The translations under genes were made by a program, and so were the position numbers. A stretch of DNA of 64,000 bases. Origin: Candidatus Eiseniibacteriota bacterium (GTDB taxonomy: Bacteria > Eisenbacteria > RBG-16-71-46). Numbering within the stretch: position 1 is the stretch's first letter; each line of letters opens with the position of its first letter. Under the pieces are notes generated by a model. It searched no databases, was not told the DNA's origin, and was given only the letters and a program-made list of their open reading frames with translations. This document shows positions 1 through 64,000 of this stretch, in pieces. The DNA is taken from the NCBI GenBank assembly GCA_038231135.1, contig JBBRLX010000020.1:9548-73547 (forward strand). The letters run 5' to 3'.

Positions 1-1
1 C

Positions 2-1174
2 GAAGCCTGCCCGCGGGGCGCGGCGCGCGACGATGCCGGTGGCGAGGGCCGTCAGCGCCAACCCGATCGCGAGCCCGAGCGCCACGCCTGCGGGCGCCAC
101 CGGCGCGCGGCTCGCGTTCAGGTATGCCGCAGCCACGCCGCATGCCACCCCCAGCAGCGCATAGAGGATCGCGAGCAGCGTGGTGGCACGCGCCGCCGCA
201 CCAGCCCGCGTCCACGCTTCACCCGCGATCCAGGCCAGCGGGGGAAACGCCGGCAGGAGATAGGTGACGAGCTTCGAGTGCGACAGCGTGAAGAACACCG
301 CGGCGAACGCGACGAAACCCAGTGCGACCCGGGAGGCGGCGCCGAGCCTCCGGCTCCACGGTGTCGCCAGCGACCACGGCAGCCCGCCCCCCAGCAGCAC
401 CGCCGGCACGAACCACGGCGGCTGGTCGCGATGAAACGACCCGGCGCTCAGGCGCTCGAGCGACTCCTCGAGGAACGCGTAGTGCGGATATTCCGGGTGA
501 CGCCGGCAGGCGAGCGCGAACCAGCCGCCGGCCACGGCGAGCGCCAGCACCCATCCCGGCCACCACGCGAGCCAGCGCAGCGGCGCCCGCGACCGCGATA
601 TCAGCGCCGCCGCGGCGCTGCCGCCCGCGGCCCACGCCAGCATGACCGGACCCTTGACGAGGAGTCCCGCGCCCACGCCCGCGAACATCAGCAGCCGGCC
701 ACGCGCGGTGGCGCCCGACTCGAGCTCGTCCACGAGCCCCGTCCACACCAGCGTTACGCACAGCGTGAGCGGCATGTCGAAGATCACGTAGGCCGACAGC
801 ATCAGGAACAGCGGCGCCGCGAGCAGCAGCAGCCCGCACCGCAGCGCGAACGCGTCGTCCTCGCGGCGGCGGGCGAGCCCGCACAGCAGCGCCATGGTGG
901 CCGCCGCCGCGAGCGCAGCCGGCAGCCGCACCGCCCACGCCGTGCGCCCGAATCCGCGGATCGCGAGCGCCGCGGCCCAGAACAGCGCCGGCGGCTTGTC
1001 GAGGTAGGGCATGCCCGCCAGCGCCGGGACGACCCAATCGCCCGACCGGGACATCTCCGCCGCCACCTCGGCGTTGCGTCCCTCGTCGGGATCGATGAGC
1101 GGAACGCTCCTCGCGATCACGAGCGCGGCGGCGAGCGTGAGCGCGGCGAGCAGCAGGGGCACGGCACGGGGCAT
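2..1174 (-). CDS. ArnT/PMT-like (GT-C) membrane glycosyltransferase, 3' end runs off the window
   Basis: Not in the ORF track. Manual reverse-strand translation from ATG 1174 gives MPRAVPLLLAALTLAAALVIARSVPLIDPDEGRNAEVAAEMSRSGDWVVPALAGMPYLDKPPALFW, containing the DE.R..E.A.EM and Y.DKPP motifs typical of ArnT, followed by hydrophobic helices and a ..KLVTYLLP motif. Confidence 0.85.
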   Translation of the reverse strand, partial: MPRAVPLLLAALTLAAALVIARSVPLIDPDEGRNAEVAAEMSRSGDWVVPALAGMPYLDKPPALFWAAALAIRGFGRTAWAVRLPAALAAAATMALLCGLARRREDDAFALRCGLLLLAAPLFLMLSAYVIFDMPLTLCVTLVWTGLVDELESGATARGRLLMFAGVGAGLLVKGPVMLAWAAGGSAAAALISRSRAPLRWLAWWPGWVLALAVAGGWFALACRRHPEYPHYAFLEESLERLSAGSFHRDQPPWFVPAVLLGGGLPWSLATPWSRRLGAASRVALGFVAFAAVFFTLSHSKLVTYLLPAFPPLAWIAGEAWTRAGAAARATTLLAILYALLGVACGVAAAYLNASRAPVAPAGVALGLAIGLALTALATGIVARRAPRAGF

Positions 1175-1445
1175 CGGTGGTCTCTCGCGTCGTGAACGGG
1201 GCCTCGAGGCATCGAGCCGGCCGACGTTAGGGGCGTGGAACGCGGAGCGTCAACTCGAGCCCTCGAGGTGTGCACGGCCGGTGGACGCCCCGCGATGCGC
1301 CGCGTTCCGTGCGTGCGCTCCGGGTCCGCGGCCGGTATCGTGGCGCGTCGTTCCCGCGGCAGCCGGCGTCCGGCGCCGTGACGGAGCTCGCCGTTGCCGC
1401 CGTGCGAATTCCCGCCGGCGCCTGGCGCACCGTGGAGGAGGTGGC

Positions 1446-2972
<1,527 letters not shown>

Positions 2973-2991
2973 CAGGGCGGGCGCCCCGGGA

Positions 2992-4068
2992 TCATGGCTT
3001 CGGACCGACCACCAGGATCACAAAGCTGCCGGGCACCACCGGCCCGCGCGGATGCGGGTGCTCGGGAGTCGGGGGCGGCGGATCGCCGAAGCTCGCGGTC
3101 GGCAGGTACACGCGATGGCTCGCGGGATCGAACGCCAGCGTGCGGGCGCCTTTCTGGGTCGGCAGCGTCGCCAGCACGCGATAGACGTTGGGCGCGTCCT
3201 GGTGCACCTCGGTGAGCGTGCCGTCGCTGCCGCCCGGCACGTAGATGATGCCGGTCGCCGGGTCGAACTCGACGCCATCGACGCCCTTGCCGATCGGCAG
3301 CGTGTCCACGACCGTGCCCCGCTCGGAATCGAGCACGACCAGCTTCTGGTTGGCGCAGCCCGCGAACAGGCGGTGGTGGGCGCGATCGATCGCGAGCCCG
3401 GTGGGACCCTTGCCCGGCGCGAGCGACCAGTGCGCCTCGACTCCCAGCGTGCGGGCGTTGAAGCGCTCGACGGCGCTGGTGTCCTCGAGGTTGATGAAGA
3501 TCCGGCCGTCGCCATCCGCCACGGCGAACTCGGGCGCGCCGCCGAGCGCGACCATGCCGACGACCGTGTCCGCGCCCGCGTCGATCGCCGTGACGTTATG
3601 GGTGCCGGCGTTGAACGCGAACACCCGCTTCGTCGAGGAATCGTAGAGGATCTCGTCGGGGTTGCGGCCGCCGGTCGGAATCTTGTGCAGCGTCGCCAGC
3701 GTCTTCAGGTCGAACACCGTGACCGACGAATCCCGGCCATTGCTGATGTAGCCACGCCCCACGTCCGGGGCCAGCGCCACCGCGTGGGCCCCCGGAGTGT
3801 CCGGGATCTCGCCCACCACGCGGCCCGAGTCGGTGCCGACGGCGATGACGCGCGAGCTGCGGCCCACGAACAGCCGGTGCCCGGCGGAATCGAACGTGAT
3901 GATGTCCCAGCCGCCGTCACCGCCGACCGCGAACCGCTGCAGCACCTGGTCCGGGTGAGCCTGCGGCTTCGCGGCGTGGGCGGCCAGTGCGAGGCCGGGA
4001 ACGAGCAGCAATCCCAGCGCCCATCGAGCGACGGCGCCGGTGGGCGGGATAGAACGCAGGAGATTCAT
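2992..4068 (-). CDS. YncE-like (YVTN) secreted beta-propeller protein
   Basis: Only the C-terminal part of track ORF 2992..5079 is credible. Signal peptide from MNLLRS; GGDGGWD, G.NPD.I.YD, GAPEF, GPTGLAID and KGARTLAFD blade motifs. Confidence 0.85.
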   Translation of the reverse strand: MNLLRSIPPTGAVARWALGLLLVPGLALAAHAAKPQAHPDQVLQRFAVGGDGGWDIITFDSAGHRLFVGRSSRVIAVGTDSGRVVGEIPDTPGAHAVALAPDVGRGYISNGRDSSVTVFDLKTLATLHKIPTGGRNPDEILYDSSTKRVFAFNAGTHNVTAIDAGADTVVGMVALGGAPEFAVADGDGRIFINLEDTSAVERFNARTLGVEAHWSLAPGKGPTGLAIDRAHHRLFAGCANQKLVVLDSERGTVVDTLPIGKGVDGVEFDPATGIIYVPGGSDGTLTEVHQDAPNVYRVLATLPTQKGARTLAFDPASHRVYLPTASFGDPPPPTPEHPHPRGPVVPGSFVILVVGPKP

Positions 4069-4135
4069 CGTCGGGATCCACCATCGATGGGCAGGAGGGG
4101 TCGATCGTGAGCTAGCGGCGACAATACCACGTGAC

Positions 4136-4152
4136 CTGAACCGGGGCGGAAC
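4136..4152 (-). promoter_or_regulatory. OmpR-family direct-repeat box GTTCCG-N5-GTTCAG upstream of the YncE-like gene
   Basis: 11-bp periodic repeat lying 9 nt upstream of a -10-like TATTGT (4121-4126, minus strand); same motif recurs at other promoters in the window. Confidence 0.5.
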
Positions 4153-4212
4153 GCAGTCGCGGCCGCAGAGCCATGATTTGCCGGCGTTCGGTTCGCTCAT
4201 TATCGTGCGGCC

Positions 4213-5325
4213 ATGGTCATCGTCACCACTTCGTTCGGGTTGCTGCTGATCGCGGTCGTGCTGTGGGATGCGTTCGAGACCATCCTGCTGCCCCGGCGGA
4301 TCGCGAGCCGGTTCCGGATCTCCCGCACGGTGCTGCGCAGCACCTGGCGCGTGTGGGCCGCCCTCGGCCGCCGCATCGCCGCCCGGAATCAGCGCGAGAA
4401 CTTCCTCAGCAACTACGCGCTGCTGTCGCTGATCGGACTGCTCGTGGTGTGGGCGGCGGGCCTCGTGGTCGGCTTCGCGTTTCTCCACTGGGGCGCCGGT
4501 TCCCGCCTGACGGCGCAGGACATGAACGGGGGCCTGCTCGCCGACCTCTACATGAGCGGCACCACGTTCTTCACACTGGGTCTCGGCGACGTGGTCCCGG
4601 CGTCGGCCGCCGCGCGCCTGATCACCGTGGTCGAGGCCGGCACCGGGTTCGGGTTCCTGGCGCTCGTGCTCGCCTACCTGCCGGTGCTGTACCAGTCGTT
4701 CTCGCGGCGGGAGGTGCGCATCACGATGCTCGACGAGTGGGCGGGGTCTCCGCCGGCGGCGGCGGTGATCCTGCGCCGCGCGTTCGAGAGCCGCGACCCG
4801 TCCGCCGCGCTCAACACGCTGTTGCGGGACTGGGAGCACGCGGCCGCCGAGATCCTCGAGAGCCACCTGTCGTACGGCATCCTCGCGTTCTTCCGCTCGC
4901 AGCACGACAACCAGTCGTGGCTCGCGGCGCTCGGCACGATCCTCGATTCCTGCGCGCTGGTGATCGTCGGCGTCGAGGGCATCGATCCGTTCCAGGCACG
5001 GCTCACGTTCGCGATCTGCCGCCACACGCTCGTCGACGTGAGTCAAAACCTGATGAAGGGACGCATGCTGCCGGACCATCCACCCGAGGCGCTGGCCGGT
5101 GTCGCGGAGCTCGAAGCCTGGCTGACCGCAGCGGGCGTGCCGGTGGCGCGCGGCGACGACGCGGTGCGCCGGCTGGCGGAGCTGCGCGGCATGTACATGC
5201 CGTACCTGGCGTCGCTGTCGGCGCTGCTGCTCACGCCGATGCCGGGCTGGCTGCCGCCCGCGCGATCCCGGTACAACTGGGAAACCACGGCATGGGCGCG
5301 CACCCGGCCCGAAGACGCGCCGTGA
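4213..5325 (+). CDS. Potassium-channel family (pore-loop) membrane protein
   Basis: TM-pore-TM arrangement with LYMSGTTFFTLGLGD filter-like motif and a cytoplasmic C-terminal domain (ESHLSY.IL.FFRSQH..QSWL). Confidence 0.8.
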   Translation: MVIVTTSFGLLLIAVVLWDAFETILLPRRIASRFRISRTVLRSTWRVWAALGRRIAARNQRENFLSNYALLSLIGLLVVWAAGLVVGFAFLHWGAGSRLTAQDMNGGLLADLYMSGTTFFTLGLGDVVPASAAARLITVVEAGTGFGFLALVLAYLPVLYQSFSRREVRITMLDEWAGSPPAAAVILRRAFESRDPSAALNTLLRDWEHAAAEILESHLSYGILAFFRSQHDNQSWLAALGTILDSCALVIVGVEGIDPFQARLTFAICRHTLVDVSQNLMKGRMLPDHPPEALAGVAELEAWLTAAGVPVARGDDAVRRLAELRGMYMPYLASLSALLLTPMPGWLPPARSRYNWETTAWARTRPEDAP

Positions 5326-5753
5326 GCCGTCCCCGGCCCGGCGGCATGGCGGCGCGCACGGCGCCGAGGGTGCGGAGGCCGCGGGCGCGGCCGGGCGCGG
5401 AGGCCCGCCCGAACTCCTACACGCTCGTTTACGCGGTGGTGCGTCGCATCCCGCGCGGCCGGGTGGCGTCGTATGGCCAGATCGCGGCGCTGGCCGGGTT
5501 GCCGCGGCGGGCGCGGCTCGTGGGTTACGCGCTGCACGCGGCGCCGCCCGGCGCCCTGCCCTGGCACCGGGTCGTCGACGCCACCGGCCGCTTGAGCCTC
5601 GGCCGGATCGACGCCGCCGGAGCGGCCACGCAGCGCCTGCGACTCGAGCGCGAAGGGGTGCGGTTCGACGCGCGCGGACGGGTCCAGCTCGACCGCCACC
5701 GTTGGCGCGTGACCCCGCCGCGAACGGCCGGAACCCGCGCCCACACCGGTTAA
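5322..5753 (+). CDS. Alkyltransferase-like (ATL/YbaZ-type) O6-alkylguanine DNA-binding protein
   Basis: GTG 5322 overlaps the upstream TGA; IP.G.V.SYGQIA..AG...AR.VG and PWHRVV, with Trp in place of the catalytic Cys of PCHR. Confidence 0.88.
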   Translation: MSRPRPGGMAARTAPRVRRPRARPGAEARPNSYTLVYAVVRRIPRGRVASYGQIAALAGLPRRARLVGYALHAAPPGALPWHRVVDATGRLSLGRIDAAGAATQRLRLEREGVRFDARGRVQLDRHRWRVTPPRTAGTRAHTG

Positions 5754-5765
5754 GAGGCCATTCAG
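5749..5765 (+). promoter_or_regulatory. OmpR-family direct-repeat box GTTAAG-N5-ATTCAG upstream of the barrel-PepSY-RND operon
   Basis: 11-bp periodic repeat about 80 nt before ATG 5848; the operon ends in an OmpR-type regulator and kinase. Confidence 0.5.
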
Positions 5766-5847
5766 GACCCCGTGTGAACCTCGGTTTGAATTACCGGGAT
5801 GGGTGCCCATGTCACCTCGCGCCGGATAGAGATTCAGGGGAGGTTCC

Positions 5848-6645
5848 ATGAACGTCGCGGCATGCGGTGGCCGGCTCGCGATGATCGTCACACTGGTGAC
5901 GGCAATTCCAGTGGTGTCCGAGGCCCAGCTCCTCGAGACGGAGACCGCCCGGTTCCCACGCCGCGGTTCGTTCGAGCTGGGCACCGGCTTCGAATTCCAG
6001 ACTTCGAGCGAGGGCACCGAACGGGCGGTGCCGCTGGCGGTGGAATACGGCGTCGCGGAGCGCTTTTCGCTGCTCGTCGAGCCAGTGGCATATACGGCCA
6101 TCCTGCCGAAGCACGGCGCGCAAGCGACGGGGATCGGCGACCTCGAAGCGACGGCGTTCTACCTGCTGTGCCACGAGCGCGGCGCGATCCCGGCGCTCGC
6201 CGGGGCATTCGAGGTCAAGTTTCCCGTGGCGCGTAGCCGGCTGATCGGCTCCGGCAAGAGCGATTATGCCGGGTACCTGATCGCCAGCCGGCATCTGGGC
6301 GCGGTCGACGTTCACGCCAACCTCACCTACACGTTCCTGGGCCAGCCGGCGGGAACCACGCTGAACAACACCGTGGGCGGGGCGCTGGCTGCCGAGTACG
6401 CCGTCACCACGACCTGGCTGCTGTTTGGTGAGGCGCTCGCGACGTCGGCGTCGGCTCCCGAAGGCGGCGGCGACAACCCCGCCAGCCCCGCAGCGGTGAC
6501 TCCCGAAGCCGCTGGCGGCGAAGTGGTGGGGACCGCGGGTCTCGGATACGCGCCGGTGCAACATCTGGTGCTGTCGCTCGGAGTCAGTTACGACAACAAC
6601 CTCGCCTGGCAGTTGCGTCCGGGAATCACCTACGGACTGCATTGA
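5848..6645 (+). CDS. Putative outer-membrane beta-barrel 'transporter' (MetA-pathway-like family)
   Basis: Signal peptide, G.GD and G.G..D motifs, alternating beta-strand pattern, terminal GITYGLH. Start could be 5881. Confidence 0.65.
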   Translation: MNVAACGGRLAMIVTLVTAIPVVSEAQLLETETARFPRRGSFELGTGFEFQTSSEGTERAVPLAVEYGVAERFSLLVEPVAYTAILPKHGAQATGIGDLEATAFYLLCHERGAIPALAGAFEVKFPVARSRLIGSGKSDYAGYLIASRHLGAVDVHANLTYTFLGQPAGTTLNNTVGGALAAEYAVTTTWLLFGEALATSASAPEGGGDNPASPAAVTPEAAGGEVVGTAGLGYAPVQHLVLSLGVSYDNNLAWQLRPGITYGLH

Positions 6646-6715
6646 CGGCCGGCGGAACGTCGGGCCGGCCACGGCCGTGTCGACCGCCGGATGCTCGAAA
6701 CCGGAGGAAGAGCTT

Positions 6716-7102
6716 ATGAGCAACAAGCGATTCACCCTGCTGGTCCTGGCCATGCTCGTGCCCGCGTGCGCGCTGGCGGCGGCCACTGCGAAGCCGGCCC
6801 GGGCACGGCACCATAAGGTGGCGGCGGCGATGCATCCCAGCGTCAGCGCCGATTCGGCGCGCGCGATCGCCACGGCCCGCCTCCCGGGCGCGACCGTGAA
6901 GTCCGAGGAACTGGAACGGGAGCACGGTCATCTGATCTATTCGTACGACATGGTTGTGCCCGGTAAGTCCGGGATCGACGAGGTGAACGTGGACGCGATG
7001 ACGGGAAAGGTGCTCAATGTGTCGCATGAGGGTCCGAAGAAGGAGGCCAGGGAGCATCGGCAGGAGGCCCGTGAGGCCAGCAAGGACAGCACCGGTCACT
7101 GA
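6716..7102 (+). CDS. Secreted PepSY-domain protein
   Basis: GGAGG RBS; signal peptide; A.AIA....PG.......LE.E.G..IY......EV.VDA.TGKVL PepSY signature. Confidence 0.88.
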   Translation: MSNKRFTLLVLAMLVPACALAAATAKPARARHHKVAAAMHPSVSADSARAIATARLPGATVKSEELEREHGHLIYSYDMVVPGKSGIDEVNVDAMTGKVLNVSHEGPKKEAREHRQEAREASKDSTGH

Positions 7103-7120
7103 GCGGAGCCGCTCCCGTAG

Positions 7121-8587
7121 ATGACCCGTCCCGACCTCGACGCGCCCGGCAGAGTCCGGGCGCGTGCGGCCCGTTCGCCGCGCGCGCCCGAACGGCCGGG
7201 CGTCATTCGCTGCAGCGCCGTGGCCGCGCTGCTGATCGCCATCCACGGGATCGACTCCTGGGCGGCGGGCTTGCCGCGTGATTCCGGCGCGGGCACGCCG
7301 GCCGATTCCGCTGCGACTGCACCCGCGAGCACGGGTGCGGTGCCGTTCGACTCGCTCACCGTCGAACGCGCGATCGAGCTGGCACGTGCCCATGCACCCG
7401 ACGTGCTGACGGCCGCGGCGCTCCACGGTGCCGCCCGGTTCGATTCGATGGCGGCGGGATTCAACCGACGGGCGGCGCTGTCGGTGGCCGGGGGCGCCAC
7501 CGTCGCCCCTCACGGGTTCTACGATCCGGTGATCACGAACCTCGGCGACTACGATCTCAAGCTGGTCGCGGAGCTTCCGGTGCTGGATGGCGGCGCCCGC
7601 GCCCGCGAGCGCGCCCGGGCGGCGCTGGGCGTGACGTCCGCGGCGGCCGACCTGGCGGCGGCGCGCCGCGACGCCGGGCAGCGCGCCGCGCTGGTGGCGC
7701 TCGACGAATTGCGCCAGCAGGACAACGAGCGCGCGCAGTCGGCCGCGCTCGAGTGGATCGACCGGCTCGCGAGCATCGTCGCGTCGGCGGTGCGGGCCGG
7801 CGCGCGGGGCCAGGCGGACGCCATGCGCGTGACACTCGAGCGATCCAACGTCGAGCTCGCACTGCTGACCACGCGGCAGACGCGCGCGGCGCTGGCCCGG
7901 GAACTGGTGGAGTTGACGGGCAGCCCGGGTCCGGTGGCGGTGCGCACACCGGCGCCCGCGGCGGACACGCCGCCGGTGGCCGCGGATTCGACGCGCCTGA
8001 TCGAACGGCTCGCGGCGTCCCCGGCCGTGCGGCAGGCCGAAGCCGAGGCGGCGCTCCAGCGCGTGGCCCTCGACGAGTCGCGGCGCCGGAATGCGATTCA
8101 GCTCGGGCTCACCGCCGACGCGGGCCTCGCCGGATCCGATCTGACCGCGGCCGTTCCCGAGGATTTTCGGGTCACCCATCCCGGCGCCACGTTCGCGGAC
8201 CGGCTGCGCCGCGATCTCGGCGCGTCCGCGGCCGTGCGGTTCAAGCAGCCGTTGCTCGACCGTTCCGTCCCCGCGGCCGTCGCCGCCCGCCGCGACGCGC
8301 TGCGGGCCGCGCTGCTGCGCCGCGACGCGGCGATGGCGCGCGGCGTCCGCGAGGCGCAGGATCGGCTCGATGCCTGGCGCACGGCCGCCCGGCGCACGCG
8401 CGCCGCGGCGATCGCCGCGGCGCAGGCGCAGGAGAACCTGCTGCGGCTGCGATCGCTGTACGCGGGCGGCGGCACCGGGCTGCTCGATCTGCTCGACGCC
8501 CGCCGCCGCCTGGACGACGCGTTCGAGCAACTGGGATCGGCGAGCTTCGATGCGCGTGTGGCGCACTACCAGGCGGAGATCCCGTGA
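7121..8587 (+). CDS. TolC-family outer-membrane efflux channel
   Basis: LT.E.AI.LA, P.LDGG, coiled-coil Ala/Arg helices and Y..G....LDLLDA motif; immediately upstream of MFP and RND genes. Start uncertain. Confidence 0.8.
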   Translation: MTRPDLDAPGRVRARAARSPRAPERPGVIRCSAVAALLIAIHGIDSWAAGLPRDSGAGTPADSAATAPASTGAVPFDSLTVERAIELARAHAPDVLTAAALHGAARFDSMAAGFNRRAALSVAGGATVAPHGFYDPVITNLGDYDLKLVAELPVLDGGARARERARAALGVTSAAADLAAARRDAGQRAALVALDELRQQDNERAQSAALEWIDRLASIVASAVRAGARGQADAMRVTLERSNVELALLTTRQTRAALARELVELTGSPGPVAVRTPAPAADTPPVAADSTRLIERLAASPAVRQAEAEAALQRVALDESRRRNAIQLGLTADAGLAGSDLTAAVPEDFRVTHPGATFADRLRRDLGASAAVRFKQPLLDRSVPAAVAARRDALRAALLRRDAAMARGVREAQDRLDAWRTAARRTRAAAIAAAQAQENLLRLRSLYAGGGTGLLDLLDARRRLDDAFEQLGSASFDARVAHYQAEIP

Positions 8588-9609
8588 GCGAATCGATGTC
8601 CCATGACCGCGGCCGGCGTCCCGGGGCCGGGCCGTTCACCCTATTCCGCCGCGGGTTGCTGGTGCTGGGCGCGTGCGCCCTGAGCGCCGGGTGCGCGAAG
8701 CACGAGGATCCCGCCGAGCCGGCCGCCGATCCCGTGGTGCCCGTGCATCTCGCCGCCGTCGAATCCCGCGTGTTCGAGGACCAGGTCGATGCGACCGGCA
8801 CGTGGCGGAGCCAGGGGGAGACGGTCGTCGCGGCGCCGTTCCCGTGCGTGGTGCTCGAGTTGTCGGTGCGCGCGGGCGACGTGGTCCGCGCCGGCCAGCC
8901 GCTGGGCGCCGTGACCACGCTGGAATCGCACGCGGCCCTGCGCGGCGCCACCCTGCTGTCGCAGGAGGCGCACGATCCCGAGTCGCGCTCCGAGGCGGAG
9001 CATGCGCTGCAGCTGGCGCGCCGCGATCGTGTGCACGTGCCGATCGACGCCCCGCAGGCCGGTGTCGTGGTGCGCCGCTCGATCGAGCCGGGGGCGCAGG
9101 TCGCCGAGGCGGCCGAGATCCTGGCGATCGTGCCGTGGAGCTCCATGGTGTTCGAGGCCCACGTACCGCAGGAGCGGCGCGGCCGGCTGCGCCCCGGCGA
9201 GCGCGCGGTGATCCGCGAGCAGGGCCTGCCACCGCGGGCGGCCACGGTGCAGCGGGTGCTCCCGGCGGCGGACGTGGCCGACCAGTCGACGCTGGCCTGG
9301 CTCACCCCCGCGACGCTGGCGCCCGCCCCGCAGATCGATCACTTCGGTTCGGCATCGATCACGCTCGGCGCATCGCACCGGGCGCCCGCGATCCCGGATT
9401 CGGCGGTAGTCGAGGACGACCTCACGGGAGTGAAGCGCGTCGCGGTCGTGGACTCGACGGGGCACGCCCACTGGCGCGCGGTGACCCTCGGCGCGGGCGC
9501 CGCGGGCTGGCACGAGCTCCAGCCGCCGAACCTCGCGCCCGGGACCGCAGTCGTCGTCGAAGGCCAGCGCGGACTGCCGGATGGATCGCGGGTGAAGAAG
9601 TCTCCGTGA
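8584..9609 (+). CDS. RND efflux membrane-fusion (periplasmic adaptor) lipoprotein
   Basis: GTG overlaps the tolC stop; lipobox LSAGC; V.AGD.V.AGQ.L, I.AP..GVV, IP.SAV and L.DG.RV motifs. Confidence 0.88.
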   Translation: MSESMSHDRGRRPGAGPFTLFRRGLLVLGACALSAGCAKHEDPAEPAADPVVPVHLAAVESRVFEDQVDATGTWRSQGETVVAAPFPCVVLELSVRAGDVVRAGQPLGAVTTLESHAALRGATLLSQEAHDPESRSEAEHALQLARRDRVHVPIDAPQAGVVVRRSIEPGAQVAEAAEILAIVPWSSMVFEAHVPQERRGRLRPGERAVIREQGLPPRAATVQRVLPAADVADQSTLAWLTPATLAPAPQIDHFGSASITLGASHRAPAIPDSAVVEDDLTGVKRVAVVDSTGHAHWRAVTLGAGAAGWHELQPPNLAPGTAVVVEGQRGLPDGSRVKKSP

Positions 9610-12600
9610 TCCGGATCCTCGAGTTCATCGACCGGAGCCGCAGCGCGATCATCGCGACGCTCACGCTGCTGTTCCTGGGGGGGGTGGCGGGCGCGCTCCG
9701 CATGCCCGCCGCGATCCTGCCGGAAGTGACGTTCCCGCGCATCAGCGTGATCGCCGACAGCGGTGAGCGGCCGGCCGAGGACATGGTCCGCAGCGTCACG
9801 CGTCCGATCGAGGAGGCGGTGCGGCGGGTGCCCGAACTGGTCCAGGTGCGCTCGACCACCAGCCGGGGCTCGGCCGAGATCCACCTCGACTGCGACTGGC
9901 GCGCGTCGATGCCGCGCGCGCTGCAACAGGTCCAGGCGCAGATCGACGCGATCCGCCAGCGGCTGCCGGCCGGCACCACCGTCGAGGCGCGGCTGATGAG
10001 CCCGGTGCTGTTTCCGGTGGTGGGACTCTCGCTGACGTCGAAGACGCGCACGCCGGCCGAGCTGCGCGATCTGGCGGTCATGCAGATCCAGCCGGCGCTG
10101 ACGCGGCTCGAGGGCGTGGCGGACGTGGTGATCCAGGGTGGCGAGCGGCCGGAGGCCCGCGTGACGCTCGATCCGCACGCGCTCGAGGCGCGGCATCTCG
10201 ATCCGGCACGCGTGGCGGAGGTCGTGCAGAAGGCCACCGAGCTGCAGCCGGTGGGACTGTTGCCGTCGAACGGCGAGTTCTATCTCGCGCTCGCCGACGC
10301 CCGCCCGGCCAACCTCGCCGCGCTGCGCGCGGTGCCGGTGCCGGTCGACAGCGGCGCGCCCGTTCCGCTCGGTTCGCTCGGGGACGTGGCGCTCGCCGCG
10401 ATCCCGGAATTCACCCGCTATGCCGCCGGGCCCGGGCCGGCCGTGCTGGTCAACATCCTGCGCAAGCCGTCGGCGAGCACGCTCGGGGTGTCGAAGGGTG
10501 TCCACGCGTGGTTCGCCGCCCATAGCACCCTGGTGCCGGCCGACGTGCGCGTCGAAACGTTCTACGACCAGTCGGACCTCGTCAGCGCCTCGGTCGGGAG
10601 CGTGCGCGACAGCCTGCTCGTCGGCGCCCTGATGGCGGTGATCGTGGTGCTGTTATTCCTGCGCAGCGTCCGGCTCGGCATCGCCGGCGCGGTCGTGCTG
10701 CCGGGGGCGATCGGGCTCACGCTCGCAGGACTGGCGCTCACCGGCCAGGCGCTCAATCTGATGACGCTCGGCGGCATCGCGGCGGCCGTGGGGCTGGTCC
10801 TCGACGACGCGATCGTGATCGTCGAGCATCTCGCGCATCGCGCGGTCGCGGGCATGACCCGCGCGCACATCCGCGAGGCGACCGCCGAGATCGTTCCGAT
10901 CCTCACCGGCTCCAGCCTGTGCACGCTCGCGATCTTCGTTCCGTTCATGTACCTCGACGGCGTCGCCGGGGCGTTCTTCCGCGTGCTCGCGCTGTCGATG
11001 GCGTTGATGCTGTCGAGCTCGTGGATGCTGTGCGTGGTCGTCGCGCCGTGGTTCGCGGTCGCCGGCCCGGCCCACGCGGAGCGCACCGGGCGGCTGGCGC
11101 GCACGCTCGATCGCGGGCTCATCCCCACGCTGCGGTGGCGGTGGATCGCGGTCGCGGTGCCGGTGCTGCTGCTGCTGTGTGTGATCCCGCTGCGCGCCAC
11201 GCTCGGTTCGGGGTTCCTGCCCGAGATGGACGAGGGCGCGCTGATCCTCGATTTCGTGGCGCCGGCCGGCATGTCGGCGATCGAGACCGACCGGATGCTG
11301 CGCCGCGTGGAGGCCGGCTTCGCGGATGTGCCCGAGATCGCCGCGTGGTCGCGCCGCACCGGGGATCAGCTCGGGTTCTTCATCACGGAATCCAACAACG
11401 GCGACTATGTGCTGCGGCTGAAGGACAAGCGCCAGCGCTCCGCGGACGCGATCGCGGACGCGATCCGCGGCCGGATCGAGGCCACGCAGCCGGCGCTCGA
11501 GGTCGAGTTCGGACAGCTCGTCGAGGACGTGGTCGGGGACCTCACCACGGCGCCCCAGCCGATCGAGGTGCGAGTCCTCGGCGAGGACCGTGTCGTCGAC
11601 GAGCAGCGCGCCCAGCAGGTGGCGCACATGCTGGCGGCGGTGCGCGGCGTGGTGGACGTCCGCAGCGGCGTGGTGGTGAGCGGTCCCAATGTCGCGATCG
11701 TACCCGGGGCCGGCGCCCGTCGGAACGGCATCGACGCCGCCATGCTGGCGAGCCAGGTGTCACCCTACGTGCAGGGACTCGATGCCGGCCAGATCACCCG
11801 CGGCGTCCGCGCGTGGCCGATCCGGATCGTGCTGCCGTCGCCGCCCGGTAGCGTCGGACCCCTGCAACTCGAGGACGTCCGGGTGCCGGTGGGGCCGGGC
11901 CGCTGGGCCCGGCTCGGGGAGCTCGCGACCGTGCGCGTCGAGCCCGGGGAGACCGAGATCCATCGCGACAACCAGCGCACGCTGACCGCTGCGACCGCCC
12001 GGTTGTCGGGGCGCGATCTGGGATCGGCGATGACCGAGATCCAGCGCCGGGTGGCGCGCGAGATTCCGCTCGGCCCCGGAATGAGCGTCCAGTATGGCGG
12101 CCTGTGGGCCGAGCAACAGTCGTCGTTCCGCGGCCTCGCGATCGTGCTGCTGGGTGCGGTGGCGGCCGTGATGCTGGTGCTGATATTTTCGTTCCGCTCC
12201 TGGTGGCGCACGGGAGCGGTCCTGCTGGTCGCGGCCGCGTCGCTCATGGGGGTGTTCGTCGCGCTGCACGTGGGCCAGGCGACGTTCAACATCATGAGCT
12301 TCGTGGGCGCCATCATGGTGGTCGGCATCGTGGCCGAGAACGCGTACTTTCTGGTGGCGGCGTTCGATGCCGAACTCGCGCGCGGCGAGCTTCCCCGCGC
12401 GGCGGCCGCGGCCGCCGCGCATCGCCGCCTGCGCCCGGTGCTCATGACCACGGCGGCCGGCATCGCGGCGCTGGCGCCGCTCGCGCTCGGCGCGGGTTCG
12501 GGCAGCGCGTTGTTGCGACCGCTGGCGCTCGCGGTCATCGGCGGATTCACGAACTCGGCACCGCTGCTGCTCATGGTGCTGCCGGGTCTGCTCGCAATCA

Positions 12601-12635
12601 CCCCGGGGGCTGGCCGTGCGCATCCTGGTCGTTGA
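9606..12635 (+). CDS. RND efflux permease (AcrB/CusA superfamily)
   Basis: About 1009 aa; P.V.FP.I, NLMTLGG....GLV.DDAIV, FLP.MDEG and RLRPVLMTT motifs. Confidence 0.93.
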   Translation: MIRILEFIDRSRSAIIATLTLLFLGGVAGALRMPAAILPEVTFPRISVIADSGERPAEDMVRSVTRPIEEAVRRVPELVQVRSTTSRGSAEIHLDCDWRASMPRALQQVQAQIDAIRQRLPAGTTVEARLMSPVLFPVVGLSLTSKTRTPAELRDLAVMQIQPALTRLEGVADVVIQGGERPEARVTLDPHALEARHLDPARVAEVVQKATELQPVGLLPSNGEFYLALADARPANLAALRAVPVPVDSGAPVPLGSLGDVALAAIPEFTRYAAGPGPAVLVNILRKPSASTLGVSKGVHAWFAAHSTLVPADVRVETFYDQSDLVSASVGSVRDSLLVGALMAVIVVLLFLRSVRLGIAGAVVLPGAIGLTLAGLALTGQALNLMTLGGIAAAVGLVLDDAIVIVEHLAHRAVAGMTRAHIREATAEIVPILTGSSLCTLAIFVPFMYLDGVAGAFFRVLALSMALMLSSSWMLCVVVAPWFAVAGPAHAERTGRLARTLDRGLIPTLRWRWIAVAVPVLLLLCVIPLRATLGSGFLPEMDEGALILDFVAPAGMSAIETDRMLRRVEAGFADVPEIAAWSRRTGDQLGFFITESNNGDYVLRLKDKRQRSADAIADAIRGRIEATQPALEVEFGQLVEDVVGDLTTAPQPIEVRVLGEDRVVDEQRAQQVAHMLAAVRGVVDVRSGVVVSGPNVAIVPGAGARRNGIDAAMLASQVSPYVQGLDAGQITRGVRAWPIRIVLPSPPGSVGPLQLEDVRVPVGPGRWARLGELATVRVEPGETEIHRDNQRTLTAATARLSGRDLGSAMTEIQRRVAREIPLGPGMSVQYGGLWAEQQSSFRGLAIVLLGAVAAVMLVLIFSFRSWWRTGAVLLVAAASLMGVFVALHVGQATFNIMSFVGAIMVVGIVAENAYFLVAAFDAELARGELPRAAAAAAAHRRLRPVLMTTAAGIAALAPLALGAGSGSALLRPLALAVIGGFTNSAPLLLMVLPGLLAITPGAGRAHPGR

Positions 12636-13299
12636 AGACAGCGCGCCCACCCGGGACCTGCTGCAGCGCTCGCTGGAAGGCGCCGGGCACACGGTGACGC
12701 TCGCGTCGCGCAGCTCCAGCGGTTACAAGGCCGCGATGCGCGGCGACTTCGAAGTGCTGGTGATCGACATCATGCTGCCCGACGGCAACGGCCTCGAGCT
12801 GTGCCGGCGGCTCCGCCAGGATGGCGTCACGGCGCCCATTCTGTTCCTGAGCGCCCGCGGCGAGGTGTCGGACCGCATCGCGGGACTCGACGCCGGCGCC
12901 GACGACTATCTGCGCAAGCCATTCGCGCTCGCCGAGCTGCACGCCCGGGTGCGGGCGCTCGGCCGGCGGACCGGAACCGCGGCGCCGGCGCACCTGACGC
13001 GGGGCGGAGTGCGCATTGATTTCTCCGCGCGGCAGCTGGTGCGGGATGGCGATACGATCCCGCTCACGGCGCGCGAATGGGCGGTGCTCGAGGTGCTCGC
13101 GGCCCGCGCGGGGCGCGTGGTGCCGCGCGCCGATGTACTCGATGCCGCGTGGCCCGACGCCCGCAGCGACGCCTCGGAGAGCCTCGATGTGATCGTCAGC
13201 CGGCTGCGCCGCAAACTGGGCGCCGCGGGCGGCATGGAATGGATCCGCACGGTGCGCGGCGAGGGCTATGTGTTCGAGACCGGACCGGGCGGCGCATGA
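12616..13299 (+). CDS. OmpR-family response regulator
   Basis: RILVVED, DIMLPD, GADDY..KPF, winged-helix IRTVRG.GY. Confidence 0.95.
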   Translation: MRILVVEDSAPTRDLLQRSLEGAGHTVTLASRSSSGYKAAMRGDFEVLVIDIMLPDGNGLELCRRLRQDGVTAPILFLSARGEVSDRIAGLDAGADDYLRKPFALAELHARVRALGRRTGTAAPAHLTRGGVRIDFSARQLVRDGDTIPLTAREWAVLEVLAARAGRVVPRADVLDAAWPDARSDASESLDVIVSRLRRKLGAAGGMEWIRTVRGEGYVFETGPGGA

Positions 13300-14648
13300 G
13301 CGGGCCCTCGCTGGCATCGCGGCTCACGCTCGTCCAGCAGGCGACCACGCTGGCGGCGATCGTGGTATTCGCCGGATCGTCGCTGGCGCTCACGGCGCAC
13401 GTGCTGCGCACCCAGCAGGACGCGTTCCTGGTGGAAACGGCCCGGCGCATGGCTCACGCCTACGACGATGAGCTGATCGAGCAGCACGACCCGGTGCTGG
13501 CGGCTGCGGCGGTGGTGCGCGAGGACGCCACGCCCGGGGTCACGGTGCTGCTCACGGACGCCGCGGGCCGCACGCTCGGGAGTTTCGGCGCCAACGGATC
13601 CCGGCGGCATGCCGGATCCGTCGCCGAGAGCCCGCCGGGGCCGCGCGTCGCGATCGCGCACAGTGCCAGTGGCGCGATCGTTCGGGCGTCGATGAGCGAC
13701 GCGCTCTATCACGCCGGCATGACGGCGCTCGGCCGGTCGCTGCTGCTGGCGGCGCTGCCGCTGCTGCTGCTCAGCCTGCTGCTGGGGCAGTGGATCGCGC
13801 GACGCTCGCTGCGGCCGCTGTCGGCGATGGCCGCCCGCGCGGGCGGCATCGCGATCGACCGCGGCGAGCGATCGCTCGGGCCGCGCGCCGGGTTCGAGGA
13901 GATCGACCGGCTGTCGGGCGCGTTCGACCGGCTGCTCGCGCGCCTCGACGACGCGCTGCGAGCCGAGCGCCGGCTCACCGCCGACGCCTCGCACGAGCTG
14001 CGGACTCCGCTCACCGTGATTTCGGGCGAGCTCGAAATCGCGACCGAGCGTGCCGCGGCGGTTCACGATTCGCGGCTCGACGACAGCCTGCGCACCGCGT
14101 CGCGACAGGTCCGGGCGCTGCGCGAGCTGGTCGACGCGATCCTGCTGCTCCATCGCAGCGGCGACGTGACGGCGCTGCAGAATTCCCCGTTCGAACCGGT
14201 GAACCTGTCGGACCTGGTGCGGGAGGTGGTGACCGATTGCGGGCTGCGGCTGCCGGGCCGGGTGCGCGACCTCGCGGTCGAGGCTCCCGACGAGGTGCTC
14301 GTGGCCGGCCACGCCGGACTGCTGGAATCGGCGATCCGGAATCTCGTCGACAACGCGATTCAGTTCACCCGGCGCGGCGAGCCGGTGCGGATCCGGGTGA
14401 GTGCCGATGGCGCCGTCACCCGCGTGGTGACCGAGGATGGTGGACCCGGCCTGCCCCCCGGCGAGGAGCAGCGCATCTTCGATCCGTTCTATCGCGGCGC
14501 CGAGGCTCGCGCCGGCGCGGGCGGCTCCGGGCTCGGCCTGCCGATCCTGCGACGGGTGGCGCACGCCCACGGGGGAGACGTGGTGGCCGGCCGTTCCGAG
14601 CTGGGGGGCGCCCGGTTCGAGCTCACGCTGCCCGCACTGGGGGAGTGA
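13296..14648 (+). CDS. Sensor histidine kinase (2 TM, HAMP, HisKA, HATPase)
   Basis: ATGA overlap with the regulator; ASHELRTPL, NLVDNA, D.GPG, F.PFYRG and GSGLGL boxes. Confidence 0.94.
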   Translation: MSGPSLASRLTLVQQATTLAAIVVFAGSSLALTAHVLRTQQDAFLVETARRMAHAYDDELIEQHDPVLAAAAVVREDATPGVTVLLTDAAGRTLGSFGANGSRRHAGSVAESPPGPRVAIAHSASGAIVRASMSDALYHAGMTALGRSLLLAALPLLLLSLLLGQWIARRSLRPLSAMAARAGGIAIDRGERSLGPRAGFEEIDRLSGAFDRLLARLDDALRAERRLTADASHELRTPLTVISGELEIATERAAAVHDSRLDDSLRTASRQVRALRELVDAILLLHRSGDVTALQNSPFEPVNLSDLVREVVTDCGLRLPGRVRDLAVEAPDEVLVAGHAGLLESAIRNLVDNAIQFTRRGEPVRIRVSADGAVTRVVTEDGGPGLPPGEEQRIFDPFYRGAEARAGAGGSGLGLPILRRVAHAHGGDVVAGRSELGGARFELTLPALGE

Positions 14649-14736
14649 CCGGGTTTTGCTGGGAATCTTGGGCAAGTAACTGATATTGTGATAGTTGCCA
14701 CCCGCCTGGCGCTCTATCACCGGGGAACATGCGACT

Positions 14737-17277
14737 ATGAAAACGCGCGCAGCATGTTTGGCCGCGGCCGTCCTGCTTTGGAATTCCTCCGCCCAGGCGG
14801 CAGACGAGATTCACTGGACCATCACCGGTCCCAAATCGGTGACGTTCGACTGGCGGGGACCGGAGAGCTCGATCGAGTTCGGCCTCACACCGGCACTCGG
14901 CCGTTCGGTGACCGCCGTGACGCCCGATCCGTTGCCATTCTCCTCGGCCGGCCCGTTCTGGGAGGCCCGCCTCACGGGGCTCGAACCCGATACGCTGTAT
15001 CGCTGGTCCATCGGCGGCGGGGCCCAGCACACATTCCGCACCCCGCGTGGCCCGGGCAAGGCGAATTTCTCGGTGTATGCCGAGGCGGACATCGGCAGCA
15101 CGCTGAACTACTTCCGCGCCGGCGCGATCCAGAACATGATCGGCGCCGACCCGCCGGCATTCACGCTCATGATCGGCGACCTCACCTACGGCAACGCCAA
15201 GGGGGCCGCGGCGGTGGATCGGCATTTCAACGATGTGATGGCCTGGTCCCTGAATTCCGCCTACATGCCGGCGTGGGGCAATCACGAGTACGAAGCCGAC
15301 GCGTACGCCGACGACTTCCGAAACTACAAAGGCCGGTTCGACCTCCCGCATCCGCAGACTTCGCCCAATGCCCCGCAGCCGGGCGGGCTGGGGGAGGACT
15401 GGTCGTGGTTCGACTACGGGAACACCCGATTCATCGCGTATCCCGAGCCGTTCTCGGGAGCGATCGCCGACTGGTATCCCAGGGCCAGGGCGTTGATGGA
15501 CTCGGCCCAGGCGAATCCGCTGATCTCGTTCATCGTCACGTTCGGGCACCGGCCGGCCTATTCTTCGGGGCATCACCCCGGGAGCAACACGCTCAAGGGC
15601 TACCTCGACGCGCTGGGTGCGGCGCACAGCAAGTACGTGCTCAATCTCAACGGGCATTCACACGACTACGAACGCACCTACCCCCAGCACGGCGTGATCC
15701 ACATCACCGCGGGCGGCGGTGGCGGTGCCCTGGAAGAGGACCCGTCCGGCACGTGCCTGTGGCACGGCGGTTGTCCGGCGCCGGCGTACACCGCGTTCCG
15801 CGCCTACCACCACAGCGCGGTCAAGTTCATCGTGTCGTCCACCACACTCACCGTGCAGGCGATCTGCGGACCGGCGGGTGACACTGGCTCGAGCAAGAAC
15901 GACATCACCTGCAGTGAGGGCAGCATTTTCGACAGTACGACGATCGTCGTGAAGCCTCCCGACGGCATCATCGACACTCCGATCTCGAACCAGACGATCC
16001 TCGCCGGCCAGAGCATAAAATGGTCTGGCACCGGCATCGAGCACGACAACGACAACGATCCGCTGTACTTCACCTGGAACTTCGGCGGCGCCGCGGCGGA
16101 TTCGCACGTGGAGGATCCGGGGCCCGTGGTGTTCAACACCCCCGGCACGTACCTCGTCACGTTCACGGTTCGGGATTCGGAGGGTTTCCAGGATCCGACC
16201 CCCGACACGCGGGTGATCACCGTGTCGCCGGGTGGCGCGAACCAGACGCCCCGCGCGGTGCTCGACATGCTGCCCAACACCGGCAACGCGCCGCTCGTGA
16301 CGATGCTCGACGCCGGCGCATCGAGCGATCCCGATGGCAGCGTGGTGTCCTACGCGTTCGACTTCGGCGACGGCGTCACCGCCGGCCCGGATACCACGCG
16401 GCTGCGATCGCACACCTACGTCGCAGGCAGTTATACGGCGCGCCTGACGGTCAAGGACAACCGCGGCGGCAGCGCGACCGTGACCACGCCGGTCCTCGTG
16501 GCCGCCGTGCAGAGCGGGCCCAATCTCGCCGCCAACCCGTCGTTCGAGACCACTCTCGCCGGCTGGGCAGGCTATGCCGGCGCCACGCTCCAGCGTGTGG
16601 CGGGTGGATTCGACCACGCCTGGGCCGCCCGGGCGGCCGGGCCCCAGACCATGGCCGCGTTCGGCATCAACGACAGTCCGAACACGATCGCGCGGACCCC
16701 GGGGGCCCAGATGCGGTATCGCTTCACGGTCTGGGTGCGCTCGGACGCGGGCGGCGGGTCGGCCCGGCTCCAGGTGCGCGAGTTCAGCGGCAGCCTCAAG
16801 GTCGGCGCCACCACGCTGTCGCCGCCGCTGACGCTGACCCGGACCTGGCAGCCGGTGACGGCGGACTTCGTTTGCCAGCAGGCCGGCACCACGCTGGATC
16901 TGCAGATCCTCGACTATCCCGCGCTGCCCGGTGAGGCTTTCTTCGCGGACAACGTTTCCGTCCGAATCCAAAGTGCCACGACGAGCGTCGAACCAATGTC
17001 GAATGTCGGGTTGTCGGCGCGCATCGTTCCGAACCCCATACGGGGGCGCGGGGAGCTGGCGTTGGTGCTGCCGGACGCGGGTCCGGTCCGCATTCGCGTG
17101 GTCGATCTGACCGGCCGCCTGGTCCGCGTGCTGCTCGACGGACGGGTGCTGTCGGCCGGCGAACACCACATCCCGTTCGACGACGCACAGCGTCCGCCGC
17201 TTCGACAGGGTATTTATTACTGCCGCATCGAGACGGCCGCACAGGCGATCACACAGCGGTTCGCGATTCTCGAATGA
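14737..17277 (+). CDS. Secreted purple-acid-phosphatase-like metallophosphoesterase with two PKD domains, a CBM4/9-like domain and a C-terminal sorting-like domain
   Basis: Signal peptide; DIG, GDLTY, GNHE, GHRP and GHSH metal motifs; WNFGG and FDFGDG PKD motifs; NPSFE CBM-like start; PNP..D..GR..G.Y terminal domain. Confidence 0.88.
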   Translation: MKTRAACLAAAVLLWNSSAQAADEIHWTITGPKSVTFDWRGPESSIEFGLTPALGRSVTAVTPDPLPFSSAGPFWEARLTGLEPDTLYRWSIGGGAQHTFRTPRGPGKANFSVYAEADIGSTLNYFRAGAIQNMIGADPPAFTLMIGDLTYGNAKGAAAVDRHFNDVMAWSLNSAYMPAWGNHEYEADAYADDFRNYKGRFDLPHPQTSPNAPQPGGLGEDWSWFDYGNTRFIAYPEPFSGAIADWYPRARALMDSAQANPLISFIVTFGHRPAYSSGHHPGSNTLKGYLDALGAAHSKYVLNLNGHSHDYERTYPQHGVIHITAGGGGGALEEDPSGTCLWHGGCPAPAYTAFRAYHHSAVKFIVSSTTLTVQAICGPAGDTGSSKNDITCSEGSIFDSTTIVVKPPDGIIDTPISNQTILAGQSIKWSGTGIEHDNDNDPLYFTWNFGGAAADSHVEDPGPVVFNTPGTYLVTFTVRDSEGFQDPTPDTRVITVSPGGANQTPRAVLDMLPNTGNAPLVTMLDAGASSDPDGSVVSYAFDFGDGVTAGPDTTRLRSHTYVAGSYTARLTVKDNRGGSATVTTPVLVAAVQSGPNLAANPSFETTLAGWAGYAGATLQRVAGGFDHAWAARAAGPQTMAAFGINDSPNTIARTPGAQMRYRFTVWVRSDAGGGSARLQVREFSGSLKVGATTLSPPLTLTRTWQPVTADFVCQQAGTTLDLQILDYPALPGEAFFADNVSVRIQSATTSVEPMSNVGLSARIVPNPIRGRGELALVLPDAGPVRIRVVDLTGRLVRVLLDGRVLSAGEHHIPFDDAQRPPLRQGIYYCRIETAAQAITQRFAILE

Positions 17278-17296
17278 TCCCGGTCGGAGGTGCGCC

Positions 17297-17446
17297 ATGT
17301 TGTGGACGATCGCAGTGGTGCTGTTCGTGTTGTGGGCGCTGGGGTTCCTGGTGTTCCACGTGGCCGGCGGACTCATCCATCTGCTGGTGGTGTTCGCCAT
17401 CATCGTCGTGTTGTTCCGTGTGATCCGGGGCCGGCCCGCGGTCTGA
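17297..17446 (+). CDS. Small membrane protein, lmo0937/DUF5670-like (49 aa)
   Basis: Below the track cutoff. GGAGG RBS; MLWTIAVVLFVLWALGFLVFHVAGGLIHLLVVFAIIVVLFRVIRGRPAV. Confidence 0.88.
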   Translation: MLWTIAVVLFVLWALGFLVFHVAGGLIHLLVVFAIIVVLFRVIRGRPAV

Positions 17447-17498
17447 CGCCGCTGCCCCGCGATCCTGCCGTCCACGTTCCCACCCACCGGGAGGCCGC

Positions 17499-17981
17499 AT
17501 GCCCAGGACTGCCACGCCGTCCGATTCAAAAGTCACGCGCAGGCAGCTCATCGACGCGCTCAACGAGGACCTGAGCCGTGAGTACCAGGCGGTGATCGCC
17601 TACGTCGTGTATTCGCAGGTGATGAAGGGTGCCGAGTACATGAGCATCGCTGCGGAGCTCGAGAAGCACGCGCACGAGGAACTCGCGCACGCGCTGATCG
17701 TGGCGAAGCAGGTCGACTACCTGGGAGGCATGCCCAGTGTGACCCCCAAGCCGGTCAAGACCTCGACGAAGGCGCGGGACATGCTGAAGTTCGACCTCGA
17801 CAACGAGACCGAGACGATCCGCAACTACCGGCAGCGGGTCCGCCAGTGCGAAGCACTCGAGGAATACGCGATGGCCGAGGAGATCCGGACGATCCTGGTG
17901 CAGGAGCAGGAACACCAGATCGATCTGGCCACGGCGCTCGGCATCGACGTTCCCAACATGTCGAAGACCGGGAAGTCTTGA
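17499..17981 (+). CDS. Bacterioferritin-like ferritin-superfamily protein
   Basis: LN.DL..EY.A...Y, EE..HA, E...I..Y and E..H ferroxidase-type ligands; GGAGG RBS. Confidence 0.88.
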   Translation: MPRTATPSDSKVTRRQLIDALNEDLSREYQAVIAYVVYSQVMKGAEYMSIAAELEKHAHEELAHALIVAKQVDYLGGMPSVTPKPVKTSTKARDMLKFDLDNETETIRNYRQRVRQCEALEEYAMAEEIRTILVQEQEHQIDLATALGIDVPNMSKTGKS

Positions 17982-17989
17982 GGCCCTGA

Positions 17990-18021
17990 CGCCGCCCCGC
18001 GCCTGGCGCCGCGGGGCGGCG
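17990..18021. terminator. GC-rich hairpin between convergent genes
   Basis: 12-bp perfect arms CGCCGCCCCGCG / CGCGGGGCGGCG; no U-tract. Confidence 0.5.
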
Positions 18022-18030
18022 CGGGGGCGG

Positions 18031-19131
18031 TCAGCCCGCGAGCGTGGCGGACTCCGTATCGGGGATCACGTCCACGCCCGTGGCCTTGAACGAGGCGAAC
18101 ACGCGCATCCCGGGCCCGAGTCCGAGGGCGTCCGCGGCCTCGCGCGTCACCTCGGCCACGAGCGGCGGCTCGGTCGCAAGGCTCACCCGCAGCAGCTCGC
18201 CCGCGGGGGGCTCCGGAATCAGCTCGTCCACGACGCCGGCGAACACGTTGCGCGGGCTGCCGGCGGGAGGTTCGCGTGAGATCGAGATGTCGCGCGGCCG
18301 GACGATCAGCGTCACGGCGCCCGCCAGGTTCGCGTCCGGCACCAGCACCCGTCCGCCGCCCACCGCCACCGTCAGCAGCCCGCCCGCCATTCGATCCCCG
18401 ACCGCGCCGCGCAGGAAATTCACGCCGAGAAACTCGGCCACGTAGGCCGAGGCCGGCCGCCGCATGAGCTGCTCGGCGCTGCCGAGCTGGGTGAGGCGCC
18501 CGCGCTCGAGCACCGCGATCTCGCGGCCGAACGTGAGCGCCTCGGACGCGCTGTGCGTGACGTAGACCGTGTCGCACGCCAGCGTGCCCAGCAGTTCGCG
18601 CAGCTGTCCCCGCACCGCGCGACGAGTCTGGACGTCGAGCGCCGCCAGCGGTTCGTCGAGCAGCAGCAGCCGCGGCTCGAGCACCAGCGCGCGCGCGAGC
18701 GCCGTCCGCTGCTGCTGGCCGCCCGACAGCTCGTGCGGCCGGCGCCGCGACAGGCCGCCCAGCCCCAGCCGCTCCAACATCACGCCGACGCGTGCGCGCG
18801 CTACGCGATCCGGCACGCCCGTCGCCGCGAGCCCGAACGCGACGTTGTCGTGGACGTCGAGGTGCGGGAACAGCGCATGATCCTGCGGCACGTAGCCGAC
18901 CGGGCGTCCGGCCGCGGGAACGAAGATCCCGGCCTGGACGTCCGCCCACGCGATGCCGTCGGCCACGATGCGCCCGGCATCCGGCCGCGTCAGCCCCGCG
19001 AGCAGCCGCAGCAGCGTGGTCTTGCCGGAGCCGCTTTCGCCCACCACCGCGGTCACGGTCCGGTCGCGCACGGTGAACCCCGCCGCGAGCTCGAACTCGC
19101 CCTGCCGCCTAGCGACCTGGAAGTCCAGCAC
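18031..19131 (-). CDS. modC: Molybdate ABC transporter ATP-binding subunit with TOBE domains
   Basis: GESGSGKTT, LSGGQQQR, LLLLDEP; C-terminal TOBE (S.RN...G.V; LGL.PG..V.A.FKA). Confidence 0.85.
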   Translation of the reverse strand: MLDFQVARRQGEFELAAGFTVRDRTVTAVVGESGSGKTTLLRLLAGLTRPDAGRIVADGIAWADVQAGIFVPAAGRPVGYVPQDHALFPHLDVHDNVAFGLAATGVPDRVARARVGVMLERLGLGGLSRRRPHELSGGQQQRTALARALVLEPRLLLLDEPLAALDVQTRRAVRGQLRELLGTLACDTVYVTHSASEALTFGREIAVLERGRLTQLGSAEQLMRRPASAYVAEFLGVNFLRGAVGDRMAGGLLTVAVGGGRVLVPDANLAGAVTLIVRPRDISISREPPAGSPRNVFAGVVDELIPEPPAGELLRVSLATEPPLVAEVTREAADALGLGPGMRVFASFKATGVDVIPDTESATLAG

Positions 19132-19954
19132 GCGATCGGTTTCCGAGCCACCCGGTGGGCGCGGCCTTGAGTCCCCACAGCAATCCGAACGACATCACCA
19201 GCAGCAGGATCGACAGCACCACGGCCGCGTCGAGATCGGTCTGCTGCGCGACGTACACCGCGAGCGGCATGGTCTGGGTGGTGCCCGGCAGGTTGCCCGC
19301 GAACGTGATCGTCGCCCCGAATTCGCCGAGCGCGCGCGCACAGCACATGGCCGCCCCCGCGACCAGCGACGGCCGCGCGAGCGGCAGCACCACGCGCGTG
19401 AACGCGAAGCCTTCCGACGCCCGCAGCGTCGCGGCGACGTCGAGCAGCCGGGGGTCGATGCCCGCGAACGCCACGCGCGCCGGCGCCACGAAGAACGGCG
19501 CGCCCATGAACACCTGGGCCGTCACCACCGCGGCGGTCGTGAACGGCAACTGGATGCCCAGCGCTTTGAGCGCGCCGCCGGCGAGGCCCGCGCGGCCGAA
19601 CGCCATCAGCAGCGCGAACCCGGCGACCGTCGGCGGCAGCACCATCGGCAGGTCGCACAGCGTCTCGAGCAGCCGGCGGCCGCGGAATTCGCGGGTGGCG
19701 AGCAGGTAGGCTGCCGGCGTGCCGATCGCGATGACGATCGCGGTCGCGACGAGGCTGGTGACGAGGCTGAGCCGCAACGCACCGGTGACGACCGGGTCCC
19801 GGAGCCGGGCGACCACCGCAGTCGGGGACACGCGCAGCAGCAACGCCACGAACGGCAGCACGATGAACACGGCGAGCACGGCGGTGCCGGCGATCATCAC
19901 GGCCTGCAGCGCGGCGTGGCGCGGTGCGCGCCGGTGCTCCCGTGCGCGCGTCAC
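19109..19954 (-). CDS. modB: Molybdate ABC transporter permease
   Basis: DLP.VLPPTVAG.ALL, ARALGEFGAT..FAGN.PG.TQT.PL. Confidence 0.92.
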   Translation of the reverse strand: MTRAREHRRAPRHAALQAVMIAGTAVLAVFIVLPFVALLLRVSPTAVVARLRDPVVTGALRLSLVTSLVATAIVIAIGTPAAYLLATREFRGRRLLETLCDLPMVLPPTVAGFALLMAFGRAGLAGGALKALGIQLPFTTAAVVTAQVFMGAPFFVAPARVAFAGIDPRLLDVAATLRASEGFAFTRVVLPLARPSLVAGAAMCCARALGEFGATITFAGNLPGTTQTMPLAVYVAQQTDLDAAVVLSILLLVMSFGLLWGLKAAPTGWLGNRSRAGLPGR

Positions 19955-20493
19955 CGGGTCGCCGGCGTCGCGGCCGGCACGAGCCGGAACCGCGCGAGCA
20001 CCCTCCGGCCCGCCGCCGACATGACGAGTTCCTCGAACGCCCGGGCGCCATCGGCCTCCGCCGCGTCGCGCAGCACCGCCATCGAGTACCCGCCGTCCCG
20101 CTGCCCCAAGCCGTTCCGCGCGAACGCGATCGGGCGTGCGCCGAGCCGTCCGAGTGCGGCGGCGTGCTGCATCGTACGCGCGTCGGCCGCGGCCAGCAGG
20201 TCGGGCCGCGCGCCGAGTTCGAGCCGGCTCACCAGCTGCTGCGTGTCCCCGAAGCTGAACCGCACGCGCAGACCGGGCCGCCGGCGTTCGAGCGTGCGCC
20301 CCAGTTCACCGAACGCCCCCGACAGCGATGCCGTGGCGAACACGGTCACGATGCGCATGGAGGAGTCGGAGGCGGAGGGTGTGCCGGCATGCATGAGCAG
20401 CATCACGAGCGCCATCACCAGCAGCGCACGACCCGGGGCGCGCGGGCGCGGCCGGCCTGGCGGGACGGCGTGCGGGTGGGCAACGCTTCGCAT
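19951..20493 (-). CDS. modA: ModA-like binding protein with an in-frame loss of its second lobe (possible pseudogene)
   Basis: AGGAGG RBS; V.VFA.ASL..AF, G...L...LE.GA..D and FARN motifs, then directly the C-terminal Y..AVL...A.AF...V.S..G..VL..F segment; only 180 aa. Confidence 0.7.
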   Translation of the reverse strand: MRSVAHPHAVPPGRPRPRAPGRALLVMALVMLLMHAGTPSASDSSMRIVTVFATASLSGAFGELGRTLERRRPGLRVRFSFGDTQQLVSRLELGARPDLLAAADARTMQHAAALGRLGARPIAFARNGLGQRDGGYSMAVLRDAAEADGARAFEELVMSAAGRRVLARFRLVPAATPATR

Positions 20494-20754
20494 GACACCT
20501 CCTGTGCGGGGGCCTGTTGCCGGGCGCTCGCGGGCAGTACCCACGGGTCACGTCGTGTTCGATGCTCCAGTTTGTGGTACTCAGCGTCGTCGCGCAATGG
20601 GACGGGCGCGCCCGCCGGGTCGGGTGCGGCCGGTGGGATTGCCCGCCGCGGTGCATGGCCCTAGGATTCGCGGAGTCTCGCGGATGCCGCGATGGTGCCG
20701 CCGCCTCGTCAGCGGCTCCGGACGCGCGGTGCGACACGCCAGGAGGACGGACCG

Positions 20755-21663
20755 ATGGGCCGCTTCGACAACCTGCGGGAGATCGAACGACTCGATCCCG
20801 AGCGCGACCACCAGCGGATCATGCATCTGTCGTTCGGCTACGAGTTCAGCTGGGATTCGGTGCGGGCGCTCGAAGTCGCGTTGTACCGGTCCTATTGCAT
20901 TCCCAGCATCTCGGCGCTGCTCGACCGCACCGGCGAGTTCCAGAACCACACGCAGCGGCGCTACGATGATACCGCGATCCTGATCGCCGAATTGTGCGAG
21001 TGGGGCTACGAGACCGGGCGCGGACGTGACGCCCTCGACCGGGTGAACTGGGCGCACGGGCACTACAAGATCGCGAACGACGACTTCCTGTACGTGCTGT
21101 CGACGTTCATCTTCGAGCCGATCCGGTGGATCGACACATTCTGCTGGCGCCGGTTGTCATCGAACGAGCGGCTGGCGTTCTACTGGTTCTGGCGCGGGGT
21201 TGGCACGCGGATGGGCATCCACGACATACCGGAATCGTACGAGGCGTTCGAACGCTGGACGGCGGACTACGAGGCCCGGCGACGGGTGTTCGCCGAGACG
21301 AATCACCGCGTCGGGTCCGCGACCCGGGATCTGTTCGCGTCCTGGTATCCACGTATCGTGACGCCGGTCGTGCGCTACGGCATCTATGCGCTGCTCGACG
21401 ACGCGATGCTCCAGGCGTTCGGTTTCCCAAAGCCGCTGCCGTTCACGCGGCCGATGCTGCGCGCCGCGCTCAAATTGCGTGGCCGGGTGGTGCGGTGGCT
21501 GCCGCCGCGCCGCGAGCCGCAGTTTTTCACGGATGGCCGCAATCGGACGCATCCCGGGGGCTACGACATCAAAGGTCTCGGACCCACGGCGTTGATCGAG
21601 CAGGAGCGCTGCGGCCGGCCGGCCGGCGGTGGCGACACCGCGGCGCGCGGGGAGGCGCCATGA
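20755..21663 (+). CDS. DUF2236 / MpaB-like (Lcp-related) oxygenase family protein
   Basis: AGGAGG RBS; P.IS.LL..TGEF.....RYDDT, R.N..H..Y.I.NDD..YVLS.F and G.RMGI.DIP motifs. Confidence 0.85.
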   Translation: MGRFDNLREIERLDPERDHQRIMHLSFGYEFSWDSVRALEVALYRSYCIPSISALLDRTGEFQNHTQRRYDDTAILIAELCEWGYETGRGRDALDRVNWAHGHYKIANDDFLYVLSTFIFEPIRWIDTFCWRRLSSNERLAFYWFWRGVGTRMGIHDIPESYEAFERWTADYEARRRVFAETNHRVGSATRDLFASWYPRIVTPVVRYGIYALLDDAMLQAFGFPKPLPFTRPMLRAALKLRGRVVRWLPPRREPQFFTDGRNRTHPGGYDIKGLGPTALIEQERCGRPAGGGDTAARGEAP

Positions 21664-22052
21664 GCCCCGCTGCGAAGCCCGCTGCCGGACGCGGCGGGGG
21701 CACCGTGCTGGTCGTCGAGGACGATGCCGACATCCGCGACAGCCTCGCGGCGATCCTCGAGGGCCGCGGCTACGTCGTGCACACCGCCTGCGACGGCGCG
21801 GAGGGTCTCGCGCTGCTGCGCGCCGGTCTCCGGCCGTGCCTGACGCTCGTCGATCTGATGATGCCGGTGATGAACGGCTGGGAGTTTCGCGCCGAGCTGC
21901 TGCGCGATCCGGAGCTGGTCCGGCTCAAGGTGGTCGTGCTGTCGGGCGTCGCCGATATCCGCCAGCACGCGGCGACCCTGGGTGCTGTGAGTTACCTGAG
22001 CAAGCCGATCAACCTGCCGATGCTGTTCGGCACTCTCGAGCAATACTGCTGA
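21660..22052 (+). CDS. Single-domain response regulator (REC only)
   Basis: ATGA overlap with the upstream gene; VLVVEDD, DLMMPVMNG, LSG and KP; no output domain. Confidence 0.9.
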   Translation: MSPAAKPAAGRGGGTVLVVEDDADIRDSLAAILEGRGYVVHTACDGAEGLALLRAGLRPCLTLVDLMMPVMNGWEFRAELLRDPELVRLKVVVLSGVADIRQHAATLGAVSYLSKPINLPMLFGTLEQYC

Positions 22053-22107
22053 GAGGGTTCCCAACCGCCCCGCCACGCTGCACGGCGGCGGCCGCGCGGA
22101 GATTCGA

Positions 22108-22773
22108 ATGGACGTCACGCCCTGGCTCGCCGTCGATCGCTACTTCGCGGACCAGTTGCTGCCGCAGGACGCGGCGCTCGACGCCGCGCTGGCCGCCAGC
22201 GCGGCCGCCGGCCTGCCCGCGATCCAGGTGTCGGCGTTGCAGGGCAAGCTGTTGCAGCTGATGGCGATGCTGATGGGAGCTCGTAACATCCTCGAAGTCG
22301 GCACGCTCGGCGGTTACAGCGCGATCTGGCTCGCGCGCGCCCTGCCGCCGGGCGGCAGGCTGGTCACGCTGGAGATCGATCCGAACCATGCGCGGGTGGC
22401 GCTCGCGAACCTCGCCCATGCCGGACTCGCGGACCGGGTCGAACTCCGGCTCGGCCCCGCGGCGGACTCGCTGGCGCAGCTCGTCGAGCAGGGGGCCGGG
22501 CCGTTCGACCTGGTGTTCATCGACGCCGACAAGCCCGGGAACACCGGCTACTTCGACCGCGCGCTCGAGCTGTCGCGACCCGGCACCGCGATCGTGATCG
22601 ACAACGTCGTGCGCAACGGCGCGGTGCTCGATCCGCACGGGGATGCAAACGTGGCCGGCGCGCGGCGGGTGATCGAACGACTGGCGGGGCACCGCCGGGT
22701 GACGGCCACCGTGATCCAGACGGTGGGCGCCAAGGGTTACGATGGCTTCGCGCTCGCGCGCGTGATCGAGTAG
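22108..22773 (+). CDS. Catechol/caffeoyl-CoA-type O-methyltransferase
   Basis: LEVGTLGGYSAIW, FD.VFIDADK, DNV and K..DGF motifs. Confidence 0.92.
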   Translation: MDVTPWLAVDRYFADQLLPQDAALDAALAASAAAGLPAIQVSALQGKLLQLMAMLMGARNILEVGTLGGYSAIWLARALPPGGRLVTLEIDPNHARVALANLAHAGLADRVELRLGPAADSLAQLVEQGAGPFDLVFIDADKPGNTGYFDRALELSRPGTAIVIDNVVRNGAVLDPHGDANVAGARRVIERLAGHRRVTATVIQTVGAKGYDGFALARVIE

Positions 22774-22811
22774 CGCGGCGCAGGGCGGAACGCCTGCGCT
22801 ATACTCAGCCG

Positions 22812-23450
22812 ATGAAACGGCGCCGGTTCCTGCAGCTCGCGGTTGCATTGCCGGCGCTGTGGGCGATGCTCGAGCGGCTTCGCACCCCTGAGGCATGGGC
22901 GTCGGCGGCGCGCGCCGCCATCCCGCCGGGGACGTCCCGCGCCGCGCTACCGCCCACGCCCGATTGCGACGATGGCGACGAAACGCCCGCGGAGACCGAG
23001 GGGCCGTTCTACAAGCCGCGCTCGCCACGCCGCAGTTCGTTGATCGAGTCCGGCCTCGCCGGCACCCGGATCGTGCTCACCGGCAGGGTGCTGTCGCACC
23101 ACTGCGAGCCCGTGAACAACGCGCTGCTCGACTTCTGGCACGCGGACTCGAACGGCGACTACGACAACGATGGCTTCCGCTGCCGTGGACATCAGTACAC
23201 CGACGCGGAGGGCCGCTACCGCCTCGAGACCGTGGTTCCCGGCCTGTACCCGGGACGCACCCGGCACTTTCACGTGAAGGTGCAGGGACCGGGCGCCCGG
23301 CTGCTCACCACCCAGCTGTATTTCCCCCGCGAGCCGCGCAATTCCGAGGACTCCCTGTTCCGCGCTGAATTGCTCATGAGGGTACGCAGTGGAGTGCAGC
23401 GGCGCGATGCCCGGTTCGACTTCGTGATCGAGGACTCCAGTCGCTCGTGA
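22812..23450 (+). CDS. Tat-exported intradiol ring-cleavage dioxygenase-like protein
   Basis: KRRRFL twin-arginine signal; EGPFY, W.AD..G.Y, RG.Q.TD..G.Y, PG.Y.GR..H.H and TTQLYF motifs. Confidence 0.88.
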   Translation: MKRRRFLQLAVALPALWAMLERLRTPEAWASAARAAIPPGTSRAALPPTPDCDDGDETPAETEGPFYKPRSPRRSSLIESGLAGTRIVLTGRVLSHHCEPVNNALLDFWHADSNGDYDNDGFRCRGHQYTDAEGRYRLETVVPGLYPGRTRHFHVKVQGPGARLLTTQLYFPREPRNSEDSLFRAELLMRVRSGVQRRDARFDFVIEDSSRS

Positions 23451-23501
23451 ACCGCCGGGCAAACCCCAAGCGATCCCATGAACTGCGTGGGGTAATGGAA
23501 T

Positions 23502-23537
23502 CGTGGGTCGATCGAAACTTCGGTCGGCCCACGTTTT
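23502..23537 (+). terminator. Rho-independent terminator
   Basis: Stem CGTGGGTCGATCGAA / TTCGGTCGGCCCACG (with G-U pairs) followed by TTTT. Confidence 0.7.
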
Positions 23538-23683
23538 ATGTCCGGAATCTGTCCAGTTCCGGTGATAGAGTCTAGGCTGCCGTTTCCTTCAGCCGTTCGC
23601 CATTTAGCACACGTTCGTGCATCGGATACCGCCGCCGATCCGCGGGGGGAGTGTCCACAGTGAATTTGCATTCGAGCGTTTCC

Positions 23684-26600
23684 ATGTCGCGGCGCCTGCA
23701 CTGGATCCCGGCGTTGTGTGCGGTGTTGGGGCTGGCGGCGTTCGTTGCGGACGAGGCCGCTGCCGCCGGCGTGGACCTGTCGTGGGACGAATGCGGCCTC
23801 GCCGGCAGCCAGTTCAAGGCCTCGGCCTGTGCGTCGAACACCGGCTCGCCCTACAACCTGGTGGCATCGTTCCAGCCCCCCGGCGGTATCACGCAACTCG
23901 TCGGCATCACCGCCGACCTGCGGGTCTCCTCGATCGCGCTGCCCGACTGGTGGAAGCACGGCAGCGGGCAATGCCGGGGCACGTCATCGCTGCTCACGAA
24001 CTTCGATTTCACCTCGGGGCCGGTGGTATGCCGGCCCGTGTGGTCGGTGCCGGTGTTCGGAGGCTACACGTACACGCTGGGCGACTATGGGCCCAACACC
24101 GCACGGCTGCGGGTGTCGGCGTTCGTGTCCGACGACCAGGCGGCGGCGGTGCGGCCCGATTCCGAGTACTACGCTTTTCGTGCTCAGATCCTGGCCGATC
24201 GTTCGACGGGCGCCGGCAGCTGCGCCGGCTGCTCGGCGCCGGTCGCGCTGTCGATCGTCCGCATGCAGCTGTTTCAACCCGCCGCGCAGGCGAACAATCC
24301 GATCCTGACGACTGCGTTGCACCGGGACACCGCGTACTGGCAGGCGGTGCCAATCCCGCCGCCCGCGATCGCAGCGTTTTCGCCGCAATGCCTGGTGCCG
24401 GCGGGAGTGGTCACGATCCAAGGGCACTATTTCACCGGTGTGACGTCGGTGACGTTCGGCCCGCTCGAGACCCCCGCCGTATTCTCGGTGGTGTCCGACA
24501 GCGTCGTCACGGCAACGCTTCCCGATGACGCGGTACCGGGCACCATCAAGCTCACGAGCAGCTACGGCACCGGGTCCGGGCCCTACAATTTCGCGATCGG
24601 AGCGCTGCTGCGCGCGACGCTGACCGCGCTGCCGCATACGGCGCCGGCGGGAACGGTGATCGCGGTGTTCGGTCGCGGCATGGTGTCGGTCACCGGCGTC
24701 ACCGTCGGCGGCATCGGCGCGACGTTCAACGCCAGCTCCGACAGCGTGCTCCATGTGACCGTCCCCGCGGCGGCCGCGACTGGACGCATCGTCGTGACGA
24801 GCTGCTCCGGCAACGACACCACGGATGCGTTCCACATCGGACCGCTGTCCGAGGGGTTCCTCAACCTGGCGTGGGACGACTGCGGAACCGCGGGAACCGC
24901 GCTCAAGACGTTTGCGTGCGATTCGAACGCTCCCACGTTCCCGCTGATCGTTTCGTTCGTTCCGCCGCTGGACGTGAACCGCCTCGGCGGCATCGCGGCC
25001 GATCTCCGGCTCCAGTCCGGTCAGGTTCCCGACTGGTGGAAGTTCGGCGCGGGATTGTGCCGCGGTGCACTGGCTCCCGCGGTGAACCTGGCGTTCACCG
25101 GGCCGCCGGCATCGTGCGCGAATCCGTGGAATTCGGTGCCGAGCGTGACGACGAGTTACGACCTGGGCTACTACGGGCCGAATACGGCGCGCCTGCACGT
25201 ATTCGCCAGCTTCAACTCCGTCACGTCGCGCGCCGTGTCGCCCGACTCCGAGTACTACGGACTGCGCGTGCTGGTGGACGCCAGCCACACGACGGGCGTG
25301 GGCGCGTGCGACGGCTGTGACGTGCCGCAGAGCCTGACGCTGGACGGCCTGCAACTGTTCCAGCTCGCCGAGTACGGCTACGACCCGATGATCGAGGCGC
25401 CGAAGAATCGCAACACGGTGTACTGGCAGGGCACACCGGGCCCGCCGCCGACGCTGACGTCGATCACCCCCGCCGCGGGCCCGGTCGGATCCACGGTGCG
25501 GCTGAGCGGCGCCCGCCTGGCGACCACCCATGACGTGCGCTTCAATGGTACGGCCGCGACGTTTGGCGTGACAGGCGACACGCTGGTCACCGCCACGGTT
25601 CCCGCCGGCGCGCGAACCGGCACCGTGCTCGTGCTCACGCACTACGGCTCGGCGATCGCGCCCCTGATCTTCGTGCTGCCGCCGCACATCGCCTCGTTCA
25701 TTCCCGCCCAGGCGCCGATCGGATTCGACGTTTTGGTCACCGGCACCGATTTCACGAGCACCTCGGCGGTATCGTTCGGCGGCGTGGCCGCCTCGTTCCA
25801 GGCCCTGTCCGACGTCGAACTCTCGACGTCCGTGCCCCTGGGCGCCCACAACGGGCCCATCATCGTGACGAACGCCGCCGGTAGCGACACCTCGCGCACG
25901 GATTTCATCGTCAGCTCGTTCACGAATGGCGGCGGCATCAACCTGTCGTGGGGCGATTGCGGCACCTTCGGACTCCACAACACTTCGTTCGCGTGCAACA
26001 GCAATCTGGGGACACCGTTCGTACTGATTGGGTCGTTCACTCCTCCACCCGGTATCAGCAATTTCCTCGGAATTAACGCACAGGTCGACATCACGACCGA
26101 TCAGGCGACGTTGCCGGACTGGTGGCGGCACGGCGCGGGCCAATGCCGCGGCACGACCGGCCTCAGCAGCGGTTTCGACTTCACGGTGGGCCCGTTCAGT
26201 TGCACCGATTTCTATGCCGGAATGGCAGCGGGCGGATTCGCGTATGACGTGGCGTTCGGGTCGCCGGCGCGCGCGCGCTTGCGCCTCACGTGTGCGGTGC
26301 CGATCGACAACCGGGGTCCGGTGGATCCGTCGGTCGAGTACTACGCGTTCAAAGTCAACCTGCTGCGCGCCAAGACGACCGGCGCGGGCAATTGCGCCGG
26401 CTGTGCGAACCAGGCTTGCATCGTGCTGAACAACATCCAGTTGTTCCAGACGCCGGAAGCGCAGTTCGATCCCGTCGTGTCGAACCCCCAGTATTCGAAC
26501 TTCGTCACGTGGCAGGGCCAGCCCGCGTCATGCCCGATGTCGACCGCCGTGCAGGTGGCCGTGGTGTCCGGCGATGCGCTCGCGGGCGTGGTGCATGTAG

Positions 26601-27085
26601 TGTGGAGCGTGAACGGCTTCGACCATGCCACGATCGAGCGGCGTGAAGGCGCGGGCAACTGGCTGCCGCTCGACGTCCGGATTCCCGACGGCACACACCA
26701 TGTCAGTTATGACGACGCCGCCGTGCGCGCCGGCGTGACGTATTCGTACCGGCTCGGCCTCCCCGTGCCGGAGGGCGAGGTGTACCAGGGAGAAGTGTCG
26801 ATCACGGTGCCGGCGACCGCTGAACTGTCGCTCGGCCCCGTGATCGTGGGAGGGAACGCGGCGACGCTGGCCTTTACGCTGACGCTGCCGGCCGCTGGGC
26901 CGGCGACGGTCGACGTGTTCGACGCCACCGGCCGGCGGTGTGCGGGCCAGCATCTCGACCGGATGGCGGCGGGGGCGCACGCGGTATCGCTGCGGCCCGC
27001 GAACCCGCTCGCGGCCGGGATGTACTTCGCCCGCGTGCGGGCAGGCAGCGGACAGGTGAGCCGCCGGTTCGTGGTGCTCCGGTGA
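23684..27085 (+). CDS. Large secreted protein: three copies of a Cys-rich domain, four IPT/TIG domains and a C-terminal sorting-like domain
   Basis: Signal peptide; repeats beginning LSWDECG, LAWDDCG and LSWGDCG; IPT motifs (P..G..V...G..F.....V.F); terminal D..GR...G.YF.R. Start may be 23651 or 23660. Confidence 0.85.
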   Translation: MSRRLHWIPALCAVLGLAAFVADEAAAAGVDLSWDECGLAGSQFKASACASNTGSPYNLVASFQPPGGITQLVGITADLRVSSIALPDWWKHGSGQCRGTSSLLTNFDFTSGPVVCRPVWSVPVFGGYTYTLGDYGPNTARLRVSAFVSDDQAAAVRPDSEYYAFRAQILADRSTGAGSCAGCSAPVALSIVRMQLFQPAAQANNPILTTALHRDTAYWQAVPIPPPAIAAFSPQCLVPAGVVTIQGHYFTGVTSVTFGPLETPAVFSVVSDSVVTATLPDDAVPGTIKLTSSYGTGSGPYNFAIGALLRATLTALPHTAPAGTVIAVFGRGMVSVTGVTVGGIGATFNASSDSVLHVTVPAAAATGRIVVTSCSGNDTTDAFHIGPLSEGFLNLAWDDCGTAGTALKTFACDSNAPTFPLIVSFVPPLDVNRLGGIAADLRLQSGQVPDWWKFGAGLCRGALAPAVNLAFTGPPASCANPWNSVPSVTTSYDLGYYGPNTARLHVFASFNSVTSRAVSPDSEYYGLRVLVDASHTTGVGACDGCDVPQSLTLDGLQLFQLAEYGYDPMIEAPKNRNTVYWQGTPGPPPTLTSITPAAGPVGSTVRLSGARLATTHDVRFNGTAATFGVTGDTLVTATVPAGARTGTVLVLTHYGSAIAPLIFVLPPHIASFIPAQAPIGFDVLVTGTDFTSTSAVSFGGVAASFQALSDVELSTSVPLGAHNGPIIVTNAAGSDTSRTDFIVSSFTNGGGINLSWGDCGTFGLHNTSFACNSNLGTPFVLIGSFTPPPGISNFLGINAQVDITTDQATLPDWWRHGAGQCRGTTGLSSGFDFTVGPFSCTDFYAGMAAGGFAYDVAFGSPARARLRLTCAVPIDNRGPVDPSVEYYAFKVNLLRAKTTGAGNCAGCANQACIVLNNIQLFQTPEAQFDPVVSNPQYSNFVTWQGQPASCPMSTAVQVAVVSGDALAGVVHVVWSVNGFDHATIERREGAGNWLPLDVRIPDGTHHVSYDDAAVRAGVTYSYRLGLPVPEGEVYQGEVSITVPATAELSLGPVIVGGNAATLAFTLTLPAAGPATVDVFDATGRRCAGQHLDRMAAGAHAVSLRPANPLAAGMYFARVRAGSGQVSRRFVVLR

Positions 27086-27193
27086 AATCCGGATTCCTCA
27101 CTTTGCGACCGGCGGCGGGCCGGGGCTGACCCGCCCCGGCGCTCGTCCATCGCGATTCCGCGCCGGTCGATGGGGCGCCCGCGTTCGGCGTAA

Positions 27194-27233
27194 CTACGAA
27201 GGTTTTCGTTGACTCTACGAACACCTTCGTAGA
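27194..27233. promoter_or_regulatory. Tandem BlaI/MecI-type operators overlapping a -35 element
   Basis: CTACGAA-N4-TTCGTTG (27194-27211) and perfect TCTACGAA-N4-TTCGTAGA (27214-27233), with TTGACT at 27209-27214, directly upstream of the blaI-like gene. Confidence 0.75.
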
Positions 27234-27260
27234 TCTTGTTCGCGGACGAGGAGGACCGCC

Positions 27261-27647
27261 ATGAAAACCTCAAAGGAACTGCCGCGGCCGACGCAGGCCG
27301 AGCTCGAGATCCTCAGCGTGCTGTGGCAGGAGGGGCCGAGTTCGGTGCGCGACGTTCAGCGCCAGCTGGGTAAGGCGCCCGGCTATACCACGGTGCTCAA
27401 GCAGCTCCAGATCATGGCAGGCAAGAAGCTGGTCGTGCGCGACGAGAGCCAGCGCAGCCACGTCTATCAGGCGGCGGTCGCGCGCGAACAAACGCAGCGT
27501 CAGCTCGTGACCGATCTCGTGGAGCGCGCGTTCGGCGGCTCCTCGAGCCAGCTCATCCTGCAGGCGCTCGCCACCCGCCCCGCGTCTCGCGATGAAATGC
27601 GGGAGATTCGACGGTTGCTCGAACAGGCAGGAGGGGACAAGTCATGA
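27261..27647 (+). CDS. BlaI/MecI/CopY-family repressor
   Basis: PT.AELEIL.VLW..GP..VR.V, YTTV.K.L..M..K.LV.R and F.GS...L motifs. Confidence 0.93.
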   Translation: MKTSKELPRPTQAELEILSVLWQEGPSSVRDVQRQLGKAPGYTTVLKQLQIMAGKKLVVRDESQRSHVYQAAVAREQTQRQLVTDLVERAFGGSSSQLILQALATRPASRDEMREIRRLLEQAGGDKS

Positions 27648-30025
27648 GTGCCTTCGGATTCTCCTTCGACAACGCCGTCGTCGTGGCGCTGGGTTGGACG
27701 CTCCTGCACTTCCTGTGGCAGGGCGCGCTGGTGGCGGCGGTGCTCGCGGCCATCGACGCGCTGGCGGCCCGCGGCCGGCCCCAGATCCGGTATCTCGCGG
27801 CGTGCGCCGCGATGCTGCTGCTGTTCGCGATGCCGCTGGCCACGTTCGTGACGACGCGCGCCGCGGCCCCGCGCGACGCCGCTCGCGCCGGGTCGCCGTC
27901 GCAATCGATGCCGGGTGGCCAGCTCGTGTCGCACGACCGGATGGATGTGGCGCCACTCGTGATGGCGGCCGGCGCGGCGCCGCACGGCGCCGCCCGCCCC
28001 GCGCCGCATTCGATTCCGGCGCCGGTCCTGCCGTTCGGCGGGACCCGGGGCGTCGACCTGGCCTTCCTGCTGCCGTGGCTCGTCGCCGCATGGTCGCTCG
28101 GGGTGCTGGCGCTGTCGCTGCGACTCGCCGGCGGCTGGTGGCTGGCGCGCCGGATGGCTCGCTCGGCCGGGAACGCCACGCTCGAACACTGGAACGGCAC
28201 GCTAGGCGCGCTCAGGGAGCGCATGCGGATCACGCGGCCGGTGCGGCTCGTGCGCTCGGCGCTCGTCTCGGTGCCCACGGTGGTCGGCTGGCTGCGACCG
28301 GTGATCCTGCTGCCGGCGAGCACGATGCTCGGCCTCAGTCCCGCCCAGATCGAGGCGGTGCTCGCCCACGAGCTCGCGCATGTTCGCCGTCACGACTACG
28401 TCGTCAACCTGTTGCAGTGCGTGATCGAGACCGTGCTGTTCTATCACCCGGCCGTGTGGTGGGTGTCGCGGCGCGTGCGCGAGGAACGCGAGTTGTGCTG
28501 TGACGATCTCGCCGTTCAGACGTGCGGGGATCCGGTCGTCTACGCGCGTGCGCTGTGCGAGCTCGAGGAGTTGCGCGGGGCGACGCTGCAGACGGCGATG
28601 GCCGCCACCGGCGGCTCGCTGGTCGCGCGCATCGCGCGGCTCGTCGGCGCGTCCCGGCCGCGCTCGATCGAGCGGACGCAGGGGTTCGCGTGGGTGCTGG
28701 TGGCATCGCTGGTGCTGTTCGTGGGCGCCGCGGGGGGCGCGGTGCGCGTCCACGATCGTCCCGTGGCGGCGCAGCTCGCGCGCCTCGTGCGGCAGGCGGT
28801 GCGCCCGGCTCCAGACGCCGCCGTCGTCAGCACCACGTCCGCGCCCGCCGCCGCGACGAAGTGCGAGACCTCGGGCACCGGCTGCCCGCAGGCCCGCATG
28901 GCGGATGGGACGGACAGGACGGACGTGTCCGACACCGCCGACGCGCCGGTCGCCTGCGACGCCCCCGACCCCGCCGACGTCACGCCCACGCAGGACGCGA
29001 GCGTAGCGCCCGAGGCGCCCGAGGCTCCGGACGCCCCCGACGGCGTGGCCGCGCCGCTGCCGCCCATGCCGCCGGGGTCGGCGGCCTCCAGCGACCGGTT
29101 CTCGCCGCGCGACCGGGAACGGCTGTCGAGCGCCGGCGTCAACGAGCGGTACGTCGATAACCTGGCGCGCAACGGTTATCCGGCGCTGACGGTCGACGAG
29201 CTGATGCGCCTCGCCCAGCATGGCGTCATGTCGGCGTACGCCGGCACGATGGTCAAGCTGTTCGATTCCCCCGGCGTCGCCGACCTGGTCGCGCTCGCGG
29301 ACCACGGCGTCTCGAGCCGCTACGCCGCCGCCATGCGCCGCGAGTTGCCGCGCGTCGACGTTCCAACGGTGATCGAGCTCGCGGACAACGGGATCTCAGC
29401 GGAGTACCTGTCCGGCATGCGCGAACTCGATCTGGGCGACCTGTCCCCGGCCGATCTGATCCGGCTCGCGAACAATGGCGTCACGCTCGAATGGTTCGCG
29501 TCGTTGCGTTGGATGGGGTATGCCGATTTCACGGTGGACCGTGCCATCGAGCTGCGGAACGCCGGCGTCACCGCCGACTACGCCGCGTCGTTGCGCATCC
29601 TCAGCCGTCATCGGCTCACCCTGGAAGAGCTGCGCACCCTGAGGAATCAGGGAGTGGACGTCGAATACGCCGCCACCATCCTCGGCATGCTGCGCAAGGA
29701 CCTGTCGGTGGACCAGCTCGTCCGCCTGCGCAATCAGGACGTGACGGTCGACTACATCGCCGCGATGAACGCGCTCGGCTACGAGAAGCTCGGAACCGAC
29801 GACCTCATCGAGCTGCGCCAGACGGGGGTGGACCCGGAATTCGTGGCCGAGATGGCCGGGGCCGGGTTCTCGAACCTGTCGAGCCACGATCTGGTGCGGC
29901 TGCACCAGACCGGCGTGACGCTCGACTTCATCCAGGAAGTTCGTGACGCCGGCTACCCGTCACCGAGCGTGAGCGATCTCGTACACATGCGGCAGTCCGG
30001 CATCCCGACACCCAATCGTCCATAG
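27644..30025 (+). CDS. M56 (BlaR1-type) membrane metallopeptidase with a C-terminal tandem helical-repeat domain
   Basis: LGW.L.HF.WQG, P...G...P.ILLP, HELAH..R.D and E..CD motifs; then a TM helix, a Pro/Ala/Asp linker and about 10 repeats of 28-29 aa. Confidence 0.92.
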   Translation: MSAFGFSFDNAVVVALGWTLLHFLWQGALVAAVLAAIDALAARGRPQIRYLAACAAMLLLFAMPLATFVTTRAAAPRDAARAGSPSQSMPGGQLVSHDRMDVAPLVMAAGAAPHGAARPAPHSIPAPVLPFGGTRGVDLAFLLPWLVAAWSLGVLALSLRLAGGWWLARRMARSAGNATLEHWNGTLGALRERMRITRPVRLVRSALVSVPTVVGWLRPVILLPASTMLGLSPAQIEAVLAHELAHVRRHDYVVNLLQCVIETVLFYHPAVWWVSRRVREERELCCDDLAVQTCGDPVVYARALCELEELRGATLQTAMAATGGSLVARIARLVGASRPRSIERTQGFAWVLVASLVLFVGAAGGAVRVHDRPVAAQLARLVRQAVRPAPDAAVVSTTSAPAAATKCETSGTGCPQARMADGTDRTDVSDTADAPVACDAPDPADVTPTQDASVAPEAPEAPDAPDGVAAPLPPMPPGSAASSDRFSPRDRERLSSAGVNERYVDNLARNGYPALTVDELMRLAQHGVMSAYAGTMVKLFDSPGVADLVALADHGVSSRYAAAMRRELPRVDVPTVIELADNGISAEYLSGMRELDLGDLSPADLIRLANNGVTLEWFASLRWMGYADFTVDRAIELRNAGVTADYAASLRILSRHRLTLEELRTLRNQGVDVEYAATILGMLRKDLSVDQLVRLRNQDVTVDYIAAMNALGYEKLGTDDLIELRQTGVDPEFVAEMAGAGFSNLSSHDLVRLHQTGVTLDFIQEVRDAGYPSPSVSDLVHMRQSGIPTPNRP

Positions 30026-30040
30026 CACCCGACGTGCGGG

Positions 30041-30108
30041 CTCCCGGGTCCGTGGGCTAGTATCCGTCGCTGATTCCATTGACCGATACTCGCCCACGGA
30101 CCCGGGAG
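30041..30108. repeat. Long inverted repeat (24-bp arms, one mismatch, 20-nt loop)
   Basis: CTCCCGGGTCCGTGGGCTAGTATC ... GATACTCGCCCACGGACCCGGGAG; inner core shared with the repeat at 36720-36784. Confidence 0.85.
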
Positions 30109-30114
30109 AGCTGG

Positions 30115-31725
30115 ATGCCGAAGCTCCGCTACGCCGCGTGGATCCTGATTGCCGCAAGTCCGTGGGGTTGCAGCCCCGGTGGCCCGTCGCCGGCGGCCGT
30201 CGCGAAGGTTCTCGCTCATGAGCTGGCCGCGCATGGTGGCGCATCGCGCGTCGCGGGTGAGAGCCTGCTGGAACCCCGCACGCTCGCGAAGTTCTACGCG
30301 GCCCGCCGCTCCATGCCGGCCTGGGACCGCAACGGCGTCGCGGAGATCACCCAGTCGATCCGGGGCGTGGAACGCGACGGGCTCGTTCCCGCAGACTATC
30401 ACCTCGCAGCCATCGGGAAGCTCGCGGCCGCGAACGGCGCGGGCGACGCCGCGACCGCGGCCCGCCTCGACATCCTGATGAGCGACGCGGTGGCGGCGAT
30501 GGCCGACCACATGCATTACGGACGTGTCCAGCCGGCGCGGCTGAACCCGGAATGGAACGCGGATCCGCGTGACGGTGCGCCGCCGCTCGAAACCACGCTC
30601 GCGGCGATCGCCGGCGGCGGGTCGGTCCACACCGCGATCGAGCGGCAGCGGCCGGATCACTTCATCTATCGTGGCCTGCTCGAGACCTACGATCATTTGC
30701 GTACGATTGTGGCGAACGGCGGGTGGCCCCGGGTGCCCGCGGGCCGCAAGCTCGTGCCGGGTGTACGGGACGCCCGCATCCCGGTGGTCCGCCGCCGGCT
30801 GCGGGTGAGCGGCGAATTCGACGGCCAGGGCGGCGCCGATTCGACGCGCTACGACCCCGCGCTGCGCACGGCGGTGGGGCTGTTCCAGGCGCGGCACCGG
30901 CTCGACGACACGGGCGCGATCGACGCGGCGACGGTCGCGGCCATGAACGTGAGTGCGGTGGACCGGACGCTGCAGGTGCGCGCGAACCTCGAGCGCGCCC
31001 GCTGGGTGCTGGGGGGACTGGGCGGCGACTTCATGCTGGTGAATCTGCCGGCGTTCAAGGCCTATCGCATCCGGGACGGCAGGAACATCTGGGAGGCACG
31101 CACCCAGATCGGGCAGGAGGCGCTGCAAACTCCGACGTTTCGCGCCGACATCCGCACGGTCGTGTTCAATCCCGACTGGACGGTGCCGCCCACGGTGATC
31201 GCGCAGGAGCTCCTCGCGGACATGCGCGACGGCAAGGACATCCTCGGCGACAAGGGTCTCGTGCTGTACGACAACCACAATACGGTCGTCGACCCCAAGA
31301 CCGTCGATTGGAAGACTGCGACGCCCGAGACGTTTCCGTATACCATCCGCCAGCCGGCCGGTGACGACAACGCGCTCGGCAAGGTGAAATTCCTGTTTCC
31401 GAACAAGTACGCGATCTACCTCCACGACACCCCGAGCCGCCAGTTGTTCGCCGCGAGCCGGCGGACGTTCAGCCACGGCTGCATTCGCATCGAGAATCCG
31501 CTCGAGCTCGCGGAGGTGCTGCTGCGGGACCAGGGCTGGGATGCGGCCCGGATCCAGTCCGTGATCGCGTCGGGGGAGACCCAGAACGTCGAACTGCAGA
31601 AGCCCGTGCCGATCCTCATCGTATATTGGACCGTGAGCGTGGGCGCATCGGGCGAGGTGCGCTACGCCGACGACATCTACCATCTCGATCCGCCGCTGCT
31701 CGCGGCGCTGGGAGCCACCCGATGA
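30115..31725 (+). CDS. YcbB/LdtD-type L,D-transpeptidase with a peptidoglycan-binding domain
   Basis: Scaffold domain, AV..FQ.RH.L..TG PG-binding motif, NP.W.VP, RQ..G..NALG.VKF.FPN and HDT...SHGCIR catalytic motif. Confidence 0.92.
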   Translation: MPKLRYAAWILIAASPWGCSPGGPSPAAVAKVLAHELAAHGGASRVAGESLLEPRTLAKFYAARRSMPAWDRNGVAEITQSIRGVERDGLVPADYHLAAIGKLAAANGAGDAATAARLDILMSDAVAAMADHMHYGRVQPARLNPEWNADPRDGAPPLETTLAAIAGGGSVHTAIERQRPDHFIYRGLLETYDHLRTIVANGGWPRVPAGRKLVPGVRDARIPVVRRRLRVSGEFDGQGGADSTRYDPALRTAVGLFQARHRLDDTGAIDAATVAAMNVSAVDRTLQVRANLERARWVLGGLGGDFMLVNLPAFKAYRIRDGRNIWEARTQIGQEALQTPTFRADIRTVVFNPDWTVPPTVIAQELLADMRDGKDILGDKGLVLYDNHNTVVDPKTVDWKTATPETFPYTIRQPAGDDNALGKVKFLFPNKYAIYLHDTPSRQLFAASRRTFSHGCIRIENPLELAEVLLRDQGWDAARIQSVIASGETQNVELQKPVPILIVYWTVSVGASGEVRYADDIYHLDPPLLAALGATR

Positions 31726-33827
31726 AACACGTGCTCGTGCTGATCGCTGTCGCCTGCCTCGTCACCGCCGCGGCGCCGGCGCACCGCCACGTCCCGCGCC
31801 GGTCCGAGACGCCGCACCGGCCGGCTGCACCGCATCCGGGCCCGGCGCTGGCGCAGAACTCGGACGCTGCGCACTATCTCGACCAGTTCATCGATCACTC
31901 CGTCTCGCCCCGCACGGACTTCTTCCACTATTCGGTGGGCAAGTGGCTCACGAACAATCCGATTCCCGCCAACGAGCGGTCGTGGGGCATCGCGCACGTG
32001 GTGCAGGAGGAGACGTACCGGCGCCTGCTGAGGATCAGCGAACTGGCGGAGGCGAATCCGAGCGCGCCACACAACAGCAACCCGCAGAAGATCGGTGACT
32101 TCTGGAACGCCGGCATGGACACCGTCGCGATCGCCCGCCAGGGCATCACGCCGCTCGCCGCCGAATTCGCGCGCATCGACGCGATCAAGAACCACGACGG
32201 CCTGCTCGCCGTGGTGTCGCGGCTCCAGTACATCGGCGTCGGCGCCCTGTGCGCGCTGTCGATCCAGCAGGACGAGATGCGCAGCGACCGCTCCGCGATG
32301 CACCTGTACCAGGGCGGGCTGGGCATGCCGGACCGCGACTACTACTTCGACAAGGACGCCCGCTCGACGATGCTGCGGCGCGCCTACGTCACCCACGTCG
32401 CGCGCATGCTGCGGTTCCTCGAGCCCGATCCAGGCAGGGCGCGCGCCAGCGCCTCGACGGTGATGACGATCGAGACGGAGCTGGCGAAGGCGTCCCGCAA
32501 GCTCGAGGACCTGCGCGATCCGCACGCGAACTACCACAAGATGTCCGTCGACGGCGTGTCCACGCTGACCCCGTCCATCCGCTGGAAGTCGTTCCTCGAG
32601 CAGGGCAACATCCGCAACGTCGACAGCGTGATCGTCGGCCAGCCCGAGTTCTTCCAGCAGCTCGACAAGTCGCTGCACGCCCATTCCCTCGACGAGTGGA
32701 AGACCTACCTGCGCTGGCAGCTCCTGCATGCCTACGCCGCCGAGGCGGGCGGCAAGTACGACGCCGAGAACTTCCGCTTCTACGGCACGATCCTCAACGG
32801 CACGCCGGAGCAGCGGCCGCGGTGGAAGCGGATGCTCGACGAGGAGGAGGGCTTCCTCGGCGACGCGCTCGGGCAGTTGTACGTGCAGCAGTACTTCTCG
32901 CCGCACACCAAGCAGCGCTACGAGAAGCTCACCAACGAGATCTTCGATGCGTTCCGCAATCGCATCCGCACCCTCGACTGGATGAGCGAAGCCACGCGGC
33001 AGCGGGCGTTGCACAAGCTGTCGGTGGTCACGAAGAAGGTCGGATACCCCAAGCGCTGGCGGGACTATTCGAACTACGCCGTCGACCGGACGTCGTTCCT
33101 CGGCAATTGCGTGCGCGGCAACATCTGGCGCAGCGACTACTACATCGACAAGCTCCACAAGCCGGTGGATCGCAGCGAATGGGACATGACGCCCCAGACC
33201 TACAACGCCTACTACAACCCGTCGAACAACGAGATCGTGCTGCCGGCCGCCATCTTCATCCTGCCGGGCATCGCGGATTCGCTGGTCGACGACGCGATCG
33301 TGTATTCGTACGCGGGTGGCACCACGATCGGCCACGAGATCACGCACGGTTTCGACGACCAGGGCCGGCAGTTCGACGAGCGCGGCAATCTCGTGAACTG
33401 GTGGACGCCCAAGGACGAGCAGGAGTTCAACCGCCGCGCCGCGAAGATCGTCCGGCAGTTCAACAACTACGTGGCCGTCGGCGACCTGCACGTGAACGGC
33501 AATGCCATCCAGGGCGAGAACATCGCGGACCTCGGCGGCATCACGCTTGGCTGGGACGCATTCAAGAAGACCGAGCAGTACAAGCGCGGGAAGCCGCTCG
33601 GCGGATTGACGCCGGCCCAGCGCTATTTCATCGGCTGGTCGCTCGGCTGGATGAATCAGCTGCGGCCGGAGAACCTCGCGGTGCGGGTGAAGACCGACGT
33701 TCACGCCCCGAGCTTCCTCAGGGTGACGGGGCCGGTCACGAACATGACGCAATTCTATGAGGCATATGGCGTCCGGCCCGGCGATCCGATGTATCGCGCC
33801 GACTCGGTACGCGTCCAGATCTGGTAA
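31722..33827 (+). CDS. Secreted M13 (neprilysin/PepO-like) zinc metallopeptidase
   Basis: ATGA overlap; signal peptide; NAYY.P..N, GHEITHGFDD, GENIAD and D.H.P motifs. Confidence 0.95.
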   Translation: MKHVLVLIAVACLVTAAAPAHRHVPRRSETPHRPAAPHPGPALAQNSDAAHYLDQFIDHSVSPRTDFFHYSVGKWLTNNPIPANERSWGIAHVVQEETYRRLLRISELAEANPSAPHNSNPQKIGDFWNAGMDTVAIARQGITPLAAEFARIDAIKNHDGLLAVVSRLQYIGVGALCALSIQQDEMRSDRSAMHLYQGGLGMPDRDYYFDKDARSTMLRRAYVTHVARMLRFLEPDPGRARASASTVMTIETELAKASRKLEDLRDPHANYHKMSVDGVSTLTPSIRWKSFLEQGNIRNVDSVIVGQPEFFQQLDKSLHAHSLDEWKTYLRWQLLHAYAAEAGGKYDAENFRFYGTILNGTPEQRPRWKRMLDEEEGFLGDALGQLYVQQYFSPHTKQRYEKLTNEIFDAFRNRIRTLDWMSEATRQRALHKLSVVTKKVGYPKRWRDYSNYAVDRTSFLGNCVRGNIWRSDYYIDKLHKPVDRSEWDMTPQTYNAYYNPSNNEIVLPAAIFILPGIADSLVDDAIVYSYAGGTTIGHEITHGFDDQGRQFDERGNLVNWWTPKDEQEFNRRAAKIVRQFNNYVAVGDLHVNGNAIQGENIADLGGITLGWDAFKKTEQYKRGKPLGGLTPAQRYFIGWSLGWMNQLRPENLAVRVKTDVHAPSFLRVTGPVTNMTQFYEAYGVRPGDPMYRADSVRVQIW

Positions 33828-33848
33828 AGCCCATGGGGCCGCGGTTGG

Positions 33849-33897
33849 CGAGGGTGGACCCGATTCAGCCGCCGTTCAGGCGCCGGGTCCATCCTCG
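33849..33897 (+). promoter_or_regulatory. Direct-repeat box ATTCAG-N5-GTTCAG (33863-33879) inside the loop of a 14-bp inverted repeat
   Basis: Arms CGAGGGTGGACCCG / CGGGTCCATCCTCG; -10-like CATCCT 10 nt after the box; upstream of phosphatase copy 2. Confidence 0.55.
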
Positions 33898-34019
33898 TGG
33901 TTCATTCTGCGCCCCCCTGACCGGGCTCGCATGCGGATAGCGCGTTGTTCGCGCGATGCCGATGGTGTGCGCCGGTCGCGAGCGCACCCCGGACCGACCC
34001 CCGCGTTAGGAACATCATC

Positions 34020-35549
34020 GTGCGCCTCACATCGATTGCCGCCGTTCTGGTTACGCTGCTGACGTCGGTCGCCGTGGCGCACGCCGCCGACGAGATCCAC
34101 TGGACGATCATGGGCCCGACCTCCGTCAGCTTCGATTGGCGGGGACCCGAGAGCAGCATCGCCTACGGGCCGACCCCCACCTACGGCCAGTCGACCCTCG
34201 CCGTCACGCCCAACCCGCTGCCGTTCTCGTCGGCGGGCCCGTTCTGGGAGGCGCGGCTCACCGGGCTCGCGCCCGACGCGCTCTATCATTACTCGATCGG
34301 CGGCGGTACCGATCACACGTTTCGCACCCCGCGCCGGCCGGGGCAGGCAGGGTTCACGGTCTACGTCGAAGCCGACATCGGCAGCACCGCCGACTATTTC
34401 CGCGCCGGCATCATCCAGAACATGATCGGCGCCGATCCGCCGACGTTCGCGCTGCTCGTGGGCGACCTCACGTACGGCAACTCCAACGGCGCCGCGTCGG
34501 TCGATCAGCATTTCAACGACGTCATGGCGTGGTCGCTCAACGCCGCGTACATGCCGGCGTGGGGCAACCACGAGTACGAACTCGACGCCTACGCGGACGA
34601 CTTCCGCAATTACAAGGGCCGGTTCGACCTGCCACATCCGCAGACGTCGCCCAACGCGCCGCAGCCGGGCGGCATCGGCGAGGACTGGTACTGGTTCGAC
34701 TACGGCAACACGCGGTTCATCACCTATCCCGAGCCGTTCTCGGGCGCGATCGCCGACTGGGCTCCCAGGGCCTCGGCGCTCATGGATACCGCTCAGCGGG
34801 ACACGAACATCACGTTCATCGTGACGCTGGGCCATCGTCCGGCATACTCGTCCGGCCACCATCCGGGCTCCGCGACACTCAAGGGCTATCTCGACGCGAT
34901 GGGTACGGCGCACAGCAAGTACGTGCTCAACCTCTGCGGACATTCACATGACTACGAGCGCACCTACCCGCAGCACGGTGTGATCCACATCACCGCGGGC
35001 GGCGGTGGCGGCAATCTCGAGGAGGACCCGGTGGGCACTTGCCTGTGGCGCGGCGGCTGCCCGGCGCCGGCGTACACTGCGTTCCGCGCGTACCATCACA
35101 GCGCCGTCAAGCTCTCGTTCACCCGCACCGCGATCGTGGCGCGGGCGATCTGTGGACCGGCCGGTGACAACGGCTCGAGCCTGAACGACATCACCTGCAC
35201 GCAGGGCGCCGTGTTCGACCAGGTGACGATCAAGCCGAACGGCGTGACGGCGAGCGTCAGCGCGCCGGGCGTCGAGCTGGCCGCGACGCTGGCGCCCAAC
35301 CCGATGAGTCAGCGGGCGACGCTGGCGTTCACCATGCCGCGCACGGGCCGGGCGAAGGTCCAGCTGATGGACGTCAATGGCCGCTCGGTTCGCACGCTGG
35401 TGAACGGGGAGGAGCTGGCGGCGGGCCGGCACGTGCTTGCCGTGCTGCGCGACGGCCGCGACGGCGCGCGGCTGCCCTCGGGCGTGTATTTCTGCCGGAT
35501 CGAGACGCCGTTCGGTGTCGCGTCGACGAGGTTTGCGATCCTCGATTGA
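34020..35549 (+). CDS. Secreted purple-acid-phosphatase-like metallophosphoesterase (paralog of 14737..17277) with a C-terminal sorting-like domain
   Basis: Probable GTG start; signal peptide ending AHA; the same five metal motifs; lacks the PKD and CBM modules. Confidence 0.88.
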   Translation: MRLTSIAAVLVTLLTSVAVAHAADEIHWTIMGPTSVSFDWRGPESSIAYGPTPTYGQSTLAVTPNPLPFSSAGPFWEARLTGLAPDALYHYSIGGGTDHTFRTPRRPGQAGFTVYVEADIGSTADYFRAGIIQNMIGADPPTFALLVGDLTYGNSNGAASVDQHFNDVMAWSLNAAYMPAWGNHEYELDAYADDFRNYKGRFDLPHPQTSPNAPQPGGIGEDWYWFDYGNTRFITYPEPFSGAIADWAPRASALMDTAQRDTNITFIVTLGHRPAYSSGHHPGSATLKGYLDAMGTAHSKYVLNLCGHSHDYERTYPQHGVIHITAGGGGGNLEEDPVGTCLWRGGCPAPAYTAFRAYHHSAVKLSFTRTAIVARAICGPAGDNGSSLNDITCTQGAVFDQVTIKPNGVTASVSAPGVELAATLAPNPMSQRATLAFTMPRTGRAKVQLMDVNGRSVRTLVNGEELAAGRHVLAVLRDGRDGARLPSGVYFCRIETPFGVASTRFAILD

Positions 35550-35605
35550 GCCTTGCGGCCGGGGGTCTCGCGGTTCGCACGTGAAGCGTTGTAGTCTGAG
35601 TACGC

Positions 35606-36700
35606 ATGACATCATCGACCCCGACGCCCGACCCGCCCGCGCGGCCGATGGAGCTCGGTCTCTACACGTTCGTGGAGAACACTCCCGACCCGCGCTCCGG
35701 GCGCATCGCCTCACCCCTGCAACGGATGCACGACCTCCTCGAGGAGGTCGTGCTCGCCGACCGGGTCGGCCTCGAAGTGTTCGGGGTCGGCGAGCACCAT
35801 CGGGCGGACTTCATCGCGTCGGCGCCCGCGGTGGTGCTCGCGGCCGCCGCGGCCCGCACCCGCACGATCCGGCTCACCAGCGCGGTATCCGTGCTCAGCT
35901 CGGACGATCCGGTGCGGGTGTTCCAGCAGTTCGCCACGCTCGACCTGCTGTCGGGCGGCCGCGCGGAGATCATGGCCGGCCGCGGCTCGTTCATCGAGTC
36001 GTTTCCGTTGTTTGGTTATGACCTCGCGGACTATGACGAGCTGTTCACGGAGAAGCTGGAGCTGCTGCTCGCGATCCGCGACGCCGAGCACGTGACGTGG
36101 GCGGGGAGGCATCGCCCCGCGCTCGCGGGACAGGGCGTGTACCCACGGCCGCTGCAGCAGCCGCTGCCGGTGTGGGTCGCGGCCGGCGGCACCCCCGCGT
36201 CCCTCGCGCGCGCCGCGACCCTGGGACTGCCGCTCGCGCTCGCAATCATCGGCGGCCTGCCCGAGCAGTTCGCGCCGTGGATCGAGTTCTACCGCAAGAC
36301 CGCCCGGGAGGCGGGGCACGACCCGGCCACGTTGCCGGTCGGCATCAATTCCCACGTATGGGTCGCCGAGGATTCACAACGGGCCGCCGACGAATTCTTC
36401 CCACCGTACGCCGAGGCGATGACGCGAATCGGCCGCGAGCGTGGTTGGCCTCCCGTGACCCGCGAGCATTACGAGGCGTCACGCTCATCGCGCGGCGCAC
36501 TACTCGTGGGCAGCCCGCAACAGGTGATCGACAAGATCCTGCTCGAGCATGGCCTGTTCGGAAACCAGCGGTTTCTCGCCCAGTTGACGGTGGGCACCAT
36601 GCCGCATGATCGCGTGATGAAGGCGATCGAGTTGATGGGGACGGTGGTGGCGCCGGCGGTCAGAAAGGCGACCGCTGCGGAATCGCGCTCAACGAGTTGA
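35606..36700 (+). CDS. LLM-class flavin-dependent oxidoreductase
   Basis: [21 protein letters not shown] and GRGSF.ESFPLFG motifs. Confidence 0.92.
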
Positions 36701-36719
36701 AATTCCAGGAGTGCCCCGC

Positions 36720-36784
36720 GGTGTCGCGTGGGGCGAGTATCCTCCGGCGGGGACGGCCTCCGGATACTCGCCCCACGCGACACC
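36720..36784. repeat. Perfect 23-bp inverted repeat with a 19-nt loop between convergent genes
   Basis: GGTGTCGCGTGGGGCGAGTATCC ... GGATACTCGCCCCACGCGACACC. Confidence 0.9.
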
Positions 36785-36817
36785 ACTGCGAGCTTGCTGA
36801 ATTGGCTTGCCAGACGG

Positions 36818-37321
36818 CTAGTGCCCGAACCACCCGTGCATGCCCATCATGTGGTCGGTCATCTTCACGGATGCCAGTTGGAAGGGTGCGGTGGTTTGCA
36901 CCTCGAAGGTGAACTTGTGTTTCGACATGTTGGAATCGTAGAGGTTGACCTGGAGTGCGCCGGGGTCCTGGTTTTCGATGTTGGCGAGGGTGAGCCTGCC
37001 GAAACGTTCCTTGAGCTTCCGGTAGTTGATGGTGCGCTCGCCGATGCTGCGCTGACCCAGGGCTTCCGGGGTCAGGTTGTGCTTCGAGAACTCGCGCATC
37101 TGGGCCTCGCCAGCGTTGAATGCCTGCACCCAGCCGCGGCCGATCGCACCCTCGCGGGTGTCTGGCCAGCCGTCATGGATGGGCACGGAAACGGCGGCGG
37201 GCGCGGTCCTGGCCTGGATAGCCACGGGCTTGGGGGTGGGCGTTGCGGCCCACAACGGTGAAGCGAGCGCGGCTGCGCAGGTCATCGACACTACGAACGA
37301 CGTCCACTTGCGGATCGACAT
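36818..37321 (-). CDS. Secreted hypothetical protein with a His/Met-rich tail
   Basis: GAGGAGG RBS; signal peptide; PDT..G....W..AFN.G motif; ends DHMMGMHGWFGH; co-oriented with the ABC genes. Confidence 0.7.
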   Translation of the reverse strand: MSIRKWTSFVVSMTCAAALASPLWAATPTPKPVAIQARTAPAAVSVPIHDGWPDTREGAIGRGWVQAFNAGEAQMREFSKHNLTPEALGQRSIGERTINYRKLKERFGRLTLANIENQDPGALQVNLYDSNMSKHKFTFEVQTTAPFQLASVKMTDHMMGMHGWFGH

Positions 37322-37379
37322 GGTACGGCCTCCTCGTTGAGTTGACAGTGACGTGAGTTCGGGCTTGTGGACATGCCGT

Positions 37380-39767
37380 TCATTCGTGAGCCAGCGCCTC
37401 GCGCACGGTGAGCCGCGACGCGCGCCAGGCGGGCTGCAGGCTGCTCACGGTGGCCAGCACGACGACGAGGCCCAGCCACGCGAGCGCGGGCAGCGGTGAC
37501 ATGTAGAACGCGAGCGGGGCCCGGAAGAACATCCGTCCGCACACCGCCTCGAGCACCAGGCTCACGGGCGCGGACAGCACCACGGCGCACGCCCAGCTCA
37601 GGACGCCGATCGTGACGCCTTCGATCCACACATGCCGCGAGATCGTACGGGGGCGCGCTCCGATGGCGCTCAGGATCCCGATCTCCCGGGTGCGCTGGAC
37701 GACGTTGAGCGACAAGGTCGACGCGAGTCCCACCGCGCCGACGAACAGCACGATCGCCGACGCCAGCGTCAGCACCGTCAGCAGCACGAGCACGTGGTCG
37801 AGCAGCGCCTGCTTCAACTCGCCCGAGCGCTGGATGCCCGCCAGTTCGAGCCCGGCGGCGGCAAACGTCCGTTCCAGTGCGGCGGATGCCGAGCGCACGG
37901 CGGCGTCGTCGTGCGCGCTCGTCACCACACGGATCGTGCGCGCCGTGCCCGGCACGGCGTGGATCGCGAGCGCCACGGCCGCGGGGGGCGCGTACGCGAC
38001 GGGCATCGGGATCAGTTCGTTCACCACGCCCACGATCGGCCATGACACCCGTGCACCCTTGATGCGCAGCCGCAGCGGCCGGCCGACACCGAGCGACGGG
38101 TCCCGGGTCAGCGTCGCCTGGTTGACCACCACGGCGGCGCGATCGGATGCGTTCAACCAGCGCCCGGCGAGCAGCGGCATCGCGAGCAGCCGGGTCGCGG
38201 CGGGCACCCCGCTGATGCCGATCTGGGCGCCCTGCGAGCCATCGTGATTGACCAGCGTACCGCCGCCCTCCGTCCAGTACTCGGCGCGGGACACGCCGGC
38301 GGTTCCGGCGAGCAGCGGTTCCAGCGTCGGGATCGGAGCCGGCGCCGTCAGCGCCACGGTCAGGTCGTAGCCGCGGGTGCGGAAGTCCTGCTCCACCGCC
38401 CGCACCCATGCGCCGGCGACGTTCTGCGCCGCCATGAACAGCGCGCCGCCCAGCGCCAGCATGCCGACGGTGGTCGCCAGCCGGCCGCGCCTCAGGAACG
38501 TGGTGCGCATCGACAGCACGAGCGGCCGGGGCAGCCCCGCGATGCGGGCGAGCCGCCGCTCCAGGCGCCGCGTGCCGAACGCGCGCGAACCGAAGTCACC
38601 GGCCAGCGCCTCGTGCACCGTGATGCGCGCCCCGCCCAGCACGGGGCCGAGCGCGACCAGCAGCGGCACCAGCACGCCGGCGAGGATCTCGGCGCCCAGC
38701 AGCCAGAGCGGGAACGTGGTGTTCGTGACGTGGATATTGAACATGCCCGCCATGTAGGCCGCGAACCGGCGCCCGGCGTACATACCGGCCGGCAGTCCGA
38801 TGGCGAGTGCCGCCGTCGCGAGCAGCAGCACCTGTCCCAGGTAGAGCGCCGCGATCTGCGCGGTCCGGGCTCCGATCGCCTTCATGATGCCGACCTGGCG
38901 CAACTGCTCCGCCAGCAACCCGTGAATCATCCCGGCCACGAGCACGGCGCTCAGCACGAAGCCGAGGATGCCGAACGCTCCCAGCAGATAGAGGAACGTC
39001 GCCATCTGGTCGGCGTGCGGATGCCGGCCGGGAGGCGGCACGTTCACCCAGGACACCTCGACCCCCTGGCGCTCGATCGCGAGTTTGACGCGCGCCGCGA
39101 CCTCGCGGATGTGCTCCTCGTCGAGCGGGAGGTCGGCCACGACGATCCGGATCTGCGCCGCCTCGTCACCGGCGCTGCGCCGCAGGGCGGAGTTCCAGCT
39201 CACGAACCCCGGCACCATGTGCTCCATCCAGGCCGGCGGCAGGCCTTCCGCGTGCACCGTGCCCGCGACGCCGAGTCTCACGTCCGTGCCGCCGGCCGTC
39301 CGCACCGTGACGGAGTCGCCGTTCCGGGCGTGGGCCACGGACAGAGCCGTCTGCTCCAGCAGCACGTCGCCGGGACCGGGCGGCCAGGCGCCGTCGTTCG
39401 GCTCGAACGTGTCGATCCGCTGCCGGTCGAAGTCGCGAACCACGTAGAACATCGCCGGCACCCACTGGTCCCGGCCGAGCGCGATGCGGCCCATGATCAC
39501 CGGCCGCGCCTCGGCGTCCGCCACCCCGGGCACGCGTCGCACGGAGTCGACGAGCGCATCCGTCACGGAACCGGCCACCAGCACTGCCGACGCGGGCCGG
39601 GTGCGCCCGTATGCGCCGCCCAGCGTGCCGCTGAGGATCGAGTAGGCATAGAGCATGGCGGCGATCTGAAACACCCCGGTCGCCATCGCGAGCGTGGCCA
39701 GCAGCGTGCGTCCCGGCCGCTGCTGGATGTCGCGGAACACCTTCCGCCAGCGCGGGGGGAGCCTCAC
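37380..39767 (-). CDS. MacB/FtsX-like ABC transporter permease (duplicated architecture)
   Basis: Two R..GI..AIGA motifs, two periplasmic domains and terminal PA.RAS.L...EAL. Confidence 0.9.
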   Translation of the reverse strand: MRLPPRWRKVFRDIQQRPGRTLLATLAMATGVFQIAAMLYAYSILSGTLGGAYGRTRPASAVLVAGSVTDALVDSVRRVPGVADAEARPVIMGRIALGRDQWVPAMFYVVRDFDRQRIDTFEPNDGAWPPGPGDVLLEQTALSVAHARNGDSVTVRTAGGTDVRLGVAGTVHAEGLPPAWMEHMVPGFVSWNSALRRSAGDEAAQIRIVVADLPLDEEHIREVAARVKLAIERQGVEVSWVNVPPPGRHPHADQMATFLYLLGAFGILGFVLSAVLVAGMIHGLLAEQLRQVGIMKAIGARTAQIAALYLGQVLLLATAALAIGLPAGMYAGRRFAAYMAGMFNIHVTNTTFPLWLLGAEILAGVLVPLLVALGPVLGGARITVHEALAGDFGSRAFGTRRLERRLARIAGLPRPLVLSMRTTFLRRGRLATTVGMLALGGALFMAAQNVAGAWVRAVEQDFRTRGYDLTVALTAPAPIPTLEPLLAGTAGVSRAEYWTEGGGTLVNHDGSQGAQIGISGVPAATRLLAMPLLAGRWLNASDRAAVVVNQATLTRDPSLGVGRPLRLRIKGARVSWPIVGVVNELIPMPVAYAPPAAVALAIHAVPGTARTIRVVTSAHDDAAVRSASAALERTFAAAGLELAGIQRSGELKQALLDHVLVLLTVLTLASAIVLFVGAVGLASTLSLNVVQRTREIGILSAIGARPRTISRHVWIEGVTIGVLSWACAVVLSAPVSLVLEAVCGRMFFRAPLAFYMSPLPALAWLGLVVVLATVSSLQPAWRASRLTVREALAHE

Positions 39768-40426
39768 GCGACGCAGCCGTCGACGATCGTCACCGTGCGC
39801 CCCGCGCCCGACACCGCTTCGCGCTCGTGGGTCACGACCACGATCGTCTTGCCGTCCGCGGCCAGCTCGGCGAACAGCCGGAAGATCGCGGCGCTCGTCG
39901 CCGAGTCGAGGTTGCCGGTCGGCTCGTCGGCGAGGATGAGCGGCGGGTCGTTGGCCAGCGCCCGCGCGATCGCGACTCGCTGCTGCTGGCCGCCCGACAG
40001 CGCCGACGGCAGCTTGGCCGCCTGTTCGGGCACGCCGACCCGTTCGAGCAGCGTGCGTGCACGCGCCGCGCGCTCGCGACCCGGAATCGTGCCGCAGAAG
40101 TCCATCGGCAGCAGCACGTTCTCGAGCACGGTCAGGGTGGGCAGCAGCTGGAAGAACTGGAATACGATCCCCACGTTGCGCCCGCGCCAGGCCGCGAGGC
40201 GGTCGTGGGACAGGCCCTGGATCGGCGTGCCGCCGATCGTCACGGTGCCCCGCGACGGCCGGTCGATGCCGGCGAGCATGTTCAGCAACGTGGACTTGCC
40301 ACTGCCCGATTTGCCGACGATGGCGGCGAACTCGCCGGCTGTGATGTCGAGATCGATGCCGCGGAGCGCCGCGAACGGCCCCGCGGGGTTGTCGTAGGTC
40401 TTGGTGACGTTCTCGAGTCGGATCAT
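39764..40426 (-). CDS. LolD/MacB-type ABC ATP-binding protein
   Basis: GKSGSGKST, LSGGQQQR, LADEPTGNLD. Confidence 0.93.
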   Translation of the reverse strand: MIRLENVTKTYDNPAGPFAALRGIDLDITAGEFAAIVGKSGSGKSTLLNMLAGIDRPSRGTVTIGGTPIQGLSHDRLAAWRGRNVGIVFQFFQLLPTLTVLENVLLPMDFCGTIPGRERAARARTLLERVGVPEQAAKLPSALSGGQQQRVAIARALANDPPLILADEPTGNLDSATSAAIFRLFAELAADGKTIVVVTHEREAVSGAGRTVTIVDGCVA

Positions 40427-40433
40427 GGCCAGC

Positions 40434-40507
40434 AGACTAGGCGCGTGCCCCTGAACCCGCTCTGAATGCACCGTTCATGTGCCGTTCAGCCGGGGTTGGG
40501 CCATACT
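40434..40507. promoter_or_regulatory. Back-to-back divergent promoters, each with a direct-repeat box
   Basis: Minus strand: ATTCAG-N5-GTTCAG (40451-40467), 11 nt, then TAGTCT. Plus strand: GTTCAT-N5-GTTCAG (40473-40489), 12 nt, then CATACT. Confidence 0.7.
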
Positions 40508-40528
40508 CGTGGCGATCGGGGAGGGCAC

Positions 40529-41191
40529 GTGCGCATTCTGGTGGTGGAGGACGAGCCGCTGCTGTCGCAACAGCTCGTGAGGGCGCTCGGCGACGCCGGC
40601 TACGCCGTGGATGCGGCGACCGACGGCGAACAGGCGGAGTTCCTGGCTCAGACCGAGCGGTTCGATGCCGTGATCCTCGATCTCGGGCTGCCGAAGCTCG
40701 ACGGGCTCACGGTGCTGAGGCGCTGGCGGGAGGCGGGACTCGCCATGCCGGTGCTGGTGCTCACGGCACGCGACAGCTGGCACGAGAAGGTGCAGGGCAT
40801 CGACGGCGGCGCCGACGATTACGTCGCGAAGCCGTTCCGCATGGAGGAGCTGCTGGCGAGGCTGCGCGCGCTGCTCCGGCGCGCGAGCGGACAGCTCACG
40901 CCGGAGCTGCGGGCGGGGGCGCTGGCACTCGATCCGCGCGCGGCGCGCGTCACGCTCGACGGCGTCGCGGTGAAGCTCACGAGCCACGAGTTCCGCGTGC
41001 TCTCGTACCTGCTCCATCATCGCGGCCGCGTGGTGTCGCAGTCCGAGCTGACGGAGCACATCTACTCGCAACCGTTCGACCGCGATTCGAACACCGTCGA
41101 AGTGTTCATCGCCCGGCTGCGGCGCAAGCTCGGGGCGGGCACGATCGAGACCGTGCGTGGCCTCGGCTACCGGATCGGGGCGGAACCGTGA
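40529..41191 (+). CDS. OmpR-family response regulator (PhoP/FeuP/QseB-like)
   Basis: GTG start after GGGGAGGG; DLGLP..DG, LTAR..W..KV.G.D.GADDY and DSN..EVF..RLR.KL. Confidence 0.94.
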   Translation: MRILVVEDEPLLSQQLVRALGDAGYAVDAATDGEQAEFLAQTERFDAVILDLGLPKLDGLTVLRRWREAGLAMPVLVLTARDSWHEKVQGIDGGADDYVAKPFRMEELLARLRALLRRASGQLTPELRAGALALDPRAARVTLDGVAVKLTSHEFRVLSYLLHHRGRVVSQSELTEHIYSQPFDRDSNTVEVFIARLRRKLGAGTIETVRGLGYRIGAEP

Positions 41192-42168
41192 ACGTCCTGC
41201 GGTCGCTGCGCTCGCGCGTGCTGGTGGGCTCGCTGCTATGGACTCTCGGTCTGCTCGCCGCCACACATCTGCTGTGGGTCGCCCTGGCGGGGCGGTATCC
41301 GATGGTGTTGCACATGGGCCACGGCGGGGTCGTGTACGTCGCGCTGGCATTCATGGCTGCCGGGCTGCTCGGGTTGCAGAGCGGCCTGACGCCGTTCCGG
41401 GAGCTGAGCAGGCGCCTCGCCGCGGTGCGGGCGGGCCGCGAGCGCCGGCTCGACGGGCGCTATCCGAACGAAGTGCAGCCGCTGGTGACCGAACTCAACG
41501 CGCTGCTCGAACAGCGCGATCAGGCGGTGCTGCGCGCGCTCGCCCGGGCAGGCGATCTCGCGCACGGCCTCAAGACCCCGCTCGCGGTGCTCTACCACGA
41601 GGCGGACCAGGTCGAAGCGGCGGGTCATCACGACCTCGCCACGGTGATCCGGCAGCAGGTCGAGCGCATGCGCCGGCAGGCCGACTATCATCTCGTCATG
41701 GCCCGCGCCGCGAGTTCGGGGGCGTCGCCGGCGTCGCGGTCCCAGGTGCTCGAGTCGGTGGACGGGCTCGTGCGGACGCTGTCACGGTTGCATGCCGGAC
41801 GCGGCCTCCAGGTGCTGGTGAACGTGCCGCCGGGTCATGTCGTGCGGGGCTCGCGCGAGGACCTGGACGAGCTGCTCGGCAATCTGCTCGACAACGCGTT
41901 CAAGTGGGCCGCGTCGCGCATCACCGTCGCCTCGGCGGAGCACGGCTCGAACGTGGCGATCACCGTGGACGACGACGGCGCGGGCATCGATCCGTCGCAG
42001 TGGGAACGGGTGCTCCAGCGCGGCGTGCGTGCCGACGAAGCCGCCGCCGGCTCCGGGTTCGGGCTCGCGATCGTGCGGGAGCTGGCCGAGCTGCGCGGCG
42101 GCTCGATCGAAATCAGCCGCGCTCCCGACGGCGGCGTGCGTGCCCGGCTGGAGCTGCCGGCGGCCTAG
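41188..42168 (+). CDS. PhoQ/FeuQ-like sensor histidine kinase with almost no periplasmic domain
   Basis: Two closely spaced TM helices; P.EV.PL..ELN.LL, DLAH.LKTPL, GNLLDNA.KWA and GSG.GL. Confidence 0.92.
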   Translation: MNVLRSLRSRVLVGSLLWTLGLLAATHLLWVALAGRYPMVLHMGHGGVVYVALAFMAAGLLGLQSGLTPFRELSRRLAAVRAGRERRLDGRYPNEVQPLVTELNALLEQRDQAVLRALARAGDLAHGLKTPLAVLYHEADQVEAAGHHDLATVIRQQVERMRRQADYHLVMARAASSGASPASRSQVLESVDGLVRTLSRLHAGRGLQVLVNVPPGHVVRGSREDLDELLGNLLDNAFKWAASRITVASAEHGSNVAITVDDDGAGIDPSQWERVLQRGVRADEAAAGSGFGLAIVRELAELRGGSIEISRAPDGGVRARLELPAA

Positions 42169-42246
42169 GCGCTCACCGGCTGCAGGGGTCCGCGGGCAGC
42201 GACGCGCACCGCCGCTCGACGCGTGCGACGGTGCGCGGCCCGCGTG

Positions 42247-44106
42247 CTACTGCAGCATGACGAACGAGCGGCGCAGGATTCCGCCGGAGGTCGACAGTCG
42301 CACGAAATACATGCCCGGCACGGCACCCGCGATGTCGAGCTGGCCCCGGTACTCACCGGCCTCGAGCGTGCCGTCCAGGTAGCTCTTCACGAGCCGGCCC
42401 GCGATGTCATAGACCCCGAGGCTCGCCGGGCCCGACCGCGGCAGGGAAAAGTGCAGGTTCAACGCGCCGCGGGTGGGATTGGGGCTCAGCGGCGCGAGCG
42501 CGAGCGCTCCCGGTGCCGGGATCCCGAACGCCGGATTATTGCTGCCCGGGGTGGGAGTCTGCTTCACGGCCTCATTGGTCGCCAGCAGCGTCCAGGCGCG
42601 CGATTCGTCATTGCGGGTCCCGGTCGCGGGGCACCCGGCACCGTCGACGCCCTGGGTGTTCAGGGTCTGGCCGGAGTCGGTGTAGTCCGTGAGCTTGCCG
42701 TTGACGGTGACGTGCACCACCGGCTGGGTCGACGACACCTCGCTCACGCACAACTTCGGATCGCAGCCATAGCAGCCCGCGGGACTGGTGTCGGACCCGT
42801 CGAAGTTCTCGAAGGCAGTCTGGGCGAGGATCAAAGTCCTGCCCGGGTCGATCGAGGTCGCGCTCCACAGCGCGAACTTCCTGGAGCCGATGGTGACGGT
42901 CACCGCCACTCCCGACAGCGTGCTCGAGCCGAGGTTGTCGATGCGGATGCAGCTCGAATCCCAGGCATCCGAGGTGCCGGCGTCGGGCCTGCCGACGAAC
43001 GTCACGTTGGACGCGCCCAGCCACGGACTGGGCTTGGGACGCGGGTGGCCGGGGTGGTGGGTGTCGTAGTAACCGGCGTACACCGCGACCGGGCCGACGG
43101 ACGAGGTCCCGGTGCCCAGCGTGATGTCCGCCGACACCGGCGCCGACGCGTTGCCGCCGGTGTCGGTTGCGATCAGCGTTACGGTATGGGTGCCCGAGCT
43201 CGCGTACGTGTGTGACGCGGAGGCGACGGGCGCGGTCGTCGTCACGGCGGCAGAGCCGTCGCCGAAGTCGAACCGGTAGGTCTTGATGGGCGTCGCGTCC
43301 ACGTCGGTCGACCCGGAGCCGTCGGCGATGACCGCCAGCGACGAGGCGCCGGGTTTCACGGTCAGCTTCGCCACGGGTGCCGCGTCGGCCGGCGTCTGCG
43401 TGGTGGTGTAGTCGACGTGAAGCAACGGCGCCTTCGACGACGACTGGTCATAGGACACCGCGGTGCGGTGCCCGGTGCCGTTCACGATGATCGCGAGGCC
43501 GTTGTTCGCGGCCCAGCCCGGGCGGCCGACGATCTCCTGGACGATCGCCTTCAGATCAGGGGTGCGCTGGGTTGCGGTCACGTCACCGGAACGCCAGCTG
43601 GATGGCTTCCAATTCACGGTGGCACTCGTGCGGGAGCGGCCCGAGACGTTCTTCGAGCTCGAGGTGAACGCCGGCGCGTTGTCGCTCGCCTGGCCGCGGA
43701 ACACGAGACTCGTCGCCTCGGTCTGCGATTCGGCCGCGAAGAACTGAATGTAGGCGCCGGTGATTACCGCGCCCTGGGGAATCCCCAGGTTCCGCCAGCG
43801 CATGCCGACGATCTGATCGCTGCTGTCGTGGATCAACTGGAGCCGGCTGCTCGTGAGGCTCATGGACCCGCTGGAGGACTGTTCCGCGTCGTCTGCTGAC
43901 GCCGCCACTCGCCGTTCGGTGGAGGTCCGGACCGCCGCCGATGCGAGCGGGGACGATGCGGCATCCGTGGCGCCCGACTGCGTGCCCGGCTCGGCGGCGG
44001 CCGTCGCGGGCGGGGTGACCGTGTTGATCAGGAAGCCAACAGCGAGGGGCGCGAGGGTGCGGAGGACGCGTCGCGGCACATGGGTGTCCTGAATGGAGCG
44101 GTTCAT
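42247..44106 (-). CDS. Secreted multidomain protein (beta-sandwich domain, PKD, unknown Cys-containing domain, C-terminal sorting-like domain)
   Basis: Signal peptide; DDAE..IPQGA.I..AYIQF..TPDL..IVQE domain; FDFGDG PKD; terminal PNP...YDI.GR...G.YF.RL. Confidence 0.75.
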   Translation of the reverse strand: MNRSIQDTHVPRRVLRTLAPLAVGFLINTVTPPATAAAEPGTQSGATDAASSPLASAAVRTSTERRVAASADDAEQSSSGSMSLTSSRLQLIHDSSDQIVGMRWRNLGIPQGAVITGAYIQFFAAESQTEATSLVFRGQASDNAPAFTSSSKNVSGRSRTSATVNWKPSSWRSGDVTATQRTPDLKAIVQEIVGRPGWAANNGLAIIVNGTGHRTAVSYDQSSSKAPLLHVDYTTTQTPADAAPVAKLTVKPGASSLAVIADGSGSTDVDATPIKTYRFDFGDGSAAVTTTAPVASASHTYASSGTHTVTLIATDTGGNASAPVSADITLGTGTSSVGPVAVYAGYYDTHHPGHPRPKPSPWLGASNVTFVGRPDAGTSDAWDSSCIRIDNLGSSTLSGVAVTVTIGSRKFALWSATSIDPGRTLILAQTAFENFDGSDTSPAGCYGCDPKLCVSEVSSTQPVVHVTVNGKLTDYTDSGQTLNTQGVDGAGCPATGTRNDESRAWTLLATNEAVKQTPTPGSNNPAFGIPAPGALALAPLSPNPTRGALNLHFSLPRSGPASLGVYDIAGRLVKSYLDGTLEAGEYRGQLDIAGAVPGMYFVRLSTSGGILRRSFVMLQ

Positions 44107-44325
44107 CGCGGCCCTTTGCTGGAATGAATTGCCCTGGGTGCGTAACGGGGGTGAACGATACGGGTCGGCCATCCGTGACCGGAGCTGCCTGACCCATCGC
44201 GCGTTCGTATCCTAACCGATCCTGAACGGGAATGTCAGGTTTTTTGCAATCCTTAGTCCGGGCGCAGGAACTGCCCTATTGTCACGGTGATCTCCGTTCA
44301 GTGCCGCACCTACCGGAGGAACCCC

Positions 44326-45387
44326 TTGTCCCTTCCCACCGAGCCGATCGGAAGCATCCCCCGACCGCTGTCGCTCGTCCGCGCGGTGGCCGACGCCGAC
44401 GCCATGAACCCGCGGTTCGAAGAGCTATACGAGGCCGCGATCCGCGACACGATCGAGCGGTTCGAGGCCACGGGCTCGCCGGTGATCTCGGACGGCGAAC
44501 AGCGCAAGTACCACAATTTCTGGACGTACTCCGTCCATGCCCTGCCGAACACCACGCCCGACGGCTTCAAGATCCCGTTCTCCGCGGGCCACACGCGGCG
44601 GATGCCGCGGCTCACGCGCGGCCCGTTTCGCTATGGCCGCACCGCCGATACCTATCTCGACGTGGCGCTGCGCTACGCGCACGTGCCCGTCAAGCAGGCG
44701 GTGATCTCGCCGTCCGCGTTGAGCCTGATGTATCCCGCGGAGGGCATCGCGGGCTACTCGCGGGAACAGTTCATCGAAGATCTGCTCCACGAACACGAGA
44801 CCGAGATCCGCCGCTGTCTTCAGAAGGGCGCGTACAAGGTGCAGGTCGACTTCACCGAGGGTCGCCTCGCCATGAAGATCGATCCCACCGGCCATCTGCT
44901 CAACAGTTTCATCGATCTCAACAACCTGGCGCTGTCCCGGTTCACGGCGGAGGAGCGTGAGCGCATCGGTGTTCATACGTGTCCCGGTGGCGACATCGAT
45001 TCCACGCACAGCGCGGACATCGACTATGCCGAGCTGCTGCCGAGCCTGTTCGAGCTCAAGGCCGGCAACTTCTATATCGCGCTCGCCGGCGAGCGGGATC
45101 GCAAGCATGCGCTGCGTCTCATTCGGGACCACATGAAACCGGATCAGCGGATGTTCGTCGGAGTCATTTCCCCGATCGACCCGCACGTCGAGACCCAGGA
45201 AGAGGTTCGGGATCGTACGCTCGAGGCGGCGGAATACATTCCGGTCGGCCGGCTCGGCACCACCGACGATTGCGGGTTCTCGCCGTTCAGCGACGACACG
45301 TCCACGAGCCGCGACACCGCGTTCGCCAAGATCCGCGCACGGGTGCTGGGTACGGCGCTCGCGGCCGAGGTGCTCGGGAGCCGGTGA
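44326..45387 (+). CDS. Cobalamin-independent methionine synthase II (core MetE-like) family protein
   Basis: TTG start after GGAGGA; IGS.PRP, SDGEQ, Q.D, HTC and DCGF motifs. Confidence 0.82.
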   Translation: MSLPTEPIGSIPRPLSLVRAVADADAMNPRFEELYEAAIRDTIERFEATGSPVISDGEQRKYHNFWTYSVHALPNTTPDGFKIPFSAGHTRRMPRLTRGPFRYGRTADTYLDVALRYAHVPVKQAVISPSALSLMYPAEGIAGYSREQFIEDLLHEHETEIRRCLQKGAYKVQVDFTEGRLAMKIDPTGHLLNSFIDLNNLALSRFTAEERERIGVHTCPGGDIDSTHSADIDYAELLPSLFELKAGNFYIALAGERDRKHALRLIRDHMKPDQRMFVGVISPIDPHVETQEEVRDRTLEAAEYIPVGRLGTTDDCGFSPFSDDTSTSRDTAFAKIRARVLGTALAAEVLGSR

Positions 45388-47111
45388 TGGAACGGGACGA
45401 TCGCGAGGAGGACCAGCTGCGGTCGGTGGCCATCCAGAATGCCAACAGCATCCTGGTGGCGCGGCAGCGCGCCGAACAGCAGTTGCTCGAAGCCAAGCAG
45501 GCGCTCGAGATCCGGACCGCGGAGCTGGCCCGCTCGCTGTCGATGATGCGCGCCACCCTCGAATCCACGACCGACGGAATCCTGGTCACCGATCAGGCCG
45601 GCGGGGTCACGAGTTTCAACGAGAACTACCTGAAGATGTGGGGCGTGTCGCGCGAGCTCGCGGAGGCCGGCCATCACGGCCTGGCTCAGGCGCAGGGCCG
45701 GCGCTTCCTCGAGCCCGCACCGTACTTCGCGAGGATCGCCCAGATCTACGAATCGGCGCTGTCCGAGAGCCACGACGTGCTGACGCTGTCGGACGGCCAG
45801 GTGATCGAGCGGTTCTCGAAGGTGCAGTTCGTCGAGCAGCGGGACGTCGGGCGCGTGTGGATCTTCCGGGACATCACCCAGAGCCGGCGGGCGGAGCAGG
45901 AGCGGCTCCGGCTCCTCGATCGCGAGCGGGCGGCCCGCGCGGACGCCGAGCGGGCGAGCGAGATGAAGGACGAGTTCCTCGCCACGCTGTCGCACGAGTT
46001 GCGGACGCCGCTGAGCGCGATCCTCGGCTGGTCGGTGGTGCTGCGCCAGAACATCGACGACGACAAGATCCTGCACGGACTCGAGGCCATCGAGCGCAGC
46101 GCCCGCATCCAGACCCAGCTCATCGAGGACCTGCTCGACATGAGCCGGATCACGGCGGGCACGATGCGGCTCGACGTGCAGCCTGCCGATCCCGCGCTGT
46201 TCATCGAGGCCGCGCTCGAAACGGTGCGGCCCGCCGCCGACGCCAAGGGCATCCGCCTCGACAAGCGCATCGACCCCGGAGCGGGGCCGATCTCGGGGGA
46301 TCCGGCGCGGCTGCAGCAGGTCATGTGGAACCTGTTGTCGAACGCGATCAAGTTCACGCCCCGCAACGGCCGGATCCAGGTGATCCTCGAACGCGTCAAC
46401 TCGCACATCGAGATCAGCGTCGCCGACACCGGCATCGGCATCGAACCTGACTTCCTGCCGCGGGTGTTCGACCGGTTCCGGCAGGCGGACGCCACCATCA
46501 CCCGCAGCTTTGGCGGGCTGGGACTCGGGCTCGCGATCGTGAAGAATCTGGTCGAGTTGCACGGGGGCACCGTGCGCGTGAGCAGCGGGGGCCAGGACCT
46601 GGGGACGACGTTCACGGTGCAGCTTCCGCTCGCCATCGTCCACCGCGACCTCTACGGCGACTCCCGGCGCCATCCAAGCACGCCCAAGGACGCCGCGCTC
46701 GGGTTCACGCCGGTGGATCTCGCGGGGTGCACCGTGCTCGTCGTGGACGATGAATCCGACGCCCGTAACCTGATGCGCGTCGTGCTCGAGGGCTGCGGCG
46801 CGCGCGTGATCTCGGCAGGCACGGCCGTGGAGGCGCTGGCGCGCCTCGAACACGAGACGCCCGATGTCCTCGTCAGCGACATCGGGATGCCCGCAATGGA
46901 CGGCTACGAGTTGATCCGGCGCGTGCGCGAGCTGGGGCATGAGCGCAACGCGAAGCTGCCCGCGATCGCGCTGACGGCGTTCGCCCGCACCGAGGACCGC
47001 ACGCGGGCGCTGCGCGCGGGATATCTGGTGCACATGGCAAAACCTGTCGAGCCGTCCGAGCTCGTCGCCACGATCGCGAACATCTTCCGCCGGCCGACGG
47101 GCGCGGCGTAG
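45387..47111 (+). CDS. Cytoplasmic hybrid histidine kinase (coiled coil, PAS, HisKA, HATPase, REC)
   Basis: TGATG overlap with the MetE-like gene; LES..DGILV.D PAS, SHELRTPL, NL.SNA.KFT, GLGLGL; REC with DD, D, T and K; no TM. Confidence 0.93.
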   Translation: MERDDREEDQLRSVAIQNANSILVARQRAEQQLLEAKQALEIRTAELARSLSMMRATLESTTDGILVTDQAGGVTSFNENYLKMWGVSRELAEAGHHGLAQAQGRRFLEPAPYFARIAQIYESALSESHDVLTLSDGQVIERFSKVQFVEQRDVGRVWIFRDITQSRRAEQERLRLLDRERAARADAERASEMKDEFLATLSHELRTPLSAILGWSVVLRQNIDDDKILHGLEAIERSARIQTQLIEDLLDMSRITAGTMRLDVQPADPALFIEAALETVRPAADAKGIRLDKRIDPGAGPISGDPARLQQVMWNLLSNAIKFTPRNGRIQVILERVNSHIEISVADTGIGIEPDFLPRVFDRFRQADATITRSFGGLGLGLAIVKNLVELHGGTVRVSSGGQDLGTTFTVQLPLAIVHRDLYGDSRRHPSTPKDAALGFTPVDLAGCTVLVVDDESDARNLMRVVLEGCGARVISAGTAVEALARLEHETPDVLVSDIGMPAMDGYELIRRVRELGHERNAKLPAIALTAFARTEDRTRALRAGYLVHMAKPVEPSELVATIANIFRRPTGAA

Positions 47112-47162
47112 CACGACGGGCTTGGGGCCGCGGTCCCGATACCGGGGGCCGGCGCGCCGCGC

Positions 47163-47202
47163 AAAAACACGAGGCTCCCTCCATTCGTGGAGGGAGCCTC
47201 GT
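47163..47202 (-). terminator. Rho-independent terminator of the cytochrome gene
   Basis: Perfect 15-bp stem ACGAGGCTCCCTCCA-TTCG-TGGAGGGAGCCTCGT with AAAAA on the left (U-tract on the minus strand). Confidence 0.85.
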
Positions 47203-47219
47203 CGTGCCCGCCCGGGTTC

Positions 47220-48002
47220 TCAGTGGTGGTGCATCTCGTCGAGCCGCTTCGCCGGGTTCGGATTGCGGGGTTCGAGCTTCATCGCCTTCTGGTACTCCAC
47301 GACCGCGTTCGTCGTGTCCCCCAGTGCGCGATAGGCCTCGCCCAGGCCGTCGTGCACCATCCCCGAGTCGGGGAACCGGTCCGCGTTCAGGCGGAACAGC
47401 ACGATCGCACCCTTGGGATCCTGCTTCTCGAGCGCGTGGTAGCCGGCGGCGTTCAGCGCCTGCTCCCGGAAGTCGTAGGCGCCCGAGTTCTCGTAGCGGG
47501 CCCGCAACGCCTGATAGCGGGCGACCGTGGAATCGGCTCCCAGCTTGTCGTAGGTCAGCGTCAGCTCGTCGCCGAGCGTGCGCGGGCGTGAGGTGCCGTG
47601 ATGGCAGGTGATGCATCCCACGGTCACGCGGTCGGGAACGTCGGGCAGGATCTGCTTCACCTGGTCGTTCACCGAGCCCACCATCTTCATCATGCCCCGC
47701 GCCACATCCTTCTTGGGGTTCTTGTCGGACGGAAAATCGAACGCGCTGAGCGGCTCGCCTTCCTTGCCCACGTGACAGAACTGGCAACGCACGCCGAGCG
47801 CCCCGGAGAAGCCGGACATGATCGAGCGCAGTTTCTGCTTGTCGGTATCCTTCGGCAGCACCTTGAGGTTCTTGGCCGTGTCGGGCCACGACCACGATTG
47901 CTGAGCCGCCGCGGGAGTGACCGGGGCGGCTCCGGGACCGCGCAACAACCCCACCACCAGCAACAACAGGAACACCACGAACGCCAGCGGACCACGTTTC
48001 AT
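47220..48002 (-). CDS. Dihaem c-type cytochrome (reaction-centre cytochrome subunit-like domain) with C-terminal TPR
   Basis: GAGGAG RBS; signal peptide; NLKVLP, M......LGV.CQFCH, AR.MM.M and V.CITCH; then TPR helices. Confidence 0.85.
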   Translation of the reverse strand: MKRGPLAFVVFLLLLVVGLLRGPGAAPVTPAAAQQSWSWPDTAKNLKVLPKDTDKQKLRSIMSGFSGALGVRCQFCHVGKEGEPLSAFDFPSDKNPKKDVARGMMKMVGSVNDQVKQILPDVPDRVTVGCITCHHGTSRPRTLGDELTLTYDKLGADSTVARYQALRARYENSGAYDFREQALNAAGYHALEKQDPKGAIVLFRLNADRFPDSGMVHDGLGEAYRALGDTTNAVVEYQKAMKLEPRNPNPAKRLDEMHHH

Positions 48003-48211
48003 CGAACGCTCCTCGAAGGTCACGGCAAATCCCGATTCGGCCCGGCCCCGAATCGGCCGCGCACAGCAACTGCATAACCCGAAATCGGGCGCGAGTCGAG
48101 GACGAAATGACGCAAGGGGTGCCGGGCGACGTGAACGGGGCCCGAAGTGAACCTGACTTCACATGCTGCTAGAATGTGCCGCCGCGTTCGAGTGCACTTG
48201 AGGAGACCTCC

Positions 48212-48784
48212 ATGCCCGCTCTCGGTGTCATCATCGCCAGCACACGCGAGGGCCGCGCGGGGCTGCCGGTCGCCGAGTGGTTTCTCGAGATCGCCCGCGG
48301 CCACGGGCGTTTCGACGTCCACACAATCGATCTCAAGCAGCTCGGCCTGCCGCTGCTCGAGGAACCGCACCATCCCCGGCTCGGCCGCTACCAGCAGGCG
48401 ACGACGCAGGCCTGGAGCGCGCGGGTGGCGGCGCTCGACGCGTTCGTGTTCGTGACGCCCGAGTACAACTACGGCTCGCCGCCGGCGCTGGTGAACGCGC
48501 TGGATCATCTGTCGGCGGAGTGGGCCTGCAAGGCGGCGGGATTCGTCAGCTATGGCGGCATCGCGGCCGGCACGCGGTCGGTGCAGATGACGAAGCAGAT
48601 CCTCACGACGCTCAAGATCGTCCCGATCGTGGAGGCGGTGAACATCCCGTTCATCGCCCGCCTGATCGACCCGGCCACGAACACGTTTCCTGGCAACGAG
48701 ATCCTCGAGAAGTCCGCCATCGTCATGCTCGACGAGCTGGTGCGGTGGACGGAGGCGCTGGCGGTGCTGCGAACGCCGCGCTAA
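48212..48784 (+). CDS. NAD(P)H-dependent FMN reductase
   Basis: GAGGAG RBS; STR.GR, D.FVFVTPEYN.G....L.NA.D and SYGG..G motifs. Confidence 0.92.
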   Translation: MPALGVIIASTREGRAGLPVAEWFLEIARGHGRFDVHTIDLKQLGLPLLEEPHHPRLGRYQQATTQAWSARVAALDAFVFVTPEYNYGSPPALVNALDHLSAEWACKAAGFVSYGGIAAGTRSVQMTKQILTTLKIVPIVEAVNIPFIARLIDPATNTFPGNEILEKSAIVMLDELVRWTEALAVLRTPR

Positions 48785-48905
48785 GGCGAGTCTGCAGCCG
48801 GCTCGGCCGTGGGAGTTCGGACGATTCCTTCCGGGATGAGCAACATCTTAATCTACCGTTCGCGCGGGTTGGCCAGCACTCTTCCAGGTCTTGCTGAGGT
48901 TTCGG

Positions 48906-49814
48906 ATGCCGCGATGGTGGGTTGGGGTTGCCCTTGTACTATGCACGTTGACCACCGTCCATGGGGCGTCCGCCTGCAGCCAGTGCATGTGCGGCACGCC
49001 GTTCCCCGCGGAGGTGCTGGGGGGTGTGGTGCCGGCGCAGTTCACGTACGGCCTCGAGGAGCGTTACCTCTCCAAGTCGAATGCCCTCGACGACGGGCCG
49101 GGCCAGGAACGGGAACGCGAGCATCGCGTCGCCGCGTTCGGAATGTGGCGTCCACTCGGCGCCGTCGCCCTGCTGGGCCGCGTGCCCTACAACGTGAAGC
49201 AGATCACTTCCCGCCCGGCGGGCGGGGCCCCGGACATCGAGACGTCGCGTGGCATCGGCGACGCCGAGTTGCTCGTGCTCGCAGGTATCTATCGCAGCTC
49301 CGGGAGCGCGCCCAGAGTCCTGGGGCTCGTGATCGGCGGCACGGTGCCTACCGGCTCGAATGACGTCCGGGCCGCCACGGGGACGCGGCTCGATTCACAC
49401 CTCCAGCCGGGCTCCGGCGCGTGGTCGGTCACGGCGGGTGTGAACTTCGCCGTCACCGGGGGGCGCGGGGTCTGGGACGCGAGCGCACTCGGACGCACGA
49501 GCGGCACCAGCTCCCACGGCTATCGCTATGGCGACGTGGTGCTCTACAACGCCGGCTTCACGTCGCACGCGTGGCGCGGCCTACAGTGGCTCGCCCAGCT
49601 CAACGGCCGCGCCGCGCGCCGCGACCGGCTCGAAAACGGCACGATCGGCGTGAACACCGGTGGCTCCGTCACGTATGCGTCGCCCGGGGTGCGCTGGCGC
49701 AGCGGTTTCGGTCTCACCGCCGAAGCGGCCCTGCAGGTGCCGGTGACGCAGTCATTGTTCGGCGACCAGACCGAACGCACGACCGGCAGGCTCACGCTGT
49801 CGATGACCCGTTGA
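48906..49814 (+). CDS. Putative outer-membrane beta-barrel with an N-terminal CxxCxC motif
   Basis: Signal peptide ending ASA, then CSQCMCG; G.GD, PTG, LQPGSG, Y.YGD and NTGG motifs. Start may be 48891. Confidence 0.65.
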   Translation: MPRWWVGVALVLCTLTTVHGASACSQCMCGTPFPAEVLGGVVPAQFTYGLEERYLSKSNALDDGPGQEREREHRVAAFGMWRPLGAVALLGRVPYNVKQITSRPAGGAPDIETSRGIGDAELLVLAGIYRSSGSAPRVLGLVIGGTVPTGSNDVRAATGTRLDSHLQPGSGAWSVTAGVNFAVTGGRGVWDASALGRTSGTSSHGYRYGDVVLYNAGFTSHAWRGLQWLAQLNGRAARRDRLENGTIGVNTGGSVTYASPGVRWRSGFGLTAEAALQVPVTQSLFGDQTERTTGRLTLSMTR

Positions 49815-49888
49815 CCTGGGTCGGCGCGGCGCCCGTGCCGGCCCTCGCAGCCGTTGACAGTGCCGGCGCGCCATGTGAGTTTCCCGCC

Positions 49889-51400
49889 GTGCGCGACTTC
49901 CTGACGGCGTTCGTTCTCGGCCTGTGTACGCTAGCGACCGCCTATGCCATGGAGCGGGCGGTGGCGCCGTTCTATGGCCAGGGCGCGTTCCTGCTCACCA
50001 CCACGCTCGTCGTGGCATTTCTCGCGATCGCCGCCGGGCTCGCACTGGGCGCCTTGCGTGCCGCCAGCCAGCGCCATGGAACGACCGCCGTGCCGTTGCT
50101 GGCGGCGATCGGCTGGACACTGCTGGCCGCCTGGCTGCGCACGCCGTTGTTGCAGGTACTCGGCGCCGCCGGGCTCAGACTGGCCACCGTGATTGCGGTC
50201 GTGGCATTCATCGGCGTGCCGGTGTCCGGGATCGCCTCGACGCTGGCGTATTCGACGGGACAGACGTCGGCGTCGCGACCCGGCGGCAGCGCGTGGTACG
50301 CGATCGCCTCCGCGCTGTCCGGCGCGGCGATCGGCGTGCCGCTCGTGATCTGGCTGTTGCTGCCGGGACTCGGCATCTCGGGAACGTTGATTCTCACCGC
50401 GGGCGTCGAGGGCCTCGTGGGATGCGTCATCCTCGGCGGCACCGGTAGCGCCGTGGCCCAGAGCGCCGCCGCGGTGCTCGTGGTGCTCGTCTCCGTGTTC
50501 TGTGCCGACGGCTCCCGGCACGATTCCAGGCGCGGCGTGATCGAGGCCCGCGAAGGCGCCGCGGCGCAATACCGGGTCGTGGAACGCGAGGACGGGCGCT
50601 TCCTCATCGCCGATGGCGGGATCCAGACCATGCTGTCCAAGGACACCGGCGAGCCGCTGTGGCGGCCGGCCGCCGCGCTCCGCATCGTGGACCTGTTCTT
50701 CGCCCATCCGGACTCGATGGTGGTGCTCGGCCTGCGCGGCGGCGCCGTCGCCAAGTACTTCGCACGCGAGGGCTGGCAGGTGACCGCGGTCGAGCCGGAT
50801 CCCGACGCGCTCGGCATCGCGTCACGCAGCCTGTCGTTCAGCGCCCGCGAGATCCCGACCCGGATCGACGACCTGCGCCAGTTCGTGCGAACGGATTCCG
50901 GCCGCCACCCGGTCGTGATCCTCGACGCCTTCGGCGCCAGCCCGTTTCCACGGCACCTCGTGACCCGCGAGTTCTTCGCCGAGGTGTCGCGCCGCGTGGC
51001 GACGAACGGCCTGTTCGCCACGGTCGTGGTGGCGCGAGGCTGGGACGATCCGCTGATCGCGTCGCTGGCAACTGAATTGCGCGAGAGGTTCCGATCCGTG
51101 GTCGCGCTCCCGACCAGCGAGCCCCCCAATACCGTGGGGTCGATCGTGCTGCTGGCGTCGAACCGCACGCTCGAGCTGCCCGAGGAACGCCTGCCGCAGC
51201 CGACGGACTACCTGATGAACCCGGAGGGCCTGTGGGGCGTGACGCAAATGAACCACGCCTGGCTCAATCGCTTCACGCCGCCCGCGGGGAGGGAGGAGTT
51301 CACCGACGATCGAAGCGGGATCGACCGGATCAGCGACGGCATCCTTTACGCGAGCCGCCTCGACGCGCATCAGACGTTCGCGGCCGGCGGGCTCTGGTGA
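49889..51400 (+). CDS. Fused membrane domain / spermidine-synthase-like SAM-fold protein
   Basis: About 7 TM helices, then LGL.GG, VE.DP, D.R.FV, I.LDAF and P.HL.TREF motifs. Confidence 0.75.
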   Translation: MRDFLTAFVLGLCTLATAYAMERAVAPFYGQGAFLLTTTLVVAFLAIAAGLALGALRAASQRHGTTAVPLLAAIGWTLLAAWLRTPLLQVLGAAGLRLATVIAVVAFIGVPVSGIASTLAYSTGQTSASRPGGSAWYAIASALSGAAIGVPLVIWLLLPGLGISGTLILTAGVEGLVGCVILGGTGSAVAQSAAAVLVVLVSVFCADGSRHDSRRGVIEAREGAAAQYRVVEREDGRFLIADGGIQTMLSKDTGEPLWRPAAALRIVDLFFAHPDSMVVLGLRGGAVAKYFAREGWQVTAVEPDPDALGIASRSLSFSAREIPTRIDDLRQFVRTDSGRHPVVILDAFGASPFPRHLVTREFFAEVSRRVATNGLFATVVVARGWDDPLIASLATELRERFRSVVALPTSEPPNTVGSIVLLASNRTLELPEERLPQPTDYLMNPEGLWGVTQMNHAWLNRFTPPAGREEFTDDRSGIDRISDGILYASRLDAHQTFAAGGLW

Positions 51401-51483
51401 TATGCCGCCGAAGGCAGGGTGTCTTCGGGTCCAGTAGCCAGCCGTGAATTCAAGAAGCGCTTCGACGCCCCTCACGCGGCGCG

Positions 51484-51813
51484 TCAGCGTCCCAGCGGCA
51501 CGATGTCGCCGGTCTCCTCGATTTCCACGGGATAGCCGTCGAGCCGCTTCGGCAGCACCGCGGTCAGCTCCGGCGTGCGCCGCTTTACCATGATCCGAAT
51601 GCACGGCCGGTGATCGCGCGTTTCGCCCTCGTAGACGCCGACGACGCCGGGGTGCTGCATGAGACCCGGCACATGGGCCGCGATCACCGCTGCGATGTCA
51701 CGCACGGGCGTCGTCTCCGGGGCGGGTTGGCGGGCGGGTGTCGCGGGCCGGCATCCCGCGCCCGAACCCGTCGCGATCAGGACGGCCAGCAGGAACCGGA
51801 GGGGACGCCGCAT
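51484..51813 (-). CDS. Small lipoprotein homologous to the pro-domain of the adjacent protease
   Basis: Lipobox-like GAGC; LM..PGVVGV..G......P..LDGYPV....TG.I.PL aligns by eye with the N-terminal region of 51910..53019. Confidence 0.8.
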   Translation of the reverse strand: MRRPLRFLLAVLIATGSGAGCRPATPARQPAPETTPVRDIAAVIAAHVPGLMQHPGVVGVYEGETRDHRPCIRIMVKRRTPELTAVLPKRLDGYPVEIEETGDIVPLGR

Positions 51814-51909
51814 GCATCGCAGCGTCGCACGTTCGCAGGTTCAGCTCCACCGGAAATGCGTCGAGGCGCCGGCGGGCTGCCGGCGCCTCGAACGCTGTAC
51901 CGCCAAACG

Positions 51910-53019
51910 TCAGTGGCCGACCATCGAGGCTCCGAGGAAGCTCAGGACCTGCCCGATCGGGTTCGCGATCGCGCTCGTCGAGCTGCCGGCGAACAGCAGG
52001 CCCACGGCGCGCGGATTCGTGGTGACGTCCTCGACCATCAAGGAGCCCGAGTCACCGCTGTTCAGGAACCGTGAGCCCTTGTTCTTGACCACGATCTGGC
52101 CCGTGAACGTCTTCGTGAACGCGCTGCCGCCGGCGCACTCGTTCTCGTACGCCACACTGACCGTGGCGTTGAGTCCGCTGATGCTGCTGCGCGACAGGCC
52201 GGTCGTACGGCCGCTCTTCTTCACGGCCTGGCCGATCGACGCCCCCACGGTGCTCGCGCTGATCGTTCCGACATCGAGGATCGAGCCGTCGGTGCGCACC
52301 ATGCCCGAGATCACCGAGGCGATCGCGCAATCGACGTTCGAACCCGGCAGGCTCTTGATGCCCGACAGGCTGGCGACGTTCTGTGCGCTGGTCGCGGTGC
52401 AGCCCACGTCGATCAGCCCCGGCTGCACGACCGGATCGCCGGCCTTGGCCACGCGACCGTTGCCGCCGCTCACGATGTCGGCTTCGAACACGTGATAGTT
52501 GCTCAGCACGTACTGGGTGCCGCCCTTGGATACCAGCGAACCCAGCGTGCCGCCGCAGCAGTAGCCGTTGGCGAGGTCGTAGCGCCAGCCACCCGAGGTG
52601 CCGAGCTGGATCGGGGCCGTCTGCTTGGCCTTGTGGTCCGCCATCGCGACGATCTTGCCCGTCACTTCCTCGACGACCGGCTGGCCTTCGATCATCGCCG
52701 GCAGCCGGCCGGCGCCGAGAGCGCGCTCCGTGAGCACCAGCACCGCGGGACGGCCGCTGGCATCGAGGCCGACCGCGGTGCCGATCACGTTCGGGATCGA
52801 CATCAGCGAGCGGGTGTTGCGCTCCTGGATCTGGATGAGGCGCTGCACCTGCGGGTTCCGCAGGCTGAGACCGGTCTCGGCGGGGTTGTTCTGCGACAGG
52901 CCGCTGACCGGAGCGAGCGGGCTCTGTTGAGTGCTGCATCCGATGAGGGCGACGGTGGCGATGCTGGTTGCGGCGAGAGCGACGAGCCACAGTGTTCGGG
53001 AACGGGGGACATTCCGCAT
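51910..53019 (-). CDS. Lipoprotein trypsin-like (S1) serine protease with an N-terminal pro-domain
   Basis: GGAGG RBS; lipobox LIGC; GTLG, SN.HV (His), VDCAIA (Asp), KSGRTTG and GDSGS (Ser). Confidence 0.88.
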   Translation of the reverse strand: MRNVPRSRTLWLVALAATSIATVALIGCSTQQSPLAPVSGLSQNNPAETGLSLRNPQVQRLIQIQERNTRSLMSIPNVIGTAVGLDASGRPAVLVLTERALGAGRLPAMIEGQPVVEEVTGKIVAMADHKAKQTAPIQLGTSGGWRYDLANGYCCGGTLGSLVSKGGTQYVLSNYHVFEADIVSGGNGRVAKAGDPVVQPGLIDVGCTATSAQNVASLSGIKSLPGSNVDCAIASVISGMVRTDGSILDVGTISASTVGASIGQAVKKSGRTTGLSRSSISGLNATVSVAYENECAGGSAFTKTFTGQIVVKNKGSRFLNSGDSGSLMVEDVTTNPRAVGLLFAGSSTSAIANPIGQVLSFLGASMVGH

Positions 53020-53320
53020 GGTTCGATCCTCCATCTTATGAGGGGAAACGTGGGGTGGCTCCGCTCGCAGGCCAGGAGCCTGATGCGAAACTGACAGAAG
53101 ACAAGACGGAGTCAAGCACTATTCGGCATTGCCTGCCTTCGACCCCGGCGCACCATGACGGCCGGCACGCTTTCGAGGCTGCGTTCCGCCGCTGAACGAC
53201 TCACAATTATATGGATCGGCGGCAATTGACCTCTGCTAGGCTCCCCCCAGCAGGAACCCCCACCGGAGTCTGCCGCAGGCTCCACCATCCAACACCGGTC
53301 CTGTTTCGTTGGAGTCGATC

Positions 53321-54709
53321 ATGACCATTCAGGGTTCATCCGTCGCTACCGAGAAGTTGCGCGCCGCCATGCGCGGCGAAGTGATCCAGCCCGGAGACGC
53401 GAAGTACGACGAAGCACGCAAGATCTGGAACGGCGATATCGATCGCCATCCCTCCGTGATCGCGCGGTGCGCCGACGTCGATGACGTGCGCGCGGCGATC
53501 GCGTTCGCGCGCGATCATGGGTTGAAGCTGGCGATCAAGTCCGGCGGCCACAGTATGCCTGGCCACTCGATCGCGGACGGCGCACTGATGATCGACATGC
53601 GCCCGATGAACAAGGTCACGGTGGATGCGGCCAAACGGACCGCCACGATTCAGGGCGGAGCGATCTGGTCGGAGGTCGACGGCGCCACCCAGGCGCACGG
53701 CCTCGCGGTCACCGGCGGCCATGTGACGCACACCGGTGTCGCCGGGCTTACGCTCGGCGGCGGCATCGGCCACCTGATGCGCAAGCTCGGGCTCACGATC
53801 GACAACCTGGAATCGGTGGAGTTGGTGACGGCCGACGGCAAGGTGCAGCGCGCGAGCTCCATCGAGAACCCCGACCTGTTCTGGGCCGTGCGCGGCGGTG
53901 GCGGCAACTTCGGCGTCGCCACCGAGTTCGTCGTGCGGCTGACGCCGGTGGGACCCACGGTGCTCGGCGGGCTTGCGTTCTATGCGCCCGACAAGGGCCC
54001 CGAGCTGCTGCGCCGCTACGCCGAGTACTGCAAGACGGCGCCGGACGAGGTCACGACGATCGTCGTCTACCTGCACGCTCCGCCGTTCGACTTCGTGCCC
54101 AAGGCGGTGCAGCTCAAGCCGGGATATGCGCTGGTGGTCGTCGGCACCGACATCGCCATCGCGGAGCAGGCGGTCAAGGAGTTGCGCGCGTTCGGGCCGC
54201 CGTTGTTCGACATCATCTCGCCGATGCCCTACGTCGCGGTGCAGGGCATGTTCGATCCGGCGCAGCCGCCCGGCACGCTGGTGTACTCCAAGGCGCACTA
54301 CCTGCAGCAGTTGAACGACAAGTCGATCGCGGCCATCCACGAGCGCGCGCTGTCGATGCCGCCGGGACACTCGAGCCTGTTCATCCTGCAGATGGGTGGC
54401 GCGGTCGCGCGGGTGCCGGACGATGCGACGGCGTTCGGCGGCCGTGACGCGGCGTTCCAAACCCTGTTCCTCGGGGTCTGGGACGAGGCGCAGCGACGGG
54501 ACAATGCCGTGCGCTGGACGCGGGACACCTGGAGCGCGCTCGAGCCGTACGCTCATGGCGCCTACGTCAACCTCTCGGACACGCAGGATGAAGCCGAACT
54601 CAAGGTCACGTACGGCGCCGAGAAGTTCGCGAAGCTGCAGCGCATCAAGGCCAAGTACGATCCCGGGAATTTCTTTAGCCTAAACCAGAACATCCGGCCC
54701 GCGAAATAG
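53321..54709 (+). CDS. FAD-binding oxidoreductase (VAO/BBE family)
   Basis: SGGHS covalent-FAD motif, G..GLTLGGG.G, DLFWA.RGGG.NFG and YVN...K.KYDP.N.F. Confidence 0.93.
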   Translation: MTIQGSSVATEKLRAAMRGEVIQPGDAKYDEARKIWNGDIDRHPSVIARCADVDDVRAAIAFARDHGLKLAIKSGGHSMPGHSIADGALMIDMRPMNKVTVDAAKRTATIQGGAIWSEVDGATQAHGLAVTGGHVTHTGVAGLTLGGGIGHLMRKLGLTIDNLESVELVTADGKVQRASSIENPDLFWAVRGGGGNFGVATEFVVRLTPVGPTVLGGLAFYAPDKGPELLRRYAEYCKTAPDEVTTIVVYLHAPPFDFVPKAVQLKPGYALVVVGTDIAIAEQAVKELRAFGPPLFDIISPMPYVAVQGMFDPAQPPGTLVYSKAHYLQQLNDKSIAAIHERALSMPPGHSSLFILQMGGAVARVPDDATAFGGRDAAFQTLFLGVWDEAQRRDNAVRWTRDTWSALEPYAHGAYVNLSDTQDEAELKVTYGAEKFAKLQRIKAKYDPGNFFSLNQNIRPAK

Positions 54710-54746
54710 CTGTAAGTAACGCCCGCAAGGTTCGGTCGTGAAACGA

Positions 54747-54772
54747 GATGGCCGCCCAACCGGGCGGCCATC
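54747..54772. terminator. Hairpin between convergent genes
   Basis: GATGGCCGCCC-AACC-GGGCGGCCATC, an 11-bp perfect stem. Confidence 0.6.
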
Positions 54773-54829
54773 GTCGTGAGCGGACTTGCGCCAGCGACCG
54801 CGCGCGGCGCGAGTCCTGTCAGCGCACGA

Positions 54830-57205
54830 TCAAGCCGCCGCCGCGTGGGGTGGTGACTCGGACTCCGTGCCTGCAGCGGGCTTCACCGGGAGTCGCCCGC
54901 TCAGCACGTCCGTCAGGTCGGAGGTGCGGACCGGCTTCGTGAGGTAGGCGTCCATGCCGGCTTCGATGCAGCGCTCCCGATCGCCGCTCATCGCGTGGGC
55001 CGTCAACGCCACGATGAACACGTGCCGGTCGGTGCCGGCTTCCCGGGCGCGGATGAGCGCCGTCGCCTCGAAGCCGTCGAGCACCGGCATCTGCACGTCC
55101 ATGAGAATGACGTCGAACGAGTGTTCGACAAGGATGTCGAGCGCGGCCTGCCCGTCGAATGCCATCGTCACCCGGTGTCCGTAATTGGTCAGCATCCGCG
55201 AGGCGATCGTGCGATTCACCGGGTTGTCCTCGACCAGCAGCACGTCGAGCACCGCGCGATCGTGCCGTAGCGTATGGCGGGTGACGATCGCGGGCGCCTC
55301 CAGCGAGGTCGAGGCGTCCCGTTCCGCCAGCACGCGGCGCAGCGTCTCGAGCAGGTCGGCCTGGGCCGCGGGCTTCATGAGGTACGCCGCCACGCCGATC
55401 GACCGGCACCGCGCGACGTCGCCGCGCTGTCCGCCCGAGGTCAGCATGATCAGCACGCAGGACGCGAGATCCGGGGTCGCCTTGATCCGCTCCGCCACCG
55501 TGAACCCGTCCATTTCCGGCATGTGACAGTCGAGGATCACCGCGTCGAACGGGACCCCGGCGACGTGTGACCGCCGCATGGCGTCCAGCGCCTCCCGGCC
55601 GGTGGATACGGTGGTCACGACGATTCGGCAGTAGGCGAGGGTATCCGCGATGATCCGCCGGTTCGTGGGATGGTCGTCGACCACGAGGATCCGCTTACCC
55701 GCAAGGCCCTCTGCCGCGAGCATGGCCGGAGCCGCACTCTGGAGAACGGCCGTGAGCCGGATGGAGAACGAGAACGTGCTGCCTTCGCCGGCCTGGCTCA
55801 TTACCTCGAGCGTCCCGCCCATCATTCCGACCAGCTGGCGGGAGATCGACAGCCCGAGCCCGGTGCCGCCGAACTTGCGGGTCGTGGAGCCGTCCGCCTG
55901 GCTGAACGCATCGAAGATCGCGCGCTGCTGCTCGGCGGTAATCCCCACGCCGGTGTCGCGCACCGCGAAGTGCAGGGTGATCTCCGGCCAGTCGACGGCG
56001 GCGCTCGTCACCGTCAGCACGACCTCGCCGCGCTCCGTGAACTTGATCGCGTTGCCGAGCAGGTTGATGAGCACCTGCCGGATGCGGGTCGCGTCGCCGA
56101 CGACCAGGTCGGGAATGGCCGGGTCGATCTCGTAGTTGAGCTCGATCTGATGCTGCAGCGCCTGGTTCGCGACTGCGCGGATCGTCTGCTGCATCATGTC
56201 CCGCAGCTGGAATTCGAACGGATCCAGCTCCAGCCGTCCGACTTCGATCTTGGAGAAGTCCAGGATGTCGTTGATGACCGTCAGCAGGTTCTCAGCCGAG
56301 CCGCGGATGGTGCGCGCGCAGTCCAGTTGGTCCTCGGTCAGTTCGGAGTCGAGCAGCACCTCGGTCATCCCGAGCACGCCGTTCATCGGGGTGCGGATCT
56401 CGTGGCTCATGTTCGCGAGGAACTCCGACTTCATGCGCGAGCCGGCGAGCGCCTGTTCGCGGGCGAGGGTCAGTTCGGACGTGCGCTGCTGGACACGGTC
56501 TTCGAGGCTCTGGTTCGTCGCCTCCACGTCGGCACGCTCGCAGGCCATCGACCGCGTGGCCGCGAGGCTGCGCCGGATCGACACGAACAGAAACGAGTCC
56601 TCGAAGATCACATAACCGGCGTGCTCGATCGCCCGCCAGGGCGATGCGACCAGCACGCCGTACACCGACTGCGGCCAGTACATGCCACCCAGCACGTGAT
56701 CGAGCGTGACGACGGTGGAGGCGGTGACCAGCACGCGCCAGTCCCGGTAGAACGCCAGCAGCGCGAGCGAGCCGAAGATGTGAAAGTGCGTCTCGACGCG
56801 GCCACCCGTCAGGTGGATCAGCAGCATCGAGGTCAGCATCTGACCGGCCGCGATGACATGGCGCGTCAGGCCGCGCCCGGGCTGCAGCACCGCGAGCAGC
56901 ACGGGCAGCGCCGTGACGATCCCGCCCAGGAACACGGCGGCGTAGACGTGCGCGTTCGTCTGGCTCTGAGCTCCGATCCACGTCCGTGGCGAGATCCACA
57001 GCGCAATGGCGATGCCGGCCAGCCACTGGCAGACCATGAGGACGGCGAACAGGCGGTCCGTCTTGCACGCGAGCTTCCATTGCTCGTCGAGGAACAACTC
57101 CCGGGTGCGGCGGGCGATGCCTAGGTCCTTGACCGGTGCCGCCTGCGGCGGCTCCATCACGAGCGCGGCGTCGGGTCCGGCGGCGGGCAGAGGAATCTCG
57201 GTCAT
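54830..57205 (-). CDS. Membrane hybrid histidine kinase with a His-rich multi-TM input and two receiver domains
   Basis: ATG 57205; about 6 TM helices; [25 protein letters not shown]; two REC domains with intact Asp, Thr and Lys. Confidence 0.93.
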
Positions 57206-57209
57206 GGTA

Positions 57210-57581
57210 TCACTCCGTCTTCCGGGACCATGCGAGCAGCACGGGCTCGAGGCGCGCGTATTCCGAGGCCAGCATCGCCTGCAGTTCCGCGACGCCGGCG
57301 GTGTCGCCCGCCCGCTGGCGAACCTCGAGCTCGCGGCATGCTGCGCCGAACGCGCCGGCGCCGAGTGCCAGGCCGCTGCCCTTGAGGGTGTGGGTGTGGC
57401 GCTGGATGGCCGTGGCATCGCCGGTTCGCACCGCTTCGGCCAATGCCGCGAGCAGCGGCCGGCACGCGGCGATGAAGTCCTCGATCACGTCACGACGGAA
57501 CGCGGGATCGCCGCCCGACACTTCGTCGAGCACGTCGGGGTCGTAGACCGACACGTCATCGAATCCTTCGGGCACGGGCAT
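57210..57581 (-). CDS. Stand-alone Hpt phosphotransfer protein
   Basis: D...L....GGD, HTLKGS...LGA......C..LE Hpt signature. Confidence 0.9.
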
Positions 57582-57596
57582 CGGGGGCCTTCGAGG

Positions 57597-59879
57597 CTAC
57601 TGGACGCCGCGCCGGATCGCGGCGCGAACCCGCGCTGCGAATCGCGCTGGATCGAGTGGCTTGCGGATGTAATCGGTGGCGCCGGCTTCGATCAGCTCAC
57701 CTTCGATGTCGGCGTCGTCCTCGCTGGTGGCGATGATGACCGGGACCCGCGCGGTCTTGGGCATGGCACGGACGCACGCCAGCAGATCCTTGCCGTTCAT
57801 GTCCGGCATGTGCAGGTCGCTCAGGATCAGCGCGAAGGTCGAGCGCACGGACAACTTCTGGACCGCCGCCACGCCGCCGGCGGCCTCCTCCACCACGTAT
57901 CCCAGGCGCTCGAGGGACCGCCGTGCGGTCGCCCGGTACACGGGATCGTCATCGACGACCAGCACGTATGCGGGCTCCACGGCGCCCGCCTCGAGCTTCG
58001 GTGTGTCCGTCGACGATGCTTCGCCGGGCGCCTCGGGTTCGGTCGCGGGAATTCCGTTTTTGCCCTTGGGTACCGAGCCATTCCTGGCCCTGGGACTCGC
58101 AGCGGACGGGGTCGCGCTTCCCGCCGGTGTCGATGTGGATTCGGCTCCGGACCCGGCCGTGCCCGAAGCCGGTGTGCCGGCGGCGGTCACGACGGTGTCT
58201 CCCAGCACGCGCTCGATTTCGTCGAGCGTGGTCTCGCCGAGCGCCACGCGCTCGAGAGCGTTCTGCAGCATGCTCTGCATGCCGCCCGCGGCGGCGATCT
58301 TCTGGATCTCCAGCGTGGGGCGGCCGACGGCGATCGCGTTCACCATCTCCGTCGAGACCGGCAGGACTTCGAGCACGGGGAACCGGCCCTGGTATCCCGA
58401 CCGCGTGCATTGCGGGCAGCCGTCCACGCGCACCACCGGCTCGATGCCGTAGCGGAGCGCGAGCTCGTGCTCGTGGGGGGTGAGCACGCCGGCGATTCGT
58501 TGTGCGCACTGTTTGCACACGCGCCGCACCAGCCGCTGGGCCAGCACGCCGCGCAGCGTCGACGCGATGCTCGGGTAGTCCACGCCCAGATCCGCCAGCC
58601 GCGCGATCGAGCTCGCCGCGTCATTGGTGTGGAGCGTGGCCAGCACGAGATGTCCGGTCATGGCGGCCTGCACAGCGACACGGGCGGTCTCGAGGTCACG
58701 AATTTCGCCGACCAGGATGATGTCCGGGTCCTGGCGCAGGATCGCCCGCAGCGCGGACGGGAACGTGACGTTGCGCTTGGTCTCCACCTGGATCTGCGTG
58801 ATGTTCGGCAGGTCGTATTCGATCGGGTCCTCGACGGTCATGATGTTCACTTCGCCCGTCGCCAGTTCCCTCAGGATCGAGTACAACGTCGTGGTCTTGC
58901 CGGATCCCGTCGGCCCGGTCACGATCACGATGCCGTTCGGATGGCCGATCGCCGTGCGGATGCGGGCCTCGTCCCGCGGCAGCAGCTGGAGCTGTTCCAT
59001 GCCGTGGGAGCCGGCCTGCGCGAGCAACCGCAGCACCGCCTTCTCCGCATCGCGCGTGGGTACGGTCGAGATGCGCATGTCGATGAGCTTGCCGTCCACG
59101 GCGATGCGCGCGCGGCCGTCCTGGGGGCGCAGCCGGTCGGCGATGTCGAGTTTGCCCATGACCTTGATGCGCGACACGATCCGGTGCATGGCGACGATGG
59201 GCATCTCGAGATGCGTGCGCATGATGCCGTCGATGCGGAACCGCACCGTGCCCACGAGCCGGCCCGGCTCGAGGTGGATGTCGCTCACCCGCTGGCGCAC
59301 GGCGTCGCGCAGGATCAGGTTGGCGAGGCGCACGACCGGCGCGGCCTCGACCTCCTCCTGGTCCACGTCGGCGGGCGCCATGTCCTGGACGACCTGGACC
59401 GCGTTCGTCAGCTCATCCGCGTCCATGCCCTGCATCAGCCCCGTGATGCCGGCGTAGGCCTGATCGATTGCGTCGTTCACGGCCTCGGGGGAGGCGATCT
59501 CGAACGTCACCGCGCGCCCCGATGCGAACGCGGCGTCCTGCTCGACCTCGAAGTCCGTGGGATCCGCCGTGGCGACCCAGAACGTCCGGTCGTCCTCGCG
59601 GATCGGCGCGATGTGGAGTTGCCGGGCGGTCTTCTCCGGCAGTAATCGTGACGCCAGATGGGAGGCCGTCGAGAACTCGGCCACCGCGAGCCCGAAGTGT
59701 TTGGCCACGCGGGCCGCGAGTTCGTCCGGTTTCACTCCGCACGTCCTGCAGGCGATCGCCCAGGCCTCGGAGGTCGACAGCCCATCCGGCAGCAGCAGGG
59801 TCTCGGAGTCGGGCAGGCCTGCGCTCGACGCCACCTCGCGAAGCCAGTGGTAGGACGTGGGTTTCTCGAGTTGCTCCAT
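57597..59879 (-). CDS. GspE/PilB-family secretion ATPase fused to a C-terminal receiver domain
   Basis: SDIH.EP, R.PQDG, GPTGSGKTT, EDP.EY, LRQDPD.ILVGEIRD, TGHLVL.TLH, CxxC..CxxC; low-complexity linker; complete REC domain. Confidence 0.93.
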   Translation of the reverse strand: MEQLEKPTSYHWLREVASSAGLPDSETLLLPDGLSTSEAWAIACRTCGVKPDELAARVAKHFGLAVAEFSTASHLASRLLPEKTARQLHIAPIREDDRTFWVATADPTDFEVEQDAAFASGRAVTFEIASPEAVNDAIDQAYAGITGLMQGMDADELTNAVQVVQDMAPADVDQEEVEAAPVVRLANLILRDAVRQRVSDIHLEPGRLVGTVRFRIDGIMRTHLEMPIVAMHRIVSRIKVMGKLDIADRLRPQDGRARIAVDGKLIDMRISTVPTRDAEKAVLRLLAQAGSHGMEQLQLLPRDEARIRTAIGHPNGIVIVTGPTGSGKTTTLYSILRELATGEVNIMTVEDPIEYDLPNITQIQVETKRNVTFPSALRAILRQDPDIILVGEIRDLETARVAVQAAMTGHLVLATLHTNDAASSIARLADLGVDYPSIASTLRGVLAQRLVRRVCKQCAQRIAGVLTPHEHELALRYGIEPVVRVDGCPQCTRSGYQGRFPVLEVLPVSTEMVNAIAVGRPTLEIQKIAAAGGMQSMLQNALERVALGETTLDEIERVLGDTVVTAAGTPASGTAGSGAESTSTPAGSATPSAASPRARNGSVPKGKNGIPATEPEAPGEASSTDTPKLEAGAVEPAYVLVVDDDPVYRATARRSLERLGYVVEEAAGGVAAVQKLSVRSTFALILSDLHMPDMNGKDLLACVRAMPKTARVPVIIATSEDDADIEGELIEAGATDYIRKPLDPARFAARVRAAIRRGVQ

Positions 59880-60061
59880 TACACTCCGTTGGGGAGTTCC
59901 ATTCGAGCCTCGGACGCACCCGGGCGGCTGGAGAGTCCGGGGGTACGAGAGTGTTGCTTGAGTCCGCGCGTCTCTCGTGGGCCACGTAAACGCGGGGACA
60001 GCCGGCGTGGGAGGTGGGATGTGCCGGCAGCGCTCGAATTCCGTCCGAGGGATTACCGGGT

Positions 60062-60089
60062 CTATCGGCAGCTTGCGAAACGCCCTTGA
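60062..60089 (-). promoter_or_regulatory. Candidate sigma-28 (FliA/WhiG)-type promoter for the ATPase-Hpt-kinase operon
   Basis: Minus strand TCAAG-N15-GCCGATAG, about 180 nt upstream of ATG 59879; spacer about 1 nt longer than the usual consensus. Confidence 0.42.
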
Positions 60090-60191
60090 GGTCTCACATC
60101 CTGCACGGCGCCCACGGACTCCGCCCCCCGCGGCGGATGCCCGACACGGCAGGCCGTGGCAGGGAGTTGCCACGCTGTGGAGGCCCGAACC

Positions 60192-61112
60192 ATGGACGGA
60201 TCACCGGCACCGGTCATGACGACGCGTGGTGTCATCCTGGCGGAGCGCGCCGCCGCACACCTCGGGCGCCGGGCTGCGGGCTGGCGCCGGGTCCCCCGCG
60301 GCTACAGCCAGGCCGAGCGCATCGTCGTGACCCTCGACGACGGCGGCAGCGCGTTCGTGAAGGGCGCCGTCGACAGCTTCAGCGCGGCGTGGCTGCGCAT
60401 CGAGCACTCGCTCTACTCGGACGTGCGCGCGCCGTTCATGCCCGAGCTGCGCGGATGGCAGGACGACGGCGAGGCCCCGTTCCTGGTGCTCGAAGACCTC
60501 AGCGCCGCGCTGTGGCCTCCGCCCTGGACGCCCGCGCTCGTCGGGCGCGTGATCGAGACGCTGCGTTCGGTCGCGGCGCATGCTCCGCCGGCGTGGTGCG
60601 AGAGCATGGAGCACCGGCGCGCGTGGCTCGAGGGCTGGCCGCGCGTCGGGAGGGACCCCCAGCCGTTCCTGCGTCTCGGGCTCGCGTCCGAAGACTGGCT
60701 CGTCCGCTCGATCGACACGCTCGCCGCCGCCGAGCGCCTGGCACCGCTCGCGGGCGACGCGCTGCTGCACAACGACGTGCGCAGCGACAACCTGTGCGTC
60801 GTGGGTGACCGAGTCGTGCTGATCGACTGGAACTGGGCATGCCGCGGCAACGCCACGGTCGACGTCGCGGGCTGGCTGCCGAGCCTGGCCATGGAAGGCG
60901 GGCCCGAGCCCGAGTCGATCCTGCCGCGGGAGCCCGAACTGGCCGCGCTCATCAGCGGCTACTACGCTGCCCACGCCGGGCTGCCACCACCGGTCGGGGT
61001 TTCCACCGCGCTGCGGGCGCTCCAGCTCGCCCAGCTCCGCACGTCGCTGGCGTGGACCATCCGAGCGCTGCGGCTGCCGCCGCTCGACGGACCGTCGAAG
61101 GGCGATCGGTAG
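60192..61112 (+). CDS. APH/choline-kinase-like phosphotransferase
   Basis: FVK, LVLEDL, LLH.D...DN (Brenner motif) and IDW; GGAGG upstream. Alternative start 60216. Confidence 0.82.
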   Translation: MDGSPAPVMTTRGVILAERAAAHLGRRAAGWRRVPRGYSQAERIVVTLDDGGSAFVKGAVDSFSAAWLRIEHSLYSDVRAPFMPELRGWQDDGEAPFLVLEDLSAALWPPPWTPALVGRVIETLRSVAAHAPPAWCESMEHRRAWLEGWPRVGRDPQPFLRLGLASEDWLVRSIDTLAAAERLAPLAGDALLHNDVRSDNLCVVGDRVVLIDWNWACRGNATVDVAGWLPSLAMEGGPEPESILPREPELAALISGYYAAHAGLPPPVGVSTALRALQLAQLRTSLAWTIRALRLPPLDGPSKGDR

Positions 61113-61305
61113 GCCAGCCGGACCCCGATCCAACCCCGGTTCGGCCCAAACGCAGTCCCAATAAAGAATATTCAGGCGTTGGCATGGCCGGGCCACTCCT
61201 CTAGACTTGGGGCTGGCTAACCACATTTTTCCATGGGTTTCCGGTCCCCGGCGGCGCATCGACGTGCCCCGCGGGCGGGGGCCTAAACCATTGCTGGAGC
61301 TCCCA

Positions 61306-63234
61306 ATGCCCCGAAATACCGCCGCGCGTTGCCGCGCATTCGCGGTTTCTGTGGTTGCGCTGGTCGTGCTGGCGGGATTGTCGACGAGCCGGATGGCGGC
61401 GGCTGACCCCAATTTGAACGGCAAGCTGCAGGTTATTCATTTGGATGCGGCTCAGGGCGACGGTGCCGTGATGATCACGCCGGGCGGAACGGTCGTGATG
61501 TTCGACGACGGCAACAATACTCCGAATGGGGCTCCCAATAGTTGCGCCAGCGTGTATGCGCAGCTCCAGGCGCTAGGCATCACCCACGTCAATCTTCACT
61601 TCGCGAGCCACTACCACGCCGACCACATCGGCTGCATCACAACATTCCCTGGCATCACGATCGACGAGGGCTGGGATCGGGCTCAGAGCTATACGACCGC
61701 GACCTACACGAACTACGCGAACTTCCTCGCCACGGGCTCGAGGCGACGCACGCTCACGAAAGGCAAGGTGTTCACGCTCGACTCGCTGTCGGCGCATCCG
61801 GTAACAATTACGTGCATCGCGCTGGCGGGTGATGGCATCACGACTTCGGACGAGAATTCGAAGAGCGTCGTGCTCAAGGTCAGCTACGGCGAATACGACG
61901 AGGAGTTCGGCGGCGATCTGCCCGGATATCCGAGCGGTACCACGTCATCGAACACGAACATCGAGAGCAAGGTCGGACCGCAGGTTGGCAAGATCGAAGT
62001 CTACAAAGTCCACCATCACGGCTCCGCCTACGCGAGCTATGACGACTGGCTCAACGCGACGACCCCAAAGATCGGCATCATCTCCACCGGCACCGGCAAC
62101 ACGTTTGGTCACCCGACGGCCGCCGCCCTCACACGCTTGCACAATCACGGCGTCAAGACCTATTGGACTGAGACGGGCCAGGGCGTCGCCCCGATTCCCT
62201 CCGTAGACAAAGTCGCGAACGGCCCGATTCGTATCAACGCCGTATGGCAGGCCGGCGGCGTCGATTCGATCATTGCCAACGGCATCGCCGACTACATCAC
62301 CAACTCCGACCCCATCGCTCCCACGGTCTCGCTCACGACCCCCGATGGCGGCGAGACGGTCGCGGCCGGGCTGCCGACCAACATCGACTGGTCGGCTTCG
62401 GACAACGTGGCCGTCACGTCCGTGGACCTGGACTATTCGATCGACGGCGGGGCGAACTGGAACTACATCGACTCCGGTGTCGCCAACTCCGGCAGCTATT
62501 CGTGGCTGGTACCCAACACGCCGAGCGCGACGGCGCGGGTGCGCGTGAAGGCGCACGACGGCGGCGGCAACGTCACGACGGCGAGCAGTCTGAGCAACTT
62601 CACGATCGCCGACCAGACCGCACCGTTGACCCAGGTCGTCGTCCCGAACGGCGGCGAAACCTATTCCGGCGGCACGACGCAGACGATCTCGTGGCAGGCG
62701 TCCGATAACGTCAGCGTGAGCTCGTTCGACGTCGACTACTCGCCGCACGGCTTCGCCGGCCCCTGGCAGGTGGTGGCGCATGGACTGGCGTCCGCGCCCG
62801 ATAGCCTGAGCTGGACCGTGCCCAATACGCCGAGCGACAGTGCCGTCGTGCGCGTCACCGCCTACGATCCCGCGCACAACGCGGGGCCGGATGCGAGCGA
62901 CGCCTACTTCGTCATCGGTCCGAACGCGCTCGGCGTGGGAGGGGCGCATGGCCCGACCGCGCTCGAGTTCTACCGCCCGATGCCGAACCCGGGCCACGAC
63001 CAGGTCACGCTGCGGTTCGCGCTGCCGCTGGCGGGCAACGCGCGGCTCGACATGATCGACGTCGCGGGCCGCCACGTGTGGAACCACGAGCTGGGCGGCC
63101 TGTCGGCCGGCGAATACTCGGTGCGCTGGGACGGCCGCACGTCCGCCGGTCGCATCGCTCCCGGTGGCACGTATTTCGTGAGGCTCTCGACCCCGTCGGG
63201 CATGCGCGTCACACGCTTCGTGTGGCTGCCGTAG
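61306..63234 (+). CDS. Secreted ComEC/Rec2-like metallo-beta-lactamase-fold hydrolase with two Ig-like domains and a C-terminal sorting-like domain
   Basis: Signal peptide; QGD, SHYHADH, N..S, GD, HHGS and N.FGHP motifs; two P.GGE Ig repeats; terminal PNP...WDG...G.YF.RL. Confidence 0.87.
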   Translation: MPRNTAARCRAFAVSVVALVVLAGLSTSRMAAADPNLNGKLQVIHLDAAQGDGAVMITPGGTVVMFDDGNNTPNGAPNSCASVYAQLQALGITHVNLHFASHYHADHIGCITTFPGITIDEGWDRAQSYTTATYTNYANFLATGSRRRTLTKGKVFTLDSLSAHPVTITCIALAGDGITTSDENSKSVVLKVSYGEYDEEFGGDLPGYPSGTTSSNTNIESKVGPQVGKIEVYKVHHHGSAYASYDDWLNATTPKIGIISTGTGNTFGHPTAAALTRLHNHGVKTYWTETGQGVAPIPSVDKVANGPIRINAVWQAGGVDSIIANGIADYITNSDPIAPTVSLTTPDGGETVAAGLPTNIDWSASDNVAVTSVDLDYSIDGGANWNYIDSGVANSGSYSWLVPNTPSATARVRVKAHDGGGNVTTASSLSNFTIADQTAPLTQVVVPNGGETYSGGTTQTISWQASDNVSVSSFDVDYSPHGFAGPWQVVAHGLASAPDSLSWTVPNTPSDSAVVRVTAYDPAHNAGPDASDAYFVIGPNALGVGGAHGPTALEFYRPMPNPGHDQVTLRFALPLAGNARLDMIDVAGRHVWNHELGGLSAGEYSVRWDGRTSAGRIAPGGTYFVRLSTPSGMRVTRFVWLP

Positions 63235-63241
63235 GCCTGTT

Positions 63242-63260
63242 GCCCGGCTCATAGCCGGGC
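63242..63260 (+). terminator. Hairpin after the ComEC-like gene
   Basis: GCCCGGCT-CAT-AGCCGGGC, 7 nt after the stop; weak U-tract. Confidence 0.45.
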
Positions 63261-63324
63261 CGCAGTTCTTGCGCTCAGTGTGAAGCACGGCGACTCCGGG
63301 CACGCTCCGGAGTCGCCGATCTGC

Positions 63325-63362
63325 CGCGCGAAGCGCATCCCAGCGCGCGAAGCGCTTCCCAG
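63325..63362. repeat. 19-bp tandem duplication
   Basis: CGCGCGAAGCGCATCCCAG followed by CGCGCGAAGCGCTTCCCAG (one mismatch). Confidence 0.85.
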
Positions 63363-63623
63363 ATCTGTTACCAGTGTGCCCGGTCTGTCCCCACGAATTG
63401 TCTTGACGTGTTTTCGAGCCGAGCTTCCGATATCTCGCCACATGCCGTCCGGGTCCGCGCCTGCGCGCCCAGGCTGCGATCCCTCGATCTCGCACGCTCA
63501 TCGACGCGAACGCTTTCATGACGATGCGCTTCACGCGATCTCACGCGCTCTACGAGCGTGAAAACAGCCCACGCTACAATCATCGCGTCAACGCCCCCGC
63601 TCATCCATTCTCGTGAGCGACCC

Positions 63624-64000
63624 ATGAACAGCAACTCATTTCGCCACATCGCCAACCGCACCCTGCTTCAGAATCTCGCCGCGACGGTGCGTGTCGATTG
63701 CGGCACCACGGCCAAGATGCTCGGCGAGATCGGCGAGGTCGATGCGCGCAGGCTGTACCTGGGTGAAGGTTACCCGTCGATGTTCGCGTATTGCGTGCAC
63801 GTGCTGAACATGTCCGCCGACATCGCGTACAAGCGCATTCAGGTCGCGCGGGCCGCGCGGCGGTTCCCGGCGATTTTCGAACATGTCGCCGAAGGCAAGC
63901 TTCACCTGACCGCCATCGTGCTGTTGGCGCCGCATCTGAGGCCGGGGAATTCCAACGCCCTGCTCGCGGCAGCGATTCACAAGACCAAGCCCGAAATCCA
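63624..64000 (+). CDS. N-terminal part of an HNH-endonuclease-associated (DUF222-like) protein, runs off the window
   Basis: Not in the ORF track. MNSNSFRHIANRTLLQNLAATVRVDCGTTAKMLGEIGEVDARRLYLGEGYPSMFAYCVHVLNMSADIAYKRIQVARAARRFPAIFEHVAEGKLHLTAIVLLAPHL; the R.LY...GY.S.F.YC...L..S...AY.RI..AR pattern is the one I associate with this family. The HNH domain itself is not visible. Confidence 0.72.
   Translation, partial: MNSNSFRHIANRTLLQNLAATVRVDCGTTAKMLGEIGEVDARRLYLGEGYPSMFAYCVHVLNMSADIAYKRIQVARAARRFPAIFEHVAEGKLHLTAIVLLAPHLRPGNSNALLAAAIHKTKPEI

Follow-up and report, generated by a model that had tools for sequence, protein, structure and literature searches.

A MetE-fold barrel protein encoded with a soluble hybrid histidine kinase, and its possible role as an input subunit that reads a homocysteine- or methionine-like ligand

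In the window, the whole 64,000-nucleotide stretch of DNA analysed here, a gene for a MetE-like protein runs from a TTG start at 44326 to a TGA stop at 45387, and this stop overlaps the start of a histidine kinase gene, as the original prediction had read from the sequence (Table 1). The pair is flanked by genes for a PKD/sorting-tail protein and a cytochrome-c/TPR protein. Neither a methionine-pathway gene nor a SAM or B12 riboswitch had been recognised nearby, which agrees with these flanks and with an Rfam scan of window positions 40000-52000 that returned no riboswitch and only two chance miRNA matches. mesX (DUF1852), which accompanies mesD, was absent from the window flanks and was not recurrent among the 80 homologous loci described below. 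Promoter and terminator scans of the locus gave results at chance level. Three further regions of the window, all on the minus strand, are recorded here as separate observations: 47220-48023, convergent on the kinase, whose product combines TPR repeats with a stretch resembling reaction-centre cytochrome c; 51910-53115, encoding a lipoprotein-like product with a Nal1 C-terminal (trypsin-like) domain and adjoined by a small related ORF (51484-51813); and 54830-57418, encoding another hybrid kinase with two receiver domains and an N-terminal membrane region that Pfam leaves unnamed.

Table 1 Features of the gene pair in window coordinates
Feature	Position	Strand	Basis
Ribosome-binding site GGAGG, 6 nt 5' of the TTG start	44315..44319	+	sequence
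MetE-catalytic-barrel protein, 353 aa, proposed input subunit	44326..45387	+	PF01717, Foldseek, AlphaFold2 model
His217-x-Cys219, kept zinc ligands	44974..44982	+	alignment, homolog conservation
Ala252, where MetE has the fourth zinc ligand Glu	45079..45081	+	gapless alignment to 1YPX and 3RPD
Cys316, kept third zinc ligand	45271..45273	+	alignment
TGATG stop/start overlap	45385..45389	+	sequence; putative translational coupling
Soluble hybrid histidine kinase, 574 aa: helix/coiled coil - PAS - HisKA - HATPase_c - REC	45387..47111	+	Pfam, hydropathy
Helix at the kinase N-terminus (residues 7-29), predicted to be the docking element	45405..45473	+	conserved across varied kinases; predicted interface
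Intergenic hairpin separating kinase and convergent gene	47169..47202		terminator-like score on minus strand; frequency not above shuffles

PF01717 is the sole Pfam match of the upstream protein (E 4.7e-6), which at its length lacks the two-barrel architecture of MetE, with an N-terminal and a catalytic barrel in about 750 residues. The best of the curated methionine-synthase models in NCBIfam scored 49.8 bits against a cut-off of 406, and four more were also far under theirs. An AlphaFold2 model built from 89 sequences (pLDDT 90, pTM 0.90) has the catalytic-barrel fold of MetE and of the core methionine synthases MesA-D; Foldseek placed MesD (3RPD) at the top with a TM score of 0.78 (E 1.8e-16) and MetE next.

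Residues were mapped by profile alignment to 1YPX, 3RPD and T. maritima MetE; the last of these alignments is weak (E 8e-6), and the numbering offset of 32 was derived by hand from His618, Cys620, Glu642 and Cys704. On this mapping, S10, E58, D175, H217, C219, A252 and C316 of the barrel protein are equivalent to Ser411, Glu462, Asp577, His618, Cys620, Glu642 and Cys704 of T. maritima MetE, and D175 also to D599 of the E. coli enzyme. The HxC and DCG motifs that the original prediction had reported as kept do supply the His, Cys and Cys zinc ligands of MetE and MesA-D (H217, C219 and C316). The proposed loss of the fourth ligand, a Glu or Asp in those enzymes, was confirmed: Ala252, placed at a strand end in the barrel model, aligns with the zinc Glu of 1YPX and 3RPD without a gap, although HMMER opens one there for T. 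maritima MetE. The change of QIDEP to QVDFT was also seen as described, but its key Asp, D175, is retained, and since S10 and E58 are kept as well, the homocysteine-binding set of Ser, Glu/Gln and Asp is intact. The roles given to the zinc and homocysteine residues of MetE in the available text of PMC539065 and PMC7857596 match S10, E58, D175, H217 and C219. Two folate-site residues are replaced by alignment, Trp539 by L134 and Glu583 by L181. Position 252 is Ala in 118 of the 120 closest homologs and, across 131 coupled sequences, Ala in 126 and Ser in 5; in the same 131 sequences S10, E58, D175, H217 and C219 are invariant wherever aligned. Judged from these residues, the His-Cys-Cys site of the barrel is likely a zinc site. 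One or more zinc ligands are lost in four relatives (P0167, P0179, P0216 and P0241), which are possibly further non-enzymatic offshoots.

The protein encoded at 45387-47111 carries HisKA, HATPase_c and REC domains and is a hybrid histidine kinase; its PAS domain is PAS_7 in Pfam. It had been described as soluble, with a short helix leading through a coiled coil into a PAS domain, and this description holds: the highest 19-residue hydropathy, 1.48, falls inside a REC strand, and the kinase therefore has no membrane segment. The conserved helix, of about 25 residues, contains no Cys or His. Among 71 partner proteins it is followed by different PAS types, directly by GAF (L033, L049) or, without any sensor domain, by the kinase core itself (L029); the cores behind it include HisKA, HisKA_3 and HWE types.

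The family to which the barrel belongs is large, since all 8000 of 8000 candidates from the protein search scored as relatives, which puts the number of protein clusters at 8000 or more. Scanning GTDB genomes yielded 80 loci spanning, by record title, about ten phyla; these are the best 80 of 596 relatives found in the scanned part and are therefore biased to close relatives. Three run off their contigs, and in 72 of the 77 assessable loci of this best-80 set an HMM placed the helix kinase directly downstream of the barrel gene. The remaining five comprise one with a weak helix recognised by eye (L054), two Nitrosospira loci with the helix kinase upstream, and two without a kinase (L066, L073), whose near-full-length genes have altered C-termini. 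A barrel fragment without a kinase was seen at L215. With starts set by a simple rule, stop and start overlap by 1 or 4 nt in 53 of the 72 directly coupled loci. The reverse search, by the helix alone, gave 80 metagenome loci (the best 80 of 496), one of them without room upstream; a MetE-like sequence abuts the helix in 78 of the other 79, three of these being remnants or damaged copies, and the lone exception (L112) has an apparent transposase-like ORF upstream of the helix kinase. In a sample of 301 genomes the barrel gene occurred in 18 and the helix in 8, seven of the eight beside a full-length or near-full Ala-type gene and one beside a remnant; the 11 genomes with only a Gln type gave no helix HMM match, although in one of them (L179) a diverged helix had escaped the HMM. 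The gene pairing is far beyond chance, so that the conservation of the pair anticipated in the original prediction was found in both directions. By a crude filter, no third gene recurs beyond a few of the 80 GTDB loci.

Fusions of the two genes were also sought as evidence and set aside. Most of the 28 longer homologs have a scrambled junction of the kind that frameshift errors produce; in three (P0123, P0129 and P0149) the barrel C-terminus is in frame with the helix, and these are given little weight because they are single, unverified sequences. L045, which is still counted among the 72, was ruled out as a fusion because its assembly is frameshifted. As separate observations, two loci (L096, L110) hold a MetE-like remnant in which the start is joined to the last 44 residues and a zinc Cys is changed to Tyr, and which still overlaps the helix kinase, and one genome has, besides a full pair elsewhere, a second, degenerate helix kinase without a partner gene (L090, G005:C3:2408615-2411752).

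Database entries for relatives of the barrel are named methionine synthase, and in the atlas they appear as PF01717 clusters with automatic names only. Together with the MetE/MesD fold and the kept homocysteine residues, these names would suit a core (folate-independent) methionine synthase that the kinase controls or that simply shares a transcript with it. We consider this very improbable. The zinc Glu/Asp, conserved in MesA, MesB and MesD, is absent from the barrel, and the available text of PMC7857596 takes a Gly at that position to rule out zinc binding and to point to a different function. MetH scored above its cut-off in all six carrier genomes checked (the genome studied here and five of five others), and the barrel is therefore not needed for making methionine. 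Its spread is moreover patchy, with occurrences in 1 of 44 other genomes of the same family and in 7 of 401 and 2 of 251 genomes in two other phylum samples, and a helix private to the partner kinases would be left unexplained. On the features compared, the barrel is not a member of MetE or MesA-D (PMC7857596, PMC539065 and PMC7005905, in their available text; 3RPD, 1YPX): it shares their barrel and the His/Cys/Cys and Ser/Glu/Asp residues, but differs in its identity of about 19%, its Ala at the fourth ligand, its replaced folate residues, the lack of a MesX or corrinoid partner and its obligate kinase neighbour.

A FastTree phylogeny of 53 sequences, whose outgroup is too distant to root it and which is in effect unrooted, resolved three groups: the helix-coupled sequences, a Gln/Glu group with an internal support of 0.94 and, with a support of 1.0, a second Ala group. 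Members of the second Ala subclade (51-64% identity) are coupled in six of six cases to a kinase or diguanylate cyclase through a different, acidic helix. Four partners are hybrid kinases (L199, L200, L201 and L203, the first two being close kin) and two are GGDEF proteins (L202, L208), in keeping with the earlier suggestion that relatives might also precede diguanylate cyclases. A wider search for this subclade gave one of 251 genomes, the query's own. In Pseudoalteromonas piscicida (L208:1497-7092, NZ_CP074588.1), mesX-mesD precedes the MetE-like gene and its GGDEF partner by about 1.45 kb; this is the sole locus seen with a link to methionine synthesis, and mesX is there accompanied by its own mesD.

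The Gln/Glu group is a stand-alone sister clade (L178-L190 and members on Streptomyces and Trichlorobacter plasmids; 54-68% identity) with the same invariant pocket, for which no described function was found. Position 252 is Gln or Glu in this clade, mostly Gln, and none of 15 loci of the group has a kinase, receiver or GGDEF gene (the flanks covered were 1.5 kb in 11 loci and 4-6 kb in 4). Unlike the coupled proteins, stand-alone members are one residue shorter after K61 and lack F81 and L201. The extra aromatic residue at position 62, within the segment aligned to Asp-Met-Val of MetE, is present in both coupled groups and in L179 and is absent in the stand-alone group. L179 has Gln252, yet it keeps F81, L201 and the aromatic residue and stands head-to-head with a hybrid kinase whose diverged helix leads straight into HisKA with no sensor domain between. 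Ala252 was thus too simple as a marker of coupling, and because the stand-alone clade is mostly Gln and this one Gln member lies beside a helix-like kinase, loss of the Glu is not in itself the mark of a sensor. Three plasmid loci are noted in passing: stand-alone members in Streptomyces lie among primase/DUF6009 mobile-element genes (L205, L209), the second of them without both zinc cysteines, and the Gln-type gene of Trichlorobacter lovleyi pGLOV01 (L206) lies upstream of 2-oxoacid:ferredoxin oxidoreductase and cobO genes. The genome studied here also encodes a second PF01717 protein (L083, G000:C40:26433-27563), 26% identical and with the zinc Glu kept, whose neighbours by eye are a phosphonate-binding-like and an OsmC-like gene.

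In the RsbQ-RsbP system the catalytic residues are needed and enzyme turnover switches the partner. The barrel might likewise be a still active zinc thiol enzyme whose turnover, through a bound intermediate or product, switches the kinase. Neither the coupled nor the stand-alone clades vary anywhere in the pocket, and since it is equally conserved in the latter, where H89, R91, E178, R180, H228 and D323 are also invariant in an enzyme-like manner, the chemistry may persist; on sequence grounds, catalysis may be kept in the barrel. Relatives extend as far as Dictyostelium, Rhizoctonia, an acanthocephalan record, Pelagibacteraceae and an archaeon, a spread to be expected of a metabolic enzyme. 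The Glu of MetE is on the side away from the substrate, and the zinc moves off this residue on binding (PMC539065, available text), so that its loss need not stop the chemistry. However, no fixed ligand-receiving domain follows the helix, which disfavours a diffusible product read by PAS; no MesX or corrinoid methyl-donor partner is a conserved neighbour among the 80 loci; and the helix offers no Cys or His to modify. On balance, we regard control of the kinase by turnover as unlikely, though well short of negligible.

The barrel (a 107-row alignment) was co-folded 1:1 with kinase residues 1-50 (53 rows), the kinases themselves being dimers. As the original prediction had proposed, the barrel docked on the N-terminal helix, with an ipSAE of 0.73 against 0.02 for the best of three controls; in calibration, 116 of 157 solved pairs reached the ipSAE mark, as did 2 of 215 mismatched ones, and these figures are only rough guides to runs with our own alignments. 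The runs share at least 96% of contacts, and partner pLDDT is at least 82. Kinase residues 7-29, the conserved helix, are predicted to contact barrel residues 81-82, 133-140, 146-154 and 182-204, in a groove formed by helices 129-135, 146-166, 178-185 and 190-203 and hairpin residues 81-82. The closest predicted contacts (146, 150, 194, 197, 198 and 201) are on helices of the barrel that adjoin the folate site, outside the site itself. Five of the 24 predicted interface positions (F81, I150, L154, S194 and L201) are among the 22 that set the helix-coupled clade apart (p 0.011 by Fisher's test, for kin that are not independent), whereas overall conservation is not enriched in the interface relative to the rest (15 of 24, p 0.28). 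No similar complex was found among solved structures by sequence or by fold. The co-fold model and the clade-specific interface positions together support binding of the helix by the barrel.

A His-Cys-Cys site without the Glu should be more exposed, and MetE is a known target of oxidative stress (PMC521173) with an oxidised disulfide form (PMC539065), according to the available text of both. The site might therefore sense oxidants or zinc occupancy rather than a metabolite, with oxidation or zinc loss reshaping the barrel and freeing or locking the helix. We judge this improbable: the invariant S10, E58 and D175, which bind amino and carboxyl groups, are left unexplained, and no redox or zinc-uptake gene is a conserved neighbour among the 80 loci.

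The arrangement resembles RsbQ-RsbP and RsbT-RsbU of Bacillus subtilis, in which a separately encoded partner acts on the N-terminal region and coiled-coil linker of a soluble signalling protein, as is proposed here, and in which RsbQ, like the barrel, has an enzyme fold (PMC12143880, available text). According to the same text, modules of this type are shared among phosphatases, histidine kinases and GGDEF proteins across phyla; here too the partner gene is conserved beside a soluble signalling protein and is exchangeable among output domains. The partner, however, is a MetE zinc barrel rather than an alpha/beta hydrolase (RsbQ) or GHKL kinase (RsbT), the predicted dock is a bare 25-residue helix rather than a PAS or RsbU_N domain, and no PPM phosphatase output was seen in the loci examined. 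By analogy, the pair would work as the RsbQ/RsbT systems do, and it is not a member of them. From sequence and model together, it is likely a case of partner-controlled signalling with a new input fold.

The original inference that the barrel is an input subunit docked on the kinase helix is supported by the two-way gene coupling, the absence of the Glu, the helix co-fold and MetH in the genome. We think it quite probable that the barrel is a physical partner that regulates the kinase. That it is a separate input subunit, a predicted helix binder that reads a homocysteine- or methionine-like ligand at the likely His-Cys-Cys zinc site, seems to us somewhat better than an even chance; that the ligand is of this kind and is bound with no need of turnover, we rate as evenly balanced. 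It counts against this reading that no methionine gene is a conserved neighbour among the 80 loci. In MetE, homocysteine reaches the zinc opposite the Glu, draws the Asp-Met-Val segment in and re-orients Trp539 (PMC539065, available text). By weak alignment, these relay elements fall in the clade-specific segment 60-64 and at L134; L134 is part of the predicted interface, as are the hairpin and the helix that follows D175. As L134 lies in that interface, the barrel would re-use the homocysteine-to-folate-site relay, and from sequence and by analogy we infer a ligand-to-helix relay of the following form. Ligand binding would move the segment after E58, the MetE Asp-Met-Val region; the shift would pass through L134, aligned to Trp539, to the docked helix; and the pushed helix would alter the following coiled coil and so set the activity of the kinase or, in the second subclade, also of a diguanylate cyclase. 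Absence of the competing Glu would favour the thiolate-bound state, as would suit a sensor. More tentatively, and with somewhat less than even confidence, this branch of the MetE fold may be a detachable homocysteine/methionine receptor in which the MetE relay is re-used to grip a portable helix plug, with two plug helices in two subclades, so that any kinase or diguanylate cyclase could read the methyl cycle.

In summary, the pair is real, widespread and apparently undescribed in print: no paper on it was found in the literature searched, whose scope excluded subscription journals and bioRxiv supplements, and the available part of a 2025 review of two-component systems (PMC12471899) makes no mention of methionine. 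The label of methionine synthase is attached to at least 8000 protein clusters and is likely wrong for the coupled ones, which affects metabolic reconstructions of soil bacteria. Cultured carriers exist in Sorangium, Massilia and Caenimonas and, with the GGDEF form, in Pseudoalteromonas. The helix of 25 residues could serve as a portable tag for engineered sensors. Many soluble hybrid kinases of Acidobacteriota, Myxococcota, Planctomycetota, Verrucomicrobiota and Pseudomonadota are orphans for which the module would provide an input. If the proposal is true, it would sense sulfur amino acids or the state of the methyl cycle in the cytoplasm and connect them to two-component and c-di-GMP signalling.
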